A DNA stretch of 42,536 nt from Parcubacteria group bacterium (GCA_028286605.1 JAQBRE010000007.1:1-42536), one strand, 5' to 3'. Positions 1 through 42,536 are shown, counted from the first letter of the stretch. Notes: generated from the letters alone by a model not told the origin. Made by a program: numbers and translations.

Positions 1-118
1 CAAGGAAGTTGGAGGTGCCCGATATCTTGGTTTATCCAGGACTACGGCAAATTCAATGACAGGGAGTAAGTCGTAACAAGGCACGGCTAGCGGAAGCTGG
101 TCGTGGAACATATCCAAT
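1..118 (+). rRNA. rrs: 16S rRNA gene, 3' end (partial)
   Basis: Universal AAGTCGTAACAAGG at 68-81. Helix 45 is CACGGCTAGC-GGAA-GCTGGTCGTG (82-105, 10 bp, GGAA loop), preceded by a short helix 44. The tail reads GAACATATCCAAT where GATCACCTCCTTA is usual. The exact mature 3' end is inferred by alignment. Confidence 0.93.
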
Positions 119-335
119 CGGAACAGAGATGGTAGAGATACCACTCATGTCGATCATTCAACAGAGCAATTTGATGAATGGGGAAATGGCATTTATCCCT
201 AAATAATGCACGGACGCCGGAAAAACGCACCGGTGGGTGTTGGAAGTATCAATTGAGCTTCTAACACTCTGAATAGGCGGAACACAAGAGTACGTGTTCT
301 TGGCTCCACTTTCTTTTCTAGATTTTTGCTACGGT

Positions 336-389
336 AAAAGCCCCGTATGGAGAGATTTTCTTCGGAAGATCTCTCCATACGGGGCTTTT
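336..389 (+). terminator. Long hairpin terminator downstream of 16S
   Basis: AAAAGCCCCGTATGGAGAGAT-TTTC-TTCG-GAAG-ATCTCTCCATACGGGGCTTTT: ~25 bp stem with a cUUCGg loop, followed by a T-rich run. Confidence 0.85.
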
Positions 390-499
390 TCCTTTTCTGC
401 CAGATCTAACAAGTCTTGAAAAGCTTCAGAAATATTTTATATATTCCGCATCGTGCCACCATGTTGCACAAGCTATGCTAAAGGAATTAAAATATAACG

Positions 500-817
500 A
501 TGCTGACCGCCATGGAACAAAATTCTCTTGAGAAGCGCTTTGATCAGCTCACTGTCACGCTTGATAAACGCTTTGAAGCAATTGATAAACGATTTGATGC
601 CATGTATGAGTACATGAGTACTTCTTTCAATCAGATTCATCAGGATATGCGTGCAATACACGGACGACTCACGGATGTTGAAGAGAAGGCAATTGATACG
701 GAAGACCGTCTCACGGGAGTTGAGAAGGCAGTAGATACAGATTCTATAAAGCTTATGGATCATCAGAAACGAATTGGTCGTCTTGAAAAGAAAGAGAAAA
801 AGGAGAAGAAGGCATAG
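500..817 (+). CDS. Small coiled-coil hypothetical protein
   Basis: Heptad-like repeats (LEKRFDQL, LDKRFEAI, DKRFDAM; RLTDVE, RLTGVE) and a basic tail. The start could be 500 or 512. Confidence 0.7.
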   Translation: MLTAMEQNSLEKRFDQLTVTLDKRFEAIDKRFDAMYEYMSTSFNQIHQDMRAIHGRLTDVEEKAIDTEDRLTGVEKAVDTDSIKLMDHQKRIGRLEKKEKKEKKA

Positions 818-873
818 TTGGCCAAAGTGAGTATATTTGATACTATCCCTTCACGTGCGATAGATGCCAACAT

Positions 874-949
874 GCAAGCGTAGCTCAGTTGGTAGAGCAC
901 CCGACTGATACTCGGGCGGTCGAAAGTTCGAATCTTTCCGCTTGCACCA
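874..949 (+). tRNA. tRNA-Ile (anticodon GAU)
   Basis: Acceptor stem GCAAGCG/CGCTTGC, D arm TAGCTCAGTTGGTAGAGC, anticodon arm CCCGA-CTGATAC-TCGGG, T loop GTTCGAATC, encoded ACCA end. Confidence 0.95.
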
Positions 950-951
950 GA

Positions 952-981
952 GAAGAAAACCGCCGAAAGGCGGTTTTCTTC
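952..981. terminator. Intrinsic terminator after tRNA (bidirectional-type)
   Basis: GAAGAAAACCGCC-GAAA-GGCGGTTTTCTTC perfect inverted repeat. Confidence 0.85.
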
Positions 982-995
982 GTTCTCTCGAGCAA

Positions 996-1024
996 TTGAC
1001 ATATATGTTTATTTGTACTATTTT
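996..1024 (+). promoter_or_regulatory. Sigma70-type promoter for the 1071 ORF
   Basis: TTGACA (996-1001), 17 nt spacer, TATTTT (1019-1024). GGAGG at 1060-1064 precedes the GTG start. Confidence 0.5.
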
Positions 1025-1070
1025 GCGCATACGTTCTTTTCGTTCATAATCTTCAGAAGGGAGGTGCCAA

Positions 1071-1604
1071 GTGCACCACGAAGTGGTTATGGTCACCGCG
1101 CGTGACCTTAAGTGGAAGGACAAAGAAACAACTATGGTTGTTGTCGGTCCGGATACGGCTCGCGTATGCCGTGCTGCAGCACGTCGGTATGACGAACTGT
1201 CAGAAAATGCCGAGTTGGTGGTGACAGCTGGCTTCTCGGAGAAGTTCAAGGTAACTATGGGTAACGGTCCCATGTATCGATATCTGAGGCGCACATGTAG
1301 AATCGATATGGATCGAGTCTACATGCGAACGGCCGGAGACTTCAACACCAACGGTGAAATGAAAGCGCTCGCTAGCTATCTTGAAGATCTGCAATGCGAA
1401 TCGCCGGACGATACGTTCGAGATCCATCTGGCAGCTAGCTGGTGGCACTGGCTCCGCGCTTATGCAACGCTGACTGCCCGACTCAAGGACACTGATCTGA
1501 AGGTGACGAAGATTCACGCTGTCTTGGCGCCTTCTTGGTCACCGGCGATGTTTCTAGAACCGCTTGCTTGGGCGAAGAACATTCGCAAAGGCAATATCTT
1601 CTGA
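1071..1604 (+). CDS. Divergent DUF218/YdcF (ElyC/SanA-like) protein
   Basis: LVVTAG...M..YL, FNTNGE, ASWWHWLRA and LEPLAWAK follow the family pattern (G-motif, xNT.EN, TSxxHxxRA, ExxA..K). Confidence 0.6.
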   Translation: MHHEVVMVTARDLKWKDKETTMVVVGPDTARVCRAAARRYDELSENAELVVTAGFSEKFKVTMGNGPMYRYLRRTCRIDMDRVYMRTAGDFNTNGEMKALASYLEDLQCESPDDTFEIHLAASWWHWLRAYATLTARLKDTDLKVTKIHAVLAPSWSPAMFLEPLAWAKNIRKGNIF

Positions 1605-1626
1605 TGCTCGCACAGTCGCGAATTCA

Positions 1627-1663
1627 GCCCGCCGCTCCCTCCTTGGGATGCGGCGGGTTTCTG
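1627..1663 (+). terminator. Intrinsic terminator
   Basis: GCCCGCCGC-TCCC-TCCTT-GGGA-T-GCGGCGGGT followed by a T-rich run. Confidence 0.7.
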
Positions 1664-1709
1664 TTTATTAGTCGTTGAGCACGCGCAACGGTGCGCTATA
1701 CTTTTATAT

Positions 1710-2210
1710 ATGAAAGATCTAATGATCGTCCTTGGAACGATTGTGGCCGTTATCGTGATCGGGGCTTTGCTGTTCTTCTACGGACCGCAATCCTTCCGCG
1801 TTGCGCTCGGCAGCATGTCGCCACGTGTGACGCCTACTCTCCTAAAGGAGGGAACTAACGCTACGGGAATGTCGGACCGCGCGAACTATCGCATCACCGA
1901 TAATGATGAGCTGAATCAGCTTTGGAGCTATCTAGACAATACTCCGGGTTCCGCACCAAGCGTAGATTTCAGCAAAGATGAGGTGCTCGCTATCTTTGAC
2001 GGTACGCACACTACGGGCGGGTACAATATTCAGGTGAGCAGTATTACGGATGCGAATGGTACGCGCACGGTACATGTGTCTCGTATCGCACCCGGTGCGA
2101 ACTGTTTTACGACTGATTCGATCACGAGCCCGTATGAGATTATCGCGGTGCCGAAGAGCACGCTAAGTCTAACGCACGTTGATACGAGCGTTACGCAGAA
2201 TTGCCCTTAG
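1710..2210 (+). CDS. Membrane-anchored protein with PrcB C-terminal-like domain
   Basis: N-terminal TM helix. VDFSKDEVLAIFDG..TGGYNIQV...PG..C..T..ITSPY matches the PrcB_C pattern. TATACT lies 7 nt before the ATG. Confidence 0.7.
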   Translation: MKDLMIVLGTIVAVIVIGALLFFYGPQSFRVALGSMSPRVTPTLLKEGTNATGMSDRANYRITDNDELNQLWSYLDNTPGSAPSVDFSKDEVLAIFDGTHTTGGYNIQVSSITDANGTRTVHVSRIAPGANCFTTDSITSPYEIIAVPKSTLSLTHVDTSVTQNCP

Positions 2211-2914
2211 GCGCCCTGTTCGTCGAGACGCATCAGTTCTTGTAGCTTGCGCGCGTCTCCGCTCCATTCGTTACCACTCCAATATTCAAGAGAGGGAATA
2301 TTTGTCTTGTAGCGGGCCTTTCCCCCGTATGCGGTTCCTAAATAGAGATGCGTACGATTGTCCGCCGCTGCGCGGCGGACCGCATCAAGCATCAGCCACA
2401 TGCCAAGCGATGTATTCATGTATTCAAGGCTGTAGCAGGAATACCAATAGTGACTGAAGCTGTCCTCAGCTACCTCGAGCACGTAGGCAACTGGCTCGCC
2501 ATCTTTCGTATATACGGCTGCACGGAGCGGAAGGTCGCGTGCAAGAATCTGCTCGAGCCGCTCTGCGGGCATGACGTCTGCTCCGTGACGTTCAGCGAAG
2601 TACGTGAGCATGAGGATGCGGAAAGAAGAGGACGCGCGAAGCGCGTCCTCTTCGATATACGAACACTCGAACTGCTCATCGAACTTGCGCAGGATGCGTC
2701 GATTCTCGCTCGATGCAGTATAGGCAGCTACCGCCACGCGCACGCTGCGGCTCATATAGAAAAGGTTCGGATCCATGTCGACCGCAGAATACGGAAGGAA
2801 CCCTTGTGCGTACGAAACAGAAAGCTCATCGTGCGCTTCGCGCACGCCGTGTACGGTATAACCGAACGAATAGGAATCGTATTCGTGCCCGAACTCTGCA
2901 AAGCTGAGGCGCAT
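2207..2914 (-). CDS. ATE/Bpt-like aminoacyl-tRNA-dependent transferase (GNAT fold)
   Basis: C-terminal SLGMWLML...HLYLG.....KARYK matches ATE_C. SSENRRILRK matches the ATE S+SQRR segment. The N-terminal Cys motifs are not seen. Confidence 0.65.
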   Translation of the reverse strand: MRLSFAEFGHEYDSYSFGYTVHGVREAHDELSVSYAQGFLPYSAVDMDPNLFYMSRSVRVAVAAYTASSENRRILRKFDEQFECSYIEEDALRASSSFRILMLTYFAERHGADVMPAERLEQILARDLPLRAAVYTKDGEPVAYVLEVAEDSFSHYWYSCYSLEYMNTSLGMWLMLDAVRRAAADNRTHLYLGTAYGGKARYKTNIPSLEYWSGNEWSGDARKLQELMRLDEQGA

Positions 2915-2916
2915 AG

Positions 2917-4344
2917 CTAGGAGGTGGGGAAGCGCGTCTGTATCTTCTGCGCCAAAGAATCAAGCGTTCCTTCGAAATCTCCCGAGGTGAGAAGGAGTAC
3001 GACGTCGCTCTCTGCAAGTTTTGCTACGACCGCATCTACATTTTCAGAATCATATTCTTCTACGCGGATACCAGCATCCTGAATACGCTGCGCAATCTCA
3101 TCATAGGAAAGCTGATCGTGCGTGTTCGCGCCCTGAAGCGCAGGGGCTGCAAGGAAGACCGCACTCGCGCCATCGAAGACGGTGTCATACCAAGTTAGGT
3201 TCGCGCGATTACGCCATCCGAAGGTATGGGGCTCGAACATGATCACGAGCTGACGCGTCGCGAAATGCAGAAGGATCGCATCGATAGCGGCACGTGCTTT
3301 CTCGAATGATGAGCCGAAGCCTTCGAATACCGGCACCTGCGAAGCAGGTGCAATGTTATCAAGACGGCGACGCACGCCGGCGAAATCAGCAACCGCTCCG
3401 GCAAGTGCCTCAGGTGTAACTAACTCACGTGCCAGCACGTACGCGCTTGCCGCAACGATATCTTCCACATTATGCCGACCAAGCAGGCTGGTCTCAAGCG
3501 TTGCAACAGGATACTCGTCCTTAAGTAGAGTGAACGTGGTGCGTTCGCCGTATACTATTTCGCTCGCTCGGTAGATGCCTTCCTGGATGCCATACAGAAC
3601 AACTTTCTTTCCTGAAGCTTCCGCCATCGCACGTGCGCCAGGTTCGTCCGCACAGGCAACGATGATACCGTCTTCAGGCACGAGTGCGAGCAACTCTTCA
3701 AAGGGTGCCTGATAGCTTTCGTAAGTCGGGTACACGTTCACGTGGTCATGTACGACCGATGTTAGTACTAAATCTCTCGGATGCAGGTGCAGGAACTTCG
3801 CACGTGAGTCGTCATGCGCGCTCGGATATTCATCACCCTCAAGCACGAAGCTCGGTGCACTGCCGAGTTTCGCAGGAAGGGGAAGCGCCTTCGAAGGTAC
3901 GGGTTCGGCGCCGATAAAATATCCCGCATCAACGCCTGCGTGTCGCAGGATGTGCGCGATCAGGCTCGTCGTCGTGGATTTTCCATAGCTGCCGACGACC
4001 ACGACATTGTCGCGATCTTTCGTAAGCTCGCCGAGCACTTCGGGAAACGATTTTATAGGAAGACCCGTTTCATGAGCTGCACGCACCTCCGCATTCTCTT
4101 CCGGCGAAAGTTTCGCATTGCGGCCGATCATGAACATAGTCACGTCGTCAGGGATATTGGATGGATCGTACGAAAGGCGAAGCACGGAATCCAGTTCGCC
4201 ACGCTTCAGGATCTCTCGGGGAGGCCCGTAGCATTCGGCGTCGGAGCCGGTTACGTCCCAGCCGGACTCCTTCAATAACAGTGCGGTGCCGCTCATGCCG
4301 ACCCCGCAGAGCCCGATAACATGCGCATGTCCCTTTTCCTCCAT
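2917..4344 (-). CDS. mpl: Mur ligase family protein, Mpl-like (murein peptide ligase), divergent C-domain
   Basis: HVIGLCGVGMSG..VTGSD..CYGP, GSYGKSTTT P-loop, and FVLEGDEYPSAHDDSRAKFLH..P closely parallel Mpl (EADEYD.AFFDKRSKF.HY.P). GVRRRL is also present. Confidence 0.75.
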   Translation of the reverse strand: MEEKGHAHVIGLCGVGMSGTALLLKESGWDVTGSDAECYGPPREILKRGELDSVLRLSYDPSNIPDDVTMFMIGRNAKLSPEENAEVRAAHETGLPIKSFPEVLGELTKDRDNVVVVGSYGKSTTTSLIAHILRHAGVDAGYFIGAEPVPSKALPLPAKLGSAPSFVLEGDEYPSAHDDSRAKFLHLHPRDLVLTSVVHDHVNVYPTYESYQAPFEELLALVPEDGIIVACADEPGARAMAEASGKKVVLYGIQEGIYRASEIVYGERTTFTLLKDEYPVATLETSLLGRHNVEDIVAASAYVLARELVTPEALAGAVADFAGVRRRLDNIAPASQVPVFEGFGSSFEKARAAIDAILLHFATRQLVIMFEPHTFGWRNRANLTWYDTVFDGASAVFLAAPALQGANTHDQLSYDEIAQRIQDAGIRVEEYDSENVDAVVAKLAESDVVLLLTSGDFEGTLDSLAQKIQTRFPTS

Positions 4345-4360
4345 ATCCTCCTATCGTATC

Positions 4361-4390
4361 AAAGAAAAGGCCGGCTCCGAAGAGCCGGCC
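4361..4390 (-). terminator. Intrinsic terminator for the 4400..5209 gene
   Basis: On the minus strand: GGCCGGCTC-TTCG-GAGCCGGCC-TTTTCTTT. Confidence 0.85.
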
Positions 4391-4399
4391 AAAGTGGAC

Positions 4400-5209
4400 T
4401 TAGCGATGTCGCGCGAGAATGATCAGGTTGCGACTGTCTTTCATACCAGGTTCTCTGGTGGTTACGAAGCCGCTACCGCGCCGTATCATTCTGGAGGATG
4501 CTATCTCCCTGAAACGATACGGTTTTGCACTTGCCCTGAAAAGCAAATCAAGATCGAGTTTTCCCTCGATTCCTCTCATCACTTCCGGTCCGTAGCGCGC
4601 GTGCAACGAGTGCGCCAGCGCCTGGTTCTTTTCAGCCCATTCCGGATCCTCATGATTCAGAGGGTGGGTGAAAAGCTCAGGATCGATGCTAAAGAGAAGC
4701 CGAAGAGAGACTCTTCCCAACGGAACGCCTTTCTTCTTGTAGAATTCGGCGAGTGAGTCCACGATGGTTCGTTCGCCGACCAGCCCTGCTCGTCCGGCGT
4801 GAGTCCCTGTTAAGATTCCTCCGCCGTTACCGACGATGAATCCACAGCCAGCGTAACTACCCGAAATTCCTTCCCCGGGATCAACTGAAACACCGTCTAG
4901 AGGAAAGTCTGGATTGCGTAGCATGAGTACGCCGTATGGCATGTAAATCGGCGTATTCAGATCCTTCCGTTCGCCGATATTCATGCTAGAAGTAGCGACT
5001 GCAGGCGCCAGAACTTTATATACTCCTCGCGAAGCATGTTCTTGCGCCACGCGGGCCCGGAATATCGGCTTATCCAGATTCTTATAGGACCAACCGGTGT
5101 TATCGTGCGTCTGGTCAGGAGCGATGATGTGAATGGTGTACTCAACACCATCACCACTGCCCTTGAAGTAGCTCTTCCGAGCCCGTGGCATCAATGTGCT
5201 GTCGTTCAT
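4400..5209 (-). CDS. Divergent YfiH/PgeF (laccase-domain, FAMIN-like) protein
   Basis: DG.SV.PG...SYAGC...THAGRAG resembles the family DA..T..PG...TADC...HAGWRG. Later LDL and a terminal RNL segment are also family-like. Confidence 0.6.
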   Translation of the reverse strand: MNDSTLMPRARKSYFKGSGDGVEYTIHIIAPDQTHDNTGWSYKNLDKPIFRARVAQEHASRGVYKVLAPAVATSSMNIGERKDLNTPIYMPYGVLMLRNPDFPLDGVSVDPGEGISGSYAGCGFIVGNGGGILTGTHAGRAGLVGERTIVDSLAEFYKKKGVPLGRVSLRLLFSIDPELFTHPLNHEDPEWAEKNQALAHSLHARYGPEVMRGIEGKLDLDLLFRASAKPYRFREIASSRMIRRGSGFVTTREPGMKDSRNLIILARHR

Positions 5210-5245
5210 TTGAGCTCCCCTGATTTATTTTGAACGTCTGAGAAA

Positions 5246-5274
5246 ACCATACATTTCTTATCAGGTATCGTCAA
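5246..5274 (-). promoter_or_regulatory. Sigma70-type promoter for the YfiH-like gene
   Basis: Minus strand: TTGACG, 17 nt spacer, TATGGT. AGGGGAG lies 5 nt before the ATG. Confidence 0.55.
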
Positions 5275-5303
5275 TTCAGGCCGAAACTGCTACAGTCCTA
5301 TAT

Positions 5304-5987
5304 ATGAATGGCACCCTTTCCGTCGTCGCGACCCCGATAGGGAATCTCGGAGATATCACGCTCCGAGCGCTCGAAACGCTTAAGAATGCGGATGCTATCG
5401 CGTGCGAGGATACGCGTGTTTCGGCGAAGCTGCTGGCGCGATACGAGATCAGCAAGCCGTTGCTCGTGTATCACGCGCAGAGCGGCCGTTTGGCCGCTAC
5501 CCGCATACTCACCATGCTTGGGGAGGGGAAGCATATCGCGCTGGTAACAGACGCCGGTACGCCAGGCATTTCAGACCCCGGCACGATGCTGGTGGCCGAG
5601 GTTAGGGCAAAACTGGGCGATGATGTGCGCATCGAGGCTATTCCAGGCCCGTCTGCTGTTACTGCGGCGCTATCTATCGCAGGTGTCCCTACGGAACAGT
5701 TCGTCTTCCTTGGCTTCCTTCCGCACAAGAAAGGTCGTCAGACCCTCATGAAGGAGATCGCAGCGAGCGATCGCACCATCATTTTCTATGAATCTACGCA
5801 CCGAATCGAGAAAGCACTCGGTGAGTTGGAGGCAGTGCTGCCGGAAGAGCGAAAAACAGTGGTATTGCGGGAGCTTACGAAGATGTTCGAGTCCGTTATC
5901 AGCGGATCTGCGTCAGAGGTGAAGGAATACTTCGCTACACATCAAAAAGAAGTGAGGGGAGAATTTGTCGTGATAATCGCGCCTTGA
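5304..5987 (+). CDS. rsmI: 16S rRNA (cytidine1402-2'-O)-methyltransferase
   Basis: VVATPIGNLGDITLRA, ACEDTR, DAGTPGISDPG, IPGPSA, FYES.HR, RELTK.FE, RGEFV. Confidence 0.96.
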   Translation: MNGTLSVVATPIGNLGDITLRALETLKNADAIACEDTRVSAKLLARYEISKPLLVYHAQSGRLAATRILTMLGEGKHIALVTDAGTPGISDPGTMLVAEVRAKLGDDVRIEAIPGPSAVTAALSIAGVPTEQFVFLGFLPHKKGRQTLMKEIAASDRTIIFYESTHRIEKALGELEAVLPEERKTVVLRELTKMFESVISGSASEVKEYFATHQKEVRGEFVVIIAP

Positions 5988-5999
5988 TACACTAGAGGC

Positions 6000-6203
6000 A
6001 TGACTCGTGAACGCCTCTTGATGCTCCTTGGAATCTTGATATTGGTATCGCCGTTCGTCGGCTTGCCGCTCACTATCCTTACTTGGATTCTTCCGGTACT
6101 CGGTGGTCTTACGTTTGGTATCGGCGCTTCGTACGTGATGCGCAAACGAAACGAAATGAATGAACGTGTGCAGCGCTCCCCGGAGCTAAGCGGACGATTC
6201 TGA
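6000..6203 (+). CDS. Small two-TM membrane protein
   Basis: Two hydrophobic segments with a central PFVGLP. TACACT lies 6 nt before the ATG. Confidence 0.7.
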   Translation: MTRERLLMLLGILILVSPFVGLPLTILTWILPVLGGLTFGIGASYVMRKRNEMNERVQRSPELSGRF

Positions 6204-6204
6204 T

Positions 6205-7314
6205 ATGTTTCCTTCAAAGTTTTTGCCTTCCTTCAGTGTTGATCGCCGCAAGCTCGTGCTTGTTCTTGGTACAGCTTTTTTCGTCGTGCTTATTTATATA
6301 ATCGGATTCTCGAATGTGTTCGCGGTTGAATACAGCAAGGACAACGCCTCGGCTACACTCGGCGGCGTCGCACAGAAAGTTGCTGCTGCCGTACAGGCGC
6401 CGCAAACCATTAATCCTGCGCAGTACGATTTGAAGATGCAGGCGATCGCGAACTACGCTTCTACCACTTCAACAACCACGACGCGCCTCTGGCCAGCGAA
6501 AGGTGCGATAGGTATTTACCCCACAGCAGGCGCATTGCTTCCTGATCATCGCATCATCGCGTACTACGGTAATTTCTATTCAACAAAGATGGGTATTCTT
6601 GGACAGAATCCGCCGAGCGTCATGATTCCGCAGCTGCAGGCAGTGGTAGCGAAGTGGAATGCAGCGGATCCTTCTACACCGGCGATTCCTGCTATCGACT
6701 ACATTGCCGTTACTGCGCAGGGAAGCCCGGGTGCAGATAATAAGTATCGTTTCCGCATGCCACCAGACCAAGTGAATGAAGCGATTTCGCTTGCGAACCA
6801 AGTGCACGGCATCGTCATTCTCGACATTCAAATAGGGGACAGCAATCTGCAGACCGAGCTTCCGCTTCTTACTCCGTATCTTAAACAGGCGAACGTGCAT
6901 CTTGCGATAGATCCGGAATTCGCCATGCATAACGGCGCAGTGCCTGGTTCGGTCGTCGGCACGTTCAGTTCTGCAGATATAAACTATGCAGCAACGTTCC
7001 TTCAGAAGATCGTGCAGGATAACAATCTTCCGCCGAAGATTCTGGTGGTGCATCGCTTCACTCAGAATATGGTGACCGGCTATCAGAATATCAAGCCGCT
7101 TCCCGAAGTGCAGATCGTGATGGACATGGACGGCTGGGGTTCGCCTGCAAAGAAGCTGAATACGTACCAAACATTCATCGCTTCGCAGCCTGTGCAGTTC
7201 ACCGGATTCAAGCTCTTCTATAAGAATGATCTCAAGCCGCCTTCTACGCGTATGCTCACGCCGAGCGAGCTCCTGAAACTCACGCCGCAGCCTCTTTTCA
7301 TTCAGTATCAGTAG
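6205..7314 (+). CDS. Membrane-anchored extracytoplasmic protein, possibly TIM-barrel hydrolase-like
   Basis: N-terminal TM, Thr linker, then a globular domain with RIIAYYG, ILDIQIG, HLAIDPEF, VHRF, MDGWG and GFKLFY. Function not established. Confidence 0.7.
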   Translation: MFPSKFLPSFSVDRRKLVLVLGTAFFVVLIYIIGFSNVFAVEYSKDNASATLGGVAQKVAAAVQAPQTINPAQYDLKMQAIANYASTTSTTTTRLWPAKGAIGIYPTAGALLPDHRIIAYYGNFYSTKMGILGQNPPSVMIPQLQAVVAKWNAADPSTPAIPAIDYIAVTAQGSPGADNKYRFRMPPDQVNEAISLANQVHGIVILDIQIGDSNLQTELPLLTPYLKQANVHLAIDPEFAMHNGAVPGSVVGTFSSADINYAATFLQKIVQDNNLPPKILVVHRFTQNMVTGYQNIKPLPEVQIVMDMDGWGSPAKKLNTYQTFIASQPVQFTGFKLFYKNDLKPPSTRMLTPSELLKLTPQPLFIQYQ

Positions 7315-7315
7315 C

Positions 7316-7344
7316 TAGACGATAGGGTACTTAGGGCGTATCGT
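7316..7344 (+). promoter_or_regulatory. Sigma70-type promoter for the 7379 ORF
   Basis: TAGACG, 17 nt spacer, TATCGT. AAGGAGG at 7367-7373. Confidence 0.45.
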
Positions 7345-7378
7345 TTGCTTAGGATAGGCAGGTTTCAAGGAGGGGACC

Positions 7379-7618
7379 ATGGGCAACATGACAGACCAGA
7401 AATCGAAGGCTCGCGAGGCGCAAGCGTTGGGCATATTCAATTCTCTGACGCACGGACTGAAGGATGACATGATCGACCGCATCAAGAATGGTTCCACAAC
7501 AAATGGTGACCGTGCTTTCGTTACGGTGCGGCAAGCCATCTGTGCGTGGAATGACTTTCTCATCACTTCTGACGGCGAGATTGAAACGCCCGGTAAGCCG
7601 ATTCATATGCGCGCATAG
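7379..7618 (+). CDS. Hypothetical protein (79 aa)
   Basis: Fills the intergenic gap and has an SD-like AAGGAGG, a promoter-like site and a downstream terminator. Confidence 0.55.
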   Translation: MGNMTDQKSKAREAQALGIFNSLTHGLKDDMIDRIKNGSTTNGDRAFVTVRQAICAWNDFLITSDGEIETPGKPIHMRA

Positions 7619-7640
7619 CCAACGCAAACGAATAAGAAGC

Positions 7641-7669
7641 CCGCGCACTGAAAAGTGCGCGGATTTTCT
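7641..7669 (+). terminator. Intrinsic terminator
   Basis: CCGCGCACT-GAAA-AGTGCGCGG followed by ATTTTCT. Confidence 0.75.
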
Positions 7670-7704
7670 ATTATTCATGAGCGTCGAGCGGTATAATAGA
7701 GGTA

Positions 7705-9585
7705 ATGGATAATCCCGAACGGGTAACGTACTTTGCAGCAACAGATTCGCGCGGAAAGCGCGTGCCGTTTGGCTTGAAAGCGAAGGACCGTAATCGCCAC
7801 ATGTACGTGATCGGCAAGACGGGCATGGGTAAGTCGACGCTGCTTGAGAACATGGCGGTGCAGGATATTCGCAATGGCGAGGGATTGGCGTTCATCGATC
7901 CGCACGGTAGCGCCGTTGAGAAGCTGCTGGAATACGTGCCGGAGCATCGCTTGAAAGACGTAGTCTATTTCGCTCCGTTCGACCTCGACCAGCCGATCGC
8001 CTTCAACATCATGGAAGATGTGGGCTACGACAAGCGCCACCTCGTGGTGTCCGGCCTCATGGCGACGTTCAAGAAGATATGGGAAGACGCATGGAGCGCG
8101 CGTATGGAGTACATCCTTACCAACACGCTGCTCGCATTGCTTGAGTATCCGGGCGCCACGCTGCTTGGCGTGAACCGCATGTATACCGATAAGGCATACC
8201 GCAAGAAGGTGGTGGATAACATCAAGGACCCGGTGGTGAAGGATTTCTGGACGAAAGAATTCGCGAACTATGGCGACCGGTACACTCAGGAAGCGACGCC
8301 GGCGATTCAGAATAAGATCGGACAGTTCACGAGCAATCCGCTCATTCGCAATATCATCGGACAGGAAAAATCTTCCTTCGATATCCGTGAGCTGATGGAT
8401 GGCAAGAAGATATTACTCATCAATCTTTCAAAAGGACTGGTGGGTGATACGAACATGCGCCTGCTTGGCTCGATGCTAACGACGCGTATTTTCCTTGGCG
8501 CGATGAGCCGCGCGGAACTGGACCCGGGAGCGCTCCAGGCCAGCGTGCCGTTCTATTTCTATGTGGACGAATTTCAGAACTTCGCGAACGAGACATTCGC
8601 TGAGATTCTTTCCGAGGCTCGTAAATATAATCTGAACCTTATAATCGCGCACCAATACGTGGAGCAGATGGAGGAGCAGGTGCGTGCCGCCGTGTTCGGC
8701 AACGTAGGTACGACCGTCGCGTTCCGTGTGGGCCCATTCGATGCGGAAGTGCTGGAGACCGTGTTCAGTCCTGAATTCATGAAAGAGGATCTCGTGAACC
8801 TTGGCGCGTATCAGCTCTATCTTTCGCTGATGATCGACGGCGTGGGTTCTCGCCCCTTCTCTGCGACCACGATTCCTCCTATCGAAGTGCCGGCACGATC
8901 GTTCAAGAAAGAAGTGATAGAGATGTCACGACAGCAGTTCGGCAATGTGCGTGCTGGCATCGAGGAATCTATCCTTACCGAGCTCAATTCAACAGAAGGG
9001 GAAAACGGGCCGCCGGAACCGCCTGCAAAGAAAAACTATTCAAAAGCGCCAAGCAGTTCAGGTTCAAACTCAGGCTCAAGCGCACCGCGTGCTTCAACGC
9101 CACGGCCGACTGAAACCCGTACACCGCGCAGCGATGAGAATCGCGTGCCGCGCCCGAGCAGCGATCGTCCTGCGCGCGCGAATGATGATAGACCGCGCCC
9201 AAGCGAAGAGCGTCCGCGGCGCGTTGATGCGCCTCGGCCGCAGCAACCGCAAGAAGAACGCCCGCGTGCTTCAACGCCACGTCCTGCTGAGAATCGCGCA
9301 CCGCAGCAGACCCCGCAGAAATCTTCAGAAGACCTGAAAGCGATCCTTCGTGGCATGTCGGAATCTGCAGCGAAAGATAAACAGCAGTCGAAGCCGCAGC
9401 CGAAAGATGGCCCGAGTCCTCTTAAGGGCGCGCTCGCTGATGTACTTAAGAAGGACACGTCCGTGAGCGAGCCGATGCCCGCTCCGGCGCCGAAGGCGCC
9501 GGCCCAACCACAAGCCGAACCAGCAGCTGGTCCGTACGAAGTTCCTGAAGAAACATTACGTTCGCTCTTCCGCGACGGGAAGTAA
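7705..9585 (+). CDS. VirD4/TraG/TrwB-like (HerA-FtsK superfamily) ATPase with disordered C-terminal tail
   Basis: RHMYVIGKTGMGKS (Walker A), FIDPHG, YVDEFQNF (Walker B), LSEARKY, AHQY. The last ~190 aa are Pro/Arg/Ser-rich. TATAAT lies 7 nt before the ATG. Confidence 0.88.
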   Translation: MDNPERVTYFAATDSRGKRVPFGLKAKDRNRHMYVIGKTGMGKSTLLENMAVQDIRNGEGLAFIDPHGSAVEKLLEYVPEHRLKDVVYFAPFDLDQPIAFNIMEDVGYDKRHLVVSGLMATFKKIWEDAWSARMEYILTNTLLALLEYPGATLLGVNRMYTDKAYRKKVVDNIKDPVVKDFWTKEFANYGDRYTQEATPAIQNKIGQFTSNPLIRNIIGQEKSSFDIRELMDGKKILLINLSKGLVGDTNMRLLGSMLTTRIFLGAMSRAELDPGALQASVPFYFYVDEFQNFANETFAEILSEARKYNLNLIIAHQYVEQMEEQVRAAVFGNVGTTVAFRVGPFDAEVLETVFSPEFMKEDLVNLGAYQLYLSLMIDGVGSRPFSATTIPPIEVPARSFKKEVIEMSRQQFGNVRAGIEESILTELNSTEGENGPPEPPAKKNYSKAPSSSGSNSGSSAPRASTPRPTETRTPRSDENRVPRPSSDRPARANDDRPRPSEERPRRVDAPRPQQPQEERPRASTPRPAENRAPQQTPQKSSEDLKAILRGMSESAAKDKQQSKPQPKDGPSPLKGALADVLKKDTSVSEPMPAPAPKAPAQPQAEPAAGPYEVPEETLRSLFRDGK

Positions 9586-9672
9586 GGTGAAACTTTTTCA
9601 CTCGCCCATGCGTAGTAATGAGTGAAGAGATTACCCGACGCTAACGAGCCTTTACATGATTCGAGCATAGAT

Positions 9673-9709
9673 GGCCCATCCAGCTGCATAGAATGCAGCT
9701 GGATGGGCC
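9673..9709. repeat. Perfect 17-bp inverted repeat without U-tract
   Basis: GGCCCATCCAGCTGCAT-AGA-ATGCAGCTGGATGGGCC, ending 6 nt before TATACT (9716-9721). Confidence 0.9.
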
Positions 9710-9733
9710 GCTTGCTATACTGTCCGTACCACT

Positions 9734-10579
9734 ATGTCTAAACTCATCCTTGTTACCGGAGGCGCCGGCTTCATCGGTTCGCACCTCTGCGAACGCCTTG
9801 TGGCCGAAGGAAACACGGTTATATCTCTCGATAACTACTTCACCGGTTCACGCGAGAATCCCGTCGCGGGCGTGGAATATCGCGAAGGGCACACGAAGGA
9901 CATAGCAGCACTTATTCCAGAAACTCCGGACCTCGTATATCATCTTGGCGAATATTCGCGCGTCGAGAAAAGTCTGGAAGAGCCTGCGCTCGTGTGGGAC
10001 CTGAACAAAGCCGGTACGTTCGCTGTCGCAGAATTCTGTCGCACGAAGAAGGTGAAGATGCTCTATGCAGGTTCATCGACGAAGTTCGGCGATGGCGGCC
10101 TCGGTCGTGATCAGAGTCCGTATGCATGGACGAAAGCCACGAATACCGAACTCGTGCGTAACTATGGTGCATGGTACGGCATGAAGTATGCGATAACGTA
10201 TTTCTATAATGTGTACGGTCCGGGTGAGCGTGCAGGCTCATACGGAACCGTGATCGAGATATTCCGCCAGAAGCGGCTCGCAGGCGAGCCGCTCAGTGTT
10301 ACTGCGCCTGGCACGCAGAAGCGTAACTTCACGCATGTCGATGACATAATCGATGGTCTTATGCTTGTGGGTGCGAATGGCGAAGGAGATGAGTTCGGTA
10401 TCGGTAATGAGAAAGCGTATTCGATACTGGAAGTCGCGCAGCTATTCGGAAGCGAGATAGTCATGCGTCCGGAAGTGGCAGGGAATCGCATGGGCTCAGA
10501 TATCGATACGAGCAAGACACGCCTGCTCGGCTGGGAACCGAAGCGCAATTTAGAGGAGTATATCCGCGCGACTGCGTAA
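9734..10579 (+). CDS. NAD-dependent epimerase/dehydratase (extended SDR)
   Basis: LVTGGAGFIGSHL, SPYAWTK (YxxxK), FYNVYGP, RNFTHVDD. Confidence 0.92.
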   Translation: MSKLILVTGGAGFIGSHLCERLVAEGNTVISLDNYFTGSRENPVAGVEYREGHTKDIAALIPETPDLVYHLGEYSRVEKSLEEPALVWDLNKAGTFAVAEFCRTKKVKMLYAGSSTKFGDGGLGRDQSPYAWTKATNTELVRNYGAWYGMKYAITYFYNVYGPGERAGSYGTVIEIFRQKRLAGEPLSVTAPGTQKRNFTHVDDIIDGLMLVGANGEGDEFGIGNEKAYSILEVAQLFGSEIVMRPEVAGNRMGSDIDTSKTRLLGWEPKRNLEEYIRATA

Positions 10580-11799
10580 TGCCTATGAAGAAGATACTAA
10601 TCTTCTCGCTCAATTATTATCCGCGTTTCATCGGCGGAGCAGAGGTCGCTATAAAGGAGATTACGGATCGCATTGCGCCCGAGGAAATCGAATTTCATAT
10701 GATAACGCTTCGCTTCGATTCGAATCTCCCGAAGATTGAGAAGATCGGAAATGTGCTCGTACATCGTATCGGTTTCGCGAAGCCAGATGCGACGATCGCT
10801 GAGCTGAAAAAGTTTCCGCTGCACCTGAATAAATATTTCTATCAGTTCTTCGCAGCGAATTATGCAGCGAAGCTGCACCGGCAGCATCACTATGACGCTA
10901 CATGGGCAATGATGGCGCACTCGTGTGCGATACCTGCAGGCATCTTCAAGAAACGATACCCGAACGTAAAATATCTTTTGACGCTGCAGGAGGGAGATCC
11001 GCCTGAGTATATCGAACGGATGATGAAACCAGTCTGGTGGCTTTTCAAAGAAGGCTTCACGCGCGCTGATGCACTGCAGCCGATTTCGAATTTTCTGCTG
11101 GCATGGGGAAAGCGAATGGGGTTCGTGGGTACGGCTGATGTGATACCGAACGCGGTTGATACGAAGAAGTTCGGGGCTACGTTTCCTTTCGATGCGATTG
11201 CTGCAATGAAAGAGAAGCTTGGTAAGAAAGAGGGTGATACATTCCTTGTAACCACGTCGCGTCTCGTGCATAAGAATGCAGTGGACGACGTGATACGCAC
11301 GCTCCCGCTTCTTTCGGAGAATGTATCCTTTCTTATATATGGAATCGGACCGGATGAAGCGAAACTACGCGCACTTGCGAACGAGCTTGGAGTGGAATCA
11401 CGCGCACGCTTCATGGGGCAGATCGCGCATGCTGAGATGCCGCTGATGCTTGCGAGCTGTGATATTTTTATCCGCGCATCACGCTCGGAGGGAATGGGGA
11501 ATTCATTCCTTGAGGCTATGGCGGCAGGGCTTCCGGTTATCGCAACGCAGGAAGGAGGTATCGCAGATTTCCTATTCGATGCAGAATGTAACCCGGCCCA
11601 GCAGCCGACGGGGTGGGCAGTAGACGCTGATGCGCCGGATCAGATCGCGCACAAGGTTGAGAAGATACGCGCGTCGCCGGAGGCGACGCGCACGACCGTC
11701 GCGAATGCCCGTGCGATGGTCTTCTCAAAATATGATTGGGACACAATCGCTGCAGACATGAAAAATCTCTTTTATGAAGTGCTGAGCCCTGCTTCATGA
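10579..11799 (+). CDS. Glycosyltransferase family 4
   Basis: GGAE, VIPNAVD, SRLVHKN, SRSEGMGNSFLEAMAAGLPVIAT. Confidence 0.93.
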   Translation: MPMKKILIFSLNYYPRFIGGAEVAIKEITDRIAPEEIEFHMITLRFDSNLPKIEKIGNVLVHRIGFAKPDATIAELKKFPLHLNKYFYQFFAANYAAKLHRQHHYDATWAMMAHSCAIPAGIFKKRYPNVKYLLTLQEGDPPEYIERMMKPVWWLFKEGFTRADALQPISNFLLAWGKRMGFVGTADVIPNAVDTKKFGATFPFDAIAAMKEKLGKKEGDTFLVTTSRLVHKNAVDDVIRTLPLLSENVSFLIYGIGPDEAKLRALANELGVESRARFMGQIAHAEMPLMLASCDIFIRASRSEGMGNSFLEAMAAGLPVIATQEGGIADFLFDAECNPAQQPTGWAVDADAPDQIAHKVEKIRASPEATRTTVANARAMVFSKYDWDTIAADMKNLFYEVLSPAS

Positions 11800-11830
11800 A
11801 GCGACAAAGCAATCTTTAAATAGCGTACAC

Positions 11831-11870
11831 AAAAATGAACGCCGCCCCGAAAGGGCGGCGTTCATTTTTT
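11831..11870. terminator. Bidirectional-type intrinsic terminator
   Basis: AAAAATGAACGCCGCCC-CGAAA-GGGCGGCGTTCATTTTT. Confidence 0.9.
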
Positions 11871-11976
11871 GCTCATGCCCTATACGTAAAATAGTTTTTA
11901 CGCGCAGAACGCTGAGGTCGGTTGAGCATCGCGCAGGGCGCAATTATTTATTTCGAAACTTTACTTAACACTCGTA

Positions 11977-13164
11977 ATGAAAATCAGTATGAAAATCTTA
12001 AAAGTTATACCTTCGATTCTTGCAATGCTTGGCATGCTCGCATTCGGCGCTCCTGCAGCATTCGCATCGACCATCAGCGTAGACAACAGCGGTAGCGCGA
12101 CGGTCACGAACTCAATTAATATCACCGCACACACCGGCGGCAACACTTCACACGGAGGTGCGTCAGGAACCGGCGGCATGGGTGGCAGCGCTACAAGCAT
12201 GAGCGGCGGCGTCGCTAGCGGAGGCACGGGCGGCTACGGCGGCTTTGGCGGTAACGGCGGCAGCATCACGACAGGTGCCGCTACCGGCGATGTCTCTATC
12301 GGAAACGATGTGAACACCACAGATACAGAGATCAGCGACACCGGCTCTGCAAATGAATTCAACACGAGCCTCGACACGTCTTCGGATGTTGGCGCTTCTC
12401 AGAACGCATCGATGAATGATGCAGCAAGCCACAGCGATCATTCGTCAACGGCTAACAGCACATCGAACACGAACGCTGCCTCGAATCAGGCAGGACAGGC
12501 AGCATCGTCTGCATCTCAGAGCGGTTCGAACAGCTCAGCTACCGATAACGGCGGTAGCTCGAATTCGAGCAACGCAAGCAACTCGTCGAGCGGAAATACC
12601 GCTTCGACAACGAACAATAGCGCAGCTCAGAATGCTTCCGCTTCCAACACGGATAACGGCAGCAGCGCGAATTCCGCGAGCTCGACCGCAGCGAACAGCA
12701 GCTCTAACTCGAACAGTTCTGCTTCACAGAACGCTTCTGCAAGCACGAGCAACTCGACACAGAATGCAGTAGACAATTCCGCAAGCGATTCAGCTTCTAG
12801 TGCATCTGCAAATCACAACGTAACGTCACTTCACTTCACGCGCACGTACGTCGGCGGCACTGATTCTGTAGTCGTGCATAACGGTGCTACGTCTAACGTA
12901 AGCAATGGCGCTTCGTTCGATGCATCAACAGGCAACAACACCTCGACGGGTGCAGCTGGTTCTAATGGTGGAAACGGCGGTACGGGAACTTCCTTCGGAA
13001 ATACCACGGCGACGACCACTCAGAACGGCGCATCTTCCGGTGCAAACGGCGGTGCAGGTGGTGACGGAGGCGTGGGTGGAATGATTTCTACCGGCGCATC
13101 TGCTCTTCACACGAATCTCGTTACCAGCTCTGGCTGGACTGTAACGCACATCACGCACTCATAA
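11977..13164 (+). CDS. Secreted Ser/Asn/Gly-rich repeat protein
   Basis: Signal peptide ending AAFA. Two A.V.N.....A.TG.N...I.TG.A units flank a low-complexity S/N/A tract. No TM anchor. Confidence 0.85.
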   Translation: MKISMKILKVIPSILAMLGMLAFGAPAAFASTISVDNSGSATVTNSINITAHTGGNTSHGGASGTGGMGGSATSMSGGVASGGTGGYGGFGGNGGSITTGAATGDVSIGNDVNTTDTEISDTGSANEFNTSLDTSSDVGASQNASMNDAASHSDHSSTANSTSNTNAASNQAGQAASSASQSGSNSSATDNGGSSNSSNASNSSSGNTASTTNNSAAQNASASNTDNGSSANSASSTAANSSSNSNSSASQNASASTSNSTQNAVDNSASDSASSASANHNVTSLHFTRTYVGGTDSVVVHNGATSNVSNGASFDASTGNNTSTGAAGSNGGNGGTGTSFGNTTATTTQNGASSGANGGAGGDGGVGGMISTGASALHTNLVTSSGWTVTHITHS

Positions 13165-13175
13165 TAGAGTCTCTC

Positions 13176-13201
13176 GAAAACAGGAGTTAACTCCTGTTTT
13201 C
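13176..13201. terminator. Perfect 26-bp palindrome; likely terminator or attenuator between the two surface-protein genes
   Basis: GAAAACAGGAG-TTAA-CTCCTGTTTTC. Confidence 0.65.
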
Positions 13202-13277
13202 AGATATGGCTTTCTTCGCAGGAGGGCATATGTGAAAACAGGCAGAAAAGTTATTACACGCGCTAGCACCCTTACTC

Positions 13278-15818
13278 ATGACACTTCCTAGACTCAGTCG
13301 CACTATCGCGCTCGTGCTTATGGTCACGCTGGTCGGCAGCTCATTCGCCGGAGCGTTTCCACGTTCTGCGTATGCAGACGATGGTGGCAGTGATGCAGGA
13401 GGTGCACCCGCCATATCTGCTCCAGCGTCCGACCCCGCACCTGCAGCGACTGATTCAGCTCCAGCAACAACCGACCCTTCACCTCCTGCGAATACTATTG
13501 CAGCGGATACGTCAGCGACAGATACGCCTGCGGCGAATACGGAAATCGCTGCGAGCACAGCGAGCAGCACGCCTGGTACTTCTCCTGTAGATACTGCAGT
13601 GGTGACCGTAGATTCGGGCGCGCCTTCCGTACCTTCAGCTCCAAGCGGTGACAGTATCGCGACCACATCTTCTACCGAAGCAGCGAATACTGTTTCTACC
13701 ATTGCTTCTACAACGCAGCGGATCGTAGACACGATTGCTTCGAGTACCGGAACGACTACAACGCCGATAATTCAGTCCGGTGAAGCTGTCGCTGTCGCGA
13801 ACATTCTTAATATCGTGAATACGAACATCGTGAACTCGCAGGGCGCTGTCGTTCTGGGAAACTATTTCAATACTGCCACCAGTACTATCGATCTTCGTTC
13901 CAGCAATCCGTTTGGTGCGCTTGCCTGTGATCTTCTTTCCTGCGACAGCGGTGGAATCACGGTGAATGTAGGAAGTAACGCATCTATCGATAATGCGGTC
14001 GCGCTTTCTGCGGATTCCGGGGGCAACAATATAACCAGTAATACCAACGGCGTCATCAATACCGGAAATGCCTTCGCCGGCCTCAATCTGATAAATCTTG
14101 CGAATATGAATATCATCGATTCGAATTATCTGCTCGTCACGCTGAACGCCTTTCAGGGAATTAACGGTGATATCGTTTTCCCGAGTCTTACGAATTTCCT
14201 GAGCTCGCTCGCGCAAGGCGGTAATGGCGGATCATTCTCGGCGGACTCGACCGCTAACGTGCAGAACAATATAACGACGAATGCCGATTCAGGAAGTAAC
14301 AGCACAGACGCGGCTTCGTCTACCATCGCCACCGGCTCAGCACAAAGTTCGGGTAGCGTCTTCAATCGCATCAATGCCGCAAGCATCGGTGGCGGGAATG
14401 TCTCGATACTATTTCGCGTACAGGGTAATTGGGCAGGACAGATATTCGATGCGCCTGCAGGATTGAACTGGACGCGCGGAGCTGACGGCAGCATTCTTCT
14501 GTTCGGTGACCCGGGTTCAACGGGTACCGGTGCTGATCTTTCCAATACGAATATCACCGGCAGTACTACTGCGCATATTAATAACAATGTAAGTGTCACG
14601 GCGCTTACGGGCGACAATCATGCGGATGTTGCTGGCTCTGCACTCATTACGACGGGGAACGCGCTTGCGAGCGCGAATGTAGTGAATGTGGCGAACACGA
14701 ACGTTGTCGGTAAGAACTGGATTCTTGCGGTAGTGAATATCTTCGGCGATTTCAACGGCAACATCGCTTTCGGTCGCCCCGACCTATGGGTGGGGGAACA
14801 AGTTAGTACGCCCTCCTTCATTCAGAATGGCAGCCAGGTTACGTACAAATATTCGGTGATAAATAACGGTGATTCCAATGCGTCTGATGCGACCCTCACG
14901 GATACGCAGGATCTTGCTCATCTTGATATCTCGAATCCATCTGTGCCCTATACGACAGACGCGAACGGTCACTTGGTGTGGCAGCTCGGTGCGATTCCGG
15001 CAGGACGGGCAGTAGAAGTTACGTATCAGGCAACGGTTAAAGATTCGCCACCAGGCACCGCGATAACGAATTCAGTTACGGTGGGTGAGCACGAGACCGA
15101 TAACAACACGGTAGATAATACCGACACCGCAACCATCAATGCTTCTGAGCCGTCATTCAGCAGCCTCTCTTCAGCTTCCTTCGCGAACGATCTCGACCTT
15201 CATATCAAGGATAATAATCTCACTACAGCAGTTCCTGATCTTTCGAATATCACCGTTGAGCGTGGTGCTGCAACGACGACGATTTCGCGCGGCCATCAGG
15301 CACATGAAACGCTGACCGTTCGCAACGGTGGTTCTGCAGCGTCGCCAGCGCTTACGCTGCATGACATCATGCGCGATCCTTCCGGCACGATGATTCAGGA
15401 TCAGTCCGGATCGATCGGCGTACTTCAGCCGGGCGATGCCGTGACTATTGGATACGACCTCGCGTTTGCAGACGACGCGCCCGCAGGAACCTATGCGCTT
15501 ACCACCGTACTTTCTGCAGGTGACATGAGCGCCGCTGCGAACGATAACGGTACGCTCATATTGCAGGGCGCAGCGACAGGCGCGAAGGGCAGTGCAACCA
15601 AATCCGGAACGAAGTTTGATTCCGTGGGTTCGATTGCTGCAACGGTCGCGGGTTCGCTTACGACTAAGGTAGCGCATGCGTCTGATGGCAGCTTGGCAGC
15701 AGGGGCCGGCTTCGCCGGCATCTCCTGGCAGCTCGGCCTGATACTCTTCGTTCTGATTGCGCTTGCGCTTGGTCTCGGAACCACAGCCTTACGTATGCGC
15801 CGAACGCGCTCATCCTAG
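13278..15818 (+). CDS. Large membrane-anchored surface protein with Asn/Thr/Gly repeats, DUF11-like and second Ig-like domain
   Basis: Signal peptide (AYA/DD), P/A/T linker, about four TG.N...I.TG.A...N..N.N repeats, DUF11 pattern (VTYKYSVINNG..LVWQLGAIP..DN), C-terminal TM and basic tail. Confidence 0.88.
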   Translation: MTLPRLSRTIALVLMVTLVGSSFAGAFPRSAYADDGGSDAGGAPAISAPASDPAPAATDSAPATTDPSPPANTIAADTSATDTPAANTEIAASTASSTPGTSPVDTAVVTVDSGAPSVPSAPSGDSIATTSSTEAANTVSTIASTTQRIVDTIASSTGTTTTPIIQSGEAVAVANILNIVNTNIVNSQGAVVLGNYFNTATSTIDLRSSNPFGALACDLLSCDSGGITVNVGSNASIDNAVALSADSGGNNITSNTNGVINTGNAFAGLNLINLANMNIIDSNYLLVTLNAFQGINGDIVFPSLTNFLSSLAQGGNGGSFSADSTANVQNNITTNADSGSNSTDAASSTIATGSAQSSGSVFNRINAASIGGGNVSILFRVQGNWAGQIFDAPAGLNWTRGADGSILLFGDPGSTGTGADLSNTNITGSTTAHINNNVSVTALTGDNHADVAGSALITTGNALASANVVNVANTNVVGKNWILAVVNIFGDFNGNIAFGRPDLWVGEQVSTPSFIQNGSQVTYKYSVINNGDSNASDATLTDTQDLAHLDISNPSVPYTTDANGHLVWQLGAIPAGRAVEVTYQATVKDSPPGTAITNSVTVGEHETDNNTVDNTDTATINASEPSFSSLSSASFANDLDLHIKDNNLTTAVPDLSNITVERGAATTTISRGHQAHETLTVRNGGSAASPALTLHDIMRDPSGTMIQDQSGSIGVLQPGDAVTIGYDLAFADDAPAGTYALTTVLSAGDMSAAANDNGTLILQGAATGAKGSATKSGTKFDSVGSIAATVAGSLTTKVAHASDGSLAAGAGFAGISWQLGLILFVLIALALGLGTTALRMRRTRSS

Positions 15819-15834
15819 ATAAGATACAAGATTT

Positions 15835-16587
15835 CTAAGTCTTTTCTAAAAGAGCAATCGAGCGGCTGGCGCTGATAGGCCTGATAGTACTTCTATATCC
15901 TCTGAATAACGTAAGGAATGTCTCTAAGTCTGCTCCCATGAGATCGTAATGCAATTCACCAATGAATATTCTTGGAGCCTGCCTTCGCTTGCTCGAAGAG
16001 AACATACGATACTCAGCACCTTCAATATCAAACTTCACGACATCGACCGGATCTTTCAGAATTGAATCGAGCAGAATTGACCTTACCTGGATCTTCTTTG
16101 AATTCTTGCGCTCGTAGATAGAAGATGCAATTGAAGACTGAGAAGCATAAAAGTCTATCGTTCCTTCCGTATCAGAAACAGCAGCGTTTATGCAGGATAC
16201 ATTCTTGATTGAATCCATGTTTTTCTCGAGGACAGCGAAGTTTCCTGGCTCAGGCTCGTATACCGTTATGTGCGCCTGCGGATACTTCGATGCAAAAAAT
16301 AACGTCGCGGTACCGATGTGGCCGCCGATGTCGATAATAGTCTTTAGAGAATCTCCGTTGAAATTATATTCTTTATCGACGAACACTTCGTGCAGCGCAG
16401 CGATGTCTGCCGCGTCTCGCAAGTAGAAAGCATATTTGTTCTTACTAATGTACAAATGTACCTTGCGCGGCTTACGGCCAAGAGTCTTTTTTCTGAGCGG
16501 AATCGAAATCAGAGAAAGAAAAAGCAAAGGGGGGGTTTTGCCCCCTAAAGCTTTTGCTATGGACCAGTAGGAGATTATTGTTCGCAT
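15835..16587 (-). CDS. FkbM family methyltransferase
   Basis: IIDIGGHIG, YEPEPGN, AAVSD, VVKFDIEGAEY. Start reassigned to MRTII at 16587 to avoid overlap with the next GT. Confidence 0.9.
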   Translation of the reverse strand: MRTIISYWSIAKALGGKTPPLLFLSLISIPLRKKTLGRKPRKVHLYISKNKYAFYLRDAADIAALHEVFVDKEYNFNGDSLKTIIDIGGHIGTATLFFASKYPQAHITVYEPEPGNFAVLEKNMDSIKNVSCINAAVSDTEGTIDFYASQSSIASSIYERKNSKKIQVRSILLDSILKDPVDVVKFDIEGAEYRMFSSSKRRQAPRIFIGELHYDLMGADLETFLTLFRGYRSTIRPISASRSIALLEKT

Positions 16588-16665
16588 AGAAGTGTGTCTT
16601 TGGCAGAAGTATATCAGTTCGGTGTCTGAAACCTCAGGCGGCGCGGGCTGGTACAATGAATATAT

Positions 16666-17733
16666 ATGCGGCTCTGCATAGCCACTCCTTTGTACCCGCC
16701 TGAACCTGGCGGCCCTGCTACCTATGCAAAAACGCTGGAAGAAGGCCTCCCTGCGCTCGGCTGGGAAGTATCCTTGGTTACATTCAGTGAGGTTCGGCAT
16801 CTGCCCAGCGGTATACGCCATATCGCGTACATGCTTCGCGTATTGAAGGCAGGCAAAGATGCAGACGTGATACTGGCACTTGATCCTGTTTCAGTAGGAT
16901 GGCCGGCGGCTATCGCCGCCGGCCTCATGCGCAAACCATTCGTCGTAAAGATCGTCGGCGATTTCGCCTGGGAGCAGGGCACGCAGCGTGCAGGTATAAC
17001 TGTGCCGCTCGATGTCTTCGCGCGTACGCGTCGCGTACCATTCTTCGTTTCCATTCTTCGCTCCGTGCAAGAATATGTCGCGCAGCACGCACGCACTATC
17101 ATCGTGCCAAGCATCTATCTGAAAAGTATCGTCACCGCATGGGGAATCGATCCAACGAAGATCGAAGTCGTATACAATGCGCTTTCTATCGATGAAGTAA
17201 TTCCTGAAAAAATACTTCCGCCACACACGATCGTTTCCGTCGCACGACTCGTACCATGGAAAGGAATGCGGGAACTTATCGATGCAGTCGCACAGGTGCG
17301 AAAAGAAGTACCGGATGCGACGCTCATTATTATTGGCGACGGACCGGAGCGTGCGGCACTGGAAGCGCATGCGCGCGACACCGCATCAGATTCTGTACAG
17401 TTCTTAGGCGCACTCTCGCACCCGGAGACCTTGGCCAATATGCGTGCAGCGAGCGTTTTTGCATTGAACTCAACGTACGAAGGTCTTTCACATGTCCTTA
17501 TCGAGGCGCTGCTGTTCGGTACACCGATCGTCGCAAGCGACGCAGGAGGTAACCCGGAACTCATTACGAACGAACAGAATGGTTTACTCGTACCAACGGG
17601 AGATACGCAGGCGCTCACGCAAGCGCTCGTACGTGCACTGCAGGGCCCCAAATTCTCTGCATCACCTGTGGTAGAACGTTTCGCGCTCCCGACGATGCTC
17701 AAAGAAACGAGTGCGATCCTTTCTCGCATATGA
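16666..17733 (+). CDS. Glycosyltransferase family 4
   Basis: YPPEPGGPATY, ARLVPWKG, STYEGLSHVLIEA, GGNPELI. Confidence 0.93.
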   Translation: MRLCIATPLYPPEPGGPATYAKTLEEGLPALGWEVSLVTFSEVRHLPSGIRHIAYMLRVLKAGKDADVILALDPVSVGWPAAIAAGLMRKPFVVKIVGDFAWEQGTQRAGITVPLDVFARTRRVPFFVSILRSVQEYVAQHARTIIVPSIYLKSIVTAWGIDPTKIEVVYNALSIDEVIPEKILPPHTIVSVARLVPWKGMRELIDAVAQVRKEVPDATLIIIGDGPERAALEAHARDTASDSVQFLGALSHPETLANMRAASVFALNSTYEGLSHVLIEALLFGTPIVASDAGGNPELITNEQNGLLVPTGDTQALTQALVRALQGPKFSASPVVERFALPTMLKETSAILSRI

Positions 17734-18869
17734 ACATCCTTTTCATATCTAACGACCCTGCGATCTTCGAAGAAGGAAGTGCAGTGCGCACCCGTATGCG
17801 TTCGTATGCAGATGAAGTAGCAAAGACGGGAGGCATGCTGCATATTCTTTCGCACGCTAAAAAACATATCGAAACATCTGATGGGCCACTCGTGCTGCAC
17901 GGTGTCGGCGGAAACAGATTGCTTGTGCTCCTTTCTATGCGAAGCCGTGCTCGCGCTCTTGTCCGAAAGGAAAATATAGCAATCGTGTCCGCACAAGATC
18001 CGTTCGAGCAGGGAAGGATAGCGCTGCACGCCGTGCGCGGTACGAACGCGAAGTTGCACATGCAACTGCACACGGATGCCTTTTCGCCTTGGTTCACGCG
18101 CGGCGGCATAGCCCGCAGCCCGCGCGTTCGTGTACCGTTCCTGAATCGGATACGAAAGCGTATCGCAGACCGCATCTTGCCGAAAGCCGACGGCATACGG
18201 GTCGTCTCGCAGCGTATCAAGGATTCACTTATTACCCGGTATGGCGAACGGATGCAAAAAGCAGTCGTGATTCCTATACACGTCGATACCGTCATCCCGC
18301 CGAAGGTGGCACTTCCGGAACCAGTGTTCCCGTTCTCGCTCATCAGCGTCAGTCGCCTTGAGCCCGAGAAGCGCATCGAGGATATCTTGTACGCGCTGGC
18401 GGGCCTGAAAGACTCATACCCTGCGGTGGGGCTGATGATAATTGGAAGCGGAAGTCAGCGAGAGCATCTGGAACAACTCACGAAGAAACTCGATATCGAA
18501 AGTCGTGTGCGGTTCCTTGGTGCGCGCGCAGACGCGCGCGGCCTCATGCAAAGCGCGCAGGCATATATACAAGCCAGCGCCTATGAAGGGTATGGCATCA
18601 CGCTCATCGAAGCAGCGCTCGCACGCATACCGATCATCACGACGGATGTCGGTATCGTCGGCGAAGTATTCAAGGGTAATGATTCTGTACTGGCTGCGCC
18701 GCCAGGCGATCCGGCGCAGCTGCTGTATCTTATCCGCCGTCTCGTTGAAGATTCATCTTTGCGCACTTCGCTTGCGATGCGCGCGGAAACGGTAGCAAAG
18801 GAACATCTTGCAGCTATGCATAGCGAACCGGCTGATATTATTGCAGATATGCTTCGCCTCGCTTTATGA
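17730..18869 (+). CDS. Glycosyltransferase family 4
   Basis: SRLEPEKRI, SAYEGYGITLIEAA, TTDVG. ATGA overlap with the upstream gene. Confidence 0.92.
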   Translation: MNILFISNDPAIFEEGSAVRTRMRSYADEVAKTGGMLHILSHAKKHIETSDGPLVLHGVGGNRLLVLLSMRSRARALVRKENIAIVSAQDPFEQGRIALHAVRGTNAKLHMQLHTDAFSPWFTRGGIARSPRVRVPFLNRIRKRIADRILPKADGIRVVSQRIKDSLITRYGERMQKAVVIPIHVDTVIPPKVALPEPVFPFSLISVSRLEPEKRIEDILYALAGLKDSYPAVGLMIIGSGSQREHLEQLTKKLDIESRVRFLGARADARGLMQSAQAYIQASAYEGYGITLIEAALARIPIITTDVGIVGEVFKGNDSVLAAPPGDPAQLLYLIRRLVEDSSLRTSLAMRAETVAKEHLAAMHSEPADIIADMLRLAL

Positions 18870-19891
18870 AATTCTTAATCGTATGTCAGGTCGTAGATAC
18901 GGAAGATCCAGTGCTGGGCTTCTTTCATGAATGGATTGCACGCCTCGCGCTGCGTTTTGAGAGCATCGCCGTTATTTGCTTGAAGGAAGGTGTGCACCAG
19001 CTACCAGGGAATGTACGAGTCTATTCTTTGGGCAAGGAGAAGGGCAGCGTGCCAGGGTTCATGTATGGGTTGCGATTCCTTTCACTGGCATGGAAGCTGC
19101 GTGCAGAATACGATCGCGTCTTCGTGCACATGAATCAGGAATACATCCTTATCGCGGGCTGGATGTGGGAAATCCTGAATAAGCCTGTCTATCTATGGCG
19201 TAATCACTATGCCGGTTCATGGCTGACAGATCTCGCTGCATCAACCTGCACGAAAGTCTTTTGCACATCGCAGCATTCCTATACCGCGAAGTATAAGAAG
19301 ACGGTATTGATGCCGGTGGGTGTTGATCTTGAGCTGTTCAGCATGAACAGAAATATCCGCCGCGAACCGCATTCAATATTGTTTCTGGCGCGCGTCTCTC
19401 CGTCTAAGCATCCCGACATTCTTATCGAAGCGCTCGGTGCACTGCTGAAGCGAAGCATCAGCTTCATTGCTTCGATATACGGATCGCCTCTCCCTGCGGA
19501 CATGGCGTATTACGGGAACCTTAAAGCACGTGCGGAATCGCTCGGACTGCATGATCGCGTACGTTTTTATCCAGGCGTTTCGCATGAGGAAGCCGCCGCA
19601 GTATTCAGCGCGCACGAAGTATTCGTGAACTGTTCACCCAGCGGCATGTTCGATAAGACGCTGTTCGAGGCAGCCGCTTGCGGCTGCCTCGTTATCGCCG
19701 CGAGCCAGGACTTCGCTGCGCAGGCAGGGCCGCAAGCATTCTTCAATGGAACCGCGGAAGATCTTGCTACGCATCTTGAATCGCTCCTGACCACGGAACC
19801 TGATTCTGACCTCAAGCAGAGGCTCACGGAGTCTGCCTCAGAGAACAGTCTGGATGCGCTTATGGGCCGTCTTGCTGCTGCGCTACAATAA
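18866..19891 (+). CDS. Glycosyltransferase family 4
   Basis: DPVLGFFHEW, ARVSPSKH, GMFDKTLFEAAACG. ATGA overlap. Confidence 0.9.
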   Translation: MKFLIVCQVVDTEDPVLGFFHEWIARLALRFESIAVICLKEGVHQLPGNVRVYSLGKEKGSVPGFMYGLRFLSLAWKLRAEYDRVFVHMNQEYILIAGWMWEILNKPVYLWRNHYAGSWLTDLAASTCTKVFCTSQHSYTAKYKKTVLMPVGVDLELFSMNRNIRREPHSILFLARVSPSKHPDILIEALGALLKRSISFIASIYGSPLPADMAYYGNLKARAESLGLHDRVRFYPGVSHEEAAAVFSAHEVFVNCSPSGMFDKTLFEAAACGCLVIAASQDFAAQAGPQAFFNGTAEDLATHLESLLTTEPDSDLKQRLTESASENSLDALMGRLAAALQ

Positions 19892-19895
19892 CGGC

Positions 19896-20642
19896 ATGTC
19901 TTCCTATAAGAACCTTATAAAGCAGCTGCTTGCCGCGCGCGGTTATGAAATTCGGAAGATAGACGAACCGGATAGCGACCCTGCATTCAAGGTTGTTCAC
20001 GAAGCCGTGCGCGATGCCACCATGACCTCGCGCGAGCGCCAGCAGGCGCTCTATCAGGCAGTCAATTACATCGCAGACAATAATATTGAAGGCGACATCG
20101 TTGAGTGCGGCGTGTGGAAGGGAGGAAGCTCTATGATTTCTGCGCTCGCACTTAAGGCGAAGCATCAGACTGACAGAAAACTCTACTTGTATGACACCTT
20201 TGCAGGCATGTCTGCGCCGACTAAGGAAGATGTGAGTTTGCACGGTACGGCAGCGCAAGGGAAGTGGGAAGCGCTCGCAGACGGCGATAAGAATCTCTGG
20301 GATTATGCTTCGCTCAAAGAAGTGCAGGGTAATCTTGCGACGACAGGTTATCCAAAAGATAATCTCATCTTCGTGTCAGGAAAAGTGGAAGATACGATTC
20401 CTGCGACAATGCCAGAACGTATAGCAGTGCTCCGGCTTGATACTGATTGGTATGAGTCGACGAAGCATGAGCTTGAGCACCTGTTCCCGCTCCTTGTTCC
20501 AGGTGGCGTATTAATAATTGATGACTACGGCCATTGGCAGGGTGCTCGCCAGGCGGTCGACGAATACCTTGCGACGCAGCCGCCTATGTTCCTTGCGCGT
20601 ATCGATTACACAGGTCGGATCGGCATAAAGGCGAGGCTATGA
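19896..20642 (+). CDS. TylF/MycF/NovP-family O-methyltransferase
   Basis: GDIVECGVWKGGS, YDTFAGM, LRLDTDWYEST, IIDDYGHWQGARQAVDEY. Start taken at MSSYK (TACAAT 6 nt upstream). Confidence 0.93.
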   Translation: MSSYKNLIKQLLAARGYEIRKIDEPDSDPAFKVVHEAVRDATMTSRERQQALYQAVNYIADNNIEGDIVECGVWKGGSSMISALALKAKHQTDRKLYLYDTFAGMSAPTKEDVSLHGTAAQGKWEALADGDKNLWDYASLKEVQGNLATTGYPKDNLIFVSGKVEDTIPATMPERIAVLRLDTDWYESTKHELEHLFPLLVPGGVLIIDDYGHWQGARQAVDEYLATQPPMFLARIDYTGRIGIKARL

Positions 20643-21277
20643 GAACCCGAAGTACGATTTCCTGTATCTGGAGCGGACAAACGTTGCTACGCATCCGCAT
20701 GAACCGCGCTTTCAGCGCGTTCACCCTTTCGGGAAAGACTATCGACGTAGGCGGCGGCCATCATCCTGATTACTTCGACTACTTTCAGCAGGAACCTGGC
20801 ACGCAGATCGAAGCACTCGATGCATCGCTTTCAGGTATCGATTTCGAAACCGATGCGCTTCCGTATGCAGACGCATCGATAGATACGATTATCTGTGCGA
20901 ATGTGCTTGAACACATATTCAACTATCAGCACCTCACAAATGAGATGCAGCGCATCCTGAAACCGAGTGGCCAGCTCATCGGCTTCGTACCATTTTTACA
21001 GCAGTATCATCCAGATCCGAATGATTATTTCCGCTACACGCGTACGGCGCTCGAACGAATCCTGCATCATGCAGGATTCAATACGGTACAGGTAAGGGAA
21101 GTAGGCGGCGGGCCGTTCCTGGTTAACTACAATATTCTCATGCTTTCGTTGCCGCGTATCCTGCGCGTGCTCCTGTATCCACTCCATAGTGCGCTCGACG
21201 TGGTCTTTCTGAGCCTTCGGCCGGGAGCCGCGAAGCGGCTCCCGCTGGGCTTCACGTTCAGCGCTACTATTTCCTAA
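20639..21277 (+). CDS. Class I SAM-dependent methyltransferase (type 11)
   Basis: IDVGGG, LPYAD.SID.IIC.NVLEH, LKPSG, HPDPNDYFRYT. ATGA-coupled start at 20639. Confidence 0.88.
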   Translation: MRTRSTISCIWSGQTLLRIRMNRAFSAFTLSGKTIDVGGGHHPDYFDYFQQEPGTQIEALDASLSGIDFETDALPYADASIDTIICANVLEHIFNYQHLTNEMQRILKPSGQLIGFVPFLQQYHPDPNDYFRYTRTALERILHHAGFNTVQVREVGGGPFLVNYNILMLSLPRILRVLLYPLHSALDVVFLSLRPGAAKRLPLGFTFSATIS

Positions 21278-21295
21278 AGTGCTAGAATGCCTGGT

Positions 21296-21961
21296 ATGAC
21301 TGTCTCGGATCGTGATCTTCCAGCGCACAAGCGTGCGCTCGTTGCATTCATGCGTGCGCTCCCGCAGGGAGCGCACCTTCTCGATATAGGCTGCGGTTCA
21401 GGAAAAGCTATACGCTGGCTGCATAGCATACGCCCCGACGTCATCATTTCGGGAATGGATATAAATGATAATCAAGAATACATGCCAGCTGGCGTTGTCT
21501 TCAAGTAAGGCTCGGTCGACGATCTGGCTGCAATGTACGCAGCCGATTCGTTTGATGCGGTCATCTGTCAGCATGTGATCGAGCATCTCGTAAATCCGGT
21601 CCCAATGATCGAAGGCATCAAGATGATCCTGAAGAAAGGAGGGAAGCTCTATTTGGAGACGCCGAACTGGACGCGTCTCTTCGTTCCGTTCTCGCATCTG
21701 TATTTCTGGGGAGATTACACTCATATCCATCCATACTCGGTTTCGACGATGTATCGAATGTTCAATGATTTCGATATGCAGGCACGCGCGTGGAGCGTCT
21801 CCTCATGCACGTGGTTTCCGAAGCGCGTAGCCAAGGATTTTTCGAAAAGTACAGCAGATAAGCTTCCACTATATGACGGACGTGGATTCTTTTCTCGTTC
21901 CTTTGCGCGCCTTATTAATCCGTTGCTGCACGATATCCTTATCGCGATTGCAGAGAAATAA
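21296..21961 (+). pseudogene. Class I methyltransferase interrupted by an in-frame TAA (21506-21508)
   Basis: ORFs 21287..21508 and 21533..21961 are in the same frame and read LLDIGCGSG...VVFK*GSVDDL...SFDAVICQHVIEHL...LKKGG...ETPN as one domain. Confidence 0.85.
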
Positions 21962-21978
21962 TCTCTAGAAAAGAATTA

Positions 21979-23253
21979 TTAAGGTATAAGGTCACCCCGT
22001 AAGTAACTGCCTGCCTGAATTGCCGTGCCCCCGCTAGACGCAGTTGCTTGCGCCCACTTCAATTGAACGTCACCGACAGTTCCTGCTGTGAATACTGTTC
22101 CAGCCAAGTGAATCGGACTAGAAGTATTGGGAACTGGAATTACTATGCGCGAGCTAGTGCTACTAGCCATGATCACTCCTTGGCTGGAGCCACTCTGATA
22201 TCCAATTGTGAGAATTGCTCCTGCTGGAGCGCTAAATTCAATAACCAAATCAGCAGATGAGCTGGCAATCGCGAAAAGCTCGCCGTCAATAATGTATCCA
22301 ACGCTAGGTTGAAGGTTTTGTAGAACTAGAGTGTTGTCGTTTGTTGGAGTCGTAGAATTCGTAACGACCTGATCACTAGTCTTTGCCACCTTGGTAATTG
22401 TGTTAAGTGGTGTGGTATAGCTGATAATCACTATTCCTGATCCACCAGAACCACCCGCTGAAGTTCCTCCGCCGTTACCGCCACCCCCACCGCCCGTATT
22501 TGCTGTAGCATTTTGTCCGGCTGCGCCCGTGGCTCCGTTTCCTCCACCCCCGACACCGCCGCTGCCCGAGGTTACTGATCCGCCACCGCCCCCACCGCCA
22601 GCATAGTAAACCGTACTGCCGCTGATGCTCGAAGAGAGACCGTCACCACCATTTCCCGCAACGCCACTCGGCGAACCATTTTGACCTGCTGTGTTCGCGC
22701 CGCCACCGCCACCTGCGCCGTTTGCATTTCCGCCTGGCGTTCCGCCATCATGACCCTGGCCTGGTGTACCTGCGCCACCATTATTATAGGCTGAACCATT
22801 TGAGTTTCCGCCACCACCTGAACCGCCCGGATTAGTAACTGCACCACCACCAATTGCGGTCATAATGGAACCTAAAGAGGAATTACCGCCGTCATTATTT
22901 CCACCGCCCGCCCCGCCCGAACCAACTGTTATTGGATATGATGTTGCACTAACGTGCAGGCTCGTCGTTGCTAAAAAACCACCAGCACCACCTCCTGCAC
23001 CATTGATATCATCTTCACCGCTACCACCCCCGGCCACGACCAGGGCAGAAACCGTTCCACTACCAACACCACTACAATCAAACGTTCCGCTTGAAGTGAA
23101 TGTATGTATCGTATTACCGCCCGAATGCGTAATTGTGCCTCCGATACATTCAGTAGTGAATGCCAAAGCCGGGCTAGTACCAAGAGTCCAGAACAATACA
23201 ACTATAAATAATGGCGAGAGAACCCTCCCCGTGAATATTGTATGTTTTTTCAT
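21979..23253 (-). CDS. Secreted glycine-rich protein with phage-tail-like domains
   Basis: Signal peptide (ALA/F). GGTIT...IHTFTSSGTF, LVVAGGGSG, YYAGGGGG and GGSGIVIISY form a glycine-rich domain, followed by a C-terminal beta domain (VQLKWAQ...GSYL). Confidence 0.82.
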   Translation of the reverse strand: MKKHTIFTGRVLSPLFIVVLFWTLGTSPALAFTTECIGGTITHSGGNTIHTFTSSGTFDCSGVGSGTVSALVVAGGGSGEDDINGAGGGAGGFLATTSLHVSATSYPITVGSGGAGGGNNDGGNSSLGSIMTAIGGGAVTNPGGSGGGGNSNGSAYNNGGAGTPGQGHDGGTPGGNANGAGGGGGANTAGQNGSPSGVAGNGGDGLSSSISGSTVYYAGGGGGGGSVTSGSGGVGGGGNGATGAAGQNATANTGGGGGGNGGGTSAGGSGGSGIVIISYTTPLNTITKVAKTSDQVVTNSTTPTNDNTLVLQNLQPSVGYIIDGELFAIASSSADLVIEFSAPAGAILTIGYQSGSSQGVIMASSTSSRIVIPVPNTSSPIHLAGTVFTAGTVGDVQLKWAQATASSGGTAIQAGSYLRGDLIP

Positions 23254-23332
23254 GCCTACATTTTAGCTCCGTTACTAGTCGTTTTATCTAAGGGGGTGGA
23301 TAAAGATTCCCCACATAGTAGAGTGTATCGAC

Positions 23333-24049
23333 ATGCACGCTTTCTTGAACGACTCGAAGAATAAGGAGCATGCGCTCGAACGAGCGCATGCTCAGCCTGT
23401 CAGCAAAGAGGGTATAGATTATTTTTCATACGAAGATACGCTTGGCATACCCAAAGAAGTAGGATATTGGGAAGATGTAATACTTGGCGAACTTCCGACA
23501 GAAGATGCGAAGGTCTTTCCCGCCGAGTTCCTGAAAGCGGTGCCAGTCGGCGCAGATCTTTCAACGCTTCCGGCGCGCTTCATGCTGTGGCAGTTCGAAG
23601 ATGCTCGTTATGGACTTAAGAATATCCGTGCAGTTCGGAAAGATGCTGTACTCATGGGGTTCTGCGATGAACTCGCTGCGCTGTATCGCAGGGAAATTGG
23701 CGGGACACCGATAGCTCCTCAGGAATTGCAGGAGCTGTTCGATCGCACCGCTGCTGCATGGGCAGTGATCGGCGACCGCCAGCGCATCGCTTCCATGCGC
23801 TTCGCACGCAAATGGGCATGGCTCGGCGCACGCAAATGGGCATGGATTCCTATCAAGGGATGGACCAGTACCTGGAAATGGCTTCTCGCTGCGACGCGCA
23901 ACCGCGCGCGCAGTGGAGCGACCATCATGCTACTTTCCTGGGCAGACGCGTTCAAGTGGATCAGGCCGTGGGAATCGTCCGCACAACGGGTAAGAATAGG
24001 TAAGGCGTGGTTCCTTTCAGCCTTGCAAACTGCGTTTACAAGAGCCTGA
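23333..24049 (+). CDS. Hypothetical protein with Trp/Ala/Arg-rich C-terminal repeats
   Basis: Open 238 aa frame with TAGAGT 8 nt before the ATG. Core YEDTLGIP..GELP..FL.AVPVGADLS and tandem ARKWAW. Confidence 0.7.
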   Translation: MHAFLNDSKNKEHALERAHAQPVSKEGIDYFSYEDTLGIPKEVGYWEDVILGELPTEDAKVFPAEFLKAVPVGADLSTLPARFMLWQFEDARYGLKNIRAVRKDAVLMGFCDELAALYRREIGGTPIAPQELQELFDRTAAAWAVIGDRQRIASMRFARKWAWLGARKWAWIPIKGWTSTWKWLLAATRNRARSGATIMLLSWADAFKWIRPWESSAQRVRIGKAWFLSALQTAFTRA

Positions 24050-24080
24050 AATAAGGATAAAATCCAACCAAATAAGCTCT

Positions 24081-24917
24081 ATGAACGTCAACATCGTCAA
24101 CTATGAAATGGCCTTCGTAAACGGCATTCTGAGCAAGTTCGCCTGGAAGATGAACGAGGAGTTGGAAAAGATGGGCATAAAGAGCGTCGTCACGGATGCT
24201 CCCGATCCTAAATACGATATAAATCATCATATTATTTATTTCGGGTATAAGCATGTCGATTCCTTGAATACAGTGATGATTACGCATCTGAATACTGAAG
24301 AAAAGATCGAACGGCTCCGCGAGGTCATGAAGACCGCAGATGTTGGCGTGTGCATGGCACAACAGACGATCGACGAGCTCGTCGCGCAAGGATTCGACGG
24401 AAGCAAGCTCAAATATGCGGTGCCGGCTGCCGGCGATGAGAAGCTGCCGATTCCGATTACTATACTCACGAATGTGTATCCGGACGGTGTGAAGCGCGAG
24501 ACGATGCTGAACGAGCTCGCGAAGGTAATTAATCCTGAACGATTTATCTTTCGTATAATGGGAAAAAATTGGGATGTCGATGCGCTACGCGCACTCGGTC
24601 TCAATATTGAATACCATTCGGAATTCGATAGAGAGGTACAGAATAATTTCCTCATAAATTCTAAATACAATCTGTACTTTGGCCTTGATCAAGGCTCGAT
24701 GGCAGTACTCGATGCTATTAACGCTGGCTTGCAAATCATTGCACCGCTCGATGGCTTCCAAAATCATTCTGGCGTCGATTTCCCGTTCACGACGCAGGAA
24801 GAGCTTAATGCCATATTCCTCAAGCTGCAGGAATTTCCACTTAAGGACTGGACGTGGGAGCACTACACTAAGAAGCATGTAGAGATCTGGAAGGAACTCA
24901 TGCAAGAAAAGACATAA
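24081..24917 (+). CDS. Putative glycosyltransferase-like (GT-B) protein
   Basis: C-terminal DQGSMAVLDAINAGLQIIAP resembles the GT-B EG.....EA...G motif, and WTWEHY resembles the terminal helix. Glycan-locus context supports this. Confidence 0.6.
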   Translation: MNVNIVNYEMAFVNGILSKFAWKMNEELEKMGIKSVVTDAPDPKYDINHHIIYFGYKHVDSLNTVMITHLNTEEKIERLREVMKTADVGVCMAQQTIDELVAQGFDGSKLKYAVPAAGDEKLPIPITILTNVYPDGVKRETMLNELAKVINPERFIFRIMGKNWDVDALRALGLNIEYHSEFDREVQNNFLINSKYNLYFGLDQGSMAVLDAINAGLQIIAPLDGFQNHSGVDFPFTTQEELNAIFLKLQEFPLKDWTWEHYTKKHVEIWKELMQEKT

Positions 24918-24919
24918 TT

Positions 24920-25786
24920 ATGGAACTGCGCTTTCTAAAACAGAATCGATTCTTCAAGCATCTAAAGCAAGAAGAATATAACGGAAGGATGGCCATGGCG
25001 TTCAGCCGTGCAGCGGCTACAGCGCCTTTGCGAAAAATTGACAGCACAAACCTGCAGTCATGGGAGTTCTCTGGGTTCTGCCAGAATCGTGAAGACGGGG
25101 TCATCGACTATTTAACAGCGAATATTAAAGATAAGAATCGATATTTCGTAGAGATAGGCTCCGCAGATGGCCTGGAAAATAATTCAGCCTGGCTCGCTTT
25201 TGGAAAGAAGTATAGCGGCGTTATGATAGACGGCAGCAAATTGAAATCGGAAGAGAGTAAGGAATTCCTCCAAGCCTACAACCACGGAGTAAAGCATATG
25301 AACGCATTCGTGGATCGCGATACGCTTCCGGAGCTTCTGAAAGGGATACGTGTCCACGATCCGGATTTCTTTTCGCTCGATATCGACGGGAATGATTTCT
25401 ATATCATGAACGGCCTGCTAAACCTGGAGTTCAAGCCAAAAGTGATCTGCGTCGAATATAATTCCGCGTATGGGCCTGATGCTGCGAAGACGATCGTGTA
25501 TGATCCTACGTTCAATTACAAATACGCGACGCCGACGAAGCTTTATTACGGAGTCTCGATACAAGGGTGGAAAACGCTTTTTAAGAAGCATGGATATCAA
25601 TTCGCCGGTATCGAATCTAATGGAGTAAATGCGTTCTTCATCGACCCAACGCAATTCGAACCTGGCTTCTCGAACTCTTTTACGGGGTCGGATTTCATCG
25701 AGAATTTCGTTCAGCTGTATCGTCACCCCGGCGGATGGAAGGCGCAGTTCGCGATCATCAAAGATATGCCGTTTTACGACCTGTAA
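24920..25786 (+). CDS. FkbM-like methyltransferase
   Basis: QNREDGVI, FVEIGSADGLENNS, FSLDIDGNDFY, PKVICVEYN, YYGVS, GVNAFF. Confidence 0.75.
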   Translation: MELRFLKQNRFFKHLKQEEYNGRMAMAFSRAAATAPLRKIDSTNLQSWEFSGFCQNREDGVIDYLTANIKDKNRYFVEIGSADGLENNSAWLAFGKKYSGVMIDGSKLKSEESKEFLQAYNHGVKHMNAFVDRDTLPELLKGIRVHDPDFFSLDIDGNDFYIMNGLLNLEFKPKVICVEYNSAYGPDAAKTIVYDPTFNYKYATPTKLYYGVSIQGWKTLFKKHGYQFAGIESNGVNAFFIDPTQFEPGFSNSFTGSDFIENFVQLYRHPGGWKAQFAIIKDMPFYDL

Positions 25787-25832
25787 CCTTCGTAAATCAG
25801 GAATGGTATACTAGTGTATAAAGCCTTATATT

Positions 25833-26819
25833 ATGGAACGAAGCATCAGAGATACTAATGTGTGCGTCATCGGCGGAGCTGGATTTATCGGCTCGCATCT
25901 AGTCAATTATCTAGTCAATGAACGGAATTGCCGCGTGCTTGTTCTTGATAACCTGATCACCGGTCAGAAACGATTCGTACATCCGAAGGCAGAATTCGTG
26001 TGGTTCGATATTACCGGTTCTGAAGAACAGCTTCGCAAACTATTGGAATTTCATGAGATCGAGTACATCTTCAACTATGCTGCCGAGCCATATATTCCCG
26101 TTTCGTTCGAACGCCCGCTTCATGTTTTTAATATCAACGCCTTCGCTGCGCTGAAAGTGATGAATGCCGCCCATGAGAAGAAGGGGGGTGTGAAAGGTAT
26201 CCTTCAGGTCTCGTCCGCCGAAATATATGGCAATACTGATGGAAAGATAAGCGAAGAGGCAAAGGTTGAGCCGCACAGCACCTATGGTGCATCTAAGGCT
26301 GCGATCGATTCGATCGTGCAAGTCGGATGGAAGGAGCGCAAGACTCCTGCTATCGCAATGCGCCAATTCAACTGCGTAGGTGAGCGCGAGACACACCCCT
26401 ACATCATTCCCGAGATTATCGAGCAGATCGGACGTTATGAGGAACAAGGATCACAAGAGAAGCCATTCGTCGTGAAGCTTGGCAATAATTCATTCCGCGA
26501 CTTCCAGTATGCTGGGGATGCCGCACGCATGGCCGTTGAACTGCTAGAAAAGGGAAATTTTGGCGAAGTCTATAATATGGGTAGTGAGGAGGGCGTGCAG
26601 ATGTATGACTTGGCGCAGATGATCGGAAAGCTGATGGGAGTTGCTGTCGAGGTGAAGGAAGATCCTGAGCGTGTACGACCATGGGAAATATGGCATCTTC
26701 AGTCAGATAACACGAAGCTTTATAAGACTATCTCAGGAAGGCCGGAGGTTCCGCTAGAGGAAGCGCTCGCTCGCACCATACATTCTTATAAAGAGAACGG
26801 GAATAAGTGGGATTTCTAA
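25833..26819 (+). CDS. NDP-sugar 4,6-dehydratase/epimerase (extended SDR)
   Basis: VIGGAGFIGSHL, VSSAEIYG, STYGASK, RDFQY, RVRPWEI. Confidence 0.9.
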   Translation: MERSIRDTNVCVIGGAGFIGSHLVNYLVNERNCRVLVLDNLITGQKRFVHPKAEFVWFDITGSEEQLRKLLEFHEIEYIFNYAAEPYIPVSFERPLHVFNINAFAALKVMNAAHEKKGGVKGILQVSSAEIYGNTDGKISEEAKVEPHSTYGASKAAIDSIVQVGWKERKTPAIAMRQFNCVGERETHPYIIPEIIEQIGRYEEQGSQEKPFVVKLGNNSFRDFQYAGDAARMAVELLEKGNFGEVYNMGSEEGVQMYDLAQMIGKLMGVAVEVKEDPERVRPWEIWHLQSDNTKLYKTISGRPEVPLEEALARTIHSYKENGNKWDF

Positions 26820-27757
26820 TGGAGCCATATAAGGAGCTTGAAGAGAAATACGCCGCATTTGCCGGAAGCACGCATGCAGTTTCCTGTTCTTCGGGTACGG
26901 CAGCCCTGCATTTGTCGTTGCTCGCATTCGGCGTCGGCGCAGGCGATGAAGTGATCGTGCCCGATTTCTGTATGGCAGCGTGTGCATTCGCCGTAAGCTA
27001 TTGCAACGCGACGCCAGTATTCGTTGATGTGCTTCCCGATACGTACGCACTTGATCCTGCGCTCCTTGAGGTCGCCATCACACCACGCACAAAAGCGATT
27101 ATTGTCGTTCATACCTATGGGCGTCTTGCGGACATGGATGCAATCATAGCTATTGCAAAGCGCCACAGCATTCCTGTCATAGAAGATGCCTGCGAAGCGC
27201 AGGGTGCCGTGCACGCATCAAAGGCGGACGTAACGGTGTATTCCTTTTTCCGTAACAAGATCATTCCTGCCGAAGAGGGTGGTCTTATCACGACGGAATC
27301 GGAGCACATCGTCGAGCGCGCGAACTTCCTGAAGAGTATGGCCTTCAATACTGAACATGACTATTTTCATACTGAGATAGGCTACAACTACCGAATGCCT
27401 GATGCGGAAGCGGTTCTTGCGCTTGCAAGCCTGCGGGCCTACGAAGCAAATGTAGCGAAGCGAACGGCAATTGAAGCCTGGTATGACCAATATCTTACAC
27501 AGCCAATGCCAAAGCGTGATGCGGTCTGGTTCTATGAAGTGAACGTTCCGAGCAATGCAAAGGAAGCCATACTTGCAGCAATACCGCGGGCACGACACAG
27601 TTTCAAGCCGCTCTCATCACTGCCGATGTATGGAAGTGGTGCAGGAAAGCCAGTTTCTCGAGCGCTCTCAGAATCTTTGCTCCTCCTGCCCGCATGGACA
27701 GATCTTATCGAATCAGACGTACGAGATATCGCGGAACGAGTGAATGGATTGATATGA
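26819..27757 (+). CDS. DegT/DnrJ/EryC1/StrS aminotransferase (perosamine-synthase-like)
   Basis: SSGTAALHL, GDEVIVP, VIEDACEAQG, YSFFRNK (PLP lysine), EGG, IGYNYRM. TAATG coupling. Confidence 0.92.
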   Translation: MEPYKELEEKYAAFAGSTHAVSCSSGTAALHLSLLAFGVGAGDEVIVPDFCMAACAFAVSYCNATPVFVDVLPDTYALDPALLEVAITPRTKAIIVVHTYGRLADMDAIIAIAKRHSIPVIEDACEAQGAVHASKADVTVYSFFRNKIIPAEEGGLITTESEHIVERANFLKSMAFNTEHDYFHTEIGYNYRMPDAEAVLALASLRAYEANVAKRTAIEAWYDQYLTQPMPKRDAVWFYEVNVPSNAKEAILAAIPRARHSFKPLSSLPMYGSGAGKPVSRALSESLLLLPAWTDLIESDVRDIAERVNGLI

Positions 27758-28908
27758 AGATAGCACTCTGCATCTCTGCATTTCATGCGGGTGGTGGTGA
27801 GCGTGTAATGATTACGGTAGCGAATGAGCTCGCAGCTCGCGGGCACAGCATTGACCTTCTTGTACTAAAATCCGTGGGCCCATACGCATCGCATGTTACT
27901 TCAAGCGTGCGCGTGATACCGCTTGATGCGAGCCGGATGCTATTCTCGCTCCCCAAACTGGTCTCCTATTTGAAGGATCAAAAGCCTAACTCACTTATGG
28001 CACTTGATGAGTATAGTCATCTTCTATCGCTTGCAGCCCGTTATATAAGCAAAAGCGATACGCGTATTGTATTGCGGGTAGGGAATATGTTTACGGAAGT
28101 TTTCAAAAGATATGAAGGCATCAAAGGCAGGACGCTCGAATTCCTGATACGTCGCTGGTATCGCTATGCGGATGGAATCATAGCTGTTTCTCAGGGCGTG
28201 AAAGATGACATCGTCGCCCTTACGCATATCGCTTCGGAACACGTCACCGTTATCTACCACCCCAAAGATATCGTGAGAATACAAGCGCTGGCTGAGGAGC
28301 CTGTAGATTTTGCATGGATCGCGAATAAGACAGTCCCCGTCTTTATCGCTTCAGGACGCTTGAATGCGCAGAAAAATTTTCCACTATTACTTCGCGCGTT
28401 CGCGCGGGTACAGAATGATATGCCGTCTCGGCTCATCATCCTTGGCGCTGGTAGGGAAGAGGAAGCGCTTAGGAATATCGTCCGCGAATTGCGCATCGAG
28501 AACGAGGTATCTTTTTCGGGTTATATCGATAATCCGTATGCCTGGCTTGCGAAAGGAACGGTGTTCGTCAGCACCTCGCTCTGGGAAGGAATGCCGAATG
28601 CGCTTATCGAAGCAATGATATGCGGTCTTCCGGTCATCTCTTCGGACTGCGCATCGGGGCCGCGCGAAGTGCTTGCACCAGATACCGATTATCGCGCGCG
28701 ACGTACTGCAGGGTGGGAAGAAGCCGAGTACGGCATACTTACGGCTGTAAATGATGAACAGGCGCTGGTTGAGGCAATGCAGAAACTCGGTTCCGACGAA
28801 ATACTGCGTGCGACGTATGCAAAGAAGGGTATCGAGCGCGGTCGTGACTTTTCAATGGAAACGATATTACCGGCATACGAAAAAGCCCTCGGCGCTTCAC
28901 TCACATGA
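27754..28908 (+). CDS. Glycosyltransferase family 4
   Basis: GGGERVM, GRLNAQKNF, SLWEGMPNALIEAMICG, DCASGPREVL. ATGA start at 27754. Confidence 0.92.
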   Translation: MKIALCISAFHAGGGERVMITVANELAARGHSIDLLVLKSVGPYASHVTSSVRVIPLDASRMLFSLPKLVSYLKDQKPNSLMALDEYSHLLSLAARYISKSDTRIVLRVGNMFTEVFKRYEGIKGRTLEFLIRRWYRYADGIIAVSQGVKDDIVALTHIASEHVTVIYHPKDIVRIQALAEEPVDFAWIANKTVPVFIASGRLNAQKNFPLLLRAFARVQNDMPSRLIILGAGREEEALRNIVRELRIENEVSFSGYIDNPYAWLAKGTVFVSTSLWEGMPNALIEAMICGLPVISSDCASGPREVLAPDTDYRARRTAGWEEAEYGILTAVNDEQALVEAMQKLGSDEILRATYAKKGIERGRDFSMETILPAYEKALGASLT

Positions 28909-29963
28909 AACCGCAACGTACCACCAAGCAGGTAATATTCCTGGCACTCGGACCAATCGGTGAGGCACTCATGATGCTGGCAGTACTAGCCGAAGTAGCT
29001 GCGAAAAATCCGGATATGCAGATACGCGTACTGGCGCGGCGCAACGCCGCGCTTATTCGCGCACTTGCTACGCACTATCCGGCGTTCTATATAGATGACA
29101 TATCAACGACAGGCAGCGCACTTCGTACTACCACGCGCATGCAGAAGAATACGACGATCGTCATACAGCCCACATTCGGTACTCATACGATCTTGATAAA
29201 AGGCCTTGCAGCACTTTGGTCTCTTGTCCCTGGTGTCCAGATATTAGGGTTCCGTGACCATGGATGGTTTATGCCTTATGACGTAACGCGTCTTTGTGAT
29301 TTCAATTCCCGCTATATAGACAATATTCGTATGCTCCTGACGGATGGTGGGATCGATACAAATCCGCTCGGTACCGCACCTCTGCTCTCTCTTTCCTCGC
29401 GACCTCCGGTTGAATTCGCCTTACCTACTGAACCATTCATCATCATTCATGCATTCGCATCGAATGATATGCGTTCTTTGCCGCCGCACCGTTGGAAAGA
29501 GCTCGTTAATGTGCTGAATATTCGTTACCCCAAAGCACGTATCGTCATTACTGGTTCTGAAGCGGATAGAGCGAAAGCACAGCATTGGTTCGGTTCGAAA
29601 GGAACGGTACTCATCGCATGCGGTCTCGCTATGCCAGAGATTACGTATCTAATAGAGCATGCCGTACTCTATATCGGCGTCGATACGGGCATAACGCATC
29701 TAGCAGGCGTATTACGCAAGCAGAGCGTCGTGATCGGAAACAATTCGAACCCGCTCTGGTTGCCAACATACAATCCGAACGCGCAAGTGCTCTTGGCAAC
29801 AGAGCACTGCACTTGCGACGGAAAGAAAGGAGGTGAATGCTATGTCGAAGAAGAAGGGCAACGGTATTACCGTTGCTTGTACGAGATCGCTGATGCCACG
29901 ATATATGATGCAATCGATTCAGTGATGAAACGTGTTACGCCTGAACTCGCTGCACGAAGATAA
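28905..29963 (+). CDS. Glycosyltransferase family 9 (heptosyltransferase-like)
   Basis: ALGPIGEALM, IIIHAFAS...RW, YIGVDTGITHLA. C-terminal Cys cluster (CTC..EC..RCL). Confidence 0.85.
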   Translation: MKPQRTTKQVIFLALGPIGEALMMLAVLAEVAAKNPDMQIRVLARRNAALIRALATHYPAFYIDDISTTGSALRTTTRMQKNTTIVIQPTFGTHTILIKGLAALWSLVPGVQILGFRDHGWFMPYDVTRLCDFNSRYIDNIRMLLTDGGIDTNPLGTAPLLSLSSRPPVEFALPTEPFIIIHAFASNDMRSLPPHRWKELVNVLNIRYPKARIVITGSEADRAKAQHWFGSKGTVLIACGLAMPEITYLIEHAVLYIGVDTGITHLAGVLRKQSVVIGNNSNPLWLPTYNPNAQVLLATEHCTCDGKKGGECYVEEEGQRYYRCLYEIADATIYDAIDSVMKRVTPELAARR

Positions 29964-31188
29964 CTCCCAGCGCAATAAATATTAGATTGCCGAGGATCTT
30001 CGCGATTATTAAACCCCAAAGACCAAAGAAAATTATTCCAAATACTTGCAGTATGAGCTGAACTGCCGGTACTAATATATTAAATGCATAGAGCGCGCGA
30101 ATATTCCCCATCGCATTAAGTGCATATGAAAGCACGCTTCCGAGCGGCGCAAGGACGATAAATGCATATAGCTGCGTATACGGGACTGCAGAGAGGTACG
30201 CGGGAAAGAAGATACTAAAGAATAGATGCGCAATGAGCGTATACATAAGGGCAATGATTGCCATGCCACCAGCAGCGATCCACAAGCGTCGCGCCAAAGA
30301 AAAGCGAATTTCGTCCGGCGTCTTCTCAGAGAATTTAGGAAAAGCAGCGACCGGAATGAACTTAAAGATACCCGCCAGGCGATCAGGCACGGCCGTCGCG
30401 AAGCTGTAGGTGGCGAGCGAGGCAGCGCCCAGGAAATGGAAGGCAAGGATGCTATCTATCTGTGATGCAATGCTGCTGAATATGCTCATTACGCTGAGAT
30501 GATTTCCATAGGTGATTGTCCCGGGATCCGCCGATCCGCTTGGAGGATAAAGTGCAAGGGTTTTCCGATAGGCGATGTAGAGGCCGAGTGTCTGAGTTGC
30601 CAAGTTCACTGCGAGCAGTACAACCGCTATCTTGAAGAAGAATGCTGCAAGCGCAACGCCGATATAATAGGGAATGTTCCACCATAGGCTATATGTGAAC
30701 GTGCGCTTAAAATCCTTATGACCCTGAAGTATGGCCCCGTATGAATTCAGTGTGCTGTTTATAGGTACGAGCACGGCGATGAACAGTAAGCCGATACCCA
30801 GTGTCGAATTATGCATCGCAAGATAGTAGAGGCCGAGGAGTGTCGCGCCAGCGAAGGGAATCAGATTCCATATCATCTGCCGGCGCATTGCCTGGTGTAT
30901 GATGCCGCTTTGACCCATGGCAACGGCTCGTGTAATTGCCGTGTTCATTCCTGTAAGGGTGAATGCTCCCACTATCGCAGCGACAGAAAGAAGATACTGG
31001 TAGTTTCCATATGTTTCCTTCGTCAGGACATGACTGAAAATTACGTAAAGTAAGAATGAGCAGCCTGCGACGAAGATACTGCCCGCATTCGACCAGAACC
31101 CAGTCTTGAATACGTAGGCCATATCCGTCTTCGTATATCGTTCAGTGAGGCGCAGGAGCGCCAAAAACCTCGTTTTAATGCTGTTCAT
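29935..31188 (-). CDS. wzx: Wzx-type oligosaccharide flippase
   Basis: About 12 hydrophobic segments, LTKETYGNYQY, QIDSIL..FLGAASLATYSFA, FPKFS. Start reassigned to MNSIK at 31188. Confidence 0.88.
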   Translation of the reverse strand: MNSIKTRFLALLRLTERYTKTDMAYVFKTGFWSNAGSIFVAGCSFLLYVIFSHVLTKETYGNYQYLLSVAAIVGAFTLTGMNTAITRAVAMGQSGIIHQAMRRQMIWNLIPFAGATLLGLYYLAMHNSTLGIGLLFIAVLVPINSTLNSYGAILQGHKDFKRTFTYSLWWNIPYYIGVALAAFFFKIAVVLLAVNLATQTLGLYIAYRKTLALYPPSGSADPGTITYGNHLSVMSIFSSIASQIDSILAFHFLGAASLATYSFATAVPDRLAGIFKFIPVAAFPKFSEKTPDEIRFSLARRLWIAAGGMAIIALMYTLIAHLFFSIFFPAYLSAVPYTQLYAFIVLAPLGSVLSYALNAMGNIRALYAFNILVPAVQLILQVFGIIFFGLWGLIIAKILGNLIFIALGVIFVQRVQA

Positions 31189-31222
31189 AGAGAGGGTAGT
31201 ACTGGTATATACTATCAGTACT

Positions 31223-33367
31223 ATGAAAAAAGTTGCCTGGTGGATCACCGTCGTCGCCCTCTTTATTATCCCGTTCCTCGTTCTATATGTAGATAACAGC
31301 ATATTTTTCCCATTCATCGCCGGAAAGGCTTTTGCATTCCGCATACTGGTGGAAATCGCCACAGCAAGCTGGGTGCTGCTCGCATTCGCTGATAAGAGAT
31401 ATCGCCCGCAATTCTCGTGGATCCTCGTGTTCTATGCGCTCTTCACGGCATGGATGTTCATCGCCGATTGTCTTGCAGTAAATCCGCACAAGGCGCTTTG
31501 GAGCAACTTCGAGCGTATGGATGGCTGGGTAACGCTCGTCCATCTATTCCTATTCTTCGTCGTGGCAGGTAGCGTGTTCGGCGTCGACAAGCTCTGGCGC
31601 AAATGGTGGCTCACGTTCAACGGCGCGAGCGCGCTCGTTTGCGGATACGCTCTCTTGCAAATGGCGCACGTGCTCGCGATTCATCAGGGCTCATCACGTT
31701 TGGACGCGACGCTCGGCAACTCAGAGTACCTCGCCGGCTACATGCTCTTCTGCATCGCGACCACGCTATGGCTCGCCTTTGATTTCAAAGAGAAGAAAGA
31801 GCGATGGTTGCGCTACGTGCTGTTCGTGCTCGCTATCGTGCAGGTTATCGTACTCATCGGTACTGGCACGCGCGGTACGCTGATCGGTTTCATTGTTGCT
31901 GCAGGCTTCGGCACATTGCTTTGGCTCTTCGAGGCAGGAAAGCGCGGCCGCCAGGGTGCCGCTGCGGCGCTCGTCGCGCTCATCATAGTTGTCGGCGGAT
32001 TCCTCGCGGTGCAGCATCAGCCGTTCATAACGAATAATCCGATACTTTCACGTTTCTCCTCTATCGGCGTCAGTGACCTCACCGTTCGCTTCACGATATG
32101 GCACATGGCGTGGGAAGGCATTCAGGAAAAGCCAATAGCAGGCTGGGGCCAGGAAGGCTTCAACTATGTCTTCAATAAGTTCTATGACCCATCATTATAT
32201 GGACAGGAGCCGTGGTTCGACCGCGTGCACAACGTGTATCTCGACTGGACGATAGCAGGCGGTTTCCCTGCATTGCTGTTATTCCTCGCGCTTTTCGGTA
32301 GCGCTATATACGGTTTGTATCGCGGTAGCGCAAGCCGTGCAGAACGTATTCTCGTTCTCTCTGCATTCGTGGCGTATGCGGTACAGGGTCTCGTCGTCTT
32401 CGACAACCTATTCACCTACATACCGCTTGTCGCACTCTTTGCCTTCGCGCATGCGGCACGCTCGAAACCGATTCCTACTCTTGAGAACGCATCGGAAGTT
32501 TCGGTATCGACACTCGGAACAGTCGTCGTGCCGGTTGCGGTCATCGTTCTCGCCGTTACGCTCTGGTTCGTGAATGTGCCGGGCATATTGGGCGGAAAAG
32601 ATCTCATCAAGGCGCTTTCTTCAGGTAGTAACGTAGATTCTGAGTTCGCATACTTCAAGCAGACGATTGGAACGGGCACGTTCGCTACGCAGGAAGTTCG
32701 CGAGCAGTTGCTGCAGTTCGCATCAAATGCGGTAGGGTCGCAGACGGTACCGGATGCAACGAAGGAAGCTATCGCGAGCTACGCAGCTGATCAGATGAAT
32801 CAGGAGCTTGTTCGCGCGCCGATGGATGCACGTTTGCACACGACGTTCGCGATGTTCTATCGCAGCGTCGGCGATTATAAGGACGCGCTTACGCAGAGCG
32901 CGCTCGCCGTTGCCAATGCGCCGACTAAGCAATCGATCATTATCGAACAAGGATTGGAAGAATGGCAGAACGGAGACCTGACGGATGCACGCACGATACT
33001 TGTGCACGCATACCAGCTCGATACGCAGTATGACGCTGCCGCTGCGTACGCAGCAGCAGGCGACATCATCAATGGCGATATCGCAGGAGGAAAGGCTATT
33101 CTGCAGACGCACTTCGGGGCTACCGTCGTTGATCAGTCTATTCTCGTTCCTGCGTACTATCAGGTGAAGGATTGGAATGACTTGATCGCGGTACTCGTGC
33201 TTCAGGCAAAGGATAAGGGCGACGCAGCGAGCGCGTTCCAGCTTGCTGCCGCTTATTCTGAATCCGGACAGAAGGCGCAGGCCGTAGCGGTGATTCGTGC
33301 AGCTATCGCTGCGCACCCCGATGCAGCCGTGCAGGGCAACGCCTTCATCGCGCAGCTCGGCGGATAG
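31223..33367 (+). CDS. O-antigen ligase/O-oligosaccharyltransferase-like protein (Wzy_C) with C-terminal TPR-like helices
   Basis: Multi-TM. ATLGNSEYLAGY, TGTRG, RFTIW..AW.GI.EKPIAGWGQEGF, FDRVHNVYLD, then a helical C-domain. Start at MKKVAWW. Confidence 0.88.
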   Translation: MKKVAWWITVVALFIIPFLVLYVDNSIFFPFIAGKAFAFRILVEIATASWVLLAFADKRYRPQFSWILVFYALFTAWMFIADCLAVNPHKALWSNFERMDGWVTLVHLFLFFVVAGSVFGVDKLWRKWWLTFNGASALVCGYALLQMAHVLAIHQGSSRLDATLGNSEYLAGYMLFCIATTLWLAFDFKEKKERWLRYVLFVLAIVQVIVLIGTGTRGTLIGFIVAAGFGTLLWLFEAGKRGRQGAAAALVALIIVVGGFLAVQHQPFITNNPILSRFSSIGVSDLTVRFTIWHMAWEGIQEKPIAGWGQEGFNYVFNKFYDPSLYGQEPWFDRVHNVYLDWTIAGGFPALLLFLALFGSAIYGLYRGSASRAERILVLSAFVAYAVQGLVVFDNLFTYIPLVALFAFAHAARSKPIPTLENASEVSVSTLGTVVVPVAVIVLAVTLWFVNVPGILGGKDLIKALSSGSNVDSEFAYFKQTIGTGTFATQEVREQLLQFASNAVGSQTVPDATKEAIASYAADQMNQELVRAPMDARLHTTFAMFYRSVGDYKDALTQSALAVANAPTKQSIIIEQGLEEWQNGDLTDARTILVHAYQLDTQYDAAAAYAAAGDIINGDIAGGKAILQTHFGATVVDQSILVPAYYQVKDWNDLIAVLVLQAKDKGDAASAFQLAAAYSESGQKAQAVAVIRAAIAAHPDAAVQGNAFIAQLGG

Positions 33368-33377
33368 CGATTCCGCT

Positions 33378-34385
33378 ATGCCGCGCGAGAACGTTCCGCT
33401 TGCATCACTTACGACGCTGCGCGTCGGCGGACCGGCACGATTCGTGCATACGGGAGATTCGATGGAATCCATAAAGGCCGCAGCTGCGCATTCGCGCAGC
33501 TGCGGCCTTTCGCTGTATCCGCTTGGGCAGGGAAGCAATGTACTAGCGGGGGACGCACCGATAGACGTGGTGATTCTGAAGATGGAGACGAATGAGCTTA
33601 CATTTAAACCAGACAGCGATTTCGTAGAAGTAATCGCCGACGCTGGCGTCTCGTGGGAACGGCTCGTGCAAGAGTGTACGGAGCAAGGCTTGTGGGGCGT
33701 AGAGAATCTTGCCGGCATACCCGGCACTGCCGGTGCAGCACCGGTGCAGAACATCGGCGCCTACGGCGCCGAACTCGCCGACACCTTCGCGTGGCTCGAG
33801 TGCTACGACACTGCTACCGATATGCTCATGCGCCTAGATGCCGAAGGCTGCGCCTTCGGCTATCGTGAAAGCCGTTTCAAGCATGAACCGAATCTCATCA
33901 TCACGCGCATCGCTTTGCGTCTCGCGCGTACGAGCACGCCGAAGACATCGTATGCCGATTTACAGAAACTCATGGATGCAGGCGAGCTACTAAATACTCC
34001 GCAAAAAATCGCAGATGCTGTACGCCGCGTACGCCGCGTGAAATTCCCTGACCTTACGCAAGAGGGAACCGCTGGATCGTTCTTCAAGAATCCGACTATC
34101 ACTGCGAATGCATACGAAGAACTGCAGGCGAAGTATCCGGCACTTCAAGGATTCGCTGCGCCAAGCGGAATAAAAATTCCGCTCGCATGGATTCTTGATC
34201 ACGTACTCGGCTTGCGCGGCTACCGTGAAGGACGTGCGCATCTCTTTCAAAATCAACCGCTCGTACTCGTTACAGAAAATAATGCAACAGCACAGGATGT
34301 CGAAATGCTTGCGAATAACGTCAGTGAAAAAGTTTTTGCCGCGACGAATATTTTAATTGAACGCGAAGTACGTTCACTGAAGTAA
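33378..34385 (+). CDS. murB: UDP-N-acetylenolpyruvoylglucosamine reductase
   Basis: TTLRVGGPAR, LGQGSNVL, ENLAGIPGTAGAAPVQNIGAYG, FGYRESRFK, AGSFFKNP, EREV. Confidence 0.96.
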   Translation: MPRENVPLASLTTLRVGGPARFVHTGDSMESIKAAAAHSRSCGLSLYPLGQGSNVLAGDAPIDVVILKMETNELTFKPDSDFVEVIADAGVSWERLVQECTEQGLWGVENLAGIPGTAGAAPVQNIGAYGAELADTFAWLECYDTATDMLMRLDAEGCAFGYRESRFKHEPNLIITRIALRLARTSTPKTSYADLQKLMDAGELLNTPQKIADAVRRVRRVKFPDLTQEGTAGSFFKNPTITANAYEELQAKYPALQGFAAPSGIKIPLAWILDHVLGLRGYREGRAHLFQNQPLVLVTENNATAQDVEMLANNVSEKVFAATNILIEREVRSLK

Positions 34386-34401
34386 AAAGTTTTTTGAAAA
34401 G

Positions 34402-34410
34402 TTATCCACA
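34402..34410 (+). promoter_or_regulatory. Consensus DnaA box in an AT-rich intergenic region
   Basis: TTATCCACA exact match. Confidence 0.55.
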
Positions 34411-34563
34411 CATTATTTTTTTTTCACACAAAATTTAAAATTGCGCGCAATAATATACGTACAACACATACGCGCACAAAAATAATTTTATATTTCGATT
34501 GAAATTACTTTTGTGCGCATATGGGTCGACATTAGTCGTAGTTATTTTCATTCAACCAAACAT

Positions 34564-34704
34564 ATGGCTGCAAAGAAGAAGGCTGCTAAGAAGTCCGTAA
34601 AGAAGACTGCAAAGCGCCGCCCAGCAAAGAAGTCGGTCAAGAAGGCCGCAAAGAAGACAACGAAGAAGACTGCAAAGCGCAAGACTGCAAAGCGCAAGAA
34701 GTAG
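34564..34704 (+). CDS. Histone H1-like Lys/Ala-rich small basic protein (46 aa)
   Basis: MAAKKKAAKKSVKKTAKRRPAKKSVKKAAKKTTKKTAKRKTAKRKK, followed directly by a strong terminator. Confidence 0.85.
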   Translation: MAAKKKAAKKSVKKTAKRRPAKKSVKKAAKKTTKKTAKRKTAKRKK

Positions 34705-34712
34705 TTCTACTG

Positions 34713-34746
34713 GAAAAACACCCGCTCTCACGAGCGGGTGTTTTTC
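34713..34746. terminator. Intrinsic terminator
   Basis: GAAAAACACCCGCTC-TCAC-GAGCGGGTGTTTTTC. Confidence 0.9.
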
Positions 34747-34765
34747 TTTATATAGATTGCTATTT

Positions 34766-34880
34766 GATACACGTACAGAATAGTGCTGAAGAAGGGCTCA
34801 CGGAGCGCGACGGCGCGAGTGGGAGCAAATTTTCAGCAGAAAATTATGCGTACCTTCTGAAGTACTGTTCTGGAAGTGTC
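34766..34880 (+). repeat. Structured intergenic element, copy 1 (candidate ncRNA or REP-like)
   Basis: Core AGCGCGACGGCGCGAGT...AATTTTC-AGCA-GAAAATT is shared with 41218-41327. It is closed by an imperfect long stem with G-U pairs. Confidence 0.75.
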
Positions 34881-34940
34881 TCGCCGTAACGTACCTATTA
34901 TAGGTGCAAAATACCCCTCAAAACGCTATAGTAGGCTGAT

Positions 34941-37472
34941 ATGGCTAACGTATTAGGCAAGATATTCGCCCAGAACCAGTCAGCGACCTTTATTAGAGGC
35001 GGTAAAGGCGTAGTGGATGCTGCTGCGGCGCTTTCGGAGCAGTTCGAAGGCCTTTCCAAGGAGGAACTCCAGGCACGCCTTCAGGTCGTTAAAGAACGCA
35101 CAGACGGGCATCCCGAGAAGGATGCAGATATCGCCGAAGTATTCGCGCTCGTGCGTGAAGCATCGCGCCGCATGCTGAAAGAGCGTCACTATGACGTGCA
35201 GCTTATCGGCGGCCTCGCGCTCGCAAAAGGGAAGATCGCCGAGATGCGCACCGGTGAAGGAAAGACGCTCGTCGCGACGCTCGCGATAACGTTGCGCGCG
35301 CTCGCGGGCAAGGGCGTGCACTTGGTGACGGTGAACGATTACCTCGCACGTCGCGATGCTGCATGGATGGGACAAGTGTATGACTATCTCGGCCTTAGTC
35401 TCGGTGTCATTTCTTCCAGCGGTGCATATGTATATGATCCATCGCACGTGACGCAAGGCGAAGACGAAGCCCGTGATGAGACAGGCTCGTTCCGCGTGTT
35501 TTACGACTACCTTCGTCCTGCATCGAAGAAGGAAGCGTACGATGCTGACATCACCTACGCGACGAACAACGAGCTCGGCTTCGATTATCTTCGCGACAAC
35601 ACCGCGTATGATGCGTCGCAGATCGTGCAGCGCGGCCATCACTATGCGATCGTGGACGAGATCGACTCGATCCTTATCGATGAAGCGCGTACGCCGCTTA
35701 TCATCTCGGGCCCTGCGGCAGACGCAGAACAGCTCTACGATCGCTTCGCTGCTATCGCGCGAACGCTCAATCCGGAAGAAGACTATACGGTTGATGAGAA
35801 ACAGAAAGCGATTCAGCTCACTGACGCTGGCATAACGAAAGCAGAGAAGGCACTCGGTATCGAGAATTTATATACGGAGGGCGGCGTGAAGTTCGCCCAT
35901 CACCTTGAAACTGCCGTACGCGCGCAGGCATTGTTCCATAAGGATAAGGAGTACGTGGTGAAAGACGGCGAGGTCATGATCGTGGATGAATTTACGGGCC
36001 GCCTGCAGCCAGGACGTCGCTGGAGCGAAGGCTTGCATCAGGCTATCGAAGCGAAGGAAGGTCTTGCCGTGCAGAAGGAGACGCGCACATACGCGAGCGT
36101 TACATTCCAGAACCTGTTCCGCATGTATGAGGCGCTTGCGGGTATGACTGGTACCGGCCTTTCTTCGGAGGAAGAATTCTACACGGTGTACAAGCTCGAT
36201 GTGGTGGTTATTCCGACGAACCGCGTCGTGCAGCGTATCGATCACGACGATCTTATCTTCCAGACGAATGCAGGGAAGTACACGGCGCTCGCACGCGAGA
36301 TCCAGGAACTGCAGGAGAAAGGTCAGCCGGTCCTCATCGGTACGGTTTCGATCGAAGACAACGAGGTTGTCAGTCAGTATCTTACGGATGCGAAGGTGCC
36401 GCACGAAGTGCTGAACGCCAAGAACCATGAACGCGAAGGCGAGCTTATCGCGCAGGCAGGCCGTAAGGGTCGCGTGACGGTGGCGACGAATCTCGCTGGT
36501 CGCGGCGTGGACATCAAGCTCGGCGGCGCACCGGTAGACCCCCAAGAGCAGGAAGCCGTCCGACAGCTCGGCGGCCTCGCCGTTATCGGAACGGAACGCC
36601 ACGAAGCGCGCCGTATCGACAACCAGCTGCGCGGCCGTTCGGGTCGCCAGGGCGACCCGGGTGAAACGCGTTTCTACGTATCGCTCGAAGATAAGCTCAT
36701 GCGCGTCTTCGCTTCAGACATGCTCAAGCGCGTCATGGGTACGTTCAAGATCCCTGAAGACGAACCTATTGCCAGCGGCATGATCAGCAAGAGCCTCGAG
36801 ACCGCGCAGAAGCGCATCGAAGGATTCAACTTTGACGCCCGCAAGCAGGTCCTTGCCTACGACGACGTGATGAACACGCAGCGCCTTTCCATATATGAGC
36901 GCCGTCGCATCGCGCTTACAGGCAGTATCGAGGATATAGAGACGGCCATCATGGATATGATCGGTACTGATGAAACAGCACTCGCCGCATACAAGGCGAA
37001 GAAGGAAGAGTTCGGTCCTGAAATATGGAGCGGCCTCATGCGTCGTCTTATCCTGCAGATTACGGATGCATTCTGGCTTGAGCAGCTCGAGACCATGGAC
37101 TATCTGCGTCGCACCGTCTCACTCCGTGCCTATGGCCAGCGCGATCCGCTCATTGAGTATCGTCGTGAAGGATTGATGCGCTTCCAGCAGATGGAAGACG
37201 GTATCGCAGCCCAGATCCGCGAAGCGATTCCTCATGTCATTCCTTCCGATGATTCCCTCATACGCGCACAGGAAGAGAAGACCCGTCGCCAGCTCGTTGC
37301 CGCAAGCGAAGGCGGAGATGGTTCTGATGAACAGGAAAAGACACCGATCGTTAAAGTTGATACGCCAAATCGGAACGATACCGTCACTATCCGCAAAGGC
37401 GATCAGACGCAGACGCTTAAATATAAGAAGGCAGAAAATCTTCTTGAAGAAGGATGGGTACTCGAGCAATAG
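34941..37472 (+). CDS. secA: Preprotein translocase subunit SecA
   Basis: EMRTGEGKTL, VTVNDYLARRDA, IVDEIDSILIDEARTPLIISG, GRRWSEGLHQAIEAKE, ATNLAGRGVDI, RIDNQLRGRSGRQGDPG. Confidence 0.98.
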   Translation: MANVLGKIFAQNQSATFIRGGKGVVDAAAALSEQFEGLSKEELQARLQVVKERTDGHPEKDADIAEVFALVREASRRMLKERHYDVQLIGGLALAKGKIAEMRTGEGKTLVATLAITLRALAGKGVHLVTVNDYLARRDAAWMGQVYDYLGLSLGVISSSGAYVYDPSHVTQGEDEARDETGSFRVFYDYLRPASKKEAYDADITYATNNELGFDYLRDNTAYDASQIVQRGHHYAIVDEIDSILIDEARTPLIISGPAADAEQLYDRFAAIARTLNPEEDYTVDEKQKAIQLTDAGITKAEKALGIENLYTEGGVKFAHHLETAVRAQALFHKDKEYVVKDGEVMIVDEFTGRLQPGRRWSEGLHQAIEAKEGLAVQKETRTYASVTFQNLFRMYEALAGMTGTGLSSEEEFYTVYKLDVVVIPTNRVVQRIDHDDLIFQTNAGKYTALAREIQELQEKGQPVLIGTVSIEDNEVVSQYLTDAKVPHEVLNAKNHEREGELIAQAGRKGRVTVATNLAGRGVDIKLGGAPVDPQEQEAVRQLGGLAVIGTERHEARRIDNQLRGRSGRQGDPGETRFYVSLEDKLMRVFASDMLKRVMGTFKIPEDEPIASGMISKSLETAQKRIEGFNFDARKQVLAYDDVMNTQRLSIYERRRIALTGSIEDIETAIMDMIGTDETALAAYKAKKEEFGPEIWSGLMRRLILQITDAFWLEQLETMDYLRRTVSLRAYGQRDPLIEYRREGLMRFQQMEDGIAAQIREAIPHVIPSDDSLIRAQEEKTRRQLVAASEGGDGSDEQEKTPIVKVDTPNRNDTVTIRKGDQTQTLKYKKAENLLEEGWVLEQ

Positions 37473-38713
37473 TCTCTAAGGAGACGTACGACGTCATTGT
37501 GATCGGCGGCGGAGCCGCCGGCATGATGGCTGCAGCTATGGCCGGCGCGGGCGGGAAGCGCGTGCTTCTTCTGGAGAAGAATGGAAAGCTTGGCGAGAAG
37601 CTCGCTATTTCAGGTGGCGGTCGCTGCAACATCCTGAACGCGGAAGAGGATGCGCGCGTCCTTGTTGCAAACTATGGTGCTGCGCAGCCGTTCCTTCATT
37701 CGCCATTCGCTACGTTCGGCATGCTGGAAACATACGGATTCTTCGAATCTAATGGCTTGCCGCTTACAGTGCAGGCGAAGCAGCGCGCCTTTCCGGAAAG
37801 TGAGCGTGCACGTGATGTCGTCGATTTCTTTCGCGAACAGCTCACTGCAGGAAAAGTAATCGTGAAGCTGCGCGCGCCGGTAGAGGAGATTCGTGCCAAG
37901 AGCGGCAAGATTGAATCAGTACTTGCAGGCGGTATCGAATATCGCGCACCTGCATACGTACTTGCTACGGGCGGCGTCTCGCACCCTGAGACTGGCTCTA
38001 CGGGCGATGGCTTCGATTGGTTGCGCGATCTCGGTCATACCGTTATCGCACCGACACCGACCATCGTGCCGCTCAAGGCGAAGGAAGGCTGGGTGAAAGA
38101 TCTTGCTGGAAAGAGCGTGCCGGAAGCGAAGGCGACATTCTTCGCGAACGGTACGCGCAAATTCTCCACGACGGGCCCTATCCTGTTCACGCATCAGGGT
38201 CTTTCTGGTCCCACCATCCTTAATGCTGCAGGCAAGGTTTCAGACCTTCTGCACGAGGGTGTCGTTACGGTAGAGATAGATATGTTCCCGAAAACGGACC
38301 TCGGCATTCTTGATCGCGAGCTTCGAGATTATTTTGATACCAGCAAGAACAAGTCACTAAAGAATGCATTCAGAGGATTCGTACCGAACGGCCTGAGTGA
38401 TGTGCTACTCGCACGCCTGCCCGAGATCGATCCTGAAACGAAGACGCATAGCGTTACGAAAGAGCAGCGCCGACTCCTCGCGGAACTCCTTAAGGGACTC
38501 ATGCTCACTATCACCGGACTGCTCGGTTTCGAGAAAGCCGTGGTTGCAGATGGCGGCGTTCCGCTTACGGAAATCGACATGCGCACGATGCGTTCGCTCA
38601 AGATCGAGAACCTGCACGTAGTGGGGGACCTGCTCCACATCAGCCGCCCTTCGGGCGGCTACTCCCTCCAGCTCTGTTGGACCACCGGTTTCATCGCAGG
38701 CACGAACGCGTAG
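37454..38713 (+). CDS. HI0933/YhiN (BaiN-like) flavoprotein
   Basis: IGGGAAGMMAA, KLAISGGGRCN, ATGGVSHPETGSTGDG, LFTHQGLSGP, GGYSLQ. Start position uncertain. Confidence 0.92.
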   Translation: MGTRAIVSKETYDVIVIGGGAAGMMAAAMAGAGGKRVLLLEKNGKLGEKLAISGGGRCNILNAEEDARVLVANYGAAQPFLHSPFATFGMLETYGFFESNGLPLTVQAKQRAFPESERARDVVDFFREQLTAGKVIVKLRAPVEEIRAKSGKIESVLAGGIEYRAPAYVLATGGVSHPETGSTGDGFDWLRDLGHTVIAPTPTIVPLKAKEGWVKDLAGKSVPEAKATFFANGTRKFSTTGPILFTHQGLSGPTILNAAGKVSDLLHEGVVTVEIDMFPKTDLGILDRELRDYFDTSKNKSLKNAFRGFVPNGLSDVLLARLPEIDPETKTHSVTKEQRRLLAELLKGLMLTITGLLGFEKAVVADGGVPLTEIDMRTMRSLKIENLHVVGDLLHISRPSGGYSLQLCWTTGFIAGTNA

Positions 38714-38778
38714 CATCTTTCGTTCGCCGTATTCGCATTGATATCTTTATATCGTGTGTTGTGATAAGATGCATCTAT

Positions 38779-39762
38779 ATGGCATTCGTAGATGAGATGC
38801 AGATTCATGCAAAGGCAGGTCACGGCGGAAACGGCGTGATTCGTTGGCTGCATATCAAAGGTAACGAGAAAGCCGGCCCTGCAGGCGGGGACGGCGGACG
38901 CGGTGGAGACATCGTGCTTCGCGCGGTGCGCGACCTCGGAATCCTTGCACGCTATCGATACTCGAAGAAGTTCCGTGCAGAGAACGGCGCACCAGGCGGC
39001 GGTAATGATAAGCACGGCAAAGATGGCGAAGACATCGTCATCCTCGTACCGGTCGGTACGGTAGCAAAGAACTGCACCACGCAGGAACTAGTCGAGTTCT
39101 TCGAAGACGGAGAAGAGAAGATCATCTTCAAGGGCGGCATTGGCGGTCTCGGTAATCCGCACTTCAAAAGCTCCATAAATCAGAATCCTAAGGAGGCTAC
39201 ACCCGGCAAACCAGGGCAGGCTGGGGATATCCAAATCACCCTTAAACTCATCGCTGACGTCGGTTTCGTAGGATTCCCGAATGCAGGGAAGTCCTCCATC
39301 CTGAACGAGCTCACTCGTGCGCAGTCTAAGGTCGGCGCGTACCCATTCACCACGCTCGAGCCGCACCTCGGTGAATTCTACGGGCACATACTCGCAGACA
39401 TTCCAGGCCTCATCGAAGGCTCCTCGGTAGGCAAAGGTCTCGGTTCTCGCTTCCTTCGCCACATAGAACGTACTAAAATCATTACGCATCTTGTCTCGGC
39501 TGAGCAAGAAGACATTGCAGAAAGCTATACCGCCATACGAAAGGAGCTTGAAACGTTCAGTGGCAACCTGGAAGGGAAGGAGGAGATAGTCGTACTTTCA
39601 AAGGCAGATCTTCTGACTCCTGAAGAGCTCGAATCGAAGCTCAAGATTCTTTCTGACGTCTCGGGTAAGCAGGCTATCCCGCTTTCGGTTATCGACGATA
39701 CGCTCCTGAAGGCCTTTTCAGACACGCTCTCCAAGCACCTCGACGCCATAAAAAAGGCGTAA
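38779..39762 (+). CDS. obgE: GTPase ObgE/CgtA
   Basis: MAFVDE..AGHGGNG, GGDGGRGG, LKLIADVGFVGFPNAGKSS, YPFTTL.P, DIPGLIEG. Start at 38779. Confidence 0.96.
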   Translation: MAFVDEMQIHAKAGHGGNGVIRWLHIKGNEKAGPAGGDGGRGGDIVLRAVRDLGILARYRYSKKFRAENGAPGGGNDKHGKDGEDIVILVPVGTVAKNCTTQELVEFFEDGEEKIIFKGGIGGLGNPHFKSSINQNPKEATPGKPGQAGDIQITLKLIADVGFVGFPNAGKSSILNELTRAQSKVGAYPFTTLEPHLGEFYGHILADIPGLIEGSSVGKGLGSRFLRHIERTKIITHLVSAEQEDIAESYTAIRKELETFSGNLEGKEEIVVLSKADLLTPEELESKLKILSDVSGKQAIPLSVIDDTLLKAFSDTLSKHLDAIKKA

Positions 39763-39804
39763 CCCGCGGTTGCGCGTTTGCCTCAGAACCTCTAGGCTAG
39801 AGCT

Positions 39805-41226
39805 ATGTCCGACCCCCGTTCAGAATATAAAACGACTATCGGCCTCGAGGTCCATGCCGAGCTCGCTACGCAGACCAAGATGTTCTGCGACTCTCCGAAT
39901 GACTCGGAAGAGACGCGACCGAACCAGAACGTATGCCCGGTCTGCCTTGCGCACCCAGGAACGATTCCTGTACCGAATCGCGAAGCGATTCATCATGTAC
40001 TGCGTGTCGGCAGCGCGCTCGGTTCGAAGCTCGCCGACTACAGCGAGTTCGATCGTAAATCATATTTCTATCCGGACATTCCGAAGGGATACCAGATCAG
40101 TCAGTTCGAATATCCATTCGTCTCCGGCGGTTCGCTCGGCGGCGTTGACATCACTCGCGTGCATCTTGAAGAAGACACGGCGCGCTCTTCGCATGCGAAC
40201 GGCGCAAGTCTCGTTGATTTCAATCGTGCCGGCGTGCCACTCATGGAGCTCGTTACCGAGCCGGTGATTCATGACGCAGAGACTGCAGGCAAGTTCGCCC
40301 GTGAACTTCAGCTCCTTCTTCGCACGCTCGGTGCATCGCATGCGAACCTCGAGAAAGGGGAGATGCGCATAGAAGCGAACATTTCCGTATCAAAGACCGA
40401 CACCTTCGGAACGAAAGTTGAGGTTAAAAACATTAACTCGTTTCGTTCTGTGGAGCGCGCGATCGCCTATGAAGTTGATCGCCAGATTAAACTTATCGAA
40501 GAAGGCGGAGCCGTCGTGCAAGAAACGCGCGGCTGGGACGAAGGCAAGCAGGAGACATTCCATCAGCGCCTCAAAGAGGGTAGCGCAGACTATCGTTATT
40601 TCCCTGAGCCTGATATCCCGAAGATATATCGCTCTCGTATTGCTGAATGGAGCGATGAGGCATTAAAAGCCTCGCTGCCAGAACTGCCGTGGGAGAAGCG
40701 TGCACGCTACACAACGTTCGGCATGAAGGAAGAAGATGCTGTATACGTTGCGAACGACGTAGAGCGCGCGGTATTCTTCGACGCCGTTATAAATGCGATA
40801 GGTGATGACACGAACATGCGTATGCTCGCGGTTAATTATTTCGTATCGGATCTTGCAGGAATTTATGCGAATGCAACGAGTGAAATAAAAATTACACCGG
40901 AAACATTTACAAAACTCATACAGATGATCGGCGCGAACAAGCTTTCATCACGCGGCGCGAAAGACACGCTCGCACTGATGGCTACAGAAGGTGGCGATCC
41001 TGAAGCTCTCGCTACCGCGCATGGCCTCGTACAGGTTAGCGATACAGGCGCTTTGCTCAAGGCCGTTCAGGAGGTTATCGCAGCGAACGATGCGGTGGTA
41101 GCTGAGTACCGAGCGGGCAAAGAAGCCTCTCTTCAGTTCCTCCTTGGCCAGGCCATGAAGGCCACCCGCGGCGCCGGCAATCCTGGCGTGCTCAAGGAGC
41201 TGCTCATCGCTGAACTAAAGAAATAG
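39805..41226 (+). CDS. gatB: Asp/Glu-tRNA amidotransferase subunit B
   Basis: IGLEVHAEL, FDRKSYFYPDIPKGYQISQ, HLEEDT, DFNRAGVPLMELVTEP, VEVKNINSF, DYRYFPEPD. Confidence 0.97.
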   Translation: MSDPRSEYKTTIGLEVHAELATQTKMFCDSPNDSEETRPNQNVCPVCLAHPGTIPVPNREAIHHVLRVGSALGSKLADYSEFDRKSYFYPDIPKGYQISQFEYPFVSGGSLGGVDITRVHLEEDTARSSHANGASLVDFNRAGVPLMELVTEPVIHDAETAGKFARELQLLLRTLGASHANLEKGEMRIEANISVSKTDTFGTKVEVKNINSFRSVERAIAYEVDRQIKLIEEGGAVVQETRGWDEGKQETFHQRLKEGSADYRYFPEPDIPKIYRSRIAEWSDEALKASLPELPWEKRARYTTFGMKEEDAVYVANDVERAVFFDAVINAIGDDTNMRMLAVNYFVSDLAGIYANATSEIKITPETFTKLIQMIGANKLSSRGAKDTLALMATEGGDPEALATAHGLVQVSDTGALLKAVQEVIAANDAVVAEYRAGKEASLQFLLGQAMKATRGAGNPGVLKELLIAELKK

Positions 41227-41327
41227 ATAAAAGCCATTTTGGGGACTACGCAGCGCGACGGCGCGAGTCGGAGGAATTTTCCAGCAGGAAAATATCCGTG
41301 CCCCAAAATGGCTTTTATCTATTTCTT
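41218..41327 (+). repeat. Structured intergenic element, copy 2, with perfect 27-bp arms
   Basis: AAGAAATAGATAAAAGCCATTTTGGGG (41218-41244) and its exact reverse complement (41301-41327) enclose the same core as copy 1. Confidence 0.8.
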
Positions 41328-41380
41328 ATACACAGTCCCCATCTATTTCATACAAGACAAGATAGCCTTATACTTTCTAT

Positions 41381-42313
41381 ATGAATGAACTTACTATCGA
41401 TGGCAAGATATACATCTCGTCTAAGAAGGCCGCTGATCTGACGGGGTATGCGAAGGACTACATCGGGCAGCTTTGTCGTGAAGGTCACGTTGAAGCGCGC
41501 ATGGTCGGTCGCAGCTGGTATGTGCTTGAAACCTCGATACGTGCCCATCGTTTCGGCGGTGATCCGCACGCAACGCCTATTGAAGCTGCGGTTGAAGCGC
41601 CTCTGGCTGTTTCAGTAACGGATGCCTGGGAAAAGCCTACGTATGTTCAAGAAACAGTGCCCTCCATGCTTATTCCAACCGTACAGCGCCCCGCAGAGCC
41701 TGAAATAACGCCTGTAGAAGCGGTTTCTTCTGCTGAATCCTTAACTGATATGCAGGCAGCGTGGAAGGAATGGTTCTCACAGAAGCAAGATACGCTCATT
41801 GAAACGCCTGAAATCATTGATGCACGTGAGGAGGCACACAATCACGAGGACGAGATCGCTCGCAACATTCAGGCATTCAAGGATGCGCATCAGGATATCG
41901 AGGCTTCGGAGCACGAAGTAGAGCCACAGGAAGCGCTAGAAGAGCAGGTTTCAATCACTCCTATACATCATGCTGAGCCAGAGGAGCCAGTATTCGACGA
42001 GATAGAAGAGGAGTCAGAGCCGGTATTGATTCACCATGCTCCAGAAGTATTGCACGTTGCTCGTGTGGAGCAGCCTGTACTAAGCAAGAAAGAGCGTAAG
42101 CAGGCACAGGTTCGTGCCCGTAAGGCGCGTCGTGCACGTACGGAGAGCACTGGAGGATCGTTTGTTCTTCAGGCGTTACTATTCGTACTGATTCTCGTCG
42201 CTATTGTGGTAGCGATTATTGGAACTGGGTATGCGGCGAATTACGTTCGCGTTAACCCTATTCTTCTTCCTGTGTTCGATTATCTCGGTGGAACGAGCAC
42301 ATTCACTAAGTAA
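41381..42313 (+). CDS. N-terminal excisionase-type HTH protein with acidic linker and C-terminal TM helix
   Basis: YISSKKAADLTGYAKDYIGQLCREG.VEAR.VGRSWYV, then an E/P-rich linker, a basic patch and a hydrophobic helix. TATACT lies 6 nt before the ATG. Confidence 0.85.
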   Translation: MNELTIDGKIYISSKKAADLTGYAKDYIGQLCREGHVEARMVGRSWYVLETSIRAHRFGGDPHATPIEAAVEAPLAVSVTDAWEKPTYVQETVPSMLIPTVQRPAEPEITPVEAVSSAESLTDMQAAWKEWFSQKQDTLIETPEIIDAREEAHNHEDEIARNIQAFKDAHQDIEASEHEVEPQEALEEQVSITPIHHAEPEEPVFDEIEEESEPVLIHHAPEVLHVARVEQPVLSKKERKQAQVRARKARRARTESTGGSFVLQALLFVLILVAIVVAIIGTGYAANYVRVNPILLPVFDYLGGTSTFTK

Positions 42314-42371
42314 ATAAAGGGTATTCTATCTCGGATAGAATTAGTTAAAGAAATAAATAGTTACTAGATAG

Positions 42372-42404
42372 TAAAAGAACGAGCCCGAAGGGCTCGTTCT
42401 TTTA
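42372..42404. terminator. Bidirectional-type intrinsic terminator
   Basis: TAAAAGAACGAGCCC-GAA-GGGCTCGTTCTTTTA. Confidence 0.88.
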
Positions 42405-42536
42405 TCTTATAAGCCTATATAAGAGGACTTTCAATCAAAATATTGTGGCGCTTACATACCTATCTATAGATCCAAACGCCTTAGAAACGAATATAGAGGC
42501 ACGAATAATCATTCATATCAGTTATACAGAATGACT

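Follow-up and report, generated by a model that had tools for sequence, protein, structure and literature searches.

Two sites in the window analysed here, a 42,536-nt stretch of a Parcubacteria group bacterium (GCA_028286605.1, JAQBRE010000007.1:1-42536), are, judged by sequence and predicted structure, members of a large family of interspersed hairpins in Patescibacteria that is so far uncatalogued by Rfam 15. Sequence and covariance-model searches recovered five copies in the window's own genome (G000). With the covariance model (E ≤ 0.01), 40 of 61 related genomes carried the element, at 1–35 copies each in that search and 1–37 overall, with 37 in G055 and 24 in G215. Five of 151 genomes sampled across the phylum were also positive by covariance model, variants in other classes included; at least 120 metagenome contigs contained the element, and further carriers are recorded as Candidatus Saccharibacteria and Candidatus Adlerbacteria. 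A first-pass annotation of the window had proposed a structure dispersed through the genome, and these counts bear it out: rather than two isolated copies without covariation, the family is large and its covariation strong. The same annotation had recognized no named family. Indeed, at Rfam 15 gathering thresholds the whole window yielded only tRNA and the 3′ end of SSU rRNA, with no match at either copy. At E ≤ 10, all matches near copy 1 fell on a neighbouring terminator (34700–34787), while those at copy 2 were mostly microRNA-precursor models, far below cut-offs and covering the long stem only.

The unit is 95–150 nt long and consists of a long, nearly all Watson–Crick stem, with a sequence private to each copy, capped by a conserved three-way junction of ~56 nt (the apex). 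Within the apex, hairpin P2 has a GNA/GA internal loop and a GACG tetraloop, hairpin P3 has a bulged A and an AGCA tetraloop, and GA and GUR form the junction strands. In some copies, a purine–purine GNA/GNA internal loop interrupts the stem below the apex. The outer arms differ among copies, and only the innermost ~5 bp recur (GRGGG/CCCYC type), with a recurrent stretch of about 12 bp in one G055 subfamily.

A repeat search of the window aligned 34800–34854 with 41248–41302 (55 nt, 84% identity), the longest two-copy repeat family of the window and the common core that the first-pass annotation had described. Both copies lie on the + strand. Copy 1 (34766–34882; covariance-model matches of 81 and 84 bits) is predicted to fold at −55.4 kcal/mol (z = −7.25 against shuffles), and its − strand folds much more poorly (−34.0 kcal/mol). 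Its core (34796–34852), delimited by alignment and covariation, comprises P2a (34797–34801/34819–34823), an internal loop of GGA (34802–34804) opposite GA (34817–34818), P2b (34805–34808/34813–34816) with its GACG loop (34809–34812), a junction A (34824), P3 (34825–34834/34839–34849) with an AGCA loop (34835–34838) and a bulged A (34846), and the junction strand GUA (34850–34852). Around the core, the P1 5′ arm (34776–34795) pairs with 34853–34872 and includes a GA/GA tandem mismatch and two G-U pairs, which are the stem differences that had been read as G-U pairs on the + strand. The predicted fold prolongs copy 1 outward through a GUA/GAA internal loop, which recurs in the C3:363960 copy, into a further 7-bp helix, P0: the P0 5′ arm (34766–34772) and GUA (34773–34775) make up 34766–34775, and the P1 3′ arm, GAA (34873–34875) and the P0 3′ arm (34876–34882) make up 34853–34882.

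Copy 2 (41218–41327; covariance-model match of 100 bits) folds at −60.1 kcal/mol (z = −9.65), with a perfect 27-bp P1 (41218–41244/41301–41327) around its core (41245–41300). The core again holds P2a (41245–41249/41267–41271), GCA (41250–41252) opposite GA (41265–41266), P2b (41253–41256/41261–41264) with a GACG loop (41257–41260), a junction A (41272), P3 (41273–41282/41287–41297) with an AGCA loop (41283–41286) and a bulged A (41294), and GUG (41298–41300). The predicted folds thus reproduce the proposed layout of an outer stem and two hairpins, the first being GCGC-GACG-GCGC in both copies, with the GGA/GA or GCA/GA internal loop beneath it, and the second an AGCA loop on a 7-bp stem, to which they add the bulged A and a 2–3-bp foot. 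Alignment of the copies likewise recovered the described shift of this 7-bp stem and the GC..GC to GG..CC switch, and the long stems that close the two cores are unrelated in sequence to each other, as had been noted. A GACT/AGTC extension of the first hairpin in copy 2 did not hold up; in the family-wide alignment the lower part of this hairpin reads ACTAC/GTCGG, and its U.C mismatch recurs.

Copy 2 overlaps a 473-aa GatB-like ORF (39805–41226, +), whose final codons and stop supply the first 9 bases of the stem, so that the stop codon (41224–41226) lies inside the P1 5′ arm; GatB_N and GatB_Yqey each had one match among 40 scanned proteins that included this ORF. Downstream, a promoter-like TTCATA-16-TATACT (41347–41374, +) separates copy 2 from the next ORF (ATG at 41381). 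Copy 1 follows an ordinary terminator-like hairpin with a T-run (34719–34745), outside the element, in agreement with the first-pass annotation. Its statement that neither copy has a terminator U-tract stands insofar as our scan called no T-tail at copies 1 and 2 and no terminator-like site at copy 2, but that scan admits loops of 3–8 nt only and cannot score a 56-nt apex. The 3′ arms of the C3:363960 and C3:375778 copies end in TTTT.

The structure is clearly under selection, on the evidence of compensatory changes in every helix of the aligned copies. Among 57 distinct copies, 92.7% of cells pair (64.0% in shuffles), both sides change in 29 of 30 pairs, and the covariation score is 0.741 compared with 0.206 in shuffles, none of 500 of which reached 0.741; controls with slid alignments scored 0.08–0.13. 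An additional 88 distinct metagenome copies gave similar values (91.9% versus 64.3% paired, 30/30 pairs changing, score 0.640 versus 0.169), confirming the conserved, covarying core of the first-pass annotation. Between positional orthologues in G055 (L045) and G215 (C82), the GAA/GUA loop is kept and the stems, P2a and P3 change compensatorily, and copy 2 differs from its counterpart on contig C4 (GatB 81% identical) at many P1 positions, all of them compensated.

The two strands are not equivalent. The sense strand is the better folder in 47 of 57 copies, and its stem mismatches are G.A/A.G more often than C.U/U.C (59 versus 20) and G.U more often than A.C (67 versus 37; 30 versus 9 in an ungapped count). 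Because these mismatches favour G.A and G.U on one strand, that strand probably folds single-stranded. Purine-type 3×3 loops occur in 8 of 57 copies, 14–21 bp from the core, and the mirror type in none. In P2b and P3 of the core, G-U pairs are nearly absent (about 5 among 18 pairs), a scarcity not usually seen in an RNA selected for structure alone and one that a constraint on the DNA or on both strands would also fit.

The element directly follows the stop codons of mutually unrelated housekeeping genes and can point either way. Of the 46 gene ends counted no more than 70 nt from the 57 copies, 17 belong to same-strand and 29 to opposite-strand genes, and for 92 metagenome copies the counts were 24 and 33, a placement at gene ends in both orientations that matches the REP-like character suggested earlier. 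The neighbours are diverse (77 Pfam families in 40 proteins, for example, FtsZ, RecA, GatB, RF-1 and ribosomal proteins). In at least half of the copies, the adjoining stop codon belongs to a gene on the opposite strand; the mRNA of that gene would then carry the strand without G.A and G.U, so a role of the sense strand in neighbouring mRNAs cannot cover all copies.

Occupied and empty orthologous sites, a comparison that the first-pass annotation had called for, revealed frequent presence/absence, the element often occurring in one of two congeneric genomes and missing from the other. The 29 other gatB loci from the same genus all lack it. G055 shares 6 of the 24 G215 copies, with orientation kept, and has no element at the mapped site of another 11, while 7 were uncalled; conversely, G215 lacks one G055 copy and has a spacer of only about 30 nt there. 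At one occupied/empty pair no direct repeat that would mark a target-site duplication was visible, the flanks being only ~78% identical and the boundaries inexact. A G215 copy at another site matches the L040 copy with 93% identity, yet BLAST gave no alignment between L040 and its own positional partner. Mobility is inferred here from presence/absence only.

Several known classes of repeat and structure share features with the element. REPs are simple hairpins of 20–40 nt, conserved in sequence throughout and bearing a 5′ GTAG-type tetranucleotide; they number in the hundreds and have a cognate Y1 (RAYT) gene. As with REP/BIME and REPIN sequences, the element is an interspersed imperfect palindrome found after genes in either orientation, with a copy number that varies among relatives; it differs in its private stems, its conserved 56-nt branched apex, its 1–37 copies and the lack of Y1_Tnp matches in G000 and G055. 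A short simple palindrome of REP type, conserved in all copies, is ruled out by the unrelated arms and the branched apex. ERIC (IRU) and Correia (CREE) sequences occupy transcribed intergenic space in both orientations, vary in presence among related genomes and keep their arm sequences (terminal inverted repeats); Correia duplicates a TA target. They resemble the element in being units of ~100–150 nt that would form a long hairpin if transcribed, in both orientations and with presence/absence, but its arms are unrelated among copies and its three-way junction has no counterpart there. The differing outer arms thus do not match a MITE of Correia/ERIC type with conserved terminal inverted repeats.

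We tentatively favour, at just short of an even chance, an interspersed hairpin module akin to REP/ERIC, one that has a conserved apex folded from a single strand and probably acts in RNA. The whole hairpin would come and go at gene ends as a non-autonomous REP/ERIC-type repeat, and read-through from the neighbouring gene would place a stable 3′ hairpin on the mRNA, which could be a termination aid, a barrier to 3′-exonucleases or a site for a double-strand RNase. The sense-strand apex may be a docking platform for a putative conserved host factor that underlies function or propagation. Read-through may be weak at copy 1, which has a separate terminator on one side and a promoter-like −10 on the other. 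No RNA run contained the stretch, and in three soil metatranscriptomes no reads covered the element, an outcome that is uninformative rather than negative.

Lying past a terminator and ahead of the next promoter, copy 1 would be expressed only if transcribed on its own, which is in keeping with an unlikely alternative in which the copies are stand-alone small RNA genes (self-cleaving ribozymes, protein scaffolds or trans-acting structured RNAs), transcribed on the sense strand from their own promoters, with gene ends being merely spare intergenic space. Such genes would explain the high conservation across classes of GGA, the GACG loop, GAG, the P3 CAGCAG and GCGUG, the covariation in all helices, the G.A and G.U asymmetry that follows the sense strand regardless of neighbour orientation, and the roughly constant spacing (~19–21 bp) between outer purine loop and junction in copies with that loop. 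However, we could align no consistent upstream promoter motif, in an attempt where hairpin bases were not reliably defined; some copies, such as C3:375778, 33 nt from an ORF start and 15 nt from an FtsZ-like stop, leave too little room for a promoter; and 1–37 copies with presence/absence among congeners are untypical of a housekeeping RNA. Self-cleaving ribozymes (hammerhead, twister) do combine conserved loops with variable closing stems, many copies and either orientation, and the element is likewise small and branched, with conservation at its loops and junction, but its closing stem of 19–28 perfect bp goes far beyond their need, and none of the self-cleaving ribozyme families of Rfam was among the matches at E ≤ 10. 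Decidedly less probable is that the copies are ordinary terminators of the lineage, with an elaborated, vertically inherited apex, no mobility and loss only. Like intrinsic terminators, the element lies right after stop codons, and many of its stems have an A-rich 5′ and a T-rich 3′ outer arm; relatives and G055 use long, near-perfect A-run/T-run hairpins at gene ends, at one site the stem of a plain G055 hairpin is similar to the outer stem of the G215 element (case C60), and a plain terminator takes the element's place at two other sites. Against this, the 'loop' is a covarying 56-nt three-way junction conserved across classes, cores are near-identical within a genome (13 G055 copies) and positional orthologues diverge more than paralogues. 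Separate plain terminators also stand beside copy 1 and the G215 copies C100:6346 and C99:2946, one empty site has no hairpin at all, and the scan, which takes loops of 3–8 nt, assigned no T-tail to copy 1 or copy 2.

Mobilization by an HUH nuclease encoded elsewhere, as the first-pass annotation had suggested, would make the element a non-autonomous ssDNA repeat of REP/REPIN or IS200/IS605-PATE type. The strand-specific folding signals, the nearly all Watson–Crick core helices, the turnover at intergenic gene-end sites and the occurrence of Y1_Tnp in 39 of 61 relatives are in keeping with this, but we consider it very unlikely. Profile searches for Y1_Tnp (PF01797) gave no match in either G000, with its 5 copies, or G055, with its 37, and element and Y1 are only loosely linked across the 61 genomes (29 with both, 11 with the element only, 10 with Y1 only, 11 with neither). 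In PATE ssDNA transposition the active strand is on the lagging-strand template, whereas in G055 contigs with clear GC skew the sense strand lies on the G-rich (presumed leading) strand in 19 copies and on the other in 16, and thus has no replication-strand bias. IS200/IS605 elements carry similar hairpins at both ends, whereas P2 is unlike P3, and a split arrangement of P2, ORF and P3 was not found in G000 or four G055 contigs. More generally, profile searches found no Y1/HUH transposase, TnpB or DDE gene of the tested families that travels with the element. A retroelement-dependent repeat was also rejected: RVT_1, present in 25 of 61 genomes, is uncorrelated with the element (18 both, 22 element only, 7 RT only, 14 neither) and is missing from G049 and G038, which have 18 and 17 copies. 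We give equally little credence to a role as duplex or cruciform DNA, a gene-end site serving a nucleoid or topology protein for binding or extrusion. E. coli REP/BIME clusters bind gyrase, and the absence of an orientation preference relative to transcription or replication, the long perfect arms, the two short central sub-palindromes that could nucleate extrusion and the core nearly without G-U pairs would all suit such a site. However, the conserved mismatches are purine–purine on one strand only, and a duplex site should keep its sequence, whereas P2b, P2a and P3 vary freely yet stay paired.

An L7Ae-type K-turn, in which a 3-nt bulge and the tandem sheared G.A pairs after it place 5 nt opposite 2, was rejected for the internal loops, the P2 loop having 3 nt opposite 2 (GGA/GA, GCA/GA, ACA/GA) and the outer loop 3 opposite 3. 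Both loops resemble tandem-G.A or loop-E-like loops.

The two sites described in the first-pass annotation were borne out on reading the sequence at both places, each being a hairpin with a three-way-junction apex on the + strand (copy 1, 34766-34882; copy 2, 41218-41327). A repeat search returned 34800-34854 and 41248-41302 as a 55-nt pair of 84% identity, the longest two-copy repeat family of the window. The + strand folds at -55.4 kcal/mol in copy 1 (z = -7.25 against shuffles) and at -60.1 kcal/mol in copy 2 (z = -9.65), and the - strand of copy 1 at only -34.0 kcal/mol. In the predicted + strand fold of both copies, a long closing stem (P1) leads to hairpin P2, in which a short lower helix is joined through a 3-over-2 internal loop (copy 1, GGA/GA; copy 2, GCA/GA) to a 4-bp helix with a GACG loop. 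A single junction nucleotide (A) separates P2 from hairpin P3, which consists of a 2-3-bp foot, a bulged A, a 7-bp helix and an AGCA loop, and is followed by a GUA or GUG junction strand. Copy 1 has a further 7-bp outer helix (34766-34772 with 34876-34882), reached through a GUA/GAA internal loop, and the separate terminator-like hairpin previously claimed ahead of this copy was found at 34719-34745. P1 of copy 2 is perfect over 27 bp, its 5' side starting within the last codons of a 473-aa GatB-like open reading frame (ORF) with its stop codon at 41224-41226; 3' of this copy, a promoter-like site ends 7 nt ahead of the next ATG (-10 TATACT ending at 41374, ATG at 41381). Just upstream of copy 1 lies a 63-aa lysine/alanine-rich ORF (34513-34704) with an internal 54-nt repeat (34576-34629 and 34639-34692, 78% identity), which ends at a strong bidirectional terminator-like hairpin; its product may be histone-H1-like or another basic protein that binds DNA or RNA.

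In agreement with its earlier description as no named family, the element matched nothing in Rfam 15: at gathering thresholds only the tRNA and the 3' end of 16S rRNA were matched in the whole window. At E<=10, every match near copy 1 fell on the neighbouring terminator, and copy 2 drew mostly microRNA-precursor models, far under their cut-offs and matching the long stem alone. Text searches of the published literature found no description of such an element, though supplementary motif catalogues could contain it. Text searches of two preprints gave no match for Patescibacteria, Saccharimonad, Paceibacter or a three-way junction (bioRxiv 10.64898/2026.10.21.760802), or for Patescibacteria, Parcubacteria, candidate phyla or a three-way junction (bioRxiv 10.64898/2026.09.15.751765). 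In a text search of PMC5737381, the TM7 passages concern the lysM-TM7 motif, and Parcubacteria, candidate phyla/division, OD1 and a three-stem junction do not appear.

BLAST and motif scans located five copies in the window's genome: the window has two, contig C3 another two and the 4-kb contig C4 the fifth. A covariance model built from these five returned exactly the same five there. C4 carries a second gatB end, its protein 81% identical to the window's, so its copy would, on this sequence comparison, correspond to copy 2, in a divergent strain or a contaminant. Contig C4 (L005 1-4103, 4.1 kb) duplicates both the gatB end and the gene that follows it, at 81% protein identity and with its own element copy, a sign of strain heterogeneity or contamination in an assembly with a reported contamination of 4.22%.

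The family is large. At E<=0.01 the first model found the element in 40 of 61 related genomes including the window's own (23 of 36 others of the same genus label and 16 of 24 from the order's other families), at 1-35 copies per genome, the genome sets here being draws rather than censuses, related genomes non-independent samples and model E-values rough. A second model, built from 58 matches, gave 37 copies in one relative (G055) and 24 in its congener (G215), and found the element in 5 of 151 genomes sampled evenly across the phylum; three of these five are from other classes and have a variant form, its upper P2 helix 5 bp long and a few nucleotides added. A pattern fitting only this 5-bp variant (one extra N between the GACG loop and GAG) matched four contigs among species genomes, by title two Candidatus Saccharibacteria, one Candidatus Adlerbacteria and one 'uncultured bacterium'. 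Pattern scans matched at least 120 metagenome contigs and no viral contigs, and BLAST with copy 2 found no match in phage and plasmid collections. One shortened relative (L113 4446-4500, 25 bits) has P1 and P3, with the CAGCAG loop region, and no P2 hairpin.

The covarying structure proposed earlier was strongly supported, first in 57 distinct copies from genomes and again in a metagenome set, each alignment being fitted to the covariance model. Across the 57 copies, standard pairs filled 92.7% of cells compared with 64.0% in column shuffles, both sides varied in 29 of 30 pairs, and the covariation score was 0.741 against 0.206, a value reached by none of 500 shuffles; sliding the partners by 1-3 columns lowered it to 0.08-0.13. 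The upper P2 helix and P3 were 99-100% paired with several pair types each, and the lower P2 helix was weaker (76%) because of a recurrent U.C mismatch. The metagenome set, independent of the first and gathered with a pattern that fixes part of P3, comprised 96 matches (88 distinct) at 80 loci, 91.9% paired compared with 64.3%, with all 30 pairs varying on both sides and a covariation score of 0.640 against 0.169. A branched structure that covaries and has conserved loops is, among computational criteria, one of the better signs that a structured nucleic acid is functional, and selection acts on this one. Within G055, 13 copies have a core that is almost invariant; P1 and three upper-P2 base pairs vary with perfect compensation (upper-P2 variants GCGC, GGCC, CGCC/GGCG and AGGC/GCCT).

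The two strands are not equivalent. The sense strand, defined as the one bearing GGA, GACG and AGCA, folded better than its complement in 47 of the 57 copies (means -63.2 and -57.6 kcal/mol). The core helices contain hardly any G-U pairs (about 5 over the 18 pairs of upper P2 and P3). Outside the modelled core, the stems, counted without gaps, had 991 Watson-Crick, 30 G.U and 9 A.C pairs; a gapped count, which over-extends in some copies, gave 59 G.A/A.G compared with 20 C.U/U.C and 67 G.U compared with 37 A.C. By strict criteria, a purine-flanked 3x3 internal loop (GUA/GAA, GGA/GUA, GAA/GUA, GGA/GGA and similar) was present in 8 of the 57 copies, 14-21 bp below the core and in seven of the eight at 19-21 bp, and by eye, though not by a rule-based count, an outer purine loop is seen in more; 3x3 loops of the mirror pyrimidine type occurred in none and mixed ones in 3 of 57. 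The excess of G.A and G.U together with the purine loops indicates that the stems, and not the apex only, carry features meaningful on one single strand.

Copies sit at gene ends. By simple longest-ORF calls, the 57 copies have 46 gene ends within 70 nt, of which 17 are upstream on the same strand and 29 downstream on the opposite strand, typically 10-30 nt from the model edge, which places the stop codon at or inside the stem base. In the metagenome set of 92 copies, 24 gene ends were on the same strand and 33 on the opposite strand, and 42 of the copies had no ORF of at least 100 aa ending nearby, partly owing to contig ends. The neighbours include FtsZ, RecA, GatB, a release factor, the ribosomal proteins S7, L2, L7/L12 and L32, RRF, GyrA and a TypA/BipA-type GTPase; an association with one gene family was dropped, as Pfam assigned 40 neighbour proteins to 77 families, none enriched and none with more than two members. 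Local GC skew around the 57 copies was not significant (mean -0.012, 25 of 57 positive). Skew in the window's genome is 0.01-0.02, too weak for such short flanks, and whole-contig skew in G055 was used instead: on four large contigs with clear skew, the sense strand was the G-rich strand in 19 copies and the other strand in 16. Neither transcription nor replication thus imposes an orientation on the element. A search of sequencing runs turned up no RNA run covering the stretch. Three contig sets from soil metatranscriptomes, searched with 33300-42500 at 80% likeness, matched conserved coding parts of other organisms' genes only, covering neither element, and were uninformative on expression.

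The element turns over between genomes. Among 29 other gatB loci of the same genus none carries it, and in most its place is taken by a long plain hairpin that has an A-run and a T-run. After gatB in another relative, G063, a long hairpin (L063, about 2130-2200) has an apex unlike the family and a TTCAGCAG stretch resembling P3, and may be a different or decayed apex module. Comparison of occupied and empty orthologous sites, which the first-pass annotation had proposed, was made by placing the sequences on either side of the 24 copies in G215 on four contigs of G055, which make up about 596 kb of its approximately 800-kb genome: six sites are occupied also in G055, all in the same relative orientation, eleven are occupied in G215 only, and seven could not be placed. 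At one site occupied only in G215 (C60:3638), G055 has a plain terminator whose stem is like the outer stem of the G215 element; further such sites have an unrelated plain terminator, or nothing, in G055. Conversely, the G215 counterpart of one G055 copy is a spacer of about 30 nt without a hairpin. A separate plain terminator stands beside the element hairpin in three cases, window copy 1 and two in G215. Insertion into pre-existing terminator loops as a general rule was therefore dropped: only C60:3638 fits it, and elsewhere whole hairpins differ, a terminator stands beside the element or the empty site is hairpin-free.

Retained copies also change. One G055 copy is 93% identical to a G215 copy elsewhere and gives no BLAST alignment to its own positional partner. 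In another positional pair, of which one arm overlaps the end of a coding gene, the GAA/GUA loop is kept and the stems, lower P2 and P3 change compensatorily. Two small inserted segments in G215 (C28, L153 2075-3483; C79, L146 1719-2652) each lie between an inverted element pair, with the left element antisense and the right one sense; the segment found between the genes for EF-G and EF-Tu has a 194-aa ORF, and the other a 179-aa Cys-rich ORF. At the matching G055 sites the element pairs are missing, as is the enclosed segment where it was aligned, and the arrangement could be cassette-like.

Movement by an HUH nuclease encoded elsewhere, as suggested on first inspection, found no backing. PF01797 (Y1/HUH) is present in 39 of 61 relatives and absent from both the window's genome and the 37-copy G055, and across the 61 genomes it shows no dependence with the element (29 both, 11 element only, 10 Y1 only, 11 neither); a single-stranded DNA element moved in this way is highly unlikely. 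In many relatives (G001, G006, G023, G036 and others) the Y1_Tnp domain is matched at up to 10 places, mostly in part only (profile positions about 40-119) and within open frames of about 140-310 aa, and Y1_Tnp in these relatives is an expanded family for genomes so small. The search for a mover covered PF01797, PF07282, PF01609 and PF00078. Neither PF07282 (TnpB zinc-ribbon) nor PF01609 (DDE_Tnp_1) occurs in any of five high-copy genomes. Reverse transcriptase (PF00078), found in 25 of 61, shows no association (18 both, 22 element only, 7 reverse transcriptase only, 14 neither) and is missing from two genomes with 17-18 copies. In motif scans of the window's genome and four G055 contigs, P2 and P3 were never split by an intervening ORF. 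A new class of small mobile module, its whole hairpin spreading without a known transposase family, is an unlikely reading; its deeply conserved apex would be catalytic or factor-recruiting, such as a new self-cleaving or self-ligating RNA or a universal host-enzyme platform, and would drive its own copying into Patescibacteria gene ends.

The analysis establishes the structure, the selection on it, its spread, its place at gene ends and its turnover; transcription of the element, the action of its apex or what it binds, and the origin of new copies are inferred. The reading that we rank first, tentatively and at a little under an even chance, is a REP/ERIC-like interspersed hairpin module whose long stem would serve at mRNA 3' ends and whose apex would offer a single-strand platform to a conserved host factor; its main difficulty is that about half of the copies would give the neighbouring mRNA the wrong strand. 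A stand-alone structured RNA, possibly a ribozyme, which we rank second, would accommodate the deeply conserved loop nucleotides and the sense-strand features that are independent of context, but some copies leave no room for a promoter and turnover is high, and we regard this reading as possible but doubtful. Plain terminators that have inherited an elaborate loop, as the similar stems at C60:3638 might suggest, are improbable given the elements that stand beside a separate plain terminator, and a duplex or cruciform DNA site is a very slender prospect beside stem features that are meaningful on one single strand. Architecture or copy number makes integron attC, retron msd, CRISPR, omega/bridge RNAs, SRP, 5S and Y RNA less likely identities, the sequence comparison for these being the one with Rfam.

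REP and ERIC repeats are the closest to the element in behaviour. Such repeats are defined by arms of conserved sequence, by a RAYT partner, by very high copy number and by terminal repeats accompanied by target duplication; the features of REP/BIME, ERIC, Correia, IS200/IS605, K-turn and loop E used for comparison are general background. The element lacks the conserved arms, the RAYT partner, the very high copy number and the terminal repeats, and no target duplication is visible at one occupied/empty site pair, whose flanks are about 78% identical. What it has in addition is a three-way junction that covaries and is conserved between classes, with arms free to vary.

The genomes of Patescibacteria (the candidate phyla radiation) are tiny and densely packed, and very little of their DNA is spare, yet this 100-150-nt module reaches up to 37 copies in some of them, and its apex is conserved between genomes labelled Saccharibacteria and genomes labelled Adlerbacteria. 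If active as RNA, the module would represent a new class of structured RNA or else a new means of forming mRNA 3' ends; if mobile, it would be a repeat moving without any transposase family tested here. The family is a ready marker of strain-level variation in these organisms, and a concrete experimental target in the few cultivable Saccharibacteria, if those strains carry it.

Other features of the window concern the host. At 1-118 the 16S rRNA 3' end aligns to the bacterial model, and its canonical GGAUCACCUCCUUU tail reads GGAACAUAUCCAAU, so that the CCUCC anti-Shine-Dalgarno core is missing. This is in keeping with promoter-like -10 boxes that lie only about 7 nt ahead of start codons, similar arrangements being seen in relatives, and would suggest, judged from the window, leaderless or Shine-Dalgarno-independent translation in this lineage. 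Next after the end of the 16S rRNA comes tRNA-Ile(GAT), at 874-949, with no 23S rRNA anywhere in the 42.5-kb window, and the rRNA operon appears from the sequence to be split. A cluster of CCGCCACC-type direct repeats at 22478-22832 presumably codes for a Gly- or Pro-rich repeat protein on one strand.
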